From NCBI RefSeq assembly GCF_031769215.1, contig NW_026782129.1, positions 744,001 to 808,000 on the forward strand: DNA of 64,000 nucleotides, read 5' to 3'. The notes beneath the pieces were generated by a model. The model was not told the origin of the DNA, did not search any database, and saw only the letters and a list, made by a program, of their open reading frames with translations. Within the stretch, counting starts at the first letter, position 1, and each line of letters begins with the position of its first letter. The position numbers were made by a program, and so were the translations under genes. The stretch comes from Ylistrum balloti. Its lineage: Eukaryota. This document shows positions 1 to 64,000 of this stretch, in pieces.

Positions 1-202
1 TTGCCCCAAATTAAACACATTTGATACTTAAAAAAATAGGACAAGTTCTAAAGAGCATTATACATGTGTATAGGTAATCTAAACCGAAACAGATACTTGT
101 TATGATAAAAATGAATTGAACAAAATGATATTGTTAGAATACATTAATAGATGTCATTATGTGTTGATATAGACAACACCTAGAAAGTTAATATTACCAT
201 TC

Positions 203-3200
203 TTAACAAGCGCCGTTGTTTGGCTGGAAAGTGCTACACATACAAACGATATTGGAACTGTGACCAACGCACACAGATGGTCCTGCAAAGTGTGGAAACG
301 AACAATAAGGATTTATTTGAGAAAGAAATATAGACTCCTGAATCATAGTACAAATTTCGAAAAATGATGTTACTTTTTTAAACATTATATATCGCGCATA
401 TTAACAAACTAAAAATTAAATCGGAAATACATCTGGAGATCCCTACAACAAGAACTAATGTATAGCTGGTCATTTTTACGCGAAATAATTTTCGCGATTT
501 TCTTTTAAAACGACCGAGACGTATTTCAACGAATTAAAATTTTGCGATGTGGATGTAAAAGCACATTTAATACACACGTGTCTCATTACTACATGAAATA
601 AATTTTCGCGACCTCGTAAATGTACTGCGAAAAGATCACCCCGCGAAAATGATCGAATATACAGTAACATTAAATAAAGAAATACTTCATAGATACTTTA
701 TCATGAAATATATCACGGAGATTCTCACAACATGAGGAAATAACCCTAAAACAGGAAATACATCACGGAGATTCTCACAACATGAGGAAATAACCCTAAA
801 ACTGGAAATACATCACGGAGATTCTCACAATCTGAGGAAATAACCCTAAAACAGGAAGTACATCATGGAGATTCTCACAACATGAGGAAATAACCCTAAA
901 ACAGGAAGTACATCATGGAGATTCTCACAACATGAGGAAATAACCCTAAAACAGGAAGTACATCATGGAACTTCTCACATGAGGAAATAACCCTAAAACA
1001 GGAAGTACATCATGGAGATTCTCACAACATGAGGAAATAACCCTAAAACAGGAAGTACATCATGGAGATTCTCACAACATGAGGAAATAACCCTAAAACA
1101 GGAAGTACATCATGGAGATTCTCACAACATGAGGAAATAACCCTAAAACAGGAAGTACATCATGGAACTTCTCACATGAGGAAATAACCCTAAAACAGGA
1201 AGTACATCATGGAGATTCTCACAACATGAGGAAATAACCCTAAAACAGGAAGTACATCATGGAGATTCTCACAACATGAGGAAATAATCCTAAAACAGGA
1301 AGTACATCATGGAGATTCTCACAACATGAGGAAATGACCCTAAAACAGGAAGTACATCATGGAGATTCTCACAACATGAGGAAATAACCCTAAAACAGGA
1401 AGTACATCATGGAGATTCTCACAACCTGAGGAAATAACCCTAAAACAGGAAATATATTACAGAGATTACATCGACAGGAAGTAATACTAAAACAGGAAAT
1501 AGTTTACAGAGATCCTCACAACAACAAGAGGTAACACTAAAACAGGAAATGCACTAAAGAGATCCTCACAATAACAGGAAGTAACACTAAAACAGGAAAC
1601 GCATTACAGAGATCTTAACAACGACAGGAAGTAACACTAAAACAGGAAATACATTACAGATATCCTAACAACGACAGGAAGTAACACTAAAACAGGAAAC
1701 GCATTACAGAAATCTTAACAACGACAGGAAGTAACACTAAAACAGGAAATACATTACAGATATCCTAACAACGACAGGAAGTAACACTAAAACAGGAAAT
1801 ATATTACAGATATCCTAACAACGACAGGAAGTAACACTAAAACAGGAAACGCATTACAGAGATCTTAACAACGACAGGAAGTAACACTAAAACAGGAAAT
1901 ACATTACAGATATCATAACAACGACAGGAAGTAATACTAAAACAGGAAACGCATTACAGAGATCTTAACAACGACAGGAAGTAACACTAAACAGGAAATA
2001 GATTACAGAGATCCTCACAAAAGCAAGGGGTATCACTAAAACAGGAAACACATTACAGAGATCTTAACAACGACAGGAAGTAACGCTAAAACAGGAAACG
2101 CATTACAGAGATCTTAACAACGACAGGAAGTAACACTAAAACAGGAAATACATTACAGATATCCTAACAACGACAGGAAGTAACACTAAAACAGGAAACA
2201 CATTACAGAGATCCTACCAACGACAGGAAGTAACACTAAACAGGAAATAGATTACAGAGATCCTCACAAAAGCTAGGGGTATCACTAAAACAGGAAACAC
2301 ATTACAGAGATCTTAACAACGACAGGAAGTAACGCTAAAACAGGAAACGCATTACAGAGATCTTAACAACGACAGGAAGTAACACTAAAACAGGAAATAC
2401 ATTACAGAGATCCTAACAGCGACAGGAAGTAACACTAAAACAGGAAATTAATTGCAGAGATCCTCACAACAATGACACGTAACACTAAAACAGGAAACAC
2501 ATTACAGAGATCCAAACAACGACAGGAAGTAACACTAAAACAGGAAACACATTACAGAGATCCTAACAACGACAGGAAGAAACACTAAAACAGAAAATAT
2601 ATTACAGAGATCCTAACAACGACAGGAAGAAACACTAAACAGGAAATAATTAACAGAGATCCTCACAACAGCTAGGGGTATCACTAAAACAGGAAATAGA
2701 TTACAGATTCTCACAACAGCAAGAATACACCAAAACAGGAAATTGATTGCAGAGATCCTCACAACAATGACACGTAACACTAAAACAGGAATCACATTAC
2801 AGAGATTATCACAGCGAAGGGAATTTACACTAAAACAGAATATACATAAAATATCATTATAACAACTCACAGCAACAAAACTGAAATCTGATGTGTGTTT
2901 CCAACCGAAGTTTTCCGACAAAGTAACAGATGGAGTTTCAACCAATTCACAGACGAGGTTATTTCTGTTATAGTTGATGGCGCCACATCGGCCGTTCTTA
3001 ATGCACATCACACCACACTGGATCTCCCCAACAGTTGTTTGTACAGAAAAGGATTCCTTCCTTGTATTGATTTCGAAGGTTCCACACGCCATATGCACGA
3101 AAGATGACAACAAAATTATCAGGAACCTAAAACAATAAGAACCATTTCTAGTATGTATATATTGTGATATAAAAATTGTAGATATAAGGACCGAAAGTCG

Positions 3201-4045
3201 ATAATAAAACCAGGAAAAAAGGACGGATGGAAATGGCATCATCACCACTTATTTCTTATTTCGATATTCATTTTCAGTGATCAGAGAACTACAGTTATAT
3301 AATTTCATGGGATAGAAAAACGTAAACATAAACACATGCCTATTTGAAAGTAATTTGGGTTTATTTGTGAGTTAGTCACATGATTACATTATATATATAT
3401 ATGTAGTTATTTTAGGATTACGTTCTCATTTTTCTTCATTCCCCCGATCTATGCAAACTATTTTTTCTGCAGAAAGAAAAAGCAGGATAAGTCAACATGA
3501 AGGACAACATCTGAATTTCAGAAAAATAACACCATTTTAGAATCTATAGAAAGTTATGGAAAGTGGCGATTTTAACGTTGGAAAGCAAACCGCTTCTGTA
3601 CATAATGTAATTTATACGTTTCATTATTTTCTGAAAAATAAATGGTATATTAAGCTTGCGCCGTAATATCATATCAAGTATAAGTGTAATTTAAAATGAG
3701 TCTGCTAATCTCCTTACACAAAGAATAAACATTTTTTTATCCAAACAATGGATAAAACTGCGTCATACAGCGGTTTCGTTCTCCTAGGGCTCGTCAGTGA
3801 CGCTAAGGGCCTAAAGTTTGAAGTCTTGAAGGCGATTGAGGAAAATCCAAAGTGATCGAAATCTCAATGTGGATGTGCACTAACATTAAATCCGTATACT
3901 TTCTAATTAAGGTTCAAAATGTAAGAGTTCATGACTATATAGATAAGGTATGATAAAACATCTTAAACAAAACAGAGGTTTGGTTTCATTAATAATTTTG
4001 TCATTTTCAGTATCATCTCTCTTACCTGTCACTCAAACGAGACAT
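203..4045 (-). CDS. Small secreted PAN/apple-domain protein with Cys-rich C-terminus, 3 coding exons, 136 aa
   Basis: Exons 4045-4026 (ATG...GAC AG|gtaag), 3126-2871 (ttttag|G...GCT|gtgagt), 337-203 (attcag|GAG...TAA); phases join without frameshift. Protein MSRLSDRFLIILLSSFVHMACG (signal-like), then QCGVMCIKNGRCGAINYNRNNLVCELV (PAN-type C-x3-C-x5-C...Y...C-x-L spacing), then ESIFLSQINPYCSFPHFAGPSVCVGHSSNIVCMCSTFQPNNGAC. Confidence 0.75.
457..666. mobile_element. Tc1/mariner-type MITE in intron 2 of the PAN gene
   Basis: Imperfect terminal inverted repeats TAATGTATAGCTGGTCATTTTTACGCG / CGCGAAAATGATCGAATATACAGTA with TA ends; internal TTTTCGCGA repeats. Confidence 0.65.
711..1440. repeat. 50-bp minisatellite, block A (~14-15 copies)
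   Basis: Unit CATCATGGAGATTCTCACAACATGAGGAAATAACCCTAAAACAGGAAGTA; near-identical copies, two 47-bp variants. Confidence 0.97.
1441..2870. repeat. 50-bp minisatellite, block B (~28 copies), related to block A
   Basis: Unit ACATTACAGAGATCCTAACAACGACAGGAAGTAACACTAAAACAGGAAAT; more divergent toward 2870, where it merges with the exon-2 donor. Confidence 0.95.
3760..3803 (-). ncRNA. Minimal type I hammerhead ribozyme motif (weakened stem II)
   Basis: Minus strand: GCGTCA-CTGACGA-GCCC TAGGA GAAC-GAAA-C CGCT G-TA^TGACGC. Stem I GCGTCA/TGACGC is perfect, core CUGANGA and GAAA intact, GUA cleavage triplet, 2-bp stem III. Stem II has two C-A mismatches. Confidence 0.65.
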
Positions 4046-7000
4046 TGCTCTCCTCGGCTGTGTTGCGTTTTATCTGTCTGGATGATGCTTGTAAGTATTT
4101 GTGATAAATTTATATCCCAAATATGAATCAATACAAGAATTTTACATCATGATACAAAAGTCAACAACTTGTGACGTTGATGGTTTTGATAGGATATTCG
4201 GACGCAGGATTGACAATCAATAAATGAACGGTGTATTTACATGGCGTTTCCAAATACTGTCATCATGACGTCGGCATTTAATATAAATCATATATAATAT
4301 CGAACACCGAGATACGCAAGGCTGACGACCAGACAAAATTATCTTATTTCCAAAAACACTGTACATATGACCACATCAAACAAAATAGTCTTCGCGTGTT
4401 AATGTAACAAGACAATGTGGCTAAGTAGGGAAACATACCCATTGAATGAATCCAACACAAACTTCACGAACAGTTCGGTGATGTTCGGTGATGTTCGGAA
4501 ATAACGTATTATATTTTCTAAGTGAAGGGATTCTTAACAAAAGCAATCGGAAATTCCTCTGTATTGAATATAAAGTAAGCTGTTGTCACAAATATAATAT
4601 CCATAAAACACAAAAGAAGCTAAAAAGAAAAAAAATCAATAAAAATTGGACTTTAACATTAGATAGAATAGGGACAATATAACAATTATTCCTTTGTGGT
4701 ATCACGAACGTTCTTACTTCCGGTGTAAACACGTATGCTTCGATCAGGAAAGAACCTTGGCCATATCCTTTTTATTGTCGTATTATATTTACATACAATG
4801 GTAAACCCTGCTTTGAACTGTGGGGGTTTGTCTCAAATACTTGTATACGGCTGTGTTTAATCCTATCTTCACCAACGGACCAATGATTCCTTCATCGATA
4901 AGAGACCACGGAAAAGAGAGAGGAATATAAACATATTTGATTTATTTCATTCCAACAGATCATAAACATAATACATCATTACACATTTTAACACTCGCGC
5001 TAGCGCTCTGTATGCAAACATAAATGGCAAAACAAAGACATATTGAGAGTTAATGTTGCGATTGGATTTCAGTATTTTTGTTTTACTAATATTGACAATA
5101 CAAGACAGATTTATACCCAATGACTAGATATTAAAACAGGAGTATCAAGATCAATAGTTAATCTTTTTTGTGATATGTTGTCAGTCACTCGTATTGTCTA
5201 TAAAAGCTTCTTGGTGTAGTTCAGCTCCACAAGTAAACCAAGTAAAGCATGCATGTTTCCTTGTTTGTTTTCCATGGTGATGAGATAGCAATTAACAACT
5301 GGCATGGTTTTACCATAATTATCCGACTAAGACGTAAGGGAGGAGGTGTCGGCGGTCGCAATGACATTCGATTTTTCCGAGTATTCGATTTTAAGTGAGA
5401 TCAAATGTTTGGTATAACGAGATTCGACTGTAAGCTAAAAGCTTCAGGATTAAAAAAAATAAGGTAAGCAAAATTAATGTTTTAAATCCAGATAGATCTA
5501 AATATGCGAGGAAATGAGAATATCCAAGGAAAACCCAATTTTCGATTTAAGAACAAGAATAACAGCATGTCAACAGAATCGAAATCCAGACTAAAAATAA
5601 TTAAAAATGGGTCAAATTTACAAGGAAAAAGTACAAGGAGAATAAAGCATTCAGGAGTTCCAGAAGAGCACGCGTCTTCTGCTTCTTCGACGACACCCGC
5701 CATAGGTCTGTGTACTGCTACAAATATCAAGGCTGTCAAATTATAGGCCTTGTACTGTTGCAAATGTCACTTCCGTTAAAATTCATATTTATTTCACTGA
5801 AGATTGGAATTATTTCATCGCTTTTCATGTCAACCATGATGACCTTTGACATATCTTGATCTAAAAGTAATCAAATCCAAATTTCGTCTTTTTTTAGTAA
5901 GCAATAATTGACAACTTAAAAAAAGACACAAAAAGCGTACTTACATACTGAGTAATCCGAAGCTAACAAAAACATCACAGTTCTAAGGTACATTTTGTTG
6001 ACTTTGTTAAATCTGAACTAAAAATCGTGTCATGGTATATAAAATCTATGTTTCTCACGCTTCCTACTTATCCCCGGTGATCATATTACACACATAATCA
6101 AAATGAAAATTATCGGTATTTCTTAGTTTTTTATTTTTAACATAGATGAAATCAATATTCCCGCATCAGACAATCAAAGGGATAGACAAAAGAATGATAT
6201 TTTGTTGTAAGATTAGCGGAAAGATATTATGTTGACTAGCACTTCTGCACAATGGTTGTCCTAAATCTAGCCCTGGCCGAGTGTATGGAGTGATGTCTCC
6301 AGTAGGTGTGTCACCTAATTTTGATTGTACATGTTAACAGGGTGTGCGTCACTTAGTAAGGAGCATTTAAATACTGTCATGACCCATTGATATTATGTGG
6401 AAAATTTCCGCATGGTTTTTATGTCAATATATACCATTCTTTCCAGCACTCAGGAATGCATCCTGTCGTCCTATAACCTCATTTTCTGTTAATTTTAAGG
6501 CAGAACAGTACATCTATGAAACATACGTAATACCTTGATGTATTACAAAAGGGAGATAACTCCTGTTAATACATAATATATAGGTCGAAACGTGATTCGA
6601 ACTACGGTCAATTCGTCTGTAAGGGATTTAAAACGTGGATATCTAGGTCAAAGTCAAGAAGCATGTTATATTGAGTGGATAGAATGAATGAAATAAATTT
6701 CGTAAATTTTGATTATTGGATATTCTGCCTACGTTTAATGTGATGTGAGAACTACCAACATACAATTCAGTTAGTTGTAAAGCAACTTAAAAAAAAGGTA
6801 TGATTAAACTAATAGAATTTTGACCCAAAGAATTTTCCAATAAGCATTATTAATGAAAATGTACAATCTTTTATCCAGGTATGACGACCCCACATCAAAT
6901 ACTGTGACTTTACCGACATCTGCACTTTTCGTTCTCCCAGTGACAGAGTGTTTTAAATATGACACTGGACAAATGATATACCCTATTTGAAGATGAAACA

Positions 7001-8973
7001 TGTAATGATAAAAATTCTGATGCAGGTTATTATCAGAAAAAGACAAGGGCCACCAAACTGGCAGATAATATGTAGCTATTACACAGAGGCAGCGAGGTGC
7101 AATACACATCCGACCCAATTTACATGTATGACCGCTCGTGTACTGTGTATATGTAAAACCTGGTATAGTTAGTTTGTCTAACAATCTTTCAAAATTATGG
7201 AGAACATAATCTAGGATTGCCAAGCGAAAGATAACACAGAGGGAATAGTTTTTCTTGGTCATTGGAGGCCACTTAAACAGTATTGTTACCTCCCTTGATT
7301 CATAACCTGAAATATATGACCAAGTTAAGGCAGCTTATCATAAGCGTCTAATTTGTCTATATTTACATATAAGGACATTTTATGCCAATACATTTCTAAT
7401 GACTGAAATCTCACGTGGTTTTACATACACCATTACATACATCGCTAGTATATCTCTATTGGATATATACTAGCGATTCAACTTTACAGTCTATCTGAAA
7501 CACGTGTACAACGAATTAATTCAGCTAAACTGTCTTTTCTTACATGTTTATTACCTCACCTTCACACTGTGCATATCTCACTGACAGAATGCAAAATTCA
7601 TACGCGCCTGAAAGTAATAGCATACCCGTGGAATGATTATCCTCCAGGATTTCTCACTGTCCATATTTTGTAATATAAAAGGGCTTTTTAGATAGATAGA
7701 GTTTTACAATTATTAAAATTCTGAACATTTCTGTGTCATCACTCGACGTAGAAATTCCTTATTATAGTGAAGAAGAAAGAAATTGCGCGAAGGCACAACT
7801 ATATTCTTTGTTAACGTAACAAAAAGCTCCTTGTTTCTTGTGTCCAAAGTAAGAGGGAATACTACATTACTGTATTCACATTTCCTAGATCAAACTGTTA
7901 TCTAAATTGGAGAGTGTGTCTCGTTTTATAGCCAGGTTCCTTTCTTTTTCTAGAGGATGTGAATACGCTACATCAATATTATCACTGACGCGGAAGTAAA
8001 CTGAGAGACGACTTTAGACAATTCGAAGATGCTGAAGTTAAACAAAATTATAAAGAAAAAGTGATAATCCTAGAGTGTTATTTATAGTTTTAAAATCCCT
8101 TAAACCTTATCAGAGGTCAAAGGTTATATCTTATTATCTGATGGTTATTTAGTATAGATTTCCTTTTGAGTTGCGCATGTACATGGAATTAATCGATAAT
8201 TACAAACCACGAGTTATAGGTAGTTATTAAGAGACAAAACTCGAAATTAATCAATTATATAATAAGCTATTTGTGAGTGAAGGCGACAAACAATCTGAAA
8301 TATTTCATAAAATGTCTTTATATAAAGAAACAAACTAAGGATCATCCTAATATCAAATTAACCAGGAGAAATGTTGGATTACTGGTGTGATTTTATGACA
8401 GTGAAAATATCATATATGACATTATCTCGTATAAACAGAGAAACAAGAGATATTCTGCATGAAAATATGAATAATCAAACTCCAACAGAACAAAATCTTA
8501 TGTTTTTGGTTAAAAATGCAATATTTTTGTTTACATTGTGTGTTTTTATAAACTGAGTTATATTTTATACATCATCCCGAGAGCACTCAGTATATAACAA
8601 CAAAACAGTACTTGATAATATACACATTACAAAATCAAAGAACGCACCAGTAGGTATGTGTTTCCTGTGTGCCAGGTATTTAAACCATATTGTCAGTGTG
8701 TGATCACAAACAATAACATGTTGAGATGGGTATCGTTGTAGAGCCAAATAAAACATGTCTGCCCTTAGCCAATAGATATGCCAAGTACACGTATCCCATC
8801 CGCTCATGTTCTTTTTATAGCCGTAACTAAGGAATCCCCACTATTGTTTAAACTAGTCTCAGACAATTAAGCTTGATTAGACCTGCAGTATACACCATTA
8901 AGCTATATATCGACGCCATATTTGTTTTGGTGCTTGACAGAGGAAATATCAAACCAGCTAAAATACATCAAAA

Positions 8974-11900
8974 ATGCCACCGAAGAAAAAAAAGAGCGGA
9001 AAAAAAGGGAAGAAGAGTGGAAAATCTGGGCGTGGATCACCTTCTAAATCGTATGGGGACGGTGTCAACGAAATGTCGAAAGATTTCGTATTTATGCAGA
9101 TTAGAGATTTAGAACTTCAGCTAATGAAGTAAGTAGAAATGTGCAATATATCACATATTTCATTATAACGAAAATATGATGTAAATATCCAACCGACCGA
9201 CGTCAATCAAGGCTTCATGCCTTACATCACTTTTATCAAATAATAAATTATATAATGTTTAATATAGTTAAATCTTAACCAACAATACGTATGTAACATA
9301 TATATTGTTCATTTCATTAGAATCTTAGATGATTACCCTGGCTTGATTTGTCCATGAATAATATATGTTGAAAACTATTCGCATTCGATCTTTGTAGTTA
9401 TCATCCGGGTTAAGTACCCATAAACTCTCGTTTATGTACAGAATTGTGAAACTGACACGTAAAAATGTGTGTCCCGGAATCATTAAAAGTGGGCTATCGT
9501 GATTAAGGACAAGATAATGGTTGATAGGTGAAGGGTCATTGCATGAAAATATTTAGATAAAATAACACTGTTTCATATGAAGGATATATTTATCTATGTA
9601 TTATTATGATCATTGATTCTTCAAGGTACCAAGCTAAAGCGGAAGAACTGGAGAAAAACCAGATTGTTCTGCAGGAAAAGCATGATGAGATGGCTAGAGA
9701 GAACGCCGACATAGAAAAGTTCTTTCAGGCTCAAGATAACGAAAAAGGTACACAAATGCTTTACATATTTTCACATTAGTATACGTGGTGAATATATACT
9801 AGAAATAAAGTGTTGCTTTATTAATTTCCTGACGTGTTTTGGTAAAATACTAGTATAGTGAAAAGACATGGCAAATTGCATATCAACTTCAACTACCAAA
9901 CAATTTCATATAAAAAAATGCTCACTTTTAATGTTTTAACTATGGAATGACATAACAGTATCGTTGAAACAGTCCAACAGTGGTTATTAGGCTGTTCAGA
10001 TGTAATGATAATTACAATAAGAAAAAAAAAACCTGGGTTTATTTTTGTCTGTGAACAATTACTTCTGAATGAAATCAATTATGTTCAGAACAAGAAAAAG
10101 CTCTGATCATGGAAGAGATAAACGGAGTACAAACGACACGGGAGGAAGAGAAGGAATGGGCTAATGGTCAGATTGACCAGATCCGACAGGACTTTCAGGA
10201 CACGAAAGAGAGGCTTACCGCAGAGAATAGCCTACTCAGTAAGTTTGAAATATTTCTACAACCCACACATATTAAAAATGTGTAGTATTGACAATGAGGC
10301 TGTAACTATGTAGATAACATTCACTCGCGTATCCATCATTGTTATTTGTGCACTGTGTTAAAGCCATCATTTTGGGGATTTGTACAGTTATTTTGGCGAA
10401 ATCGCAGGCAAGGAAAACATTAGAATTGACACATAAGGGTTTTAACACAATGTTGGCTTTTACACGGCACATTTTCTCTACACATGGCTCACTAATAAGT
10501 TGCTATAAACGCACGTGTTTTAGTGGTAGTATTACTTCATCAATTTTCGCGCTGAAACAATGGCGCTAAGATATGATTGTGCTAACTGCATTTTTTTTAT
10601 GTTGTTTTTTACCAGATAATTCATCTTTTCAGAACTAATGTTTGGCCAGAATCATAGAAAACTGAGAGATTGGAACAGCCTTGCCAAATAGTATAACACA
10701 ATATTTATATATATGTTATAAAAGTATAACATACTGATGTATTTAGTAAAATGTTATGTTATTTCATACGTAAGGTCAACAGCTGAATGAGTTAGAAGAT
10801 TTCAAATTGAAGAAAGAGGAACGAATAGCTCATGTGGCTGCCATGGAGGAGCATATGAAACAGAGCGACGAGGACCAGAAGTACATCATTGAAAACATCC
10901 GCTTAAAGGCAATTGTTGATAAAGACAGGTACGTTGTAATTCCAATTAAAGTTCAATGTTGATAAACATAGGTGCGTTATATTTTCGGTTAAAAACCATT
11001 ATTGATAAAGATAGATACGTTATATTTTCGGTTAAAAACCATTGTTGATAAAGATAGATGCGTTATATTTTCGGTTAAAAACCATTGTTGATAAAGATAG
11101 ATGCTTATATTTTCGGTTAAAAACCATTGTTGATAAAGATAGATGCTTGTATTTTCGGTTAAAACCATTGTTGATAAAGATAGATACGTTTTATTTTCGG
11201 TTAAAAACTTTTTTTGGATAAAGGCAGGTGCGTTACATTTCCTGTTTAAACATTGTTGAGAAAGACAGGCGCGTTATATATCCTGTTAATGGTCATCGTT
11301 GATAAAGACACGTGCGTGGTATTTCTTAGTGTACAATCCTTTATCAAGAATAGCATTTTTTTTCAATTTAATGACAATAAACCTGTTTACTATGTGAGAT
11401 TACTTAACAATGCGTAATATCAGAACCGTTCATAGAATGTCATGGACACTGACTGCTTAGCGATAAACCAAAGCTTAAACGTGTTCTTATCTGTCCTCTT
11501 TTCGTATATGAATCATACCAATCGTGTTTAATCAAACATTGATCATAATATTACACACGATACTTTATCATCAAGCAAATCTCGGCACCAAACAAATGAA
11601 GATGATGAAAATGGATTTATAACATTTTATGTTTTAAAATCTAAATACAGATTGAAAAAGGAAATGGTGGACCAGGTGAATCAGAGAGCTGCAGACTTTA
11701 GAAAGGTATCTAACAAACAAATGGCAGACACAACAAAGCGAGCTATCCGAGAGAATGTGTCGATACGAGGGGAGATAATTCAGACGTCAGACAAAACTAT
11801 CGAGTTAATGGCAGAAAATGCCGAGGTTCGCGCACGTGTAGCTGAACAGGAAGAACGAATAAAAATGTTGGAAGAAAGAGAAAAAGATCTTGCAAAGAAC

Positions 11901-14900
11901 AACAGTAGCAGTACAAAGGTAAAAATGTAAAACAATTACTTCAAAATCACTTTTACGGAAATAAATAGCACCGAATATAAAATTACCATTGTGATTTCTA
12001 TAATTTCTCTCAATTTAGTTTTCTTTGTGAAAACGCATTTCTCGTTATGTTGAACTCAATTTGAATTTTCTATTAATTCAAATGATAGATAATAAAAATG
12101 CTGAAAGGCAGAAGTCAACACATGAAGGAATTACTGGAAGAAATGGAAATGAGAGACCACGCCTTCCAGGACCTTGATGGAGATCGGGCTATCTTAGTTC
12201 CCCAAGTAGAAGCCCAGAGGTACGCACATACTCATTTGTATACATTCAAGTGTACTAGATAGTCGATAACAATATCACCATAGATAAAGTGATTCAAATG
12301 TTTATTTTACATAACTGGTGTGTTCTCATTCAAGTGAGTTTGTGCGTTTACATAGATTTGGGTGTCATATCAGACAGAATGCTTTAGTTCATCAGATCAT
12401 TGTTACAATGTATCGAGGACTGTCGAAATCGCTGACGTCATTATTATCAGAAATTCATATGTAAATGAGAAATACAAAGATAATTTATTCTGCTCGTACA
12501 CGTACACATACTAGCATATTTTAGAAGTAGACATTAGTCATAATAAACAGTCACATGTAACTGATTGATGTCGTCATAATTCAGGAAATCCTAATGATAA
12601 AGTATAAAGATATCAATAATTATGTAAAAGGATATAACAAATAATTGTCTATAGAGGGTATATGGATATTCTACATTGGTATACAATTAATGGGGTTACA
12701 AAATGATATTCTCAATTAGTTTCTAACTGAAATTAACACCTAATTTCAGTTAGAAACTAATTGAGAATATAATTTTGTAACCCCATTAATTGTATACCAA
12801 TGTATAATCTATTCGTGAATGTAACGTTAAATGTCTGTTATCAATGATCTAAGTCATTCGTGTACATATCAGACACATTGCTTCGTTTGTTTGTTTTATC
12901 AAGTGTTAACATTTCATTCGTTACGGCTGACTGATTTAAGATAAGACGACGATAACCCTGACACAAATCCTTCTTCCTCTATAATATATTCAGAATTTTT
13001 ATACAAATCTAATCAAACCTTTCCGTAATGTATAAAGGTTGCACAAAGAACAACGATTATAAAGACTTGGCTTTATAGAATTTTTACACAAATCTAATCA
13101 AACCTTTCCGTAATGTATAAAGGTTACACAAAGAACAACTTATCCGAGACAATAAGCGACTACGTGAGGAGATACGAGACGTGAAAGGAAAACTGAGGAA
13201 GGAGAACCGAGAGATGATGAAATTAGGAGAGGTTCTCAGTAACGCTTCTAGTACCATCAAAGAGGTGTTGGTGGTAAGTTTAACTTTTCAGACGGAATTA
13301 ATATCGTCTGAAATGATGTTAGAGTAGACTGGATACTCAAATGTAACGATTTCGTCTCCATACATGACTTACGAGTTATAGAAACACAAAACAGCCAGAA
13401 TGATGTAGTTTGGTCAATGTTTAGGATACATTGTATTTATTACTTACAGGTGTTCTGATGTTAGGTCTAATGAAAACGGAGAGATATAATCAGAGAGGTA
13501 CTGACAGTAGGTTTGATATCAGTGCTATCAGAGAGGTGCCGAGAGTAGGTTTGATATCTAGTGCTTTCAGAGAGGTGCCGACAGTAGGTTTGATATCTAG
13601 TGTTATCAGAGAGGTACCGACAATAGGTTTGATATCTAGTGCTAGATATTCTGACTGTAGGTTTGATATCTAGTGTTATCAGAGAGGTGCCGGCAGTAGG
13701 TTTGATATCTAGTGTTATCAGAGAGGTACCGACAATAGGTTTGATATCTAGTGCTAGATATTCTGACTGTAGGTTTGATATCTAGTGTTATCAGAGAGGT
13801 GCCGGCAGTAGGTTTGATATCTAGTGTTATCAGAGAGGTGCCGACAGTAGGTTTGATATCTAGTGCTTTCAGAGAGGTGCCGACAGTAGGTTTGATATCT
13901 AGTGTTATCAGAGAGGTACCGAGAGTAGGTTTGATATCTAGTGCTATCAGAGAGGTGCCGGCAGTAGATTTGATATCTAGTGCTATCAAAGAGTTGCCGA
14001 CAGTAGGTTTGATATCTAGTGTTATCAGAGAGGTACCGAGAGTAGGTTTGATATCTAGTGCTATCAGAGAGATGCCGGCAGTAGATTTGATATCTAGTGC
14101 TATCAGAGAGGTGCCGACAGTAGGTTTGATATCTTGTCCTATCAGAGAGGTACTGACAGTAGGTTTGATATCTAGTGCTTTCAGAGAGGTACTGACAGTA
14201 GGTTTGATATCTAGTGTTATCAGAGAGGTGCCGACAGTAGGTTTGATATCTAGTGTTATCAGAGAGGTACCGAGAGTAGGTTTGATATCTAGTGCTATCA
14301 GAGAGGTGCCGGCAGTAGATTTGATATCTAGTGCTATCAGAGAGGTGCCGACAGTAGGTTTGATATCTAGTGTTATCAGAGAGGTACCGAGAGTAGGTTT
14401 GATATCTAGTGTTATCAGAGAGGTGCCGACAGTAGGTTTGATATCTAGTGTTATCAGAGAGGTACCGAGAGTAGGTTTGATATCTAGTGTTATCAGAGAG
14501 GTGCCGACAGTAGGTTTGATATCTAGTGTTATCAGAGAGGTACCGAGAGTAGATTTGATATCTAGTGCTATCAGAGAGGTGCCGACAGTAGGTTTGGTAT
14601 CTAGTGTTATCAGAGATGTACTGACAGTAGTTTTGATATCTGGTGCTATCAGAGAGTTACTGACTGTAGGTCTGATATCTAGTACTAGCAAAAAGGTTAT
14701 GGCAATGAATTGAATATGTGTATCCTCAGAATTTCATTGTAAATATCTATCTTTATTTAGGAAAGGTGATCTTTCTGTCTTACTTTTCAAATTTTCGAAG
14801 TCATAACAAGAACAAGCAAACGCACTGTCAATCGAAAACTGATTTGAACAGACGAAAATAAATTAAGATAAAAATAGCATATATTTCTGAGCTAGATAGA

Positions 14901-16166
14901 AATCTTTTTCTCTGTTATGCATTTTATATTACAATCGAATATTGTGCGAGGCAAACTTTCTATAAGGATAAAAAATCTTCCTTTTACAGAAAGAAAATAA
15001 TCCAGGAGTTGTTACCCCTGTATACGGAATGGAAGAGGAAAGTGATACAGATCGTAAAAACACTCTATTGGAAGAATTGCTTGGTATGGTAACCATGGTT
15101 ACAACGCCGAAATCTGGAAAAAGTAGTCATGATAGATATAGAATACGTAAGAAGAGCGCCAGTGAAATACCCGGCAAAAAATCCTTGAAACGAGGGTAGG
15201 TTCTATTTGTATAAGTCGTTGCATCTCGAAATCTAGAACACTGTCCAACTTTTCATTTCTTTATATTGGGAAAAAACTTCCGTTTTCATTCATTGCATTG
15301 TTCGGAGTTGTCAAACTGATGTTGGCGTTTTTATGTTAACGTACCCATGAATCATGAAATTCTGATTTTTTTTATCAGTGTTATGATTATATATTCAGAG
15401 CACTACCTGTGTCGCCAATAGCCACAAATGCAAAAGGTACACTGTTTCACTACCAGCCTGGGGACTTAGGTATGGTACCTCGACCAGAAATACCAATACT
15501 TTCCAGTGTTGACAAAATGCGAGTAAAGTCAGCCACAACCAGATTAGGGGAACTCCGGAAGATGCTCACAAACTCTGTAGCGGTACAGACTGTGAGCGCA
15601 CCAAAGGTAAGGATGTTAACAAACATTGTAGCAACGAATATAAAAAGTCTTAAACCGTCCTATATCGACTTTATCTTTAGATTTAACGAAGAGTAATCAA
15701 TAGATTGATCGATTACGGACATTTATTGTTTGGATATATACCATCTAATGAATATTAACCGAATTTGTTTAAACTTGATCTTATTTTCAAGTTTTATAAC
15801 GAAATGTGATTACCATATTATTGTTAATATATTTCAATTACATTAACATAAGCTGTTAGGAAATATAGGTATATAAACCAGTACAATTTTGTCTTAAAAG
15901 TCCCAGACTATATCATTATTCCCATATGTATCAAACTGAAACTAGTAAGGGAGATTAACAATAAGCTTACGACATTGCAGGCCTTGTACTATGCTGATCA
16001 TCTCATCGACAATATTACCCCAAGACAACAACAAACCTTACTACACGAACAAGGACGGGAGCATTCTCGTGATCAGCTCCGGTCACGTGGAACGCCTTTA
16101 GGCAATCTTGGCCCTGCCAGTCCGGCTAAAAGGATGCTATATGGAAAGGGTCATAAAGTGACATGA
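8974..16166 (+). CDS. CFAP157: Cilia- and flagella-associated protein 157, 10 exons, 576 aa
   Basis: Exons 8974-9128, 9626-9747, 10089-10238, 10775-10928, 11651-11918, 12089-12219, 13123-13273, 14990-15195, 15399-15606, 15981-16166; all GT-AG, phases consistent, total 1731 nt. Recognised motifs: MPPKKKK start, QIRDLE, IVDKDRLKKEM, MADTTKRAIREN, YQPGDLGMVPR. Confidence 0.92.
10912..11330. repeat. 43-bp minisatellite starting at the CFAP157 exon 4/intron 4 junction (~9 copies)
   Basis: Unit ATTGTTGATAAAGATAGATGCGTTATATTTTCGGTTAAAAACC; first copy is the exon end ATTGTTGATAAAGACAG|GTACGTT. Confidence 0.9.
12672..12804. repeat. 133-bp palindrome: 64-bp arms, 5-nt loop, one mismatch
   Basis: Left arm 12672-12735 is the reverse complement of 12741-12804 except one base; loop ACACC; TA at both ends. 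Confidence 0.95.
12992..13139 (+). repeat. ~63-bp direct duplication of the CFAP157 intron 6/exon 7 boundary (85-bp offset)
   Basis: AGAATTTTTA(T/C)ACAAATCTAATCAAACCTTTCCGTAATGTATAAAG|GTT(G/A)CACAAAGAACAAC at 12992-13054 and 13077-13139. Confidence 0.9.
13490..14690. repeat. 39-bp minisatellite in CFAP157 intron 7 (~31 copies)
   Basis: Unit GTAGGTTTGATATCTAGTGTTATCAGAGAGGTGCCGACA; 3n period explains the 13-aa repeat ORFs on both strands. Confidence 0.97.
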
Positions 16167-16299
16167 AATATGTTCAAGACTTTATCAAGTCAATACGATT
16201 TTGTTATGTTAAGTTGATGTAAGAAATAATGTTGCAGACATCTTCCTGTATGTTATGCAACTTCAGTATTAAAATGGACATAACATACACAGTTTAGCA

Positions 16300-16305
16300 A
16301 ATAAA
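16300..16305 (+). terminator. Candidate CFAP157 polyadenylation signal
   Basis: First AATAAA after the stop codon (~135 nt downstream), just before the 34-bp array. Confidence 0.4.
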
Positions 16306-16368
16306 ATCGCTAAACTGGCAGAGCAGCAAAAATATTCTAGCAAATGGGCGTGACAAAGGGGTTCTAAA

Positions 16369-17842
16369 TTGTTGGTACATACCTGTACGAGACTCACCGA
16401 TGATGTTGGTACATACCTGTACGAGACTCACCGATGATGTTGGTACATACCTGTACGAGGTTTATCGATGATGTTGGTACATACCTGTACGAGACTCACC
16501 GATGATGTTGGTACATACCTGTACGAGACTCACCGATGATGTTGGTACATACCTGTACGAGACTCACCGATGATGTTGGTACATACCTGTACGAGGTTTA
16601 CCGATGATGTTGGTACATACCTGTACGAGACTCACCGATGGTGTTGGTACATACCTGTACGAGACTCACCGATGATGTTGGTACATACCTGTACGAGACT
16701 CACCGATGGTGTTGGTACATACCTGTACGAGACTCACCGATGATGTTGGTACATACCTGTACGAAGCTTACCGATGGTGTTGGTACATACCTGTACGAGA
16801 CTCACCGATGATGTTGGTACATACCTGTACGAAGCTTACCGATGGTGTTGGTACATACCTGTACGAGACTCACCGATGATGTTGGTACATACCTGTACGA
16901 AGCTTACCGATGGTGTTGGTACATACCTGTACGAGACTCACCGATGCTGTTGGTACATACCTGTACGAAGCTTACCGATGAAGTTGGTACATGTATACCT
17001 GTACGAGACTTACCTATGAAATTGGTACATACCTGTACGAAGCTTACCGATGGTGTTGGTACATACCTGTACGAGACTCACCGATGATGTTGGTACATAC
17101 CTGTACGAAGCTTACCGATGAAGTTGGTACATGTATACCTGTACGAGACTTACCTATGAAATTGGTACATACCTGTACAAGACTTACCGATGGTGTTGGT
17201 ACATACCTGTACGAGATTTACCGATGATGTTGGTACATACCTGTACGAGGTTTACCGATGGTGTTGGTGCATACCTGTACAAGACTTACCGATGATGTTG
17301 GTACATACCTGTACGAGGTTTACCGATGGTGTTGGTGCATACCTGTACAAGACTTACCGATGGTGTTGGTACATACCTGTACGAGATTTACCGATGATGT
17401 TGGTACATACCTGTACGAGGTTTACCGATGGTGTTGGTGCATACCTGTACAAGACTTACCGATGGTGTTGGTACATACCTGTACGAGACTCACCGATGAT
17501 GTTGGTACATACCTGTACGAAGCTTACCGATGAAGTTGGTACATGTATACCTGTACGAGACTTACCTATGAAATTGGTACATACCTGTACAAGACTTACC
17601 GATGGTGTTGGTACATACCTGTACGAGATTTACCGATGATGTTGGTACATACCTGTACGAGGTTTACCGATGGTGTTGGTGCATACCTGTACAAGACTTA
17701 CCGATGATGTTGGTACATACCTGTACGAGGTTTATCGATGATGTTGGTACATACCTGTACGAGACTCACCGATGATGTTGGTACATACCTGTACGAGACT
17801 TACCGATGAAGTTGTTACATACCTGTACGAGGTTTACCGATG
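16369..17842. repeat. 34-bp minisatellite (~43 copies)
   Basis: Unit GTTGGTACATACCTGTACGAGACTCACCGATGAT; variants GAAGCTTACC, GAGGTTTACC, AAGACTTACC and occasional 38-bp units. Higher-order blocks are visible. Confidence 0.97.
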
Positions 17843-20800
17843 AAAGCATTCTTTTTGTATTGAAATTGGTATTATTTTTTATCAATCGTCAAACAAACTT
17901 AATAAAATATACGATATCAAATATTCAATGTATACACATCAAGTCAGTAACATGTTTACACGATCATTTCATTTATCGTACTTGTTTACCAATTACTTCT
18001 TGAACATTCACGAATCAAGGAACAAAATATTTACGAAATAAGAAATATCGTTAATATATGTACGAATGGAATGTGCACCGGGGAGAAGTGCCAAATTGTT
18101 CTGCCACATAAATAAATCTATCATAATAAATACAGTATCAATGGACATGTATTTCTATTGGGGCTATTTTACACATCAATTAATTATGCAATGGGTCATC
18201 TGGTACAAAACATTTTATATAGATCAGGTAATCAATGCTGGTTCCGATGAAGTCTAGTTTTGTCTATTAATTCAATAGAATTCATTATTTAAAGTTTGTC
18301 TCTGGCGTCTTATAATTAAATGTACTGAACTATTTATAAAGCAATAATTAATGAATGTTGTAATAATGAAGTACACACTGGATTCGAGATGTCTGTTTTG
18401 TAATTGTAACATACAAACAATTCAATTGATATACACACAAACAAGTATATGTGACTGAAGTTAATGAGTCCAAGTAAATAACAACATTGTTGTTTGTAAT
18501 TAGTAATTAATCACTTGTAATTATTAACACAATAAAGATTAACATTGGTCTATCTATTAACATATCATTATCAATTCCGAATTCTGGATACCAGGGCAGA
18601 CGTGATTTAAGATTGGTGTGGATGTAACAAGAGTGTTATTATTTAAAGAACAACTGAAGAAAAGAGACTGTATGAATGTATTATTTTACCATTCCGGAAC
18701 ACGTCATCTTATTATCTTTTGTATTATTTCAAGATTCCAGAACCTTATCGTATTTTCTTGGTACTTTTGTCTGCGTGTAAATATGTGTTTACTATATTAT
18801 CACCTCTTTTCGTTGTTTTTGAGCTTGTATTAAGCTTTATATCAATGGTTTGCATGAAAGGAGACTATTAAGGAAAATTATGAACGTACCACATCTTGTG
18901 TAGGGAAATATACCCTACCCCGGCAAGTTTTAAATACAATGATGTGAAGTACCGGGGAAAAGATAAATTCTGATTGAACGATGATGATATTCCAGAATGT
19001 TATGCAGGTATTTAACCGTAGAACAGCCCTGATATGTAGTTACTAGTAATATGTTCACATTTTCTGTTTAATATGCCTCGATGGAGATCCATACACTTCA
19101 TTTCCCGGTTGACAAGGTGCTTAATCCCTTGGCGAAACGTTACAATGCTGCATCGTTTTGTGAAAGTGCTGTACATGTCTATCCTACATGTGTTCACACG
19201 GAGAATAGTTTTTTTTGTATGAAAATTGAAAGTGCCAGTATAGTGTACATGCAGATAAAAATAACACATTATTGGTAAAAACCAATGACATTTCCGAAGG
19301 TATCATCCTGTTGATCTAATGGGATTTACTGTCGTTATTACGGTATCAAATAATGTTTTTGAGTTGTCAGATAGATAGGTAGAGCATGCTTCAAAGCTAC
19401 AACCGTTATTATTTGGCACGCGAGACGCCAGTCATAAGCGAGATATGATCAAGTGAAGTCCCTGGTCTAGGCTACATGACGCTACCGTAATACTATACTT
19501 AAGCATACCTTTAAGATTGTTCTCTTGAAACTAATGTCATAACTATTCGACCGGATCGGCACCTGTTGTCACTAAGAACCTAATGGAATCCAAATCACTA
19601 GCCCCTGAAGCTTGCATGTCTACATTATTATTATCGTAATGCTTTGGACTACGTAAACTTTCGCTTTATGAATGTGGTTTCAATTCCAAAAGTGACATCC
19701 GACAATTTTATGGGACTCGTTTGAGGTGTGACATAAACTGGTAGTTTTGATACTGCATCGCGACACAACCGACTCTACAGAGCAATTTCAAAATATATTC
19801 ATTATAAAAATCGTAATCCTTTTCATTCAAAATATAATTGAAGTAAAATTTAAAAAATGCATGGTTTCAGCATATCTGTAATACATCAATTAAACATTAA
19901 ACAAGGATATTGCTTGCATGGGTTAGGAAAAGAAAGTAAGCTTCAAATAATGATTAAATGAACATTTCTATAAAATGTAGTCATAAATGGCAAGTTCTGA
20001 CTGCGAAATTCCAATTTTGGCTCAAGCGTAAAGATGTTTTCCTGCATTTCAGTTTCAACAGTTCAATGCTGAACGTTGAATGTTGAATGAATCCACAACC
20101 ACATTAACTTAATGAAAGGTCATTATACAAAATGTAGATATATAACACCATGAGGATATACAATGATTTAAGCAATACATAGAAATAAATTTTAAAATAT
20201 GGGAATTTATAAGTATGGCTATGATGAGATGTATCATCAAGCTATATTTGAAGGAATTCCTGTAACACTTTACAGTAAAAAACTGAGCGAAAAAACAGGA
20301 CGAGTTATCCATAAAAAAATACGTTTTAACTGTTGATGCGTTTGTCTGTTACTGTATTCGCTTCTGTGTGGCCAGAAGCCACAACATTTTCTGCGTATAG
20401 TCAAGAGTTTTAACACGAAGCGATTGTTAACCAGAAGCGGTGTTTACCAAATATATTGGACGGGAGGAACGGAAGGTTCTGTGTTACACGGCAGCGACAG
20501 GTATTACGACATACATCAATGAGGTGTTAATGAGATTGTATGAGCCCATCTACGTACATACATCATCACCATACTATACTTTGACTTTAAATTTTCATGC
20601 CATTTGCTGTCTGCTTCTTTTTAGTATATCAGCGTTGTCAAATGTATGTTAACGTGAATTTCAAACTTGGAAACTGTTAACGGTAAACGAACGTTGGTCA
20701 GTGACCGTGGAAATAGAGACCGAGACGATTGGTTACAGTGATAAATCTTTATTCACACATTATCAAACAAAAGAATCACGATAATTTACAGTCCGTGGCT

Positions 20801-21979
20801 TTGAACACTTTGTCTTGGACGAAGGACAGAAGTATGCCAATAGCAGAAGAAGTCACAACCAAGCACAATCCAGCGTAACAAGCAATTCCGTGTTTAAATG
20901 ATTCACGGTTGATCGTATCCCATGAGCTAACGATGACAAAACACCTGCTGTAAAACGTTAGGCGAACCCCAAATCTCTGGGGTCACAAATCACGGGACAC
21001 AGAGCTCCTTCCTTGTCAGACAGTGACTTCCGCCTATGTCACTGCAAAAAAAACTAAATATACATGATTACATGACAAGAACGTTAACTTCTTATTCGCT
21101 ATTTCAAGTATTTGACATTGTAAATTTGAGGGCTGATATCGATTACAATAGAACATTTGATGCACTTTCTTCACTCGTGGAACCCAAATAAGTAATTATT
21201 GATATACGCCTTGTATGTCTTATGTCCCTTCATTACAATACATGTTTATAAATTACAATAAACCAGTGATCTAAATGTGGAACTGCCACCTCACATTGAT
21301 ATCCGTATTCAGTAAGTTTGTTTCGTGTCGATTAATGGCTTGTAACGACCGACACAATGACAACTGAATGTAGTATATGTCTACCCACGGAGTAGTGGTA
21401 GCGACAGTAGGGGGAAGGATACGTTTGATTGAACGTATAAAACGTAAAACTAATAGTTCCTAACATTTCTGTAACAGATAATAGTTAACGAGGAAAGCTA
21501 CATAGACACTTAATGTGACCACTAAATATCACATAATGTAGCTACAACACGTTAGAGAGGCGATTCTATAATAAGTTACATGGACATGACAGGGGATGCT
21601 GATTACACAAACGAATATACTACATGTCAGAGTCCATCTAAAACACCTTATACAAAACTTGCAGCTCGGTTCACTGATATGAATAACTGTACACACAAAA
21701 CACGTGTAATAGTTAACCAAATTTGTGAATTAAATTACGACACAAAAGCAAGTCTCTAGACTCCACTGTAAATAGATACAATTATATATTGTTATGTAAA
21801 TCAGTGCCTTAATAAGCAATTGAGCACGTGCGTAGTATGAGCAACAAAATACTTTAGAGTTTAAGCTCTTATTACTGTAGTAAATGTATCTAGTGCAGAA
21901 CAAATCAAATTATGACAAAAATAACAAAGGTGTTTAATTAATTATCTGACTTTCTGTGTAACCTTCCTGTTACTGTAAG

Positions 21980-24900
21980 CTACATGACACTGCACGGGGA
22001 TTCGCCTGATATGCGTGGAGGGGTGATTACCAGGTCAGTTCCCATATCAGTTGCTTCGGCAATCATCTTTTGGACAGGAGCGATGGTACAATGGCTGTTG
22101 TAAAGCCCACATTTATAGGATCCACCAGCTTCAGGCTTGGCGAGGCAAATGAAGCAGAATTTCTGGCCGCAGACACACACCATATGTTTACATGCTTGTG
22201 TGTGCTGTATCAACATTCCACATGTAGGACAGGCTCGGATCGACGGGCAACCTTTAAGGCCTACTATTGTTTTCAAGGAAGCTTCTTTCAAGATTTTAAG
22301 TCTTGGATCTTCTCCCGTACATGCAGTATTTCCGCAGCTAGTAATACCAGACGTTTTCCATTTACCGAGGCAATACCAGCAAAACTCATACCGTTCACCG
22401 CTTTTGCTGCAAGACAGACACAACACCCGTCTATCTTTGGAATTTTCTCGCATGCAGAATATTGAGCATTTTGGGCACTCTTGTATTCCAGCTGATTTTC
22501 GCATGTAGTTTTGAGAAAGTTTTGTCTCAAAATCATTCTTTTCTTCATCTGTTAGTACAGCGAGTCGCCGGACTATGAAATATTCCCATACTTGTCCACA
22601 GTATGTTGAATTTTCTCGATCTATATAGGGACAGTGGAACTGACATTTTCCAGCAGTAAGCAAACTTCTGCAATATGCAGTCAGAGATTCTGGACCTGTG
22701 GACGTGAAACAAAATCGCATTCAGACCATCAACGTAAGGTTACCGTTATCAGACGCATAAATATATTTAAAACAATCACTGAATACCAACACTAGGTATC
22801 CATATAAACGAGTTTCGATAGTTCTTTTTCGTTAGAGACACTTACTATAAGTGATATAATGTTGTGGATGTAAATATATTGTAGAGTTACTAACCAATGG
22901 CGTGTCCACATGGCATTTTTGCCCGTTGATTGTTGGGGTCATCATCCCATGTAATCATATCTGGTAGATCAGTTAATTCCACGCCATCGTCCAGCTGTTT
23001 AGGTTGGTGTTGTGGTGTGGGATCAGGGTCACTACCTCCCGGTAGTTGAAATACTACGAACAGCTGTGACCTGTCCTGGAGCTTATAATCAGACAGATAC
23101 ATCTTTTTCCCTTTTTTGGTCATCTCCAATTCTTTAGCTGTAATACATACATATTTTACAGGTATTATTTAATTAAAATTCAGTTGCATATTTATTTTAT
23201 ATGGTAATATATTTTTGTAACTAATTGATGCTCTACCTGCAAACAGGACATGTTGGCTTGTGGCTTCTATTCCGTTCCATTCGGAGATTTTTCTCATTAA
23301 GTCCTCAACAGATGCATCCTACAATTAATGGATAAAAGACGAATTAATCACATTCTAGTCATTATCTTTCATTCATGTTGAGAATTTAGGAAAATAACGT
23401 TTTAGTTCCGAAATCACATTAACACGTTGTATGCTTCCTGGCGGTAACAAGATGGTTGCGTCGATGTAGAATTGTGAATCGAAAATAAATGTTTGTTGAT
23501 CAGAGGTATTTTCAGTTCATGGCAGTAATAAATGTGTTATAAACCTTTACGAATTATTTGCGTCTGGCCAGACCGAGACATTACTAATATACAAAGTTTA
23601 TCTGCCGAAATATACGCTAACAAATTCCACTTAAAGACATCTGTGAATTTACTCAACGCCCTCTCGTTTACACTATCGGTCAGTAATGGCGGATGTCAGT
23701 CTTAAAGAGATAAACTCCCCAAGCATAAATCTGAAATCGATTGTTTACTACTCTTTTTTATCGCTATCACTTTAATTAATTTGTTAAAATAAAACTAAAT
23801 TCTACTTCAAACAAATTTCAATTTATCATGAGTTTTGGAAAAATGCCGTTCGATCTTATAATAATGTTAAAACGTCGTCTATGTCATGGCTAAGGCCATA
23901 CATACACAAGATGAAAGCATCCCCGAGGGTAGTAAATCAAAGGTATTTACATTTCGTAAAACATAATTCAGACAGAACTGACGAATTGTAAATAGCCTGG
24001 ACAACCAGTCATGACTAGGCGGTTCAATGTTCAGCTAGGACATGCTTTTCTTTTCCTTTACTGATTTTAGCGCTCAGAGGTTTTCAAATTCGTAAAGAGT
24101 TTTCTCATCAAATATCGAAAATGATATATGAGTTGCTTTGATGGGAGGGAGGGAGATACAACAAGGGACTGGTTTTGAGTTCAAGTAACGGAAGAAGATT
24201 TTATCTAAGCATCTAAAGTATTCGTAACCAGGTTTGGTTTTTTCATTTATTTTTGTAAAATGTTTCCATTTCGCCCACTCATACATCACTGGACCCCAAT
24301 ATTGAGACTTAAAGAAAATGATTTGCATTTTGTAGACATTTTGCCATCTTACATACAGTGATAAAAATACTTATCATCGATCTGCTTGTAATAATAATTA
24401 TAAAACGACCATGGATTATAAGACATTTCCCCTTTCTAATATCTGTCGATAATACTTCACAAAGGCATGTACTGAATAGATCTTTGTACAAATGTCACGG
24501 AAGAAACATCTTTCCAATTAATTATGCAAACTCGACAACATGACACGACTGTCAAGAACCGTATAAGGGTCCGAAAGGATGTTCTGAAGAAATCAGGAGG
24601 GAATACATTACGGTATGTTAGATGTATCTTTTAATAAAAATTCTCTTTAATTTGTTTTTTTATGACGATAGAATAAATCCCGAAAAAATTCGAAATCATG
24701 TTTGGTATCAAGATATCCATCAATATGTAGACATAAAAACACATTTGAATTATATTCCAATGTAAAACACTTTGAATAGCTATTTGGCGACTGTCAGTTT
24801 TGAAGTCTGTCTTCATTAAATACCGATACGAGATAAAGTAGTCCCATCAGTAACATACACATAGTAATTATACTTATTTTGTGTATATTTAAGGATATTT

Positions 24901-25214
24901 TTTCCCAGATGTAATAAAAACTTTATCATGTCGGCCATGACTACAGTGTTTTCTTTCAATAAGCTAACGGAATACCGAAGTTCCGAAGAACCGAAAGTGG
25001 CAGTTCCGAAGAACCGAAAGTGACAGTTCCGAAGAACCGAAAGTGGCAGTTCCGAAGAGCCGAAAGTGACAGTTCCGAAGAACCGAAAGTGACAGTTCCG
25101 AAGAACCGAAAGTGACAGTTCCGAAGAACCGAAAGTGAAAGTTCCGAAGAACCGAAAGTGGCAGTTCCGAAGAACCGAAAGTGACAGTTCCGAAGAAGCG
25201 AAAATGAAAGAGAA

Positions 25215-25250
<36 letters not shown>

Positions 25251-26082
25251 ATATTTCTCTATGTTAATATCCAAAAGGATAAACAACACAAAATACGAAA
25301 ATGTATTTCACGGCGACAGTGTCATCGCGACTGATTTATTAAACAAACATGTAAATCATACACTAATCTGTTACAAATACACCATATACAATGTATGTAT
25401 ATATATGTCACTCCTTTCCATTAATAACTATTACATTTTACCGCAACAGAAACCCCACACAGATGAACTTCTGTTACATTTTACCGCAAAATAAAACCCC
25501 ACACAGTTGAAATTGATAATGAGAAATAAAAATTTCTACGTCCGTGTGTCCCTACCTGTGACGCCGGAATGACACGTACAGGTAACACGCGACAGTACGA
25601 CACTGGTCTTAATTTGCACGTGCAAATCATACACATAGCGCCCCATATTAGCGACTCATACCACAGAGAAAATAATTTCACCCTAATTCCAAACCGTCAA
25701 ACGGTTGGAATTATATATATATGCGTGTGTGTACTACATATAAGGTGAAATACTATCTATGTTTCCTGATTCTGTCTAATAGAATTACAGTCAGTAAGTA
25801 GAGATTCTATTTTATCATACTTTTGTTTTTGTTTTCTATTGCTTTGTCCCATGTATAAGTGTATTTTGAGAGGTATATCATGCCGAATTTCACAAATTAA
25901 AGACGGAAACATAGCTATTTCTTGCCTTAATACTTGTAAATGTAATAGTTGTATCGCTGTATAATATACAGAGTACAAAGATCGATTTGTATCCAATATG
26001 TGAATTTACTTACTTTGTGTATGCTAAACGTTGTGTTCTTGTTACTGCCAGATGTAACAAGCAACTGTATCGTGTCGGCCAT
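21980..26082 (-). CDS. Ubiquitin-like domain + RBR (RING1-IBR-RING2) E3 ligase with C-terminal CaaX, 4 exons, 369 aa
   Basis: Exons 26082-26014 (MADTIQLLVTSGSNKNTTFSIHK|gtaagt), 23318-23237 (DASVEDLMRKISEWNGIEATSQHVLFA), 23137-22895 (AKELE...LFVVFQLPGGS...MPCGHAI), 22695-21980; phases 0,1,1 consistent, total 1110 nt. IBR CPKC...CLSC...CWYC...CGNTAC; RING2 CPTC...ACKHMVCVC...FCFIC; ends ESPCSVM*. Confidence 0.88.
24878..24976 (-). pseudogene. Dead duplicate (copy A) of exon 1 and proximal promoter of the Ubl-RBR gene
   Basis: Aligns to 26014-26118 (ATGGCCGAC...ACATCTGG...ATACACAAA). Exon-equivalent is 61 nt instead of 69 (frameshift) and the donor GTAAGT has become ATAAGT. Confidence 0.8.
24979..25210. 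repeat. 23-bp tandem array (9 full copies + 1 partial) followed by (AC)n
   Basis: Unit AGTTCCGAAGAACCGAAAGTG(A/G)C; ends GCGAAAATGAAAG; (AC)~16 at 25217-25248. Confidence 0.97.
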
Positions 26083-26210
26083 ATCTAAAGGTGTTTCTGT
26101 AATGATAACGGAAAACCCTACTTTCTGTTTGACAAGTAATTTTCAGCGGTGACGTCATAGCAGTTATTTCGCAAGTAAAACGAAAACGGAAGATAAATTG
26201 TTGATAATAG
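26083..26210 (-). promoter_or_regulatory. Putative proximal promoter/5'UTR of the Ubl-RBR gene with kB-like, CRE and IRF-like motifs
   Basis: GGAAAACCC at 26110-26118 (GGGTTTTCC on minus), perfect CRE TGACGTCA at 26150-26157, AAAACGAAAACGGAAG at 26177-26192; block conserved in copies at ~24.9 and ~34.2 kb. TSS not observed. Confidence 0.5.
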
Positions 26211-29200
26211 TTGAAAGTCAGTTATACTCCAACAGTAATATACTGGACGAGCATGAACAGTATTCACGGAGAACTTGTCTAAAGTTTCTCAATGTTCCTG
26301 TGCCCCAAGGGCAAGACGCCCGTACCTTCAATGCGCTAGGTGCTGTCCGAGATATCTGTGACCGACGATTAGGAATCCAGGTACAACAACATTCCATTTC
26401 CAGATGTCATCTGGTAGGCCCTATCAGGAACGGGAAAGCATCAGTCATCATCCGTTTCGTTCGCTACACTGACAGGGAAAAAAATTGACTCCAAAAAGGA
26501 ACTTAGGGGGTCGGGTATTCTCATTGTCGAGTCTTTGACAAAATCTCGACAAACTATTGTTCACGAGCTAAACCGTCGTAGACACGACAAGAAACTGTTT
26601 TCCTTCTGGACGAGAAACGGCAGGATCTTCGCCAAAAAAACCCAATGATTCCACGAAAACTCTAATAAAAACAATCAATGATATAAATGCCTTAGTTCCA
26701 GACTATACATACAGGCCCAAGTAAAAATAAAAAAAAATAGAATTTTTCACTTGCAATATCTATGGATTATCTATTTAAACATGCATACTAGTGATGATTG
26801 ATTGTATGCTTCACATTTGTATCACTAATATCATACTGTATTTTTGCATTATGTTCTGTTATCTCCATGGCTGTATTTTTTTTTATTTGTCAGTAAAGTT
26901 TGTTATACTTATTTTCTCCTTTTTTTGGAGTAAGGACTTGGAGTTGGACTAAGGAGTTGTGTAAAAATACATTTCTCTTATGTACAGGTATATATATATA
27001 TATCTACACACAATATACTACATTGTAACTAACGTGAACCGATAACTTCCTGTGTTATATTAGCGTGTTATCTTAGCGTGTTACTTTAGCAGTCACCTAA
27101 GTGTGTTGCCTAAACGCGCTACTTTAGAGTGTTATCCTACTTTGTACACTGTGTAGGGGTGCTACATAGTGTACAAAGTAATGTGGTACCTGCCTGGTAC
27201 AATTAACATCTGTACATAGATTTAGTCCGCATACTGAATATTGATACTTACGAACTCCTTTTCTTTAATGAGTCCGTCCGTCCGTCCTTTTAAATGATCA
27301 CACTTTGACTAAGGTATGTTATACAGGCAGATTATATACTGTGCTTGCTGCAACCTTATGTTAACGATAGTCCATTAGTATATTGTTTCTTACGTCTTAA
27401 CGTATCCCCATATTATGCATGTGTCCGTCCGTCCGTAAACTTATCCTGGGTAGTGCATATATACCGTGTAGTGCTCCATCCTTATGCTGACGACAGTTCA
27501 TGTGTATGTTGTCTTTTTTTTACGAATTCCTTTTTAATGCGTGCGTGCGTCCTTACGTTCGTCCACCCGTTAACTTTTTCTGGTACACAATGTTAAGTAA
27601 ACAGTACGGCCGTATACAATATATATGTTTAAAAATGTAATCTATGGTGCATACAAGTTTACGCACTGTACAATATGTTAAACTACTTTACCAGTAAGTG
27701 TTTAATAACTGTTGTTTTTGTATGTGTAGTGAGCAAATATAAGAATGTGAGTGTTGTTCATAAGTGTGTATGTGAGTTTATACATGTGTGTGATGCACGT
27801 GTATGTACGCTATGTAGTGTTACATATATATGTGTGTATGTGTATGTGTGTTGTGTATATTTACAGCTATGCGTGTATGTTTTGGATATGTTTGGGATGC
27901 GTATGTTATGCATGTGTATGCGTGTGAGTATGTGCTGTGAATGTAAGTGCGTGTATGCGATGTAATGTTTGAGAGAGGGTGAGTATGCGCGTGTGTGAGG
28001 GTGTGTGTGAGTGCGTTGAGTATATATGAATGTATATTTATATATGCACTTAGGTATTGACGCGTGTTTGTGTTTTAGATGTATTATAGTTTGTACGTGT
28101 GTACATGCCCTATATATACAATATACTTGATTATTTCATGTACTTGTTGCTTAGAGTGTGCTGCCTTATATTTGGTTGTACATTAATATATGTAATTATA
28201 AGTGTGTATGTATATACTGTATATTGAAATATTGCCCTTTTTTACATGAAATTTTTCATTTTTGTATGCTCACATCAAGGCTTATTTTGTTCTTTTCTTC
28301 TCAGTTACGCAGATAAACAAAACCTTTTGCTGGTTTGCACACTGTCTACTATGCATGATACCGTTTCGCTATTTTGTAAACTTACGTCTCGGTTTATTTG
28401 ATAATGGGTAATTCTTACATGTGTCACAGAATAGCGATCGGTATCTTCTGTTCAAAGGTCTACGGTAAAATGCGTTATGAAATCACTTCTATTTCTATCA
28501 TTAAATCTCAGGTTAATTTTAAGCATGTTCGACTGTTGTCGTCTTTGTCTCTCTTGGTCAATCTATAGTTTAAATAAATTAACGCTCTCCTGTTTTCAAA
28601 ATTTTGAATTTTCAGTAATCTTGTTGCTACTTTTATTGCAACATATGGACATTGAATCCAATCCTTGCTCGGGGCTTAACGAGCTATCGATTTTTCACCT
28701 TAATATCAGAAGTGTTAGGAATAAACTTGATTATGTAGAAGATATAGCAGGTGAGAATATGTCTAACAGAAACTCATTTAGATGATCAGATACCTACAGA
28801 TGATTTACTTATAGCTGGATTTCATGAACCTTTTCGACTTGATAGGAATTTTGCTGGTGGAGGTGTTCTGGTCTACATAAACGATCTTCTAAAAGTAAAC
28901 CGCTTAACGGAGTTAGAATTTCCCGGAGATAGGTAATTTGGATTAAAATCACACTAACCAATTCCTCCTTCATTATAGGTACAGCATATAGACCAGAAAA
29001 TTCTGTGTTACCCTTTTGGGACAATTTGCGTACATCTATTAATAATGCTTTAACACCAAATATAATAGTAACTGGCGATTTAAATGTCGACTTACTAACT
29101 GCATCTACTAACCATTATCTTTTCGAAATTATAAGTTCTTTTAGTATGATTAATGTCATAAACGAACCAACTCGTACTGGACCAACTCGATCCAGCCTTC

Positions 29201-32200
29201 TGGATCCCATTCTCTTAACTCAGTCTATTTCTTGTATTGATTCTTCTATAATACCAGTTGATAAATCCTTCAGTGATCATGATAGCTGTACTGCTTGTGT
29301 TAATCTTCCATGTGCTTTTAAATCTATTTATAAGCGTAAAATTTGGCTATATAAAAGGGCTGATTTCCGAACGTTCAATAATCTTATTTCTAATTATGCT
29401 TGGAATGATCTTTCCCTTTGTAACGGATGCGTACTGTCAGTTCGTTACCAAGTTCTATCTTGGACCCAGTAACAGTTTAACAAATAGTAAAATGCCCACC
29501 ATATATATACAAAATACTGGCCTGTCTACCTGACTCAAATAATGATATAAACTATACGAATTCAATAACTATACTCTAAACTACACCCGGTAGATAACTA
29601 ACATTTATTGCACCTTAACACTGACATGTATAGAGTCTCAATACCAACTAAAACACTATATCACATATATACCCGCCACCCTGTGTCGGTAGTAACTAAT
29701 TAACCTTTTACCACAACACCCGTTACTGTACAAACTTGACCGTGACACACTTTGACCACGTCAGCCTTCAACGCGACACACGTGCATTGACTGCGTCACC
29801 TTTTGCCTCAACCACTTGGACCAAGTCAGCTATACACTGTGTCTCGGCAAAACCTGTGCCTCGGTACCCTGTCACTGTACCTGATCAACTTCACATCACT
29901 GTGATCTCCCGTGACTTTGCACATTTGTATAAGACGTGTAAGAATTATTGGTTCCGATTTTAAAGGATTACAGTGGAGCCCTAACTTATTCAGCTAGGCC
30001 CAAACTTTTTCAGCTTGGTCACTGTTACCTTTTATTTTCAGCTAGAGATCCTTTGCGTTCGTCTGTCAGCATTCGAGAGAGAGCTTTTCGTCTGGTGGAA
30101 CCTCTATTTATACGACTACCCATCTAATGAAATGCCTTCTTTCAAACAACCAATCAAAAGTGCCCTTTTTTTACAAACTACAGAAATAACTGCTACAAGT
30201 CTACACTGCTAATCCTTTATTGTGTAATGTTGTAAATCACATGGAATCAATCGTTTCACCTTAATTGTAACTCGCTTGATATTGCTTTGATATTGCTTGT
30301 GAACGTTTTACTGATATTTTTTTTAAATTTTGCGAATTCATGCATTCCATCTAAAGTAGTCACTATTAGACCTAATGATAAAACTTGGATGACCTCTGAA
30401 TAAAGGAAAAAAATGAGAATTCGTGATAGGTTACATAAAATCGCGAGGTCAACCAAGCTTCTTTCGGATGTTTACAAATTTAAGTCTCAACGAAATAAGG
30501 TTAACAACATGAAAAACACGCCCGTTTATTATTTTATGAGAATGTTCATGGTATAATTGAAGAATTTGTGTCTTCTGATCTAAAATCTTATTGGAGACTT
30601 ATTAAAAGGTTAATGAATTCAACTGGAACTTCACATTCTATTCCTTCTCTTGTAGATCCTCACAAAATAATGTTGTTACTAATGATGAAGACAAAGCTAA
30701 CTTATAAAATGACTATTTTTGTAATATTACACAAGTCGATGATAGAAACACTGCAGTTCCTGTAGTTGAGTCTAAAACCAACAAAACGTTTAGTTCTGTA
30801 AGAGTAAATAGAAATGAAATCCGTGATGTTTAACAGATATTGAAGCTCGGAAAGGCCTCGGGTGAGGATGGGATAAGTCATCATATGTTAAGAAATACAT
30901 CACAAACTGTTTGTATTCCACTTGAAATTATTTTTAACATGTCTTTATCGTCAGGTATATTTCCAGCCAATTGGAAAGTAGCAAAAGTTATGCCACTTTT
31001 AAAAAAGGTGACAGGCATTCTCCCTCTAACTATAGACCGATTTCTCTTCTATCTACTGTTGGAAAAGTCTTAAAAAAAAAGCGTGTTATTTTCAAACATC
31101 TACATAATTATTTCGTTGAAAATTCATTGTTTTATAAACACCAGTCTGGCTTTATGCATGCACATTCTACTGTATATCAGCTCATTGAAATTTATCACAA
31201 TATTTGTATTGCTCTTGAAGAGAAAAAAACATGTATGTATGGTCTTCTGTGATATTTCTAAAGCATTCGATCGTGTTTTGCATAAAGGTTTGATGGCAAA
31301 ATTAAAATCGTACGGACTTTGTGGTGAGCTATTTACGTGGCTAGAAAACTATGTATTTAATAAGCAGCAGAAAGTTTTCCTAAATAGTGTTTATTCTCAA
31401 TTAGGTTCAAACTCAGCAGGGGTTCCTAAAGGTTCCATTCTTGGACCACTTTTGTTTCTTATATACATAAATGATATTGCCGATGTCCTTGAATCATCTG
31501 CTCGTCTTTTTGCAGACGATACTTCTTTACTAAAGTCTTCCTCATCATGTCTTGAAATCCAAACTGTCTTAAATAGGGATCTTGATTCTTTAAACTTTTG
31601 GGCTAAAACTTGGTTGGTTACTTTCAATCCAGACAAAACTGAGGTAATATTTATTTCTAATTCGATTGACATTGATGATGATTTAGACCTGAAGTTAGAC
31701 GGGAAAGATTTGAATTTTACTGATCATCATAGGCACTTGGGGGTAAATTTTGATTCCAGTGCAAAATGGGGAGATCATATCAATGCTACATATATATATA
31801 TGTTATGAAGAAAATCAATGTCTTAAGAAGGTTGAAATATTTGTTAAATAGAAATAGTCTCTTAAAAATTTACAAAGCTTTCATTTTACCACTTTTAGAG
31901 TATGCGTGTGAATTGTGGGACGGTTGCACTAATACTGAATCGGATAAATTAGAAAAAGCCCAAAGAGAAGCTGCTCGTATCATAACTGGCCTTCCTCCTT
32001 ATACACGTATAGGAGATTTACATTTTGAAACTGGTTTAGATACAATTTGGAATCGTCGAAAACGAAGAAAACTTCAACTTTTATTTAAGATGCATAACAA
32101 GATAACTCCAGATTATTTAAACGATCTCTTACCACCTATTGTTGCAGATACTAACCAATACAATCTTAGAAATAACAATGATTATAGAGTTCCTCTATTT

Positions 32201-32852
32201 GGGCTTTCTCTTACAAACCTCTCTTTTATACCTTCTACGCTTCGTAGCTGGAACTTGTTAGATTTCTCTGTACGGTCACTACCTTCCATAAATTTGTTTA
32301 AAACCTCAATTACTTTAAATACACAACAATCCCCACCTATCTATTTTAGTTATGGTGAACGGAAGTTAAACATAATACATACTAAACTTAGACACAGTTG
32401 TAGTTCCCTTAAATAGATCTTTATCGAGTAAATCTAGCCGAAAATCCAGTGTGCTCCTGTGGACATCCTTGTGAGAATGCCTTTCACTTCTTCTTTGAGT
32501 GTCAAACTTTCAGAAATGAAAGACGCATTTTGTTCCATAATCTGGCTGAATTAGAAGTAGATTTGAATTTAGAGCTTCTTTTGTTTGGTAGTATTGATCT
32601 TTCTGAGGACCTAAACTATTTTGTCTTTACACATTTCATTAAATCCAGCAAAAGGTTTTAAAGATTCTTACACAGTGATGTATTTATGTCTGTGTGCGAA
32701 TGCTTAATATGTATAATTTATGTTTAAGCCTATATCTGTATAAGCACGTATTTGAAAATGTATGATGGGAGAAGGCTCCAATAAGTTGTAATAACTTGTG
32801 CCCCATTCCCTTGTTCAAATTTATTTTGGCAATAAAATATGTTTAAACTAAC
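26211..32852 (+). mobile_element. CR1/L2-group non-LTR retrotransposon, 5'-truncated within ORF1, decayed
   Basis: Flanked by 12-bp TSD TGTTGATAATAG (26199-26210, 32853-32864). ORF1 remnant ~26211-26650 (EQYSRR...VIIRF...VESLT...WTRNGRIF). ORF2 ~28480-32660 with endonuclease (HLNIRS, CLTETHL, GDLN), RT (FCDISKAFDRV, GVPKGSILGPLLFLIYINDI, LFADDT) and CSCG...HFFFEC. 3' end AATAAAATATGTTTAAACTAAC. Multiple frameshifts and stops. Confidence 0.93.
29419..30258. mobile_element. Solo LTR (840 bp, probably Gypsy-type) inserted into LINE ORF2
   Basis: Termini TGTAACG...CGTTTCA, 4-bp TSD CCTT on both sides; removal restores the ORF2 frame W-N-D-L-S-L-N-C-N-S-L-D-I-A. Confidence 0.8.
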
Positions 32853-33715
32853 TGTTGATAATAGAACGATGTATGAAACAGTCAATATCATAAATAGTAT
32901 AAATATCTATATTTAGGTATACGACCGACAAAAAGGTATCACTCTACCTCTCTTTCTGCGAATTTAGCACGTAAACCACCAGTGATAAACATATATTTTC
33001 AGTGTGAAGATCGATATATATAATAAGTATGAATCAATCGATGTATCGATGAAAAAGTGTCTTAGAGACGTGTTTACAGTAAAAAAAAATCCAACTTTTT
33101 TCGAGGCTTGACTGGGATGATCCCCATACATACCATATACATACAGATATACGCTAAGAACGTTCATCAGATTTTGCAAACAAGAAATTTTGCTTTGTTT
33201 TCCACTGCGCTCATATATCTCGAAAAGTAAGTTCACTTCAAATTTCATAAGAATGTGTCTATCAGTGACGTATTCTTGCTGGACTTACTTCATCAAACTC
33301 CATAAGAATGTGTCTATGACACCATTTCTATCAGTGACGTATTCCAGATGGACTATGACATGTCTTGGGCACAAACTGTTTATTTTGAAGAATTCTCATT
33401 TGTTAGTCATAAAGTCATGCGTTTACGATGATTTCAATGACAGACACCTGGTGGACCTCAGTTTGACATGTTGGATGTCGTTAATATAAGCTAACCCTTC
33501 TCTGACATTTTATTCTTCTTGTTCAATATGTACTTTTGTTTCAGTGATCTCCATATCCGTTGTTCTGTTTCGTTCTTTTCCCTCGTTTCATTAATTTTAA
33601 GTATGGATTATAATTGTCTTGACATGTATGTTGTAGGTTCGAGTACTTCAGAGAAACATTTTGCAATTAAACTGTCCTGTTGTTAAAGACCAATAACAGT
33701 AGGCTACAACTTATT

Positions 33716-34020
33716 GTTTGACCCGATTTGGTGTGTTTAGCCCTATAGCAGTGTGCGTGTGACCCGATTTGGTGTGTTTAGCCCTATAGCAGTGTGCGTG
33801 TGACCCGATTTTTTGTGTTAAGCCCTATAGCAGTGTGCGTGTGACACGATTTGGTGTGTTTAGCCCCGCTATAGCAGTGTGCGTGTGACCCGATTTGGTG
33901 TGTTTAGCCCAACGGCAGTGAGTATATTGCATATGCGTGTTATCCGATCCAGTGTGTTTAACTCTGATTCAGTATGTATATTATATTGGTGTGTGACCCA
34001 ATTCAGTGTTGTTAACCATG
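33716..34020. repeat. 41-bp minisatellite (~5 good copies plus a degenerate tail)
   Basis: Unit GTGTGACCCGATTTGGTGTGTTTAGCCCTATAGCAGTGTGC. Confidence 0.9.
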
Positions 34021-34149
34021 GTTTAAAATTTAAATTAATGACCATACAGGCACAACACTTTCATTAAAATTCAAACAGTAAAGATATTTAAAAAAAATAT
34101 TCTTAAAAGTTGTTCGGCCAGTGCCAGCCTGTCATCATGATTTGAAAGT

Positions 34150-34350
34150 TCGTCCATTACCAGGATTAAACACTAAAATAATACTTAAAAGAAATGTTTC
34201 ATGTCGGCCATATTTACAGGTGTTTACAAGGGAATACCTACTTTCAGTTTGACAAGTCCCCATTAGCGGTGATGTCAAATCAGTTATTTCCCAAGTAAAA
34301 ACGATAATGAAAGTAAAGTTTTGACAATAAAATGACAAGATGTATTGAAA
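34150..34350 (-). pseudogene. Third, degenerate copy (copy C) of the Ubl-RBR promoter and start codon
   Basis: TCATGTCGGCCATATTTACAGGTGTTT...CCTACTTTCAGTTTGACAAGT...AGCGGTGATGTCA...CAGTTATTTCCCAAGTAAAA aligns to 26070-26210. ATG at 34211 reads MADMKHFF then stop. Confidence 0.7.
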
Positions 34351-35553
34351 AAAAGGAGAAACGATTAGTGTCACAACTTATAAAAAATATCCGAATGGTT
34401 AAAAATAGTATCACGTTATCTGCATTTCAGCACTGTTGGTACGTATACCTTCAGTGACATAAACTTATGTATTGAGTGTAAAGATCGTTTTGTATTGTAG
34501 CTCTGCAGTAACTACTCATCCGTGACGACCATCGGTGTGTTAGTACTGCGTCCATATTTATGCCATACTTATATCGTCTAAAGGAAACACATTTTATGAC
34601 GCACTATTATTAAGTTTCCTCATAGAAACATTATATGCTTATTCATTTATGATTTACACTCCGATCAATATCTATATACAAGCAGTATAACGTTTTCGCC
34701 TGCACTGTTTGCCTTTATAAGTTATAAATCAGTGATGTATGTTGCAGTATGGATAATATGACTTTAAGGCGTCGGCTGCTGATGCAGATGTGTTACATGT
34801 CAACAGACACAAACACTCCCTCTTGAACACCTAATCTTAATCGTCTTGTACTTTTCCAAAGATCTCCCTGTAAATTTGACCATTGAAGGTTTTATTAATT
34901 TTCATCCTAACCTAGAAGTTGTTAATGAGCCATGTCATATGGAAAGACATATGCAAATATCTCACCCTTAATTTGAGCTTCCTTAATAACGTAAAAACAG
35001 TATGAAAATAGATATGAACGGATCGTGTAAATATCTCACTGCTTTGTGTGTACTGGGGACTAGTCTAGTCTTCGTACAATAAACCAAACTTATTAAAGTA
35101 CCACACTGTACAACTGTTGTTGTAGTGTCTTATCTATTACCACTGTAGAAGATGCACACAGGTCAAGTTGGTAGTTCCTATACACATTCTTCTAGCTTAG
35201 GTTACTTATCTAAGAAATATGAGTATGAAGGTTAACATGATTGCGCATTCCCGTGTATGTAATGAGGCCCGTAAATGTGACATTTTTTTCTATCCCCTCT
35301 TTCCATCATTTAAATTGGATACATAGTTAACAAATTAGCTATTTATGGTATGCATATGCTACAAGTAAGAAATATCGGGTGTCAAAAACGTCGCAGGTAT
35401 TGCCTGACAAAGACCTAAAAATGAGTTTGATATCGTCTTTATAGGGATCGACCTATATAAACATGCATCTAATCATCATCTGAAATAGTAACATAACCTA
35501 TATCGCCGCCACGACGTCTGTCTATAAACTGCACATTTATCACCATCATAACC

Positions 35554-38500
35554 ATGGTTTCCAGAGAAAGTGTTTTACACAGGAAGTGGGTTGTGTTGAT
35601 TGTTTGCTTCCTAAACATGTTCTTCTGTGCCGGATTTCCTTTCAACATGTCGGTGTTAAACGTGGAATTCCTTCGTGTTTTTGGTGAAAGTAAAGCAAAG
35701 ACTGCCCTCGTCCAGTCTGTTACGACCGGAACTCTAAATATAGCAGGTATGTCGAACTAGTAGATGTAACATTTTGTGAGTCATGGAATTAATGACGTCA
35801 TAATTGAACCAATATTGCAGGGTTGAAGCTATGAATGAATAAGTTGATTTTCCGTCAAATAATTCCAGAGTATATTTCCATGTTTTATTCTGATTCTTAC
35901 AAGATAATAGCATAAACTGTTGTTAGAAATCAACGATACTCATTGAATATAGCGTTGTCTTTTTAAACATTGGTTTGATTTTACATCGTTTTTGTTTTGT
36001 TATTTTTTTTGTTTTTTTTTTTTGTTTTTTTGTTTTTTTCATTTGTTTTTCCTTTAAAAATGTTATGAAATATTTATTTCCATTAAATACCAAGCATACT
36101 TAACTCGAATGACAGAACATATCTTTTGTTTTCATTTGTACAAAAAATTTATTTTGTCATACTCGTGGAATATATATAGTATTTAACGGGAAAAGATTGC
36201 CGAAACGTTCAATACTGAAATATTTTTTTTTTTTATAATTTTTTTTATTTTTTGAAGATTTTCAACAATTCATGAAAACATAACACATCAAACAATCTAC
36301 TCACACATGGCCATTTTCGCTTAGGTACAAAGGAATGTAAATAGAGTAAAAAATGAAAGCCTGACATTAAGATTGATACTTAAGTAAGTGCTATGTTATA
36401 GTGTACCGTTTTTAGAGAAAAGGGAAAAATTAGCAAAGTAGCAGTAAGAGAGATGAAGAAGGAGAGGGAGGGAGAGGATGAGTATGGTGCCGGTAGGATC
36501 TGACAGGGGCTTTATCATTTTATTTCATTTTTGATACATTCAGCTAACAAGGTTAAAAAAGAAAATAATCCAAAAATGATTTAAAATTTCACTACATAGT
36601 CTGAAGTAGTCTTTCCCATTTTCTCCATTCCTGTTTAAAATTGGTGAGATAATTTCCCCCATATCCTGTAGCAATGTATTTTTGAGTGTTATATGTATCT
36701 TTAATTAAATTCTTCAAAGCTGAAAGTGACAGACCAGTTTGCAGACATCTTGCCTGATAGATGTAAAGTTTTATAATAAGTAGGACTAAATTGTCAACAT
36801 TAGTTTTCCTATCAAAGAAACCAAATATGAAGGATTCTTTATTAAAAGCAAATGGAATTAATAATAGATCTAACACTGCTTCAAAGTCAGTTAAAAATGC
36901 TTGTACCTCTTGACATTCCCATATCGCATGAATTATAGTCTCAATATCAGTTTTACAGTGATAACAATAAGGGCTGTCAACAAGACCAATTTTATAAAGA
37001 TAAGAATTTGTGGTTAAAATATGCTGATTGATTCTAAATTGGAGCCATTGTAGTTTGGTATTTTTACTAATTTTAAAGGAAATGGTATAGATGTTTTCCC
37101 ATATATTATTATTAAAGTCAAACATTTGCTCCCACTTCTTTCTACCCGTATATACTGTATTATTCTGACATAGAACATGGTAGAAATCTTTAGTTCCTTT
37201 TTTATGTCTAAGAAAAATTTCCAAATTCATCGGGATGTATGGATAGTCAACATTCAAATTAGTGATATCTTCAGGTAAAATGAGTTTTTTTTTTACAGAA
37301 TTAATGATACCTTGATATGTAAGAAAATTTGTTTGGATGCCAAATTTTTGTATGAACTCTTGATGATCGTAGAAAGATTTCTTTCTTTTTTCTTTTATTA
37401 TATCATTGACTATTATTACCCCCTTTCTATACCATTTCCTGAAAAAAACACTCTTGTTTTGTATTTTTATTGATTTGTTATACCAAATTGGGGATTTAAG
37501 AATATTTGTTCCACTTTGGCTTCCATAGTTTACACCCTTTTCAATTAGCTTGCCCCAACTTAGTAGCACATCTTTCCAGAATAAGTTTTTACAGTTTCTC
37601 TGACATTTTGATAAATAGTCAGTACCACAATTAGCCATAGTGTAGCTATTTCCGTATGTTTTTACAAAAATCTGCCATTTTCCTTCTGTTGTATATAACC
37701 TTCGAATCCAAGTTAGTTTTAAGGATTCTATGAAAGATTGTAAATGTAACATTTTGAGCCCCCCTTCAAACAGTTTTTGATAATAAAGTCTCTTTTTATT
37801 TTATTTGTTTTACCATTCCATAAAAAATTATAAAGTTCAGTATTAAGTTTTCTGATAAAACAGTCCTCGCGGTAAAGAGATAAAAAGATGATTAAGCTGT
37901 GATATCAAAAGAGACTTAATTATATGTATTTTTCCTATTGGTGTTAAAATCCTTCTATTCCATATTCTAATTAATGCCTTAAGCTTTACTAGTTTTTTGT
38001 CATAGTTTAATTTTGGAATTTGGTGCAGGTCCACGTTAAAATCAATGCCCAAGACTGTAAACTTTGTAATTCCCCATTGCAAGTTCCACTCTGGAAAGTA
38101 AGTGTCATTACTGTACTTTTTACTGCCAATCCAAATAACTTGTGTTTTAGTGTTATTTACTTTTAATCCAGAAATTTTTGCAAAACTATGTAGTTCCGAA
38201 AAAGACTCTTTCATTGATCTTTTTGTACCATCTAAGATAATAGAAGTATCGTCTGCGTACTGAGATAGTAAAATAGGAACATTGTCTACATTTATGCCTT
38301 TTATATTGTTATTAATCCTAAATCTTATTCTACACATAGAATAACTATATAAGGCGCGATTGGGTCACCCTGACGGCAACCCCTGATTAATAGAAGATAT
38401 AACTTCAGTGTGTAAAGTCTTTATCCACCTTCGTAAATCATTTCCAAAATTAAAAAAAGCAACACTGTGTTTATAAAGTCCCAACTAACAGAATCAAAAG

Positions 38501-41500
38501 CCTTTTCAAAATCAATAATTAAAAGCATACCAGGAATTTCATTTTCATCTGCATACTGCATGATATCATAATTTATCCTTGTATTTTCCCCTATATACCT
38601 CCCAGCAATAAAACCAGTCTGATCCATATTAATTAATTTGTCTAAAACTCTTTTTACTCTACCTGCTATTGAACCTGATGCTATTTTGTATATTATATTG
38701 AGTGAAGAGTTTGGCCTCCAATTCTTTAAAAACTGCCTGGGTTTATCTCCCTTTGGTAGACATGTAATTATACCCAGTCTTTGAGTTATAGGTAATTTGC
38801 CAGTCAAATAGCCATAATTATTAGATCTAACTACAAAATTACTTACTTTCCCCCAAAACCATTTAAAAACTTCTGCTGTAAATCCATCTGATCCAGGACT
38901 TTATTGTTTGTTTATATTTCTTAAAGTACTTGAGGCTTCTTCTAAAGTAATTTTACCCTCCAGTGATAATGATTCTGCCCTATCTAGTTTAGGAATATTA
39001 TTGTTATATATATCTACATATGCATCTAAATCAACATCTTCAATATTACTATTATTGGAATACAAATTTTCATAATTTTTTTTACTTCATTTAAGATATC
39101 TTCCTGTTTTCTAATAATTTCTCCATTTTCTTTTTCTATCATTGGAATAATTTTTGATGTAAAATTTCTGTTTTCTAAATTAAAAAAAAAAATTTTGAAG
39201 GCAGATAGTTACTAGCTTACATTTTTGTGATAAGATGTTTATTTCATCGTAAATCTGGTTAGAAGAAACAATAGTAGTTATCGTGATTAGGAGCTCTAGG
39301 AAATGAAGGCGATTTTACCATTTATCAGGAATCATTTTTTTTTCTTTTTAAATACACGAGTAATTCATCTGTGTGGACGTACCTACAGACATCTGAACAC
39401 TTTTAAATCGTGATTTCTTCTATAAGTACCAGTCGGTAAGTAATTTTTTGTCTGTTACCACTGGTTAGTAGATCCCCAGTTGATGTTAGAATCTACGTTT
39501 GATTTTCAAATTTCTAACACGATCAAATCGACAAAAACCCTCCCATCAACATCCCATTGACAGGGAATGCTGTACCGAAAGACTTACCATACAACCCTTA
39601 AGTCGCCCATATGCGGTCTCATATAATAGATCGATTTAATAGTAAGACAATATATCTCACGATGTCTCATACAATGAACAATTCATAATATTTTTGTACT
39701 ATTAAAACTATAGACTTATGATATTATTTTCAAGGTTTCATCTGTGGCCTCTGTGTAGATAAGTACGGAGTGAGGAAGATGGGAATGTGTGGAGGTTTGT
39801 TAGCATTCCTATCCGCGTCATTCTTCGCAACAAGCATCCCTTATCTTATCGTAACCATCGGTGTGGTTACAGGTCAGTATACCGACATTGTCATTATGTG
39901 TAGTTACAGGTCAGTATACCGACATTGTCATTATGTGTAGTTACAGGTCAGTATACCGACATCGTCATTATGTGTAGTTACAGGTCAGTATACCGACATT
40001 GTCATTATGTATAGTTACAGGTCAGTATACCGACATTGTCATTTTGTGTAGTTACAGGTCAGTATACCGACATTGTCATTATGTATAGTTACAGGTCAGT
40101 AAACCGACATTGTCATTTTGTGTAGTTACATGCCAGTATACCGACATTGTCATTATCTGAAGTTACATGCCAGTATACCGACATTGTATTATGTACAGTT
40201 ACAAGTCAGTATACCGACATTGTCATTATCTGAATTCACAGGTCAGTATACCGACATTTTCATTATCTGAAGTTACAGGTCAGTATACCGACATTGTCAT
40301 TATGTGTAGTTACAGGTCAGTATACCGACATTGTCATTATGTGTAGTTACAGGTCAGTATACCGACATTGTCATTATCTGAAGTTACATGCCAGTATACC
40401 GACATTGTCATTATGTATAGTTACAGGTCAGTATACCGACATTGTCATTATCTGAAGTTACAGGTCAGTATACAGACATTGTCATTATGTATAGTTACAG
40501 GTCAATATACCGACATTGTCATTATGTGTAGTTACAGGTCAGTATACCGACATTGTCATTATGTATAGTCACAGGTCAGTATACCGACATTGTCATTATG
40601 TATAGTTACAGGTCAGTATACCGACATTGTCATTTTGTTAAGTTACATGCCAGTATACCGACATTGTCATTATGTATAGTTACAGGTCAGTATACCGACA
40701 TTGTCATTATCTGAAGTTACATGCCAGTATACCGACATTGTCATTATCTGAAGTTACATGCCAGTATACCGACATCGTCATTATGTGTAGTTACAGGTCA
40801 GTATACCGACATCGTCATTATGTGTAGTTACAGGTCAGTATACCGACATTGTCATTATGTGTAGTTACAGGTCAGTATACCGACATTGTCATTATCTGAA
40901 GTTACAGGTCAGTATACCGACATTGTCATTATGTATAGTTACAGGTCAGTATACCGACATTGTCATTATGTATAGTTACGGGTCAGTATACCGACATTGT
41001 CATTATGTATAGTTACAGGTCAGTATACCGACATTGTCATTTTGTGTAGTTACATGCCAGTAAACCGACATTGTCATTATGTATAGTTACAGGTCAGTAT
41101 ACCGACATTGTCATTATCTGAAGTTACAGGTCAGTATACTGACATTGTCATTATGTATAGTTACAGGTCAGTATACCGACATTGTTATTTTGTGTAGTTA
41201 CATGCCAGTAAACCGACATTGTCATTATGTATAGTTACAGGTCAGTATACCGACATTGTCATTATGTGTAGTTACAGGTCAGTATACTGACATTGTCATT
41301 ATCTGAAGTTACATGCCAGTATACCGACATTGTCATTATCTGATGTTACATGCCAGTATACTGACATTGTCATTATGTGTAGTTACGGGTCAGTATACCG
41401 ACATTGCCATTATGTGAAGTTACAGGTCAGTATACCGACATTGTCATTATGTATAGTTACAGGTCAGTATACCGACATTTTCATTTTGTGTAGTTACAGG

Positions 41501-43791
41501 CCAGTAAACCGACATTGTCATTATGTATAGTTACAGGTCAGTATACCGACATTGTCATTATCGAAGTTACAGGTCAGTATACTGACATTGTCATTATGTA
41601 TAGATACAGGTCAGTATACCGACATTGTTATTTTGTGCAGTTACATGCCAGTATACCGACATTGTTATTATGTATAGTTACAGGTCAGTATACCGACATT
41701 GTCATTATGTGTAGTTACAGGTCAGTATACTGACATTGTCATTATGTGTAGTTACGGGTCAGTATACCGACATTGTCATTATGTGTAGTTACAGGTCAGT
41801 ATATCGACATTGTCGACATTTGAGCATACTGACATTATCCCTATGTGATGTTACATTTAAGCATACTGACATTACTCCCTATGTGATGTTACATTTGAGC
41901 ATACTGACATTATCCCTATGTGATGTTACATTTGAGCATACTGACATTATCCCTATGTGATGTTACATTTGAGCATACTGACATTATCCCTATGTGATGT
42001 TACATTTGAGCATACTGACATTATCCCTATGTGATGTTACATTTGAGCATACTGACATTATCCCTATGTGATGTTACATTTGAGCATACTGACATTATCC
42101 CTATGTGATGCTACATTTTAGCATACTGACATTATCCCTATGTGATGTTACATTTTAGCATACTGACATTATCCCTATGTGATGTTATATTTCAGTATAT
42201 CACGTTTTCATTTTGTGAAGTTTCATGTCAATTCATATTTCTTAGTGATTCATTAGATTCCTAAATGTTATGCTACCTTCTTATCATCTTTTTGTTAAAA
42301 TGTTTATAAATGAATTGAAATTTATCCTTAATCAAACTTCATTTACTCCAGTAGGGTTCGGCTTTTCGCTGGCCTTTGTGTCAGGTATGAAATCTGTTGG
42401 CGAATACTTCAGTGGTAAAGCCAAACTTATTGCTATTGCATTCACTGGTACCGGATCTACATGTGGTGCAATCACTTTACCATTCCTGCTGGACTTCTTG
42501 ATCAACGCGTACGGATGGCGTGGATGTCTACTTATAATGACTGGACTCGTGGGAAACATCATATGTTTCTTCAGTGTCTGTGAATCTTTGTCAAATCATC
42601 GGCAGATCAATGCCAAAACAATTAGAATTTATATGACAGGAAATAGTGGCTCACGTAATAAGCAAACTACATATCAGACAAAGTTAAAATCACTGGTAAG
42701 AAACTGTGTATTTATCATGTTCACCTTTGGAATTTCCTTGACACTTTCCGCCTTCGGTTCAGCGTTGGTTTATCTGGTGGAATTTCTTCAGACTAAAGGA
42801 TATGAAAGACATGAAGCATTACTACTGTACACTTACATGAGTGTATCCAACACTTTTGGTAGATTACTACCCGGTATGTGCACACTCATACCTCAAATGA
42901 AAGTACTCGCTATATCCGTGATATTCACAAGCATGAGTACGTTTTCAACTGCCTGTCTTCCGTCTGCGACCATGTACTACCAACATGTGTTTCTAGTGTG
43001 TGTCTTCGGAATGACGATTGGGTGCAATGACACGTGTATGTCGATGACAACGATGGAGCTTGTAGGATTAGAGAATTATGCCGTCGGACTTGGTATCCTG
43101 ATGACAGTGGCAGGTTTGAGTTGTATTTGCGCTGGAACTGTGTTTGGTAAGTAATAACAAAAATCCGATTTATATGATAGTTATGGCATTTTCATGCGTA
43201 GATGAATATTTGTCACTTTGTTTCAAAATATTAGGTACAATGGTTGAATCATGAATATCTATTCTTTAGAAAACATAAGAATTATTAAGTCTTTATACTA
43301 TTGTGTCGGTATTACATGTTATCACGTTTTGTATACTATGTAGTGTTATATATAAACTATATAAGATGGTTAATTTGCTAAATATATATTAGAATACTTT
43401 AATTGTTTAATTGTACCTTAAGAGCTATTTCCCTTTCCATGTTAATTCCGGATATTTCATTCCGTATTCTTTTTCATTTACTTTTTCCGGATAATTGGTT
43501 TCTTATATTATGTAATCTTTGTCATGAAGAAGTTTTGTAAAATACAGAAGTATGAGAAGCCAAAATTGAGATACGTCCTTGTTTTGGATGTTTTCCTGTA
43601 CTGCACAGTAGATGATATAAAATAACTCGGTTATTGCAGGTTGGTTAGTAGATGTTACGGGATCGTATGGTGCGTCCTATTACAGCGTGGCAGCTGCCCA
43701 TGCCACGGCCCTCTGTCTCTTTATTTTGGCTGCCGTTTTACAGAAAAGCCAACGGAGGAGAGTCTCTTCCATTGACAAGTTACCGGCATAG
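35554..43791 (+). CDS. Monocarboxylate transporter (SLC16)-like MFS protein, 4 exons, ~424 aa
   Basis: Exons 35554-35746, 39735-39872, 42355-43146, 43640-43791; GT-AG, all phase 1, total 1275 nt. Motifs W-V-V-L...EFLRVFGESKAKTALVQS, VDKYGVRK, GFGFSLAF...VGEYF, YGWRGCLLI, NTFGRLL, GWLVDVTGSY. Confidence 0.9.
36223..39202 (-). mobile_element. 5'-truncated L1/Tx1-clade LINE, antisense in MCT intron 1
   Basis: RT motifs LPKGDKP...KNWRP, DQTGFI.GRYIGEN, DFEKAFDSVSW, GCRQGDPI, SQYADDT; C-terminal CYHC...ETIIHAIWEC; A-rich tail with AATAAA near 36223-36255. Frameshifted; no TSD seen. Confidence 0.92.
39866..41810. repeat. 37-bp minisatellite starting at the MCT exon 2 donor (~53 copies)
   Basis: Unit GTCAGTATACCGACATTGTCATTATGTGTAGTTACAG; first copy overlaps the exon end GTTACAG|GTCAGT. 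Confidence 0.97.
41811..42195. repeat. Second 37-bp minisatellite block (~10 copies), related to the first
   Basis: Unit CATTTGAGCATACTGACATTATCCCTATGTGATGTTA; shares TACYGACATT and TATGTG...GTTACA but lacks AG|GT. Confidence 0.95.
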
Positions 43792-44482
43792 AAGCAATCA
43801 GTACATATATATACAAGAACACATTTCAGTCGTACAATTCATCAGATCTTAAATTGATAACAAGTGTCTTACGTAACCCAAGATACCAACAAGTATGTCA
43901 GCACACCACAGATGAATACAAACCGAGATTGGATTGTTAAAGTACATGTGTCATTACTTTTATATGACACCGTACAAAAGTTTTTTTTATCTGAGCTCTT
44001 TAGCCGAAATGTTACTAAATTACATAATACAGACGAGTCAAGGTGATCACGTGTTTGCGAATAACATAATTTCGCAAGGAACAAAGCAATACCACATAAT
44101 TGTACAAAGTTACACATATATTTATCTCTAACAATGTTGTTCAGAACATGAAAAAAATGATAAATAAAATCAACATTTCATTTAGGATTTTTCAAGTAAC
44201 ATTCCCTAATATATGCTATCATACTTGATTGCCTTGTTAAGTAGCCATTGAAGTGAATATAACCATATTTTTCGTTCTACACAGAATGTTATATAACCCA
44301 TCGTACGACAGGTTAAGGTAATTAAATGACGGCATACACACAGGGATTGCAATGTGATGTAGCTATGGAGACTGTAGCTATAGAAAAGAAATGACTTGAA
44401 GTTTGACAAAGAAACTTCAATTTATACAATATTTGCCTGAATCCCATGTCAAATATCTTCCACTCGATTACATTTCATATGT

Positions 44483-44726
44483 ACGGAAGCCTGTTAGTGA
44501 CACATGAATTATTTTTTATGTTATTTTACAAGTATATTGTAAATGTGACTTTATTACCTCGTAATGACGGGCTACTTTTTTTCATGAATTCGATTTAGTT
44601 ATGTTGATGTCATAATTACGATAGAAATATGTCGTAATTTAAGATAACTAGGTCGTAATTTCGGCTTATTAAGTTGTGATTTCGAAATGAACATATTTAC
44701 TTCATGTGACACTAACCAGCTTCCGT
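44483..44726. mobile_element. MITE with ~30-bp imperfect TIRs
   Basis: ACGGAAGCCTGTTAGTGACACATGAA ... TTCATGTGACACTAACCAGCTTCCGT; internal GTCGTAATTT-type repeats. Confidence 0.7.
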
Positions 44727-45899
44727 TTAAAGGAATAAGAAATTTTTTCGGATATTTTCTTGGATTTTCCCTTTTTAGGATCGTTGATGCCTAAGTATAC
44801 AGACTTTGAAGCATGCGCATCGCTTAACACCTACATTCACTGATAAACGATAAAAGACCCTGCTTTAAGCATGTTGTCATTTATTGACTTTAATTGTCTT
44901 TGGTTGAGAGAGTTTTGAAATAGAATCAGAGAAAAAACTAAAGTAACTTTATTTGATATTACAATATTGTAACTTTGCAATGTACAATGTAGATTTTTCC
45001 TAAACTTTTACAATATTACGGTTATTATTCCTGTTTATTTATGGATGTTTTGAAACCACTTTAGCACTACTTAACATTTTGTGATATTTCTTATAAAAAG
45101 ATGACGCCAAACAGTGATTTTGTTTATAATGCAGTGATATGACAACACTATGTTTTAATCCCACTCAGACACGGTACGTTCTAGAGTATCGTACTGAAAA
45201 TGAAGATCGTGTTTTAACCAGATTGTCAGTCGTTATTTTTTATTTTGTTTCCATGAACTTAAGAAGGCTTTAGCTAGTGCACCAAACACAAATAAAGTGC
45301 CGCCTATCACAACCTTTGCTGCTATGCTGTCAACCTGCAACAGATTTTATAACTATTTAATAGCAGTAGTTGAACGGTATATGCAGTTGAAGCGACATCA
45401 TAGTATAAACATACATAGACGATTATAAAATCATCATTAAGATGATGAAGTGTTTTTCAAGAGAGAAATGTGCAATTGTATAGATTTAATGATAAATAAA
45501 CGGTAGTTAGACATGAAAAAATATTTTTATACAGAACATCGACTGACATTTGGTCCTATTGGCTCAAAACTATAATATAATTAGCATAGATGCCTATGTT
45601 CATCTTTATATGACAATGTTTCCTTTGCCAACTGAATGTATTTGTAGGATCTTCCTTATATAAAGCATTATCTAATATTCTAAAGTATAGTAGTGGACAT
45701 ATATATATTTACCTGTTCTGACCATTTTATGTTGTACCTAAGATAGGAAGCAAAATGTTCACAGTTATTCCTTAAGACGTTGTAGCCATACTTCCCGACC
45801 ATTTCCTTTGCCCTCCTTACGATTTCATGTGGGTCTAATGGCCTAAAATTGCAAAAGCTGGTATCATTCGGTTTGTCTACACAACGAGAAAACTATGTT

Positions 45900-46680
45900 T
45901 CAATATCTTAAAACAGACAACACTCACACCTTCCCTCACCCTCACGGGTACAGTAGTTTTCACTCACGATGCTTACTTATTGCCATTGCCAGAGCATATC
46001 ACTCCAAAACTTCATATCTGGGGAGTTTGGTCGTTGAAGAGGCAAACTATATTTATTTCAGACAGATTCTCGAAGTTTTTCGACATAGGTCAAGCTTATA
46101 TATGAGAAAGATATCAAGTTTAAAACAGTGGTCTGGTGGTGTATTGGTAACAAACAAAATTGTTCCCCCGTTTTCTCTGTCCGACCACGTGGGTTTTTCC
46201 CTGGATACGTCTATGTATCCACCAACCGATGGCGTTTACACTTGAAGTCGAATCGATATTTAAGGACTTGTTCGCACAAGATGTTGGCAACTGACAGACA
46301 AACTCACGACACAGGGTTTCTAGAGATGCAGGCTGATGAAAATGATGAGTAAATTTTATGGTCATTTCAATGATCTCATCAGAACATATTTCTATAGCCT
46401 CTATAAATATGAAATTGGACGTGTTTGAGGCTAGTTCGTATTCATGTTGGTTCTGTTGTTTTATACATTGTTCTGATTTGGGAACCTGGCATTTCTTACT
46501 TGGAATGATAAAGATTTACATGGTGGGCGTCGTCGACGAAACATAAGACGCTTACTCTTTCGGAACACATGGTCTTATTTTCCTTGCACATTTCGGAAGT
46601 CTCAGTGTAAATCTTTCTGTTGTTTATATTTTACCGTTGTTTTATTGAAACTGAATTTGGATCATGATTATCTTGACCTG
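45900..46680 (+). mobile_element. Decayed Penelope-like element fragment(s), RT C-terminal region and tail
   Basis: Frameshifted RYLRTCS...QLTDKLTTQGF*RCRLMKMMSKFYGH..DLI, followed by GACGCTTACTCTTTCGGAACACATGGTC; homologous to 62150-62800. Confidence 0.65.
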
Positions 46681-46912
46681 TTGGTATTATCTCTTTCCTT
46701 CCACAGAAGGGTCCTCAGTGCACTTCCTACCGGTTCAGCGCAGGTATATCCATATGATTAATTGTTATGAATGGGTATCATTATTCATAGTATGATTCCT
46801 GATCTTGTTTTGCATTGCTACTATTTAAGCCGGTCATACACAGAGAAAACATGTTATTTGGTATTTATGTGTTGATAAAATACTTAATACGTTTTCATTG
46901 GTAATAATATAC

Positions 46913-47099
46913 CTGCATTTCCGATCTTTATCATTGTTTCGTTTAGCTTTGCATCCTTTTGCCACATCAAAAAACTTGTCAATCTTCACACGGGCTTTGT
47001 CAATATTCTTCCCGCAAATGCATAACGGGCTATCTGATCTAGAAGCATCCCAACTTCCAGAACCGTCGTCTCCGCTCAAATGCACAATGTTATCGTAAC
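46913..47099 (-). CDS. Orphan candidate coding exon, unassigned
   Basis: ttttaattag| acceptor, open frame YDNIVHLSGDDGSGSWDASRSDSPLCICGKNIDKARVKIDKFFDVAKGCKAKRNNDKDRKC, possible donor AG|gtatat. Partner exons not established. Confidence 0.35.
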
Positions 47100-48421
47100 C
47101 TAATTAAAATAAAACCGAATGAAAATTAATTACTAGCTGAAATTGAAGTTGATCGAGAAGAAGTAATTGAAATGATACAGAAATGAACATCCAATATGAA
47201 AGATGTACTACCTATGCCCGAGCACAATGCATGTGATTAACTGGATTACCTGCCTCTGTTAATGTTTTCTTTGTTTCATTCGTATAGTTGCGTGTTTACT
47301 TATATCCCGCGCTTAGTGCTACGTGTATATTCCAATGAGGTCCGAAAATAATGCCAAATAAGGTAACTAATGAAAGAAATTACGCAGCTATATTTATCCG
47401 TCGAATCTCATAATGCTTTCCCATAGCACACGTGACATGAACCCGACAACATCCTGCTTGATTCTACTGTGCTATAAGGTAGCAGTAAACAGTTGATTTG
47501 CATTTTTCCTGAAATTATTTGTCATGTTTGAGATATACAGGTATAGCAGATTGGTTATGAAAAATACATCAATACATGTATATATATTTATTAACTACAT
47601 AACAATTACATTAACAGTAGAGAGATGAAATTTGTGTAAAAAAAATTTCCTCTGATTTCTGACATTTGACTGTCATGGTTACCTACTGAAAAAATGCTAT
47701 AAATGCTGCTAATTTCAACCTAACACTACAACTTTCTAGAAGAAATTTAATTCTAAACACCTATCTTACAATCAACAACACTGTCTTGGTAACAAAGTAC
47801 TTACACAGGTGCAGATGTCACAGGTTGCTGAAGAACATCATTTGTCAGTTATCATAGCTTATGATCCAGTTGTACTAGAAATGAGCTGTCCCATTGATTC
47901 AACTAACATGTCATTATTGTTTAGGAAAGTATTCTCCTGGTCAAACTGGACACTCAATCGTCCAACAAAACAGGAGTAAACATCTGATAGCAATGTCAAT
48001 TTATGTGGAAAAATACAGAGTTCGATTATATTTTATCAGGCGAGCGATTGCAACCTACACGTTACAGCACCAATAGCATGCGTGTATGACTTACCTATAT
48101 AAACACCCCAGTGAGAGTAATACCATGCCCTTTGGAATTCCACCATATCTCCAGGTCTTAAAGTTCTCAGAACCGCAAGGTTATGAGCATTCTCCATATT
48201 GCATTAACGCCTACAAAGCAAAATAAAAGGTCAGTTTTGTTTGAAAATCAAATATGAAGGATTCGTTTGGATGTATTATTGTAAGTCCTAAGGCAGAGTG
48301 CACTACATGAATAAATATTCGAATATGCTACAGGTACTAGAATCTTAATCTGCCCATACTAAAGGTAAAGTACAATAAAATTTAAATCTATAAACATGTA
48401 TTCTTACCAGCTAACATGTCA

Positions 48422-48627
48422 AAGGTAGAGTACACTGGAACCTTAAACAATTTCCGTACAAACAAGAAGGTAGAGTACACTGGAACCTTTATCAATTTCC
48501 GTACATACCAAAGACAGGGTACGCTGGAACCTTAAACAATTTCCGTACATACCAAAGACAGAGTACATTGAAACCTTAAACAATTTCCGTACATACCAAA
48601 GGCATGGTACACTGGAACCTTTATCAA
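48422..48627. repeat. 44-45-bp minisatellite (~4.5 copies)
   Basis: Unit GACAGAGTACACTGGAACCTTAAACAATTTCCGTACATACCAAA. Confidence 0.9.
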
Positions 48628-48847
48628 TATATTACGCAAACAGCATCTTACAAGAGTTTCATTAATCACATGTCATATATTACATGAAATATATAGATAT
48701 TTCTTAAATAGAATGGCAAGCAATAGATAAAATACCTATCATATTACCTGGAATCTTCACAGAGTATGTATTTGTCACTTTTCAGTCAAATGGATGTGTA
48801 CATGTTACAACAACGTCCTCGGCCTCCTATCAAGTGTTGGTTAAATT

Positions 48848-49440
48848 CAGTGTTAGTATTTATAGTATGTATTACGTGTATCCAATAATAGATGCCGAAA
48901 CTCCTGGCTTCTATTCAAACCAGGGACAGGCTATTCAATGACCTTGCTGTGTTGTCGCCAACAAAGGTTTTGTTTTACCGTCAATATCTTCCTGGTGTTT
49001 TAATGTTTATATTGCTCTGTGTTTCTAATGGCATGGAGCAAGTAAATAACAAATACATAACAGTTAAGATGTAGAAAAATAACTTAAAAAAAAAGAATAT
49101 AAATAGATAACTTCTGAAAAGTCCAAAGACTGGCGAAGAGAGAGGTATCAAACCTTTAATATCGTCATATATATAGGGAGAAAATTAAAACTTTCTGAAT
49201 GTCGATCTGGTTATCAGATGTAAACAGAAAGCAGGGGTTCGGCTTATTTATGATTTAACAGGGATTTATCATGATCCTGATCACGTCAACATCAACATAT
49301 TATTGAATATCAAACATTGCAATAAAGCGTCTTTACTTAAAAAATATGTTCTTGCATCTAACATACCTTGATAAATCCAGTGTTAGTATTTATAGTATGT
49401 ATTACGTGTATCCAATAATACATGCCGAAACTCCTGGCTT
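48848..49440. repeat. Pair of 63-bp direct repeats 530 bp apart
   Basis: CAGTGTTAGTATTTATAGTATGTATTACGTGTATCCAATAATA(G/C)ATGCCGAAACTCCTGGCTT at 48848-48910 and 49378-49440, one mismatch. Confidence 0.92.
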
Positions 49441-50529
49441 TTAGTTGTGCATTCGATGTTTTCTTGGTGCTTTAAAATCCTTTTCTACGAATAAAATAGA
49501 TATTACAAAAGCAACTGAGTATCGGCGCTTAAATAAAACTAATACTCGAACTCAGCACAGAGAGAATACAGTTTGAGATGATGCAATAAAAACTAATAAT
49601 AAATCCATGTAATAGGTTTTACCATCAGTAGAGGTAATAACACTTAATAAGGAACACTTTTTTTCTTAATAAAAAGTAGTATCTTCGATATATGTTTACA
49701 CTCAAAGGAAACTACACGGAAATGTTAGTGCGTGTACAAACTCCCTTTATCATTCGGCGTCATAATGAGGTGTTGACCCCAAAAATGTGTGTCATTCATG
49801 CGACTTCAGGATTTGCTGGACCTCATTTCAAAGGGGGAGGGGGTAAAGTATATATGTTGTGTACGCATTTCCAGTTTACCTATGTGACGTTGTCTCGTTC
49901 TCGTTTGGTGGTCTTTGTTTGGCATTGTCAGGGTAGGTAGCTATTGTTTCAATAAGATTTACATATGTGGAGTTAATATAAATTATACATTAAATCTTGT
50001 ATCTGTCTACTTAGATAATATGAGAGGAATTCATGTTTTTAACACTGTAGGAAATGTATGTGTTTAAGTATTTTATTCTTTGTATTGTAGGGTCTTCGAC
50101 TAAATCTAGATGGCATCGGCGGTAAGCCTTTCAACGCTGCATCAGTTGTCACCCAAGAAATATTGAGCCTATTCCATGATATCCCTTCCCATGTACGCTC
50201 TCATTTTTGAAGACATTTGGGATGTAAGGAAATTCCGAGCTATCGTAGAACTTTATACAAACATGGAAGATGAGAAAGTACAAATTAAGAAGCGGAAACG
50301 ATGTAGACCAATAATAAGTAACGAAAGTAATGACAGTTTTACGTACTTAGAAAAAATATATACAGGGTACGTTTAGGGTTAATCTAGATCTGCTAAATCA
50401 TGTGACATAAAGCCATTTTTTAAAGAACATGTACCTTGTAACTGAGTAATTACACTTTTTTTAGTAAATCAACCATTTATGTATTTAATTCTTAGCTGAA
50501 AGGAACAGGTCTGTTTGTCCTGATTATAA

Positions 50530-52575
50530 TTTTAAATATGCTCACTCAGCTGATGGAGCATGCTTCTTCAGCTCAGTTAGTTGACTGGTCGATTATCATG
50601 CCAGAGATCCAATGAAGTATGATAAAGTGAAGGCCATGGTAAAGTAATCGCCTTTCATTTCACCATTGTAATAAAGAAAAAAAAATAATAAAAAAAAGAA
50701 AAGAAAAAGAAAAAAGATCAATCAATTACTGACTAGTACTCAATAACCAAAAGGCCCAGGGTGCTGCTATTGGACTTGTATGATGCTGAGATGGAGGGCT
50801 ACCCAGTTTTTTAAATATGAATTACCTTGGGCCACGTTCAAGGCCACAGGGGTCAAATGTGTTAATATGTGCACAGGATGCTGATATTGAATCTAGCATG
50901 CTTGGATTAAATGCTTCACTTCAGAGAGCTTCACTTTATCATGGCCATGGCAAAGTTAGACATTTCACTACTCTTTTACTAATTAACTTTTTTCTGACTA
51001 TTTATTTAGCTCATTCGGTCCAAATGACCTGTGAGCTTATGCCTAGCGCTGTCGGTCAAAGTTGTCACTACTATTCATTAATGGCTGTACAGATCTTGAC
51101 CAAATTTTATCAGAATCAACATTGGGGGAAGAGAAACCAATGATGAGGTGGATGAGGCCCAAAAGGGGAAAGTTTGTAAATTCTTAAAAAAAACCTACTC
51201 CTCCTTTAGGAATGAATTGATGTTCCCCAACTTTGTAGTGAAGCATAATTTGGTGAAAGGGTTAAATCTTTTTTGAACATTAGGTCTCAGCCTTCTTGGG
51301 CGTGGCCTAAAACGGGAAATTTTTCTATTTTTATTTTTTTTGATACGGGGAGTTTTTTTTTTAATTTTTTAAAAAAAATCCTATTCCTATTGTAGGAATG
51401 AATGGATATTGCCCAAATTTGATGTGAGGCATTCTTTGGTGAAGCAGAAACAGTTTTATGTAAACAGTAAGTCTTTTTGCCCTTGCAGATGGGGCCTAAT
51501 AGGGGAAATATGAAATTCTTCAAAATTCTACTCCTTTAGGAATGATGGGATTGTGCCCAAATTTATATAAGTTTTATATAAGCGGTACATTGTGGCCCCC
51601 TACTGAGGAGGGATGGCCCCCATTAGGGAAATGTAGATTCTTTAAAATCCTTCCTCCATACAAGGATATTGTTAAAGTTGGGTTGGAAGAAATTTTTAAG
51701 TCATCTGAACAGGAGGTTAAGGATGAACTATAGCCATCGTGTTTTGTTCATGGTCTTGCACTGTCTGCTGTCTACCATGTGTACATTTCCATTCAGATGA
51801 CTTCTTTTCAATAACCAAAAAGGCCCAGAGTGCTGATATTGGGCCTGTAGGATGCTGGCATATAGGCTACCAACTTTGTTAAAATGAATGACCTTGACCC
51901 ACAGGGGTCAAATGTGCTGAAATCTTTTAACAACTTCGCAATAACGAAAAGGCCGAAAGTGTTGATATTGGGCCTGTATTATGCTGGCATGAAGGGCTAC
52001 CAGGTTTGTTCATGTTATTGACCTACTAGACCTACTTTCAAGGTCTTTTGTTTCAAAAATGCCAGACTCTCTTAAATGATTTCTTGATAACCAAAAGACC
52101 AAGAGTGTTAATATTTGGCCTGTAGCATACTAAAATGAAGGGCTATCAATAATAATATGTTCATATCATTGGCCTTAACCGTTTTTCAAGGTCACATATG
52201 TCAAATACGTCAAAATCTTTAACCAATTCTTTTAAATAACCACAAGGTGTAGGACGCTTACCAATTTTGCCCCTATGGTTGACCATTTCTCTTTTTGAAG
52301 GTCACAAGTGTTAAAATCTTCAAACGACTTCTTCTCAATAATTAAGTGGTCCAGGCAGTTTAAATTGGTTCTTTAAAATAGGTGTACATGAAGGGCTTGC
52401 AAATTTATTAAAATAATTGACCTTGACCTATATTCAAGGTATCTTGTGCCAAATAAGTTGATATCTTAAAAGTATCTTTTTCAACAAGCAATGATATTTG
52501 AGAATATATGAACCAACAATGCCATCTTTGTTAACTGTAGAGTAGTTGAGCATTTTAGACCTGTTTGGACTCTTG
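50530..52575 (+). mobile_element. Cluster of degenerate non-autonomous Helentron-type (HINE-like) elements with ~140-bp internal repeats
   Basis: Head-like hairpins TTTAGCTCA..GGTC..GACC..TGAGCT (~51005) and TTTTAAGTCATCTGAAC...GATGAACTATAGCCATC (~51695). Repeated AATAACCAAAAGGCCCAG.GTGCTGATATTGG and GACCTTGACC/GGGGTCAAATGTG; tail-like GAGCATTTTAGACCTGTTTGGACTCTTG (~52550-52575). Confidence 0.7.
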
Positions 52576-52889
52576 CAAATATAAATATATATATTTCAAT
52601 GTTTTCAAAACTTTAAATGTTATCCTCAGGTCCTTGATACCAGAAGATCACTGAATGAACACTTCAGCTGGAGTGTAACAGAAAGATATTTAACTTTCAA
52701 TGAGGATTGAAAATTCTGTTGACAATACCTCGCCTAAGGGATTAAGGAGTTCCAGTTCTTGAAATAAGAAAGATTTTCATATAGAAAAGATGCTTTGAAA
52801 ATTTTCATTCGGAGATGTGAAACTACTCAGCTGTCAATGCTGAATAACTCCCTCCACTACCTCATGAATGCAGCAAACGGGTGTTCAAT

Positions 52890-53215
52890 CAGATGTAGTT
52901 TATCGTAAACCAGATTGGTGTTGAGCCCAATCCAATATATCATCTCTGTGCCATTGGACTGAACTGAACTGACTAATATCTATGAAATTAAAAAAAGACC
53001 TTTTAAATTGTTCAATTAATGTAAACAACAGAAACCAGAGAAACATTAATATCGCGATGTAAAAGAATTCAACTTTAAATTTCAAAAGGAGGCCTGCGTG
53101 ATGTCTTAATATTATACGATGTAGTAGTGCCCACATAGTCGGGAACGGATGAATATCGAAATCTCGACCCAGTGGGACAAAGCCGAGTGCCGTAACTAAA
53201 CACGTTTGAACATTT
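52890..53215 (-). mobile_element. Possible degenerate tRNA-derived SINE
   Basis: A/B-box-like TTAGTTACGGCACTCGG...GGGTCGAGATTTCGATA and SINE-like 3' end ending TTTACGATAAAC; heavily decayed. Confidence 0.3.
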
Positions 53216-54448
53216 AAAGAGGCTTTATGGTTTATTAGTACTATCTATATAGCATATTTATTTAATATGGAGACCTAGATCGATAAATGGAACATTTCTC
53301 GTGGTAAACGTGTTCACACTATAAACGACAGTGCGGTTTTCACCTGGGGCCGAGGATGACAGAGTTCCGTGCGATGACGCCGCAGTGCCGTTTACCTTGC
53401 ATTTGTCATACCCGTCACTGATTTTGATACAACTGAAATTGACTTCAACGTCCTTTATCGTGGAATAAAAATGAATGAACAGTTTTCAGTGATCGACTAC
53501 TTCATACGATCATAATTGATCAGGATGTATAAGGAGAGTGATTAATTAATCGTAACACAAAGTATTGTTATCGTTCTTCATTGGTTTTATTTTATATGGA
53601 ATCAACACAGAAACATTCTTTGTAAATATATGCTGTATACGTTCCCGCTGAAGTCAGTGGAGCGATGATAAAGATCGTCACGTACAAAAGGTTCCGTTTT
53701 ATATGTAGAGAACGTGTCTAGCCTTGACATGATGAATCTAAGACGGCCAAAGAATCGGAGTAAACCGGTTTGATCTAGTAAGGCTAGTGGTTTAATGTGA
53801 TACACTGTATGTATGTTTATGTATGATGTCAAGTAAATCGTTTTCATGGTCATTACCGAGTTCAAACCATGATCCTCCGTGACTTTGAAAGTATTTAGAC
53901 CGGGAGCGCGATGTATAATACGTATGTCTGCTTTCTATTGGGCAGCAAATACTTTAGAGGTTTACATTCATTTTATGAATTAACAAATTGACAAAAGTAG
54001 CGTATGATTTAGGATTTTTGCTGCTTGCAAAACAATGCTTTTTTCGCATGACTTATAATAAAACAGTTGTCACGTGTTTATCTAATATGATTACCGTAAA
54101 CAGTCACATGCGTTGTCAAGCTCCTGGTTAATATACGTGTCAACTGGTTTAAACTGGTCACCACTGGATCCAACATACAACCTTGATATTATGTAAATTA
54201 GCTACAGTACATAACAATAGGACATAAGTGATTCGGTTCTTGTTTAATCTCGGACATTGTATAAGATACAGTACTGGAACTTTATGTACCATGGTATGTA
54301 CCCGGATGTCAACGAATTACTCTTAATAGAAGTGTGTTCCATTATTTCCTCTCTGGTCCGTTAAAAGGTACATTCCTTGACATTTTATACAGTTTACAAT
54401 CTACGAGCTTCAAATCAAAGAGAGCTTCCAACATTCTTAGATGAAGAA

Positions 54449-57400
54449 ATGGCCGCGGATGAGGTAAAACCGTTACTGCAAGCGAAGCCGAGGACGTACG
54501 CCCGTCGCTGGTGGGTTCTCTGTTACGTCAGTTTGGCAAGCATGTTTGTTACATGCAGCTGGAATGCCTGGGGCCCAATCACTGCATCTGTTGAATATGG
54601 CTTCGGTTGGAACGACTCGGTCATAGCGGATATTCTCAATGTGGGACGACTTGCAATGTTCGCAAGCATAGTTCCCCTCAGTTACTTAGTAGATAAAAAA
54701 GGTAAGTCCTTCTTAACCTGTATAGGATGTATATAAAAGCTGAATTATCAAGTATACCCAAAGACGATACATTACCCGGCTTTCAAATACTTTTCATTCT
54801 TCACTTGATAACGAATATGTTGTTTAAAATTCTAGACCTTTTCGTACATACAACTCTTGCAATTATAAGCAGTAAACTTCGTGATGAATGTTTCGATTTC
54901 ATATTTTTGTTTTATTTATTCTTTACCCTTACATATCTTTTCGTATATTCGTTTCCCCGGCTAATATATATTTATGTTTATTCTTTTCCCTGGCTTACAT
55001 ATATATTCGTTTATTCTTTACCCAATGAAATACAAGATAATTCGGAGGTATTTTTGTGACAAGCGTAGTATAAATGATTGCAATATATAAATTTGTATTT
55101 AACTTATCAGTCTGACGTATAGAAATACATTCCATGACGACAATAATTTTGTTATGAATAGGGATCCGTATTGCTATGATAACGAGCAATACTCTGCTAC
55201 TAGTGGGATATATACTGCGCTGCTTAACTAACCTAACGACTTCCACATGGTACGTATATATATATTTCCATAGAAATCGAATTAAATGTATGCGCTATTT
55301 TGTTAAATGGTCAATACTGCTTTCATTCATACAATATATTATATGGAATTCTAAATATTGTAGACCATCTGTAGAATATACCGAATCATGCACACATCAC
55401 AAATCAGAGAAACAGAGTTGCCACTTGCTGAAATTTGAAAACATATACAGTACAACTTAGTCAGAGGCTGTCCCTGGTGGTTAGTTGTAAGTGTGGTGAT
55501 CCAGGAAGAAGGCTGATATGTTCTTCAATGTAAATTCAGATGAATATACATGTATATAATAAAACAGTGTGTCAGTTGTTACTTTGCTATATTCAGAACG
55601 TATCTGTTGTTGGTTTATAATGAGGATTCATCGTGTTATGAATATGATTTATGAAGATTTGGAGGCCAAAATTTCTAACATTAAACTTCTGTTCTTGTGG
55701 CGGTTAGTGAAATGATTCAGATTCGAAAACTATGGTAACATATTGATACATGCCAACTTAAGCTGGTATCGTGACTTAATCAGCTGAAGCTGTTGTGTGA
55801 CATTATTACTATGGTAACATATTGATACAAGCCAATTTAAGCTGGTATCGTGACTTAATCAGCTGAAGCTGTTGTGTGACATTATTACTATGGTAACATA
55901 TTGATACATGCCAACTTAAGCTGGTATCGTGACTTAATCAGCTGAAGCTGTTGTGTGACATTATTACTATGGTAACATATTGATACAAGCCAATTTAAGC
56001 TGGTATCGTGACTTAATCAGCTGAAGCTGTTGTGTGACATTATTACTATGATAACATATTGATACAAGCCAACTTAAGCTGGTATCGTGACTTAATCAGC
56101 TGAAGCTGTTGTGTGACTTTATTACTATGGTAATATATTGATGCAAGTCAGCTTTAGCTGGTATCGTGACTTTATCGGCTGAAGCTGTTGTGTGATATTA
56201 TTAATGTGACAATAAATTTGATATTTGATCAATATCAAATTTATAATTTTTATAATTTTATTCAATACAATGACAATATTACACAAATATCCATTATATT
56301 TGGGATGGGAAAACAAGCTTAAAGCGTATATTATTCCCGTCCAGAAATGATCGCCGATCTGTCAAATTAGATGATAATCTATTGTTAACTCGTTAAGTTA
56401 CTTTTTCATTACTTAGGCCGCCCTTGCTGGGACAATTGTTTATCGGTTTCGGCAATGTCGTCGCTTACAACGGACCAGCTGCAATGTCAGTGGCGTGGTT
56501 TCCACAAAACGAGCGTGCTACAGCCACGTCTATAGGAGTTATGAGTACATACATCGGTTTGGGGATCGCTTACGTCATCAGTATGTATCATAGTTTAATG
56601 TTTAAAACTGAAATCAAATGATTTTGATTTTTAATGTGACCTATTGCCTTATTGTACTAACGTTTTGGAATGTGTTGTATACCTTAACAGAAGTTAAAAA
56701 ACCTGGCCAACATGGATGATTGTTCTGTTTTAATCGTGATAGAAAAAATAACGTTTTTCGTTTAAACGTCACCGACTAATCAGATTACGCTTACGTTGTA
56801 CCTTTTCAGGGGAATCCGTTTAAATCTTCCTTCATATTTTGTCCTCACCTCATCGATTTTGAGTTTGAAATAAGATTATGTTGACAAGTTTATCATATCA
56901 TTATATCTCGAAGTAGCATGTGTTATTCATGGTTTTTCTTAAAACATACTTGCGTATCAACAAAGACGTTTACAGCATTTCTGTTTGGTACTAATGTTAT
57001 AGTGACATTTTTCAAACTTTAAACCTTCCGTTCTTAGATCCGCTCACGGTGTCAACACCTATGTTTGGCAAGGAGTCGACCTCGTACGAATATTTTAATG
57101 AAAGGTAAGTAATTAAATACAGTAAACTACTTTATATTGTTATTACACAAAAAAGAAAACAAAATACAACAGGGCGTCTCAAACCTTGAACCAGTCGATA
57201 CTTTGTGTTTGCTACGACGTTTTTGATTGGATGAACTGAAGCTGAAATAAACGAAGGTCGTATACCAAATTTCGTATATACAAGTGTTAGCAGTGGACCA
57301 TTAGAGTTTGATTTGTTCTAATAATAAAGAAACACATCCGATTATTGTTTTCTGTTTTGAAGGCTGACCACTTTGATTTATTCCTAGATTTTTATGTCGT

Positions 57401-60400
57401 GTGTTGCGTCATAGACTAAGGTGCATACTGATATTACGTAATCCTTAATGTGTTTGGAGATCAGAGACCTTTAGTTAAAATGGCTATCTCTGCAGCATGA
57501 ATGTAAGGGAGAAAGGATGTATGTACGTGTACATTTCAGCAAAAGGATTTTTGAATATTGATCCTTGGTGCAAACATTTCTGGTGACTTGAAAGACCATG
57601 ACGATACAAAATGTAAGGACATAGGGTAAATGACAGTAAGGGTGTGTGAATGTCTTTCTTTATTCTGTACCAGATAAAAATTCTGAAAAATAAAGTATAA
57701 GAAAAAAACCCCCAAAAAACGCAAACGCCCTACCAAAGTTTTCTGGCTCTGTTGCTCCCAAGAAAATTGGAAGCAACAATAGTTTACAAGGGTTAACTAC
57801 TCTTTGAACAGAAAAAAATGGACTTACCAAGCACCTACGTAACATCGTATTTTCTTATTGACTCTGCTTGCAATTGAATCTTGGACATCTGGTTTAACAG
57901 ACTAACGCTAAAAGGAAATTCTGCTTTAACAAGTCGGTAGGAAGCGGCTAGCATGTTACTAGTGTTATAGATACTCATTTATATGAAGAATCCGCCCAAA
58001 ACAAAAAGGTAGTAGCCTAAATTGGGAAAACAAAATTAGAGATTTGGTATGCTATATCACAGAGATTTATGTGTGAAGCGAGTTGATATAGTATTCCTGC
58101 TTCGGTAGAAGTTTATATATTACACGGATTCACATGAACTACTTCTCACTTCAGGTAACACCATAAGCGCTACAGAGAAAGGAAGAAACGTTTAATGTAA
58201 ATGCACTATTTATACCCGTGACGCAACACTTGTTTGTAAACAAACGAGAAGAAAATGTAGTAAATTTGAATGGTGTAGATCTTTAGAGTATTTTTCTTCA
58301 ATACAGAAACAAAATAGCTTACTTTTGTTATCATGTTTCATCTCTACGGTGCGCACTAAATGTATATCAAATGAAAAAAAAAGATGATGATTGATGATAA
58401 TCATGTTCTACATTAAAAAGAGTACAATGAATATATAATGACAGTGGTATCAATCGTTACAATTTCGTCATTTTTATCGGTTTGCTTTTCATTATGAGGC
58501 TCGCGACACTATTACAACTGCTTCAGTTCATTCAATCAAAGGCGCCGTTATGAATACTATCCAGCTTTGCACATACTTACTCCACATAATCGATTATGTA
58601 TTTCCATATTATACCCTATACATAGATTTATATAGAAATGATAGAACATGAATTTACAATTAGTTATCGTACTTTGTATTTACGATTATTCATTAATGGT
58701 AATAAACTGATATAAAGTGATTAAATATAAACGAGAAATAATTACAACATTTGTTATGTCATAGAGTTAATATACAGAAAGTTTAGATTTCTCCTTCTGC
58801 CCAACGGTTTTTTTATTCTTTAATGTAAGAGACAAGACAATTTGTTTGAAGAACAAAAAATGAATCATTCACACTAAAAGATAGTATTAGAAACTGTGAT
58901 ATGAATAAAACACTATTGTTAAGTATGTCCCACTTTGAATGAAAGGAGACCAGTTGCTGTTGTCGTTCTTTTCCTTATCTAATACAATCTTGCATATGAT
59001 ATACACCATTGGTTAAGATTGTGGATCTTACATCAAAGTTGAATCGTTTCTCTCTTTTATTGGTCAGTATCTTGTAAAGAACAGGGGCTATGTTCTTTAC
59101 CAATGCGGGGAGACAAATGTTTTTATCAAAAAGATATATAAAATAAAACAAATATTCTTGTTACATTCTGAATAACTCTTCACTGATATTTTCTTTTTAC
59201 TTATTCATATTTCTCCACAAACTGTAAATAAGTTTTCAAACGATATTCATTTTGAACAATATTTGAATACACTAGTACTTTAACGTAACTATTGATGTAA
59301 TAACCTAAGGCTATTACTAGATGTTATGTCCATCTGAATTACAGCAATCTCGCCAACTATACCGATCATGATTTTAATCTGGCTGCTAATATGACCAATG
59401 GTAGTGCAGGTAATATTGGTATGTATCCGTATTAAGTTTGACACGAATACGTTAAGTTATCAAATATGTTATACATTACATCACGCTTTTCGAATAATTT
59501 TGCGTGTTTAAAGACAATGATTATATAACATGTGGTGGGTTTTAGTGAGACAAAAATGATGAAAGGAATAGGTTATCGAACCAGCCAACCAGAAATAATG
59601 GAAACATGATATTGGATAAAGCACAAAACTGTATAATGAAAGAAGTGAATCTTTCTGTTTCTTCCTGTTTCCTGTCCTGGAATTAAATAATTGTTTAGGT
59701 AGACTGTGTTTTCCTCAGTCGCCTCCTAGGCTTCAAAATTTAAGCCCTTAACTGATGAATCCTAGAAGGACTAAACAGTTTCCTCAGTCGTCTTCCTAGG
59801 CTTCGAAATTTAGCATTCCGGACGAGTCCTAGAAAGACGAAACAATTGTATGTTGCAGTGTAATACATTGTTTGGCTCTACTGTACTTTAAATTTGTATT
59901 AAAAGGTGATATTAACGTGTGCTTCTTTTATACAATCTTAGATGACATAAAAGGCGATCATGGAATAGGGAAAGGTATCAATTTTATAAAGAAAATCGAG
60001 CAACGTTGTAGTTCTATGTCACATCATTTTGTGAACAATACTCCGGTGTGATTTGCGTCGTGTTATCTTGTGTACAACCACTCAGTGTCGTATCGCCAAC
60101 GAATAAAGCTCTTTCGTTACTGCTGACGATAAGAATAGGCAATGGTAAAAACCCGAAGGAATTATCAATTTAATTTACTGACTTCAGTTTATGTATATTT
60201 TTACCATATTTGCGTTTTCCCCTATTATTTGTGCTGATGAACCNNNNNNNNNNNNNNNNNNNNNNNNNNNNNNNNNNNNNNNNNNNNNNNNNNNNNNNNN
60301 NNNNNNNNNNNNNNNNNNNNNNNNNNNNNNNNNNNNNNNNNNNNNNNNNNNNNNNNNNNNNNNNNNNNNNNNNNNNNNNNNNNNNNNNNNNNNTGATTAT

Positions 60401-63400
60401 AACTTCGGAAGAAGAGCAGAAAATCAGCCATGCTTTGAAAGTTTCACATTACACGTATGCGTGTTTATTACATCATTCTCGATCAAAAATATCCAGCATG
60501 CGTTTAAGCGTTTGGATTTCAATGAGTCCTAGAAAGTAATTTTTATTACGGGATCTTCTTGTACCAAGCTATAGTCTGATCCCCATTTTATTATTGATAG
60601 TACAGTACAGTACTATATATTTAAGTACTGTGCGTAGACTCTCGATAACAAAATGACCTTAAACGTTTTTGAGAACCTAGAATATCAGTTTCCGGAGAAA
60701 TTCAATATGAACGATTGTCTTTCCCACTCTTTACACAGCTTAATTTGATGCCGATAGAAAGGAGAATTTCGTTCTAATTTATTATTAGATTCGGGACTTA
60801 CAGATTTTACTGAGTTTTATGGCAATAATTAAACGAGACTAGCGTTGATCATTGATCAAGGGAACAGAGTGTAAGGTGTTTCTTGCTCTGACACATGTTT
60901 AATGTTAAAACAAATTAATGTTATCGACTACTTTGACGTGATACCAGTCCTATATCCGACGTGCAGCACAGACAGCTTAAAACGACTTCAATTTTTGTGG
61001 CATTTTATTTCCTTGTTTTGATTTTGGTAATCCAATTGCTGTAAATTGTCTTATAATAATAATAAGTATCCCATCATCGTGGTCGACTGATATCCGATAA
61101 AACCCGCGGTGGCATGTCATATACATTGTATGTTGAGTTTTGTACCATAAAGATGCTCTCTTAATTCTCTAGTGCACCTGGTATTCATTTCGATTTCCTT
61201 CTTGTTTTGGATCTAATATTTATTCTAATATAATATGGCTTGTATTTGGCAATGCTTAATTATTTTTCAGTTTTGAACAAAGACATCATGCAAGAGGAGA
61301 TAATGACCTTGTTTTATATAGGTAAATATTTGTTTACAAATAACCAAGAAATACATTAAAACACATTCATACTAGTTTTTTTGGAAATAGACTTATATAC
61401 ATATGTTTAACTTTCAGCGCAAATTAGTCTCACTGCCTAATACAAGTGATAGTATGAAATCACCACAGAAATGTAAATGTATCTTTTGTACGATTTTTGA
61501 AAAGTTTGCCTTTTACCTTCAGTACGACTTGCCTAATCACATTATGAAGTCGGCAAATTGAAGATTCCATTTTATCATAACAAGATTTCGAAGACGTAAA
61601 TCAATCCATTTGATTAAATTTTATATGTCCCTGTTATGGGAACTTTTTTTTATTTCTTAAACAGGTATATATGTATACATGCATACCCTATACACTAGAG
61701 AGTATATCGTCTTTATATTTATTATGTACAGATAACACGGATATCTTCAGCATCATAATTTATCTCAAAAGATATGATGAGTATTGAGATTTACTTGGAC
61801 ATGGTTGTATATTTGTTTATAGAGACAGGGATTACTGCAGCCTTTGTGATAGTGGGCGTAGCTCTTGTTCCAAACTCCCCGCCTACACCTCCATCTCATA
61901 GTGCCGTCGCTATCAGGATGGGATACACCCGGGTATTTCTACATCTCGTAAGGTAACGAAGAAAGATTACGATTTAAACCTATCAATATTAAACTATGTT
62001 TTTTCTGTGACTTTTTAAAAAGTCTGTTCTGCCTTTTTCCTGATTTTACTGAAGTGTTTGGGAATGTTTCTAACCTCGAAAACTTTCTTTCAATCTTGCA
62101 TAGACATGGCAACATAATCATAATTAAACACAAATTCCATAAAACTAGGGCAACCCATGAACAAAAAAAAAGATTTACACGGAGACTACTGGAAAAAAGG
62201 TCATGGAGAATAGGACCATGTGCTCCGGAAGATTAAGCATCTTCTGCTTCATCGACAACACCCGCAATGTAAAACTTGGTCAATCCGTCTAAGTAATGTC
62301 ACGTTCTCAAAAGAGAACAAGGTATACAACAACGGATCCAATGGGCAAACTAACGAGCATCAAATACTTCTTGTCACACAAAGAAATGAAACATTTCTCA
62401 ATGAGATCTCTATGGCGACCATAAAACTTCCCTATAATGTTCATCAACCTGCATCGTTTGAAACCGTGTGTTACAAGTTTGTCAGTCAGTTGACGACTTC
62501 TTGCCCGAAAATAACGGTACATTTAGAACAGACCCTTCGATATCGAATTAACTATGACATGTAAATTCCATAGGCTGGAGATGCTATCAAGAAATTTGAA
62601 ATTGACAATAGGGAAATTGAGTCATCACGTTTATCATACAGCTTGATGGAAAGCTTTCCATTGTAGTTTCGTTACAGGAAAGGATAGAGATAAGCAACTA
62701 GTGTAGAAGAGTCTGTCTTCTATCTGAAGGTGAAAGTAAACTTCACCGTCTAAGCATGACAAGAAGCATCTTTGATCTTACTTCCGTGCAGATTGCTAGC
62801 TCTGGTTAAGCATGAATCATCTGCTATTATTTAATGGAATTGAGTTTAAATTCCTCGTATATGCTTGACCTTTAACCTGATTCATACTTATTATTATTAT
62901 TAAGGAATGGATTCTTGTGTCTACTTGTTCTGTTTACCGGAGTAATGATTGGCATGTATTCCACATGGGTTACCATATTTGGAATAACGTTCGAACATCT
63001 CGGTATTGCTCAGGTAAGGTACTTTTATATATTAAACTGTGTTGGTCATGTTCTTCACACTTGGTTCATCTCCTTTCAAGTGTCGTGCATCAATGACAGT
63101 TCCTTCTTAATCATTTCAATAAGCCATTCTAGGTACGTTATGTGAATTAAAATATCATTTCATCGAAACATCGGTTGATGTAACGGATTCTTTTATTTCT
63201 ATGACTTTATGCTGTGAAGTATTTGTTGTGTAAAAAGTGTCAATGCTTTCATACATACGGACAAATCATGAAAGTAAAACAAATAAGACTTCTTATAAAA
63301 TGTATCAAGTGATAAATTATGTTATATTTAAGGCAGTTGCTACCCTTTGCAGTTGATCATGATTTTAGCACCCACTAAACTTTCCTGTGATGCATACAGT

Positions 63401-63885
63401 ATGTGATTTATTCAATGGGTAGGTTTCTGAATGTTGATACTAGATTCAACAGTAGACAACATGACTCTGGTACGGTAGAATGTACTATTGTTTTTGTGGC
63501 TATAGATCTTACTTAATTTGTTAAATACTTTGCAGACAGAAGCTGGATGGCTTGGGTTTTCTTGTCTGATAGCCAGCAGTGTTGTGGGATTTATATCTGC
63601 AAGGTAATGTAGAGCTTATCTGTAACTTACTATGTATCACTTTAACATGCAACATGATATAACTAGTAATGTCAGTTAGCCCAGCTATCATTCGATCAAT
63701 GTTACATTAGATTCATGGAAGCATTTATTTGTAATTCCTTACGTATGCTATATGTTATATCTCCAGGTTTTCTGATATCTGCGCTCGGAGATTGAAGACC
63801 ATCTTGATGATAATGTTGATTATTGCCAGTCTTATGTTCCTGTGGGTTTCCTTGTTATGTAGTCAGTACATTGAATACAGTGAAG
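54449..63885 (+). CDS. SLC49A4: SLC49A4 (DIRC2)-like MFS transporter, first 10 exons; continues beyond the window
   Basis: Exons 54449-54701, 55162-55249, 56417-56580, 57038-57104, 59345-59418 (or 59409), 61271-61321, 61823-61952, 62905-63013, 63536-63603, 63767-63885; phases consistent. Motifs YARRWWVL, WNAWGPI, LVDKKGIR, WFPQNERATATSI, PNSPPTPPS, EAGWLGF, RFSD. Symbol denotes family-level similarity, not proven orthology. Confidence 0.85.
55730..56200. repeat. 79-bp minisatellite (~6 copies) in SLC49A4-like intron 2
   Basis: Unit CTATGGTAACATATTGATACATGCCAACTTAAGCTGGTATCGTGACTTAATCAGCTGAAGCTGTTGTGTGACATTATTA, starts 55730, 55809, 55888... Confidence 0.96.
59709..59856 (+). ncRNA. Two tandem (~70 bp) degenerate hammerhead ribozyme units, same family as 3760-3850
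   Basis: Unit 1 CTGATGA-ATCC TAGAA GGAC-TAAAC; unit 2 CGGACGA-GTCC TAGAA AGAC-GAAA-C AATT G-TA^TGTTGC. Leader TTTCCTCAGTCG..TCCTAGGCTTC.AAATTTA aligns to the minus strand of 3805-3845. Both have core mutations. Confidence 0.6.
60244..60393. other. Assembly gap (150 N)
   Basis: Run of N. Confidence 1.
62150..62800 (-). mobile_element. Decayed Penelope-like element fragment, antisense in SLC49A4-like intron 7
   Basis: GKLSIKLYDKRDD..FPIVNF.FLDS..SPAYGIYMS*LIRY.RVCS...RQLTDKLVTHGFKRCRLMNIIGKFYGRHRDLI, then tail GATGCTTAATCTTCCGGAGCACATGGTC. Confidence 0.75.
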
Positions 63886-64000
63886 GTATGATTATAACCC
63901 CCATGTAGTATAAATCACAGTTGGTGTGCAAAACAAGTAGCAGATACTTGTGAAACGAGTTCAGTAATATGAAATTATTATTACTTAATATGATTTCAAG

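Follow-up and report, generated by a model that had tools for sequence, protein, structure and literature searches.

A scallop gene for a predicted lipid-anchored RBR ubiquitin ligase behind a ubiquitin-like domain with a di-glycine end

The window analyzed here is a 64,000-nucleotide stretch of the genome of the scallop Ylistrum balloti (contig NW_026782129.1), and all positions below are counted from its first letter. On the minus strand, at 26082..21980, lies a gene of 4 exons and 369 codons (1110 nt). This structure was derived from the sequence and its six-frame translation, and it exactly reproduces the four-exon model proposed in an earlier note on this DNA. The product would consist of an N-terminal ubiquitin-like (Ubl) domain, a linker, an RBR core, and a tail that ends in a CaaX box. 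The features of the locus are as follows.

26175-26192, minus strand: second IRF-like element, which aligns with TTTCATTTTCGG in Pecten maximus
26150-26157, minus strand: palindromic CRE TGACGTCA, not conserved
26110..26131, minus strand: ISRE/IRF-like block CAAACAGAAAGTAGGGTTTTCC, ~30-50 nt upstream of the ATG, from a three-species promoter alignment
26014..26082, minus strand: exon 1, 23 codons, ATG at 26082..26080, first beta-hairpin of the Ubl; donor AAA|gtaagt
24870..24938, minus strand: dead duplicate of exon 1 within intron 1, with a 7-nt deletion and the donor gtaagt changed to ataagt (alignment to the live exon 1)
23237..23318, minus strand: exon 2, Ubl helix and strand 3; acceptor tgtag|, donor G|gtagag
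22895..23137, minus strand: exon 3, end of the Ubl, GG junction, linker and start of the RING1-like finger (PCGH); acceptor ttacag|, donor G|gttagt
23034..23039, minus strand: codons GGA GGT of Gly84-Gly85, aligned to G75-G76 of ubiquitin
22935..22970, minus strand: acidic linker motif DLPDMITWDDDP, conserved across the family
22598..22913, minus strand: RING1-like finger with one zinc site (PCGH ... AYC ... HCPY ... YCG), split by intron 3
21980..22695, minus strand: exon 4, remainder of the RING1-like finger, IBR, RING2, tail, CaaX box and stop (21982..21980); acceptor ccacag|
22319..22480, minus strand: IBR, eight conserved (invariant) Cys; Pfam IBR_2 sub-threshold here
22088..22234, minus strand: RING2 (Rcat), ACKHM at residues 299-303, codon of the catalytic-type Cys300 at 22192..22190
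21995..22069, minus strand: rapidly evolving spacer, residues 341-365, which separates the conserved APxQ from the CaaX box
21983..21994, minus strand: CaaX box Cys366-Ser-Val-Met369, directly followed by the stop
21933..21938, minus strand: candidate polyadenylation signal ATTAAA, 41 nt past the stop (pattern match only)

The exon phases of this gene are compatible, the reading frame is open, and all splice junctions are canonical. Positional orthologues flanked by colinear genes were found in Pecten maximus and Argopecten irradians, which belong to two other scallop genera. Both orthologues carry the same exon 1 (tblastn), exon 2 is likewise conserved, and exon 4 has 167 homologues at E <= 1e-3. 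For exon 3, comparison with P. maximus gave a dN/dS of 0.13 and comparison with A. irradians one of 0.06; for the core (exon 4) it was ~0.09 against P. maximus, with both halves of exon 4 alike. The P. maximus reference copy contains a 2-nt frame change, and the value of 0.09 also holds downstream of it. The only sequencing run found for the species consisted of DNA; its contigs across 21000-26400 cover the introns, so polymorphisms were all that the run yielded. This second individual differs from the reference by seven nonsynonymous and two synonymous polymorphisms, and its CaaX codons are identical. The data show an intact spliced open reading frame at this Ubl-RBR-CaaX locus, which is under strong purifying selection.

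These observations also bear on a reading in which the gene model is wrong, with another last exon (e.g., via a GT at 22030-22029), or in which the gene is decaying or a young pseudogene. The excess of nonsynonymous polymorphisms, the frame-shifted P. maximus copy, and the dead exon-1 copy inside intron 1 would fit such a reading. However, besides the open frame and canonical junctions, every ligand is intact and the long-term dN/dS is low. Furthermore, the second individual has C rather than T at 22029, which destroys the candidate donor, and the protein model deposited for A. irradians has the same last exon, closing with the box CTIM. We consider a wrong model or a decaying gene to be very improbable.

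On the exons of the window, every Pfam score was sub-threshold, including that of the ubiquitin family on exon 2 (E 0.035), and domain identity therefore rests on homologues, the alignment, and the model of a deposited orthologue (P0003), whose structure data serve as a proxy for the window protein. The N-terminal domain comprises 85 residues and ends in LPGG (residues 82-85). The orthologue's Ubl aligns end to end with ubiquitin 1-76, polyubiquitin was matched by phmmer, and the P0003 model has a beta-grasp fold with pLDDT >90 across residues 1-80, superposing on ubiquitin with a TM score of ~0.9 and an rmsd of 1.6-1.9 A (Foldseek). Among 44 family members, from sponges to amphioxus, conservation reaches at least 90% at R81, L82, G84, and G85; the position that follows GG, at junctions picked up by pattern match, is occupied by Ser in 25 of the 44 and by Pro in none. 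In the orthologue model, the GG junction has a pLDDT of <50. The N-terminal domain thus has a ubiquitin fold with a ubiquitin-type LxGG end, as the earlier note had proposed for an 85-residue Ubl with a di-glycine terminus. Loss of the GG in orthologues had been named beforehand as grounds for rejecting that proposal; GG is kept in the two syntenic orthologues and recurs family-wide. In the scallop clade, including the window gene, the equivalent of ubiquitin R72 is Gln, the R72 and L73 equivalents are relaxed, and the A. irradians junction reads MQVSGG; deubiquitinases or E1 may therefore recognize these ends less well. Vertebrate family members have no Ubl, and one Tegillarca paralogue that lacks it starts within the linker.

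The linker that follows is 40 residues long and contains no Cys or His. It had been described as Pro-rich, which holds at its start only; the conserved part is the acidic motif, of the form D(L/A)PDMITWDDDP, in which D105 never varies and P104, M106, and D111 hardly do. This segment was modelled in the orthologue with a pLDDT of 82-93. The linker is conserved and confidently modelled, and it is therefore more than a mere spacer.

The RBR core had been called full, and this description was correct for the IBR and for RING2 with its ACKHM motif but not for RING1, which keeps one of its two zinc sites. Ahead of the IBR, the only invariant ligand columns are C122, H124, C148, and C159, in the pattern C-x-H, C-P, and C of zinc site II, with the extra C135 conserved at 90%. 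In the alignment, the first CxxC pair of RING1 and the CxxC of zinc site I are absent across the whole family, so the finger falls short of the eight ligands, in two sites, of a RING1. With one zinc site missing, E2 engagement may be unusual. The IBR domain expected of RBR ligases is present: Pfam IBR scored 38.7 bits in the relative P0103 (cut-off 24.3), and the sequence matches in the PDB were the IBRs of ARIH1 and parkin. In RING2, the C, H, and C columns of ACKHMVC are invariant and fit C-x-H-(M/L)-x-C, and Pfam IBR_1 scored 24.4 bits here and 28.8 bits in the relative P0004 (cut-off 27). With the orthologue model, Foldseek matched full-length Parkin (E 1e-11), HHARI, and ARIH2. As judged from sequence, the data show that the core retains all family-invariant zinc ligands and the catalytic-type Cys300. 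This Cys300 would very likely form a thioester with ubiquitin delivered by an E2 and then hand the ubiquitin over to membrane-proximal substrates.

The tail comprises 29 residues, spacer plus CaaX box. It is acidic, has a pLDDT of <50 in the orthologue model, lacks a second membrane signal (polybasic or palmitoyl), and contains no hydrophobic stretch as judged by eye. The orthologue tails are 33% and 23% identical, and the tail dN/dS, at 0.31, is above that of the core. The box itself stands at the extreme C-terminus, with Cys at position -4, an aliphatic a2, and Met at X. Met at the X position favours farnesylation. In scallops the boxes are CSVM in the window gene, CTVM in P. maximus, CTIM in A. 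irradians, and CTLM in a partial paralogue. The last residues of the disordered tail are CSVM, and in the syntenic orthologues a box of the same form, C-(S/T)-(V/I/L)-M, likewise follows a flexible region. The CaaX box claimed in the earlier note is confirmed, and its conservation, which had also been set beforehand as a refutation test, is seen in two further genera and recurs family-wide. CSVM is identical to the farnesylation box of Rheb (PMC7255682).

Outside the scallop orthologues, the family ranges from sponges to amphibians, and no mammal or bird members were among the ~240 matches listed. Many members carry the database labels 'RNF144A-A-like' or 'RNF19A-like'. A spacer followed by CaaX was found in 23 of 216 metazoan members, namely in scallops, an ark clam, many sponges, two sharks, and a caecilian, whereas a fit to this loose pattern by chance is expected in <1% by a rough estimate. 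Most members stop soon after APxQ, with ends of the type ...APVQTxIPGxx or ...IPVW(S/N)R and no CaaX, and the closest paralogue within the Y. balloti genome, 79% identical, also lacks it. In one sponge relative (P0222), a second Ubl stands directly ahead of the CaaX box CIVM, in the manner of MUBs, the membrane-anchored ubiquitin-fold proteins (PMC4996978).

In a tree built from trimmed cores, the scallop CaaX set did not come out as monophyletic, although monophyly was not rejected (AU p = 0.115), and the two Tegillarca paralogues clustered together (83/67). On a quick tree of the 216 rows, the CaaX trait required 17 changes, hardly below the 18-23 obtained when labels were shuffled, a pattern that fits gains, losses, and poorly resolved branches alike. 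Splice isoforms as a source of the pattern with and without CaaX were rejected for the one pair tested, two basking-shark proteins that are 77% identical and are therefore paralogues. The earlier reader knew of no CaaX-bearing version of such a ligase, and our literature searches likewise found no paper describing a CaaX- or prenyl-anchored RBR ligase, but unnamed versions are already in public protein sets.

These data allow us to weigh the possibility that the CaaX box is unused and that the gene product, as with its paralogues, is a soluble Ubl-RBR ligase, with the tail as a neutral extension. The CaaX-less ends of the closest paralogue and of most family members agree with this possibility, as do the acidity of the tail, its want of a second signal, and its raised dN/dS. 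Against it, the box is kept in three genera and in the partial paralogue while the remaining tail diverges almost freely, its frequency in the family exceeds the chance estimate, and CSVM is a proven farnesylation box. An unused CaaX box is thus unlikely. The GG end and the CaaX box are kept in orthologues and in the family, so comparative evidence backs a lipid-anchored RBR ligase, which as a predicted product is well supported by it. The low dN/dS and the conservation of the GG end and the CaaX box indicate that the features of the locus exceed chance. Cys366 would probably be farnesylated, with removal of -SVM and methylation, placing the ligase on the cytosolic face of endomembranes in a Rheb-like manner without a second signal.

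For the gene as a whole, our best reading, held tentatively and with a little less than even confidence, is a functional gene for a membrane-anchored (farnesyl-anchored) RBR ligase, produced as a precursor of the ubiquitin-fusion type. Deubiquitinases might, with about equal chances either way, cleave after Gly85 as in UBA52, RPS27A, and FAU, giving a free GG-ended Ubl and a ligase that starts with the linker. The conservation of GG, the lack of Pro behind it, the flexible junction, and relatives devoid of the Ubl favour such a cut indirectly. Several observations count against the best reading: the 7:2 polymorphism, the P. maximus frame change, the loss of the RING1 site, the Gln at the R72 equivalent, and the CaaX-less closest paralogue. 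Alternatively, the same lipid-anchored ligase may keep its Ubl attached and acting in cis, by Parkin-like autoinhibition, by placing the RLxGG tail in the RBR allosteric or donor-ubiquitin site, or by binding E2 like a prenylated MUB. Such attachment agrees with the Ubl-containing Parkin as the best multi-domain Foldseek match, with the conserved and confidently modelled linker after GG, with the relaxed R72 and L73 equivalents in the scallop clade, and with the MUB-style second Ubl of the sponge member. However, integral Ubls, of which Parkin and HOIL-1 contain examples, are not known to retain a terminal GG, in contrast to the GG conserved here from sponges to amphioxus. In addition, Pro never follows GG, Ubl-less members start in the linker, and low model confidence is limited to the GG junction and the C-terminal tail. 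We regard permanent attachment as possible but less probable than a fusion-type precursor; the earlier note had offered a self-releasing precursor and a Parkin-like ligase as its two alternatives.

Upstream of the gene, the ISRE/IRF-like block is common to P. maximus and partly to A. irradians. We treat this conserved promoter block as a lead only; it would be a hint, and a rather doubtful one, of immune induction. If the block is real, the gene would be an added candidate for the poorly known antiviral toolkit of bivalves. A much bolder reading, which we rate as a long shot, is that the gene represents a metazoan module of ancient origin that amniotes have lost, and in which a Ubl modifier and its own membrane-anchored RBR ligase would share one GG-separated precursor, IRF-switched in bivalves. 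If true, it would be an invertebrate counterpart of the ISG15 system combined with the prenyl targeting of GBP, OAS1 p46, and ZAP-L. More generally, this uncharacterised Ubl-RBR family joins a GG junction before a ligase, a RING1 reduced to one zinc site, and a recurrent CaaX tail. It would be a compact system in which to ask whether Ubl and ligase can come from one precursor, and in what way a lipid anchor affects which substrates an RBR ligase selects.

To our knowledge, RBR ligases reach membranes by transmembrane helices or adaptors. RNF144A/B, RNF19A/B, and RNF217 are membrane-held RBR ligases whose anchor is a C-terminal transmembrane helix, whereas the anchor of the scallop protein would be a putative CaaX lipid. 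Parkin resembles the scallop protein in placing an RBR behind an N-terminal ubiquitin-fold domain, but sequence identity is 13-17%, and Parkin has RING0 and REP, whereas the scallop protein has neither, with no extra zinc domain between Ubl and RING1. Furthermore, the scallop protein retains a ubiquitin-type GG at the end of its Ubl, has a single zinc site in RING1, and carries a CaaX tail in place of recruitment by phospho-ubiquitin. UBA52, RPS27A, and FAU/FUBI-eS30 similarly fuse a GG-ended ubiquitin or Ubl head-on to an unrelated protein; in the scallop protein, GG aligns with G75-G76 of ubiquitin and a residue other than Pro follows it. The partners in the known fusions are ribosomal, whereas the scallop partner is an E3 ligase, its cleavage is predicted only, and its R72 equivalent is Gln. 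MUBs, also part of the ubiquitin system, likewise unite a ubiquitin fold with a CaaX prenylation signal on a single polypeptide chain, but their CaaX directly follows the Ubl and there is no ligase, whereas in the scallop protein ~280 residues including the RBR lie between the two and the Ubl is GG-ended. Finally, Rheb carries the identical CSVM after a variable flexible region, also with no polybasic or palmitoyl second signal; its cargo is a GTPase, whereas that of the scallop tail would be an E3 ligase.

The window gene was modelled by reading the minus strand from 26120 to 21960 in three frames. It has four exons with canonical junctions and compatible phases, and its 1110 nt comprise 369 codons and a stop. 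The exons were searched one by one, and were joined in scripts only for residue numbering and for classifying polymorphisms. The mapped features, listed below, agree with the earlier note in its four exons, FQLPGG end, ACKHM motif and CSVM terminus.

Features of the window gene (minus strand; exons from the three-frame reading)
26082..26014, minus: exon 1, donor AAA/gtaagt
23318..23237, minus: exon 2
23137..22895, minus: exon 3
22695..21980, minus: exon 4
23039..23034, minus: GG codons closing the ubiquitin-like domain (Ubl; residues 1-85, end FQLPGG)
In the linker, minus: motif DLPDMITWDDDP
Residues 299-303, minus: catalytic-type motif ACKHM, with Cys at residue 300
21994..21983, minus: C-terminal CaaX box CSVM, residues 366-369
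41 nt past the stop codon, minus: ATTAAA

Starting from the annotated Pecten maximus protein P0076, we reached a locus with an identical four-exon layout. On both sides its gene order follows that of the window (5′, an MFS transporter gene; 3′, a repeat-rich gene), so it is the positional orthologue; the Argopecten irradians locus has the 3′ neighbour in common with the window. In the comparison with P. maximus, in which dS is at or near saturation, dN/dS was 0.09 in each half of exon 4, 0.13 in exon 3, 0.18 in exon 1, and 0.31 in exon 2. The P. maximus reference (L019:12890-12920, LR736839.1) contains two extra bases (GAGAG) in the IBR that change the frame, and the annotated P0076 therefore ends early. 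Because the frame downstream is open to CTVM and equally constrained (dN/dS 0.09), the insertion must have arisen very recently or else be a mistake in the assembly. Together, these comparisons provide strong evidence for a real, constrained gene.

Polymorphisms were taken from the only run found (X1), which consists of DNA contigs of another Ylistrum balloti individual and covers the introns. In this individual the CSVM codons are kept, and a T to C change at 22029 removes the sole plausible internal splice donor of the tail. Nine coding positions differ, two synonymous and seven nonsynonymous, a small sample but an unusual proportion beside the long-term dN/dS of 0.09; across 21000-25008, the two sequences differ at ∼0.8% of sites in the coding sequence and at ∼0.5% in the intron and flanks. 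In A. irradians there are several additional copies, partial or rearranged (L020:24065-24334; P0090, P0102, and P0011). They include a Ubl plus RING2-only protein ending in CTLM, a copy with a long duplicated tail, and a fragment interrupted by an in-frame stop, which lies ∼8 kb downstream from the orthologue. The 3′ neighbour gene (window 13500-14700) contains a long in-frame tandem repeat, which aligns with the corresponding P. maximus gene in many different registers, in steps that are mostly multiples of 39 nt.

When the 5′ flanks of the three scallop genes were aligned, they had in common a block, CAAAC(A/T)GAAAGTAGGG, ∼30-50 nt upstream of the ATG, and a second, TTTC-rich element was common to the window gene and P. 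maximus. Both elements resemble ISRE/IRF sites, which we regard as a lead only. The window contains six exact GAAANNGAAAS sites where 1.7 would be expected, and the 23-mer array of intron 1 accounts for two of the six. Within 24870-25250, this intron also carries a dead copy of exon 1 (24870-24938) that has lost 7 nt and whose donor is spoiled; upstream of it, at higher coordinates, are about ten 23-mers in tandem (24979-25210) and, beyond them, a (CA)n run.

A search with exon 4 returned 167 homologues, which form a family of ∼340-350-residue proteins with a Ubl and an RBR (RING1-IBR-RING2). Members with both parts occur in bivalves, a gastropod, an annelid, hemichordates, amphioxus, cnidarians, and a flatworm, and a second search added sponge members. 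The vertebrate members (fishes, sharks, lungfish, and amphibians) are ∼270-residue versions without the Ubl, and no mammal or bird member was found among the ∼240 matches listed. Database names include “DDB_G0292642-like,” “RNF144A-A-like,” “ARI5,” and even “UBB” and “RL40-like.” The window gene is a scallop representative of this old and uncharacterised Ubl-RBR family of metazoans. In the literature searched, we found no paper describing a prenylated RBR or this family; CaaX-bearing Ubl-RBR sequences are already present in public protein sets.

No Pfam model reached its threshold on the exons of the window gene (IBR_1, 24.4 bits where 27 is the cut-off; IBR_2, 18 bits; ubiquitin, E 0.035 in exon 2). 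The A. irradians orthologue P0003 was modelled by AlphaFold with a 44-sequence alignment, and the model had a mean pLDDT of 87.7 and a pTM of 0.56. Its top Foldseek match was full-length Parkin (E 1e-11), with HHARI and ARIH2 coming after ubiquitin, and its N-terminal domain matched ubiquitin with a TM of about 0.9 and an rmsd of 1.6-1.9 Å. The Ubl sequence alignment covers ubiquitin residues 1 to 76, placing the GG at G75-G76. Two family alignments, of 13 and of 44 members, show no variation in the Cys/His ligands of the IBR and RING2, all of which the window gene has. In the same alignments, the conserved positions of RING1 are limited to PCGH, one Cys in AYC, CP, and YCG, and the linker has no Cys/His. 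Judging from these alignments, zinc site I of RING1 is therefore absent throughout the family, and the earlier description of a full RBR needs correction. This loss (window 22598-22970, family alignment A2) is accompanied by an invariant acidic DxPDMITWDDDP just upstream.

At the GG junction, the 44-sequence alignment shows at least 90% conservation at each of the positions equivalent to ubiquitin R72, L73, G75, and G76; the di-Gly held up in the comparison that the earlier note had proposed for it and the CaaX box. A pattern match over the 120 hits of the first search picked out 44 junctions, in which the GG is followed by Ser in 25 cases and in none by Pro, a residue that would block deubiquitinases. 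To our knowledge, ligases with an integral Ubl domain, such as Parkin and HOIL-1, have no GG at its end; the conservation of the GG here thus argues for processing, or for another role of the RLxGG tail. The main alternative is that the Ubl remains attached and acts as a regulator. The Gln of the window gene at R72, the MQVSGG of A. irradians, and the conserved, confidently modelled linker after the GG speak for attachment and against cleavage. Against attachment, besides the junction conservation, the P0003 model falls below a pLDDT of 50 only at residues 84-86 of the junction, which looks flexible, and in the C-terminal tail; furthermore, a Ubl-less Tegillarca (ark clam) paralogue starts in the linker, just past the GG point, and the vertebrate members lack the Ubl. 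Weighing sequence and model, we consider the chances of cleavage after the GG to be roughly even.

Family members usually end soon after a conserved APxQ (...VAPVQTxIPGxx or ...IPVW(S/N)R-type), whereas the window gene continues for 29 more residues to CSVM. Conservation of the box in orthologues had been set beforehand as a test, and the box was found in both: P. maximus ends in ...TSTESWCTVM and A. irradians in ...SNGSWCTIM, with only 33% and 23% whole-tail identity to the window's tail, respectively. A partial A. irradians paralogue ends in ...GGWRCTLM. The closest Y. balloti paralogue (79% identical) ends in ...APVQTAVPESE, and none of the other Y. balloti paralogues examined has a CaaX box. 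Elsewhere, transcripts and the genome of Tegillarca encode the Ubl-less paralogue with an acidic ∼120-residue tail ending in GKKRCIIQ, many sponge-clade members have boxes such as CSVL, CNIL, CVLL, CVLS, or CIVM, two sharks have CTII and SWCTIS, and a caecilian has SWCTIL. Among members with a complete core, 23 of 216 have a spacer and a CaaX box; the share that chance alone would bring into the loose pattern is roughly estimated at <1%. Mapped on a quick large tree, the trait required 17 changes, against 18-23 with shuffled labels. A careful tree placed the two Tegillarca paralogues as sisters (83/67) and did not recover the scallop CaaX genes as monophyletic, although monophyly was not rejected (AU p = 0.115). 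Isoforms were considered as a source of forms with and without CaaX, but the sole pair tested, from the basking shark, proved to be paralogues with 77% identity. In the sponge relative P0222 (Ephydatia muelleri Em0047g32a), the RBR is followed by a second ubiquitin-like domain with CIVM directly behind, a layout like that of plant and animal MUB proteins.

On the sequence evidence, the best reading is that the window gene product would be a thioester-forming ligase that carries a farnesyl anchor and is synthesised as a ubiquitin-fusion-type precursor. The hypervariable spacer and fixed box of the scallop tails are the pattern typical of prenylated GTPases. Human Rheb is farnesylated at CSVM, the same box as in the window gene (PMC7255682). 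Like that of Rheb, the window-gene tail has neither a polybasic stretch nor an upstream Cys, and by this analogy the lipidated protein is predicted to reside on endomembranes rather than at the plasma membrane.

What the first reader, a model, noticed from the sequence alone, without database searches (positions are those of the whole stretch)
24979..25210. Tandem array of IRF-consensus sites in the promoter slot of a dead exon-1 copy, inside the live gene's intron 1
Seen: 8 of 9 units contain AACCGAAAGT; the unit 7/8 junction gives GAAAGTGAAAGT (25131-25142); the array ends GAAAATGAAAG. It occupies the place of the ~65-bp CRE-containing segment found in copies B and C, between GGAATACC and CGAAAATGAAAG. 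Known: AANNGAAA and GAAANNGAAA are IRF-E/ISRE cores, and molluscs have IRF and Rel factors. Inference: a minisatellite-built, copy-number-tunable immune enhancer for the Ubl-RBR gene.
Basis: partly seen in the sequence, partly recalled or inferred. Interest (0 to 1): 0.7.

Follow-up and report, generated by a model that had tools for sequence, protein, structure and literature searches.

The report
Promoter-derived minisatellite with IRF-like half-sites
A 230-base tandem repeat in the first intron of a scallop ubiquitin-ligase gene grew out of an interferon-response-like piece of a decayed spare promoter; it is most likely an ordinary young minisatellite, not a shown immune switch.

Summary
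At 24979-25207 there are ten head-to-tail 23-bp units, 94% alike. The unit occurs nowhere else in the 648-Mb genome, so it is not a transposon repeat.

The array lies in intron 1 of a minus-strand Ubl-RBR ligase gene. It sits directly 5' of a decayed exon-1 copy, in place of a 63-bp CRE-containing segment kept in two other copies.

New here: the IRF-like motif is inherited, not chance. The unit core AACCGAAAGTGACAGT matches 14 of 16 bases of a distal promoter element, AACCGAAAATGAAAGT, in the Pecten maximus orthologue. The array ends in that same element.

Against an enhancer:
- Only 2 of 10 positions keep the two-half-site core.
- The array and the dead exon copy are absent from two other scallop species.
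- Minisatellites fill about 13% of the sampled DNA.
- The surrounding intron is full of transposon debris.

Verdict: a young, probably neutral minisatellite that multiplied a promoter half-site. An enhancer role is possible at roughly 15%.

The parts
24979..25210 (.). Minisatellite of 10 units of 23 bp (consensus AGTTCCGAAGAACCGAAAGTGAC on the + strand). In gene orientation it reads GTCACTTTCGGTTCTTCGGAACT.
   Evidence: TRF result, units printed in register, and unique in the 648-Mb genome.
25199..25210 (.). CGAAAATGAAAG, the ancestral distal ISRE-like element of promoter copy A. It forms the last unit and flank of the array and holds one of the two GAAANNGAAA cores.
   Evidence: It aligns with CGAAAACGGAAG in B, CGATAATGAAAG in C and CGAAAATGAAAG in P. 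maximus.
25131..25142 (.). GAAAGTGAAAGT at the unit 7/8 junction. This is the second GAAANNGAAA core. It exists because unit 7 ends in A where the other internal units end in C.
24939..24978 (-). Remnant of the 5' leader and proximal promoter of copy A, including GGAATACC at 24969-24976.
   Evidence: Alignment A1.
24870..24938 (-). Decayed copy A of exon 1. ATGGCCGAC starts at 24938. It has 8 nt of deletions relative to B, and the donor GTAAGT has become ATAAGT.
   Evidence: Alignment A1, and the sequence.
25217..25248 (.). (AC)16 microsatellite abutting the array.
25254..25722 (.). Dispersed repeat of about 470 bp, with 40 or more copies in the genome at 70-95% identity. It is a transposon-like insertion in intron 1, next to copy A.
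26014..26082 (-). Intact exon 1 (copy B), encoding MADTIQLLVTSGSNKNTTFSIHK, with donor GTAAGT at 26013-26008.
   Evidence: tblastn with the P. maximus and A. irradians proteins and the sequence.
26083..26209 (-). Proximal promoter and leader of the intact gene. It holds an IRF-like AACAGAAAGT (26129-26120), a kappaB-like GGGTTTTCC (26118-26110), the CRE TGACGTCA (26150-26157) and a degenerate distal element CGAAAACGGAAG (26181-26192).
26215..27400 (+). 5' end of a dispersed repeat that begins about 130 bp upstream of the ATG. Endonuclease and reverse-transcriptase ORFs follow on the + strand at 29005-32416, so it looks like a LINE.
34192..34329 (-). Copy C: the promoter module plus ATGGCCGACATG, followed by an early stop.
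23237..23318 (-). Exon 2, the middle of the ubiquitin-like domain.
22895..23137 (-). Exon 3, the end of the ubiquitin-like domain, the linker and the start of the RBR region.
21981..22695 (-). Exon 4, the RBR (IBR) region and the stop codon.

Best explanation
The array is a young, locus-specific minisatellite. A roughly 250-300-bp piece holding the promoter, exon 1 and the start of intron 1 of a scallop Ubl-RBR ligase gene was duplicated into the gene's own first intron (copy A) and then decayed. In that dead copy, a roughly 23-bp stretch containing the distal ISRE-like element (ancestrally AACCGAAAATGAAAGT) was amplified head to tail, by replication slippage or unequal exchange. In the process the 63-bp CRE-containing segment of the copy was lost or condensed. 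Each unit therefore carries one IRF monomer consensus, AACCGAAA(GT), by descent. The full two-half-site core survives only at the array's edge and at one junction recreated by a point change. The array most likely has no selected function. At most it is a cluster of weak IRF half-sites about 0.9-1.1 kb downstream of the start codon that could add some IRF occupancy. Shown: the array, its uniqueness, its position, the gene model, and the similarity of the unit to the orthologue's promoter element. Inferred: the order of events, the slippage mechanism, and neutrality.
For: - The array and its homogeneity.
- The unit occurs only here in 648 Mb, apart from one 3-mismatch match of the kind chance would give.
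- The gene model rests on homology to the P. maximus and A. irradians proteins. Exon 1 is at 26082-26014 and exon 2 at 23318-23237, so 24870-25210 is intronic.
- Copy A aligns to B over exon 1 and into the intron, with 8 nt of deletions and a lost GT donor.
- The unit core matches the P. maximus distal promoter element at 14 of 16 bases, P = 0.0015 against 2000 shuffled units. The array merges into the same element at 25199-25210.
- Only 2 GAAANNGAAA and no GAAANNGAAACT occur in the array.
- No dead exon copy and no 11-mer of the unit were found in the P. maximus or A. irradians loci. P. maximus intron 1 carries an unrelated 29-bp array.
- There are 23 minisatellite arrays covering 13% of 122 kb sampled from this genome.
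- The neighbouring intron sequence is a repeat with 40 or more copies, and short repeat fragments lie on the other side.
Against: - The half-site AACCGAAAGT is kept in 8 of 10 units. It is a good IRF monomer consensus (AANNGAAA, PMC3167601).
- The source promoter seems to carry IRF-like elements that are conserved between scallop genera and also present in a paralogue. A cluster of ten such sites inside the same gene could therefore bind the same factors.
- Tandem repeats with many copies of one factor's motif can be strong enhancers (PMC13373173).
- With only about 8 variant positions among the units, there is no power to tell conservation from recent amplification.
- Similarity of the unit to copies B and C alone is not significant (P = 0.55 and 0.22). 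The descent argument rests on the P. maximus match and on position.
Confidence: 0.65

Rival explanations
1. The array is a working IRF-responsive enhancer in intron 1. Its ten IRF sites recruit molluscan IRFs after viral or dsRNA stimulation and boost transcription of the Ubl-RBR gene, and copy-number changes tune the response.
For: - There are ten AANNGAAA-type sites in 230 bp, about 47 per kb against 2.1 per kb in the background.
- The motif derives from a promoter element conserved with P. maximus.
- The intact promoter, copy C and P. maximus share AAC[A/T]GAAAGTAGG. In B a kappaB-like GGGTTTTCC follows it.
- A 78%-identical paralogue has GAAAACGAAAGT and CAAAGTGAAAGT 77-114 nt upstream of its ATG.
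- The genome has at least 4 loci with IRF DNA-binding domains.
- Oyster and scallop IRFs activate or bind ISRE (PMC5557890, PMC13524488).
- A homotypic tandem-repeat enhancer is a published precedent (PMC13373173).
Against: - Eight of ten units lack the second half-site that ISRE and IRF-E dimers use.
- The sites are 23 bp apart, not in the 2-nt-spacer arrangement.
- The array is absent in two other scallop species.
- It sits in a dead promoter copy among transposon debris.
- One of 22 other minisatellites in this genome also carries the core.
- More distant bivalve members of the gene family show no consistent ISRE near the ATG.
- No expression, binding or polymorphism data could be obtained.
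Confidence: 0.15
2. The resemblance is chance. The 23-bp unit is unrelated to the promoter element and contains an IRF-like core only because short A-rich motifs are common.
For: The AANNGAAA background is 2.1 per kb, so about 5% of random 23-bp units would carry one. One of 22 other arrays does. Local alignment of the unit to copies B and C is no better than for shuffled units (P = 0.55 and 0.22).
Against: The 14-of-16 match to the P. maximus element has P = 0.0015. The array directly abuts the homologous element in copy A, and its last unit grades into it. A 27-column alignment to copy C spans nearly the whole unit.
Confidence: 0.12
3. Copy A with its array is not dead. It serves as an alternative promoter or non-coding first exon inside intron 1, giving a transcript that lacks the normal exon 1.
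For: Copy A keeps ATGGCCGAC, part of the leader and the distal element. First introns often hold alternative starts (general knowledge).
Against: The GT donor is lost (ATAAGT), the reading frame is shifted by 8 nt of deletions, and the CRE and proximal element are gone. No transcript evidence was obtainable.
Confidence: 0.05

Closest known systems
Minisatellites / VNTRs in introns and promoters (for example the human INS-VNTR, PMC3012191, and genome-wide human VNTRs linked to expression, PMC8096271)
   Same: Head-to-tail units of 10-100 bp, specific to one locus, homogeneous units with more diverged edge units, located in the non-coding part of a gene, and potentially variable in copy number.
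   Different: Copy-number variation and any effect on expression are unshown here. The unit can be traced to a specific promoter element of the same gene.
Tandem-repeat enhancers with homotypic transcription-factor motif clusters (the MORC3-repressed IFNB1 enhancer with 45 PU.1 sites, PMC13373173)
   Same: One factor's motif is multiplied by tandem repetition near an immune-type gene.
   Different: That element has up to 61 motifs, is conserved as a motif cluster across species, and has proven chromatin and enhancer activity. This array has 10 half-sites, is absent from two related species, and is untested.
ISRE / IRF-E / PRDI-type IRF-binding elements (IRF consensus AANNGAAA, PMC3167601; GAAANNGAAA two-half-site cores)
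   Same: Every unit but one contains AANNGAAA, and two positions contain GAAANNGAAA. The GAAAGTGA string recalls the PRDI hexamers (recalled from memory, so a lead only).
   Different: Most units have a single half-site and the sites are 23 bp apart. There is no full GAAANNGAAACT. Binding is untested.

Membership tests
Minisatellite / VNTR | Tandem head-to-tail units of about 10-100 bp | tested here: met
   Period 23 bp, 10.0 copies, 94% matches, no indels.
Minisatellite / VNTR | Specific to one locus rather than dispersed | tested here: met
   A pattern search of the whole 648-Mb genome with up to 3 mismatches found 10 hits in the array and one isolated 3-mismatch hit on contig C955.
Minisatellite / VNTR | Copy number varies among individuals | not testable with these tools
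No second haplotype copy is in the assembly.
ISRE / IRF-E element | IRF core AANNGAAA | tested here: met
   There are 11 matches on the + strand of the array. Nine of ten units have AA/AGNNGAAA-type cores: 8 exact AACCGAAAGT, the last unit AAGCGAAA, and unit 4 broken to AGCCGAAA.
ISRE / IRF-E element | Two half-sites with a 2-nt spacer (GAAANNGAAA) | tested here: not met
   Found at only 2 positions in the array (25131-25140 and 25200-25209). The 23-bp consensus unit has none.
ISRE / IRF-E element | Full ISRE consensus GAAANNGAAACT | tested here: not met
   No matches in the array or anywhere in the window.
ISRE / IRF-E element | Bound by an IRF protein and confers inducible transcription | not testable with these tools
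   This needs EMSA, DAP-seq or reporter assays. Only the presence of IRF genes and published ISRE activity of mollusc IRFs (PMC5557890, PMC13524488) are available.
Transposon subterminal or internal repeat | The unit recurs at many unrelated loci | tested here: not met
   The unit and the array are unique. The flank 24500-24975 is unique as well. The repeats at 25254-25722 and from 26215 onward are separate elements.
Homotypic-motif tandem-repeat enhancer | The motif cluster is conserved at the locus across related species | tested here: not met
   No 11-mer of the unit and no AANNGAAA-bearing array occur in the gene region of the P. maximus (L034) or A. irradians (L035) orthologous loci.
Homotypic-motif tandem-repeat enhancer | Open chromatin and enhancer activity | not testable with these tools
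   No chromatin or expression data were reachable.

The most novel reading that the evidence does not exclude
A dead, duplicated promoter inside intron 1 was recycled. Tandem amplification of its ISRE-derived half-site built a copy-number-variable, IRF-responsive intronic enhancer for a ubiquitin-like/RBR ligase gene that belongs to the scallop antiviral programme. This would be an invertebrate example of an immune enhancer born from a minisatellite.
Probability: 0.12. Interest if true: 0.6.

Novelty: new member of a known kind. Interest (0 to 1): 0.3.

Why it matters
As it stands, this is a clean worked example of how a minisatellite is born from a recognisable regulatory element in a decaying promoter duplicate. 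It also shows that a tandem array of 'consensus sites' is one event, not ten.

The more useful by-product concerns the intact promoter. In the intact gene, its P. maximus orthologue and a paralogue, IRF-like sites lie within about 130 bp of the ATG, and in the intact gene a kappaB-like site follows. This marks the Ubl-RBR ligase as a candidate virus-inducible gene in scallops, which could be tested with a simple challenge experiment.

If the array did prove to be an IRF-dependent, length-variable enhancer, it would link repeat instability to heritable variation in an invertebrate antiviral response.

Tried and rejected
- **Transposon origin of the unit.** Rejected: the unit is unique in the genome.
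- **Transcripts of this species in the protein collection.** The best hit, P0001, is 78% identical to the window's gene and 89-92% identical to the C162 paralogue. It therefore comes from another species, and no inference about expression is possible.
- **Family-wide ISRE test.** In Mytilus, Ruditapes, Mercenaria, Dreissena and Gigantopelta relatives, only 2 of 5 have a GAAANNGAAA within 400 nt of the ATG, which is not clearly above background. The test is inconclusive because the true transcription starts are unknown. The look-up for the Mya protein found no record.
- **L1-type ORF1 guess.** I guessed that 26198-26488 encodes an L1-type ORF1. Pfam gave no support. The stretch is nevertheless a dispersed repeat.
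- **Open reading frames across the array** (24816-25289 minus strand and 25135-25494 plus strand). No Pfam family matched; they are by-products of a stop-free repeat.
- **Rfam scan of 23000-27000.** Nothing found.
- **Single-strand DNA folding of the array.** z = -1.5, unremarkable.
- **STAT, HSE, NF-kappaB, CRE, ETS and EICE consensus scans of the array.** No matches other than bare GGAA.
- **Literature.** No paper mentions DDB_G0292642-type ligases, or IBR-domain genes in oyster antiviral responses.
- **Joined coding sequence.** The joined (spliced) coding sequence was not built or searched. Exons were checked one by one through tblastn.

Full report
**1. Is it there?**

Yes. Tandem Repeats Finder reports an array at 24979-25207 with period 23, 10.0 copies, 94% matches and no indels. 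Its consensus is AGTTCCGAAGAACCGAAAGTGAC.

Read in register, eight units carry AACCGAAAGT exactly. That is 8 matches, all inside the array, against 0.15 expected in the window. Unit 4 has GAGCCGAAAGT, and the tenth unit is diverged (AAGCGAAAATGAA). GAAAGTGAAAGT is at 25131-25142, and the array runs into CGAAAATGAAAG at 25199-25210. An (AC)16 run follows at 25217-25248.

**2. The setting**

The window comes from a 648-Mb eukaryotic assembly. The large ORF at 21980-22720 on the minus strand is the RBR part of a ubiquitin-like/RBR ligase ('DDB_G0292642-like'). Its closest named relatives are in the scallops Argopecten irradians and Pecten maximus.

tblastn with those two proteins places four exons on the minus strand:

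| Exon | Coordinates | Notes |
|---|---|---|
| 1 | 26082-26014 | encodes MADTIQLLVTSGSNKNTTFSIHK; donor GTAAGT |
| 2 | 23318-23237 | |
| 3 | 23137-22895 | |
| 4 | 22695-21981 | |

Splice sites were read. I did not build or search a joined coding sequence; the exons were checked one at a time.

Intron 1 therefore spans about 26013-23319 and contains the array. The P. maximus locus has an MFS transporter gene upstream in divergent orientation, as the window does (MFS ORF at 42270-43154). The loci are therefore orthologous.

**3. The three copies**

A short module consisting of promoter, leader and the start of exon 1 occurs three times in the window.

- **Copy B**, with ATG at 26082, is the intact one.
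- **Copy A**, with ATG at 24938, aligns to B through exon 1 and about 25 nt into the intron. It has 8 nt of deletions, and its donor GTAAGT has become ATAAGT. It is dead as a coding first exon.
- **Copy C**, with ATG at 34211, keeps the promoter and ATGGCCGACATG, then runs into a stop.

In B and C exactly 63 nt lie between GGAAAACC/GGAATACC and CGAAAACGGAAG/CGATAATGAAAG. This segment includes a perfect CRE (TGACGTCA) in B and TGATGTCA in C. In A the same two landmarks are 222 nt apart, and the array fills the gap.

**4. Is the unit a transposon repeat?**

No. A pattern search of the whole genome with up to three mismatches finds only the ten units here, plus one isolated three-mismatch hit. 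BLAST of the array and of modules B and C finds only themselves.

The neighbours are repeats, however:
- 25254-25722 is an element of about 470 bp with at least 40 copies.
- Short repeat fragments lie at 23400-23560 and around 24230-24400.
- A dispersed repeat begins at about 26215, only about 130 bp upstream of the live ATG. Endonuclease and reverse-transcriptase ORFs follow on the + strand, so it looks like a LINE.

**5. Where the IRF-like motif comes from**

I aligned the promoters in gene orientation and scanned for motifs. Two findings came out.

First, a proximal element AAC[A/T]GAAAGTAGG lies 38-52 nt upstream of the ATG in B, C and P. maximus. In B it is followed by GGGTTTTCC.

Second, a distal element lies about 90-110 nt upstream. 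It reads AACCGAAAATGAAAGT in P. maximus, which is a clean GAAANNGAAAGT. It is degenerate in B (CGAAAACGGAAG) and in C (CGATAATGAAAG). In A it is intact as CGAAAATGAAAG, exactly at the end of the array.

The array unit contains AACCGAAAGTGACAGT, which matches the P. maximus element at 14 of 16 bases. Only 0.15% of 2000 shuffled units aligned as well. An alignment to copy C spans almost the whole unit: TTCCGAAG---AACCGAAAGTGACAGT against TTCCCAAGTAAAAACGATAATGAAAGT. That alignment, and the one to B, are not significant on their own (P = 0.22 and 0.55).

I conclude that the unit is a piece of the old promoter that included the distal ISRE-like element, and that this piece was amplified in tandem.

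Two junction models fit:
- The unit once held the complete GAAANNGAAAGT, and a GAAA-to-GACA/GGCA variant then spread through the array.
- The GTGAC at the unit boundary comes from the CRE half-site (GGTGACGT), as MAFFT prefers. In that case the internal units never had the second half-site.

Either way the result is the same. Internal units carry one IRF monomer site. The two complete cores are the ancestral flank (25200-25209) and a single C-to-A change in unit 7 (25131-25140).

**6. Is it more than chance, and does it look selected?**

The density of AANNGAAA in the array (47 per kb against 2.1 per kb in the rest of the window) reflects one unit repeated ten times. At the background rate about 5% of random 23-bp units would contain the core.

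Among 22 other minisatellites found in 122 kb of this genome, one contains it. Those 23 arrays cover 13% of the DNA sampled, and 8.7 kb of the 64-kb window. Minisatellites are therefore a mass phenomenon in this genome.

The array, and the dead exon copy itself, are absent from the orthologous loci of P. maximus and A. irradians. P. maximus intron 1 has an unrelated 29-bp array instead. With about eight variant positions among the units, one of which breaks the core in unit 4, there is no power to detect constraint.

None of the STAT, HSE, NF-kappaB, CRE, ETS or EICE consensus patterns occurs in the array. Its single-strand folding is unremarkable. No Rfam family or Pfam domain maps to it.

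**7.

- AANNGAAA is the accepted IRF consensus (PMC3167601).
- The genome has at least four loci with IRF DNA-binding domains.
- Oyster IRFs activate ISRE and IFN-beta reporters (PMC5557890). Oyster and scallop IRFs are reported to bind ISRE (PMC13524488, citing earlier work).
- The gene's own promoter appears to be built around IRF-like sites. In P. maximus the promoter window is the densest AANNGAAA cluster in the gene region (4 in 250 nt).
- A 78%-identical paralogue on another contig, whose promoter is not alignable at the DNA level, has GAAAACGAAAGT and CAAAGTGAAAGT 77-114 nt upstream of its ATG, plus GGATTTTCC. In random 250-nt windows of this genome a GAAANNGAAA is expected only 4.4% of the time.
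- Tandem repeats carrying many copies of one factor's motif can be potent immune enhancers in mammals (PMC13373173).

A test in five more distant molluscan family members was inconclusive. No paper links this ligase family to mollusc antiviral responses.

**8. Verdict**

The resemblance to IRF sites is real and inherited. The functional claim remains a hypothesis.

The most economical reading is a recent, probably neutral expansion inside a dead promoter copy that lies in a repeat-laden intron (about 65%). A working IRF-responsive, length-variable enhancer remains possible (about 15%).

The decisive data are expression after challenge, chromatin accessibility, IRF binding and array-length polymorphism.

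Noticed in passing
window 26110-26129 (minus strand); also 34229-34249 and L034 about 9949-9972: A proximal element AAC[A/T]GAAAGTAGG is conserved in B, C and P. maximus. In B it is followed by the kappaB-like GGGTTTTCC, all within about 30-50 nt upstream of the ATG. From memory, the IRF-then-Rel order recalls PRDI-PRDII of IFN-beta. It suggests the Ubl-RBR gene itself may be immune-inducible.
   Followed up: partly
G000:C162:1404790-1404916 (L033 about 8790-8917): The promoter of a 78%-identical paralogue carries GAAAACGAAAGT and CAAAGTGAAAGT (on the reverse strand, at -77 and -114) and GGATTTTCC (at -124). It cannot be aligned with the window's promoter at the DNA level.
   Followed up: partly
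window 26215-32416: A dispersed repeat begins only about 130 bp upstream of the live start codon. Endonuclease and reverse-transcriptase ORFs follow on the + strand, so it looks like a LINE. It has cut the gene off from whatever lay further upstream.
   Followed up: partly
window 25254-25722: A dispersed repeat of about 470 bp, with at least 40 copies in the genome at 70-95% identity. It lies immediately beside the (AC)16 run and the array. Its type was not determined.
   Followed up: no
whole window: Ten minisatellite arrays with periods of 23-79 bp cover 8.7 kb of the 64-kb window (13.5%). The same fraction holds in 58 kb of other loci from this genome.
   Followed up: partly
window 34192-34329: A third copy (C) of the promoter module keeps TGATGTCA and the proximal IRF-like site, but its exon remnant stops after 8 codons. 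It lies 8 kb upstream of the live gene, beyond the LINE-like insertion. Whether it drives any transcript is unknown.
   Followed up: no
L034 20883-25475 (Pecten maximus): A 4.6-kb minisatellite of 39-bp units (about 117 copies) lies just downstream of the orthologous gene. This shows that large minisatellites are common in scallop genomes generally.
   Followed up: no
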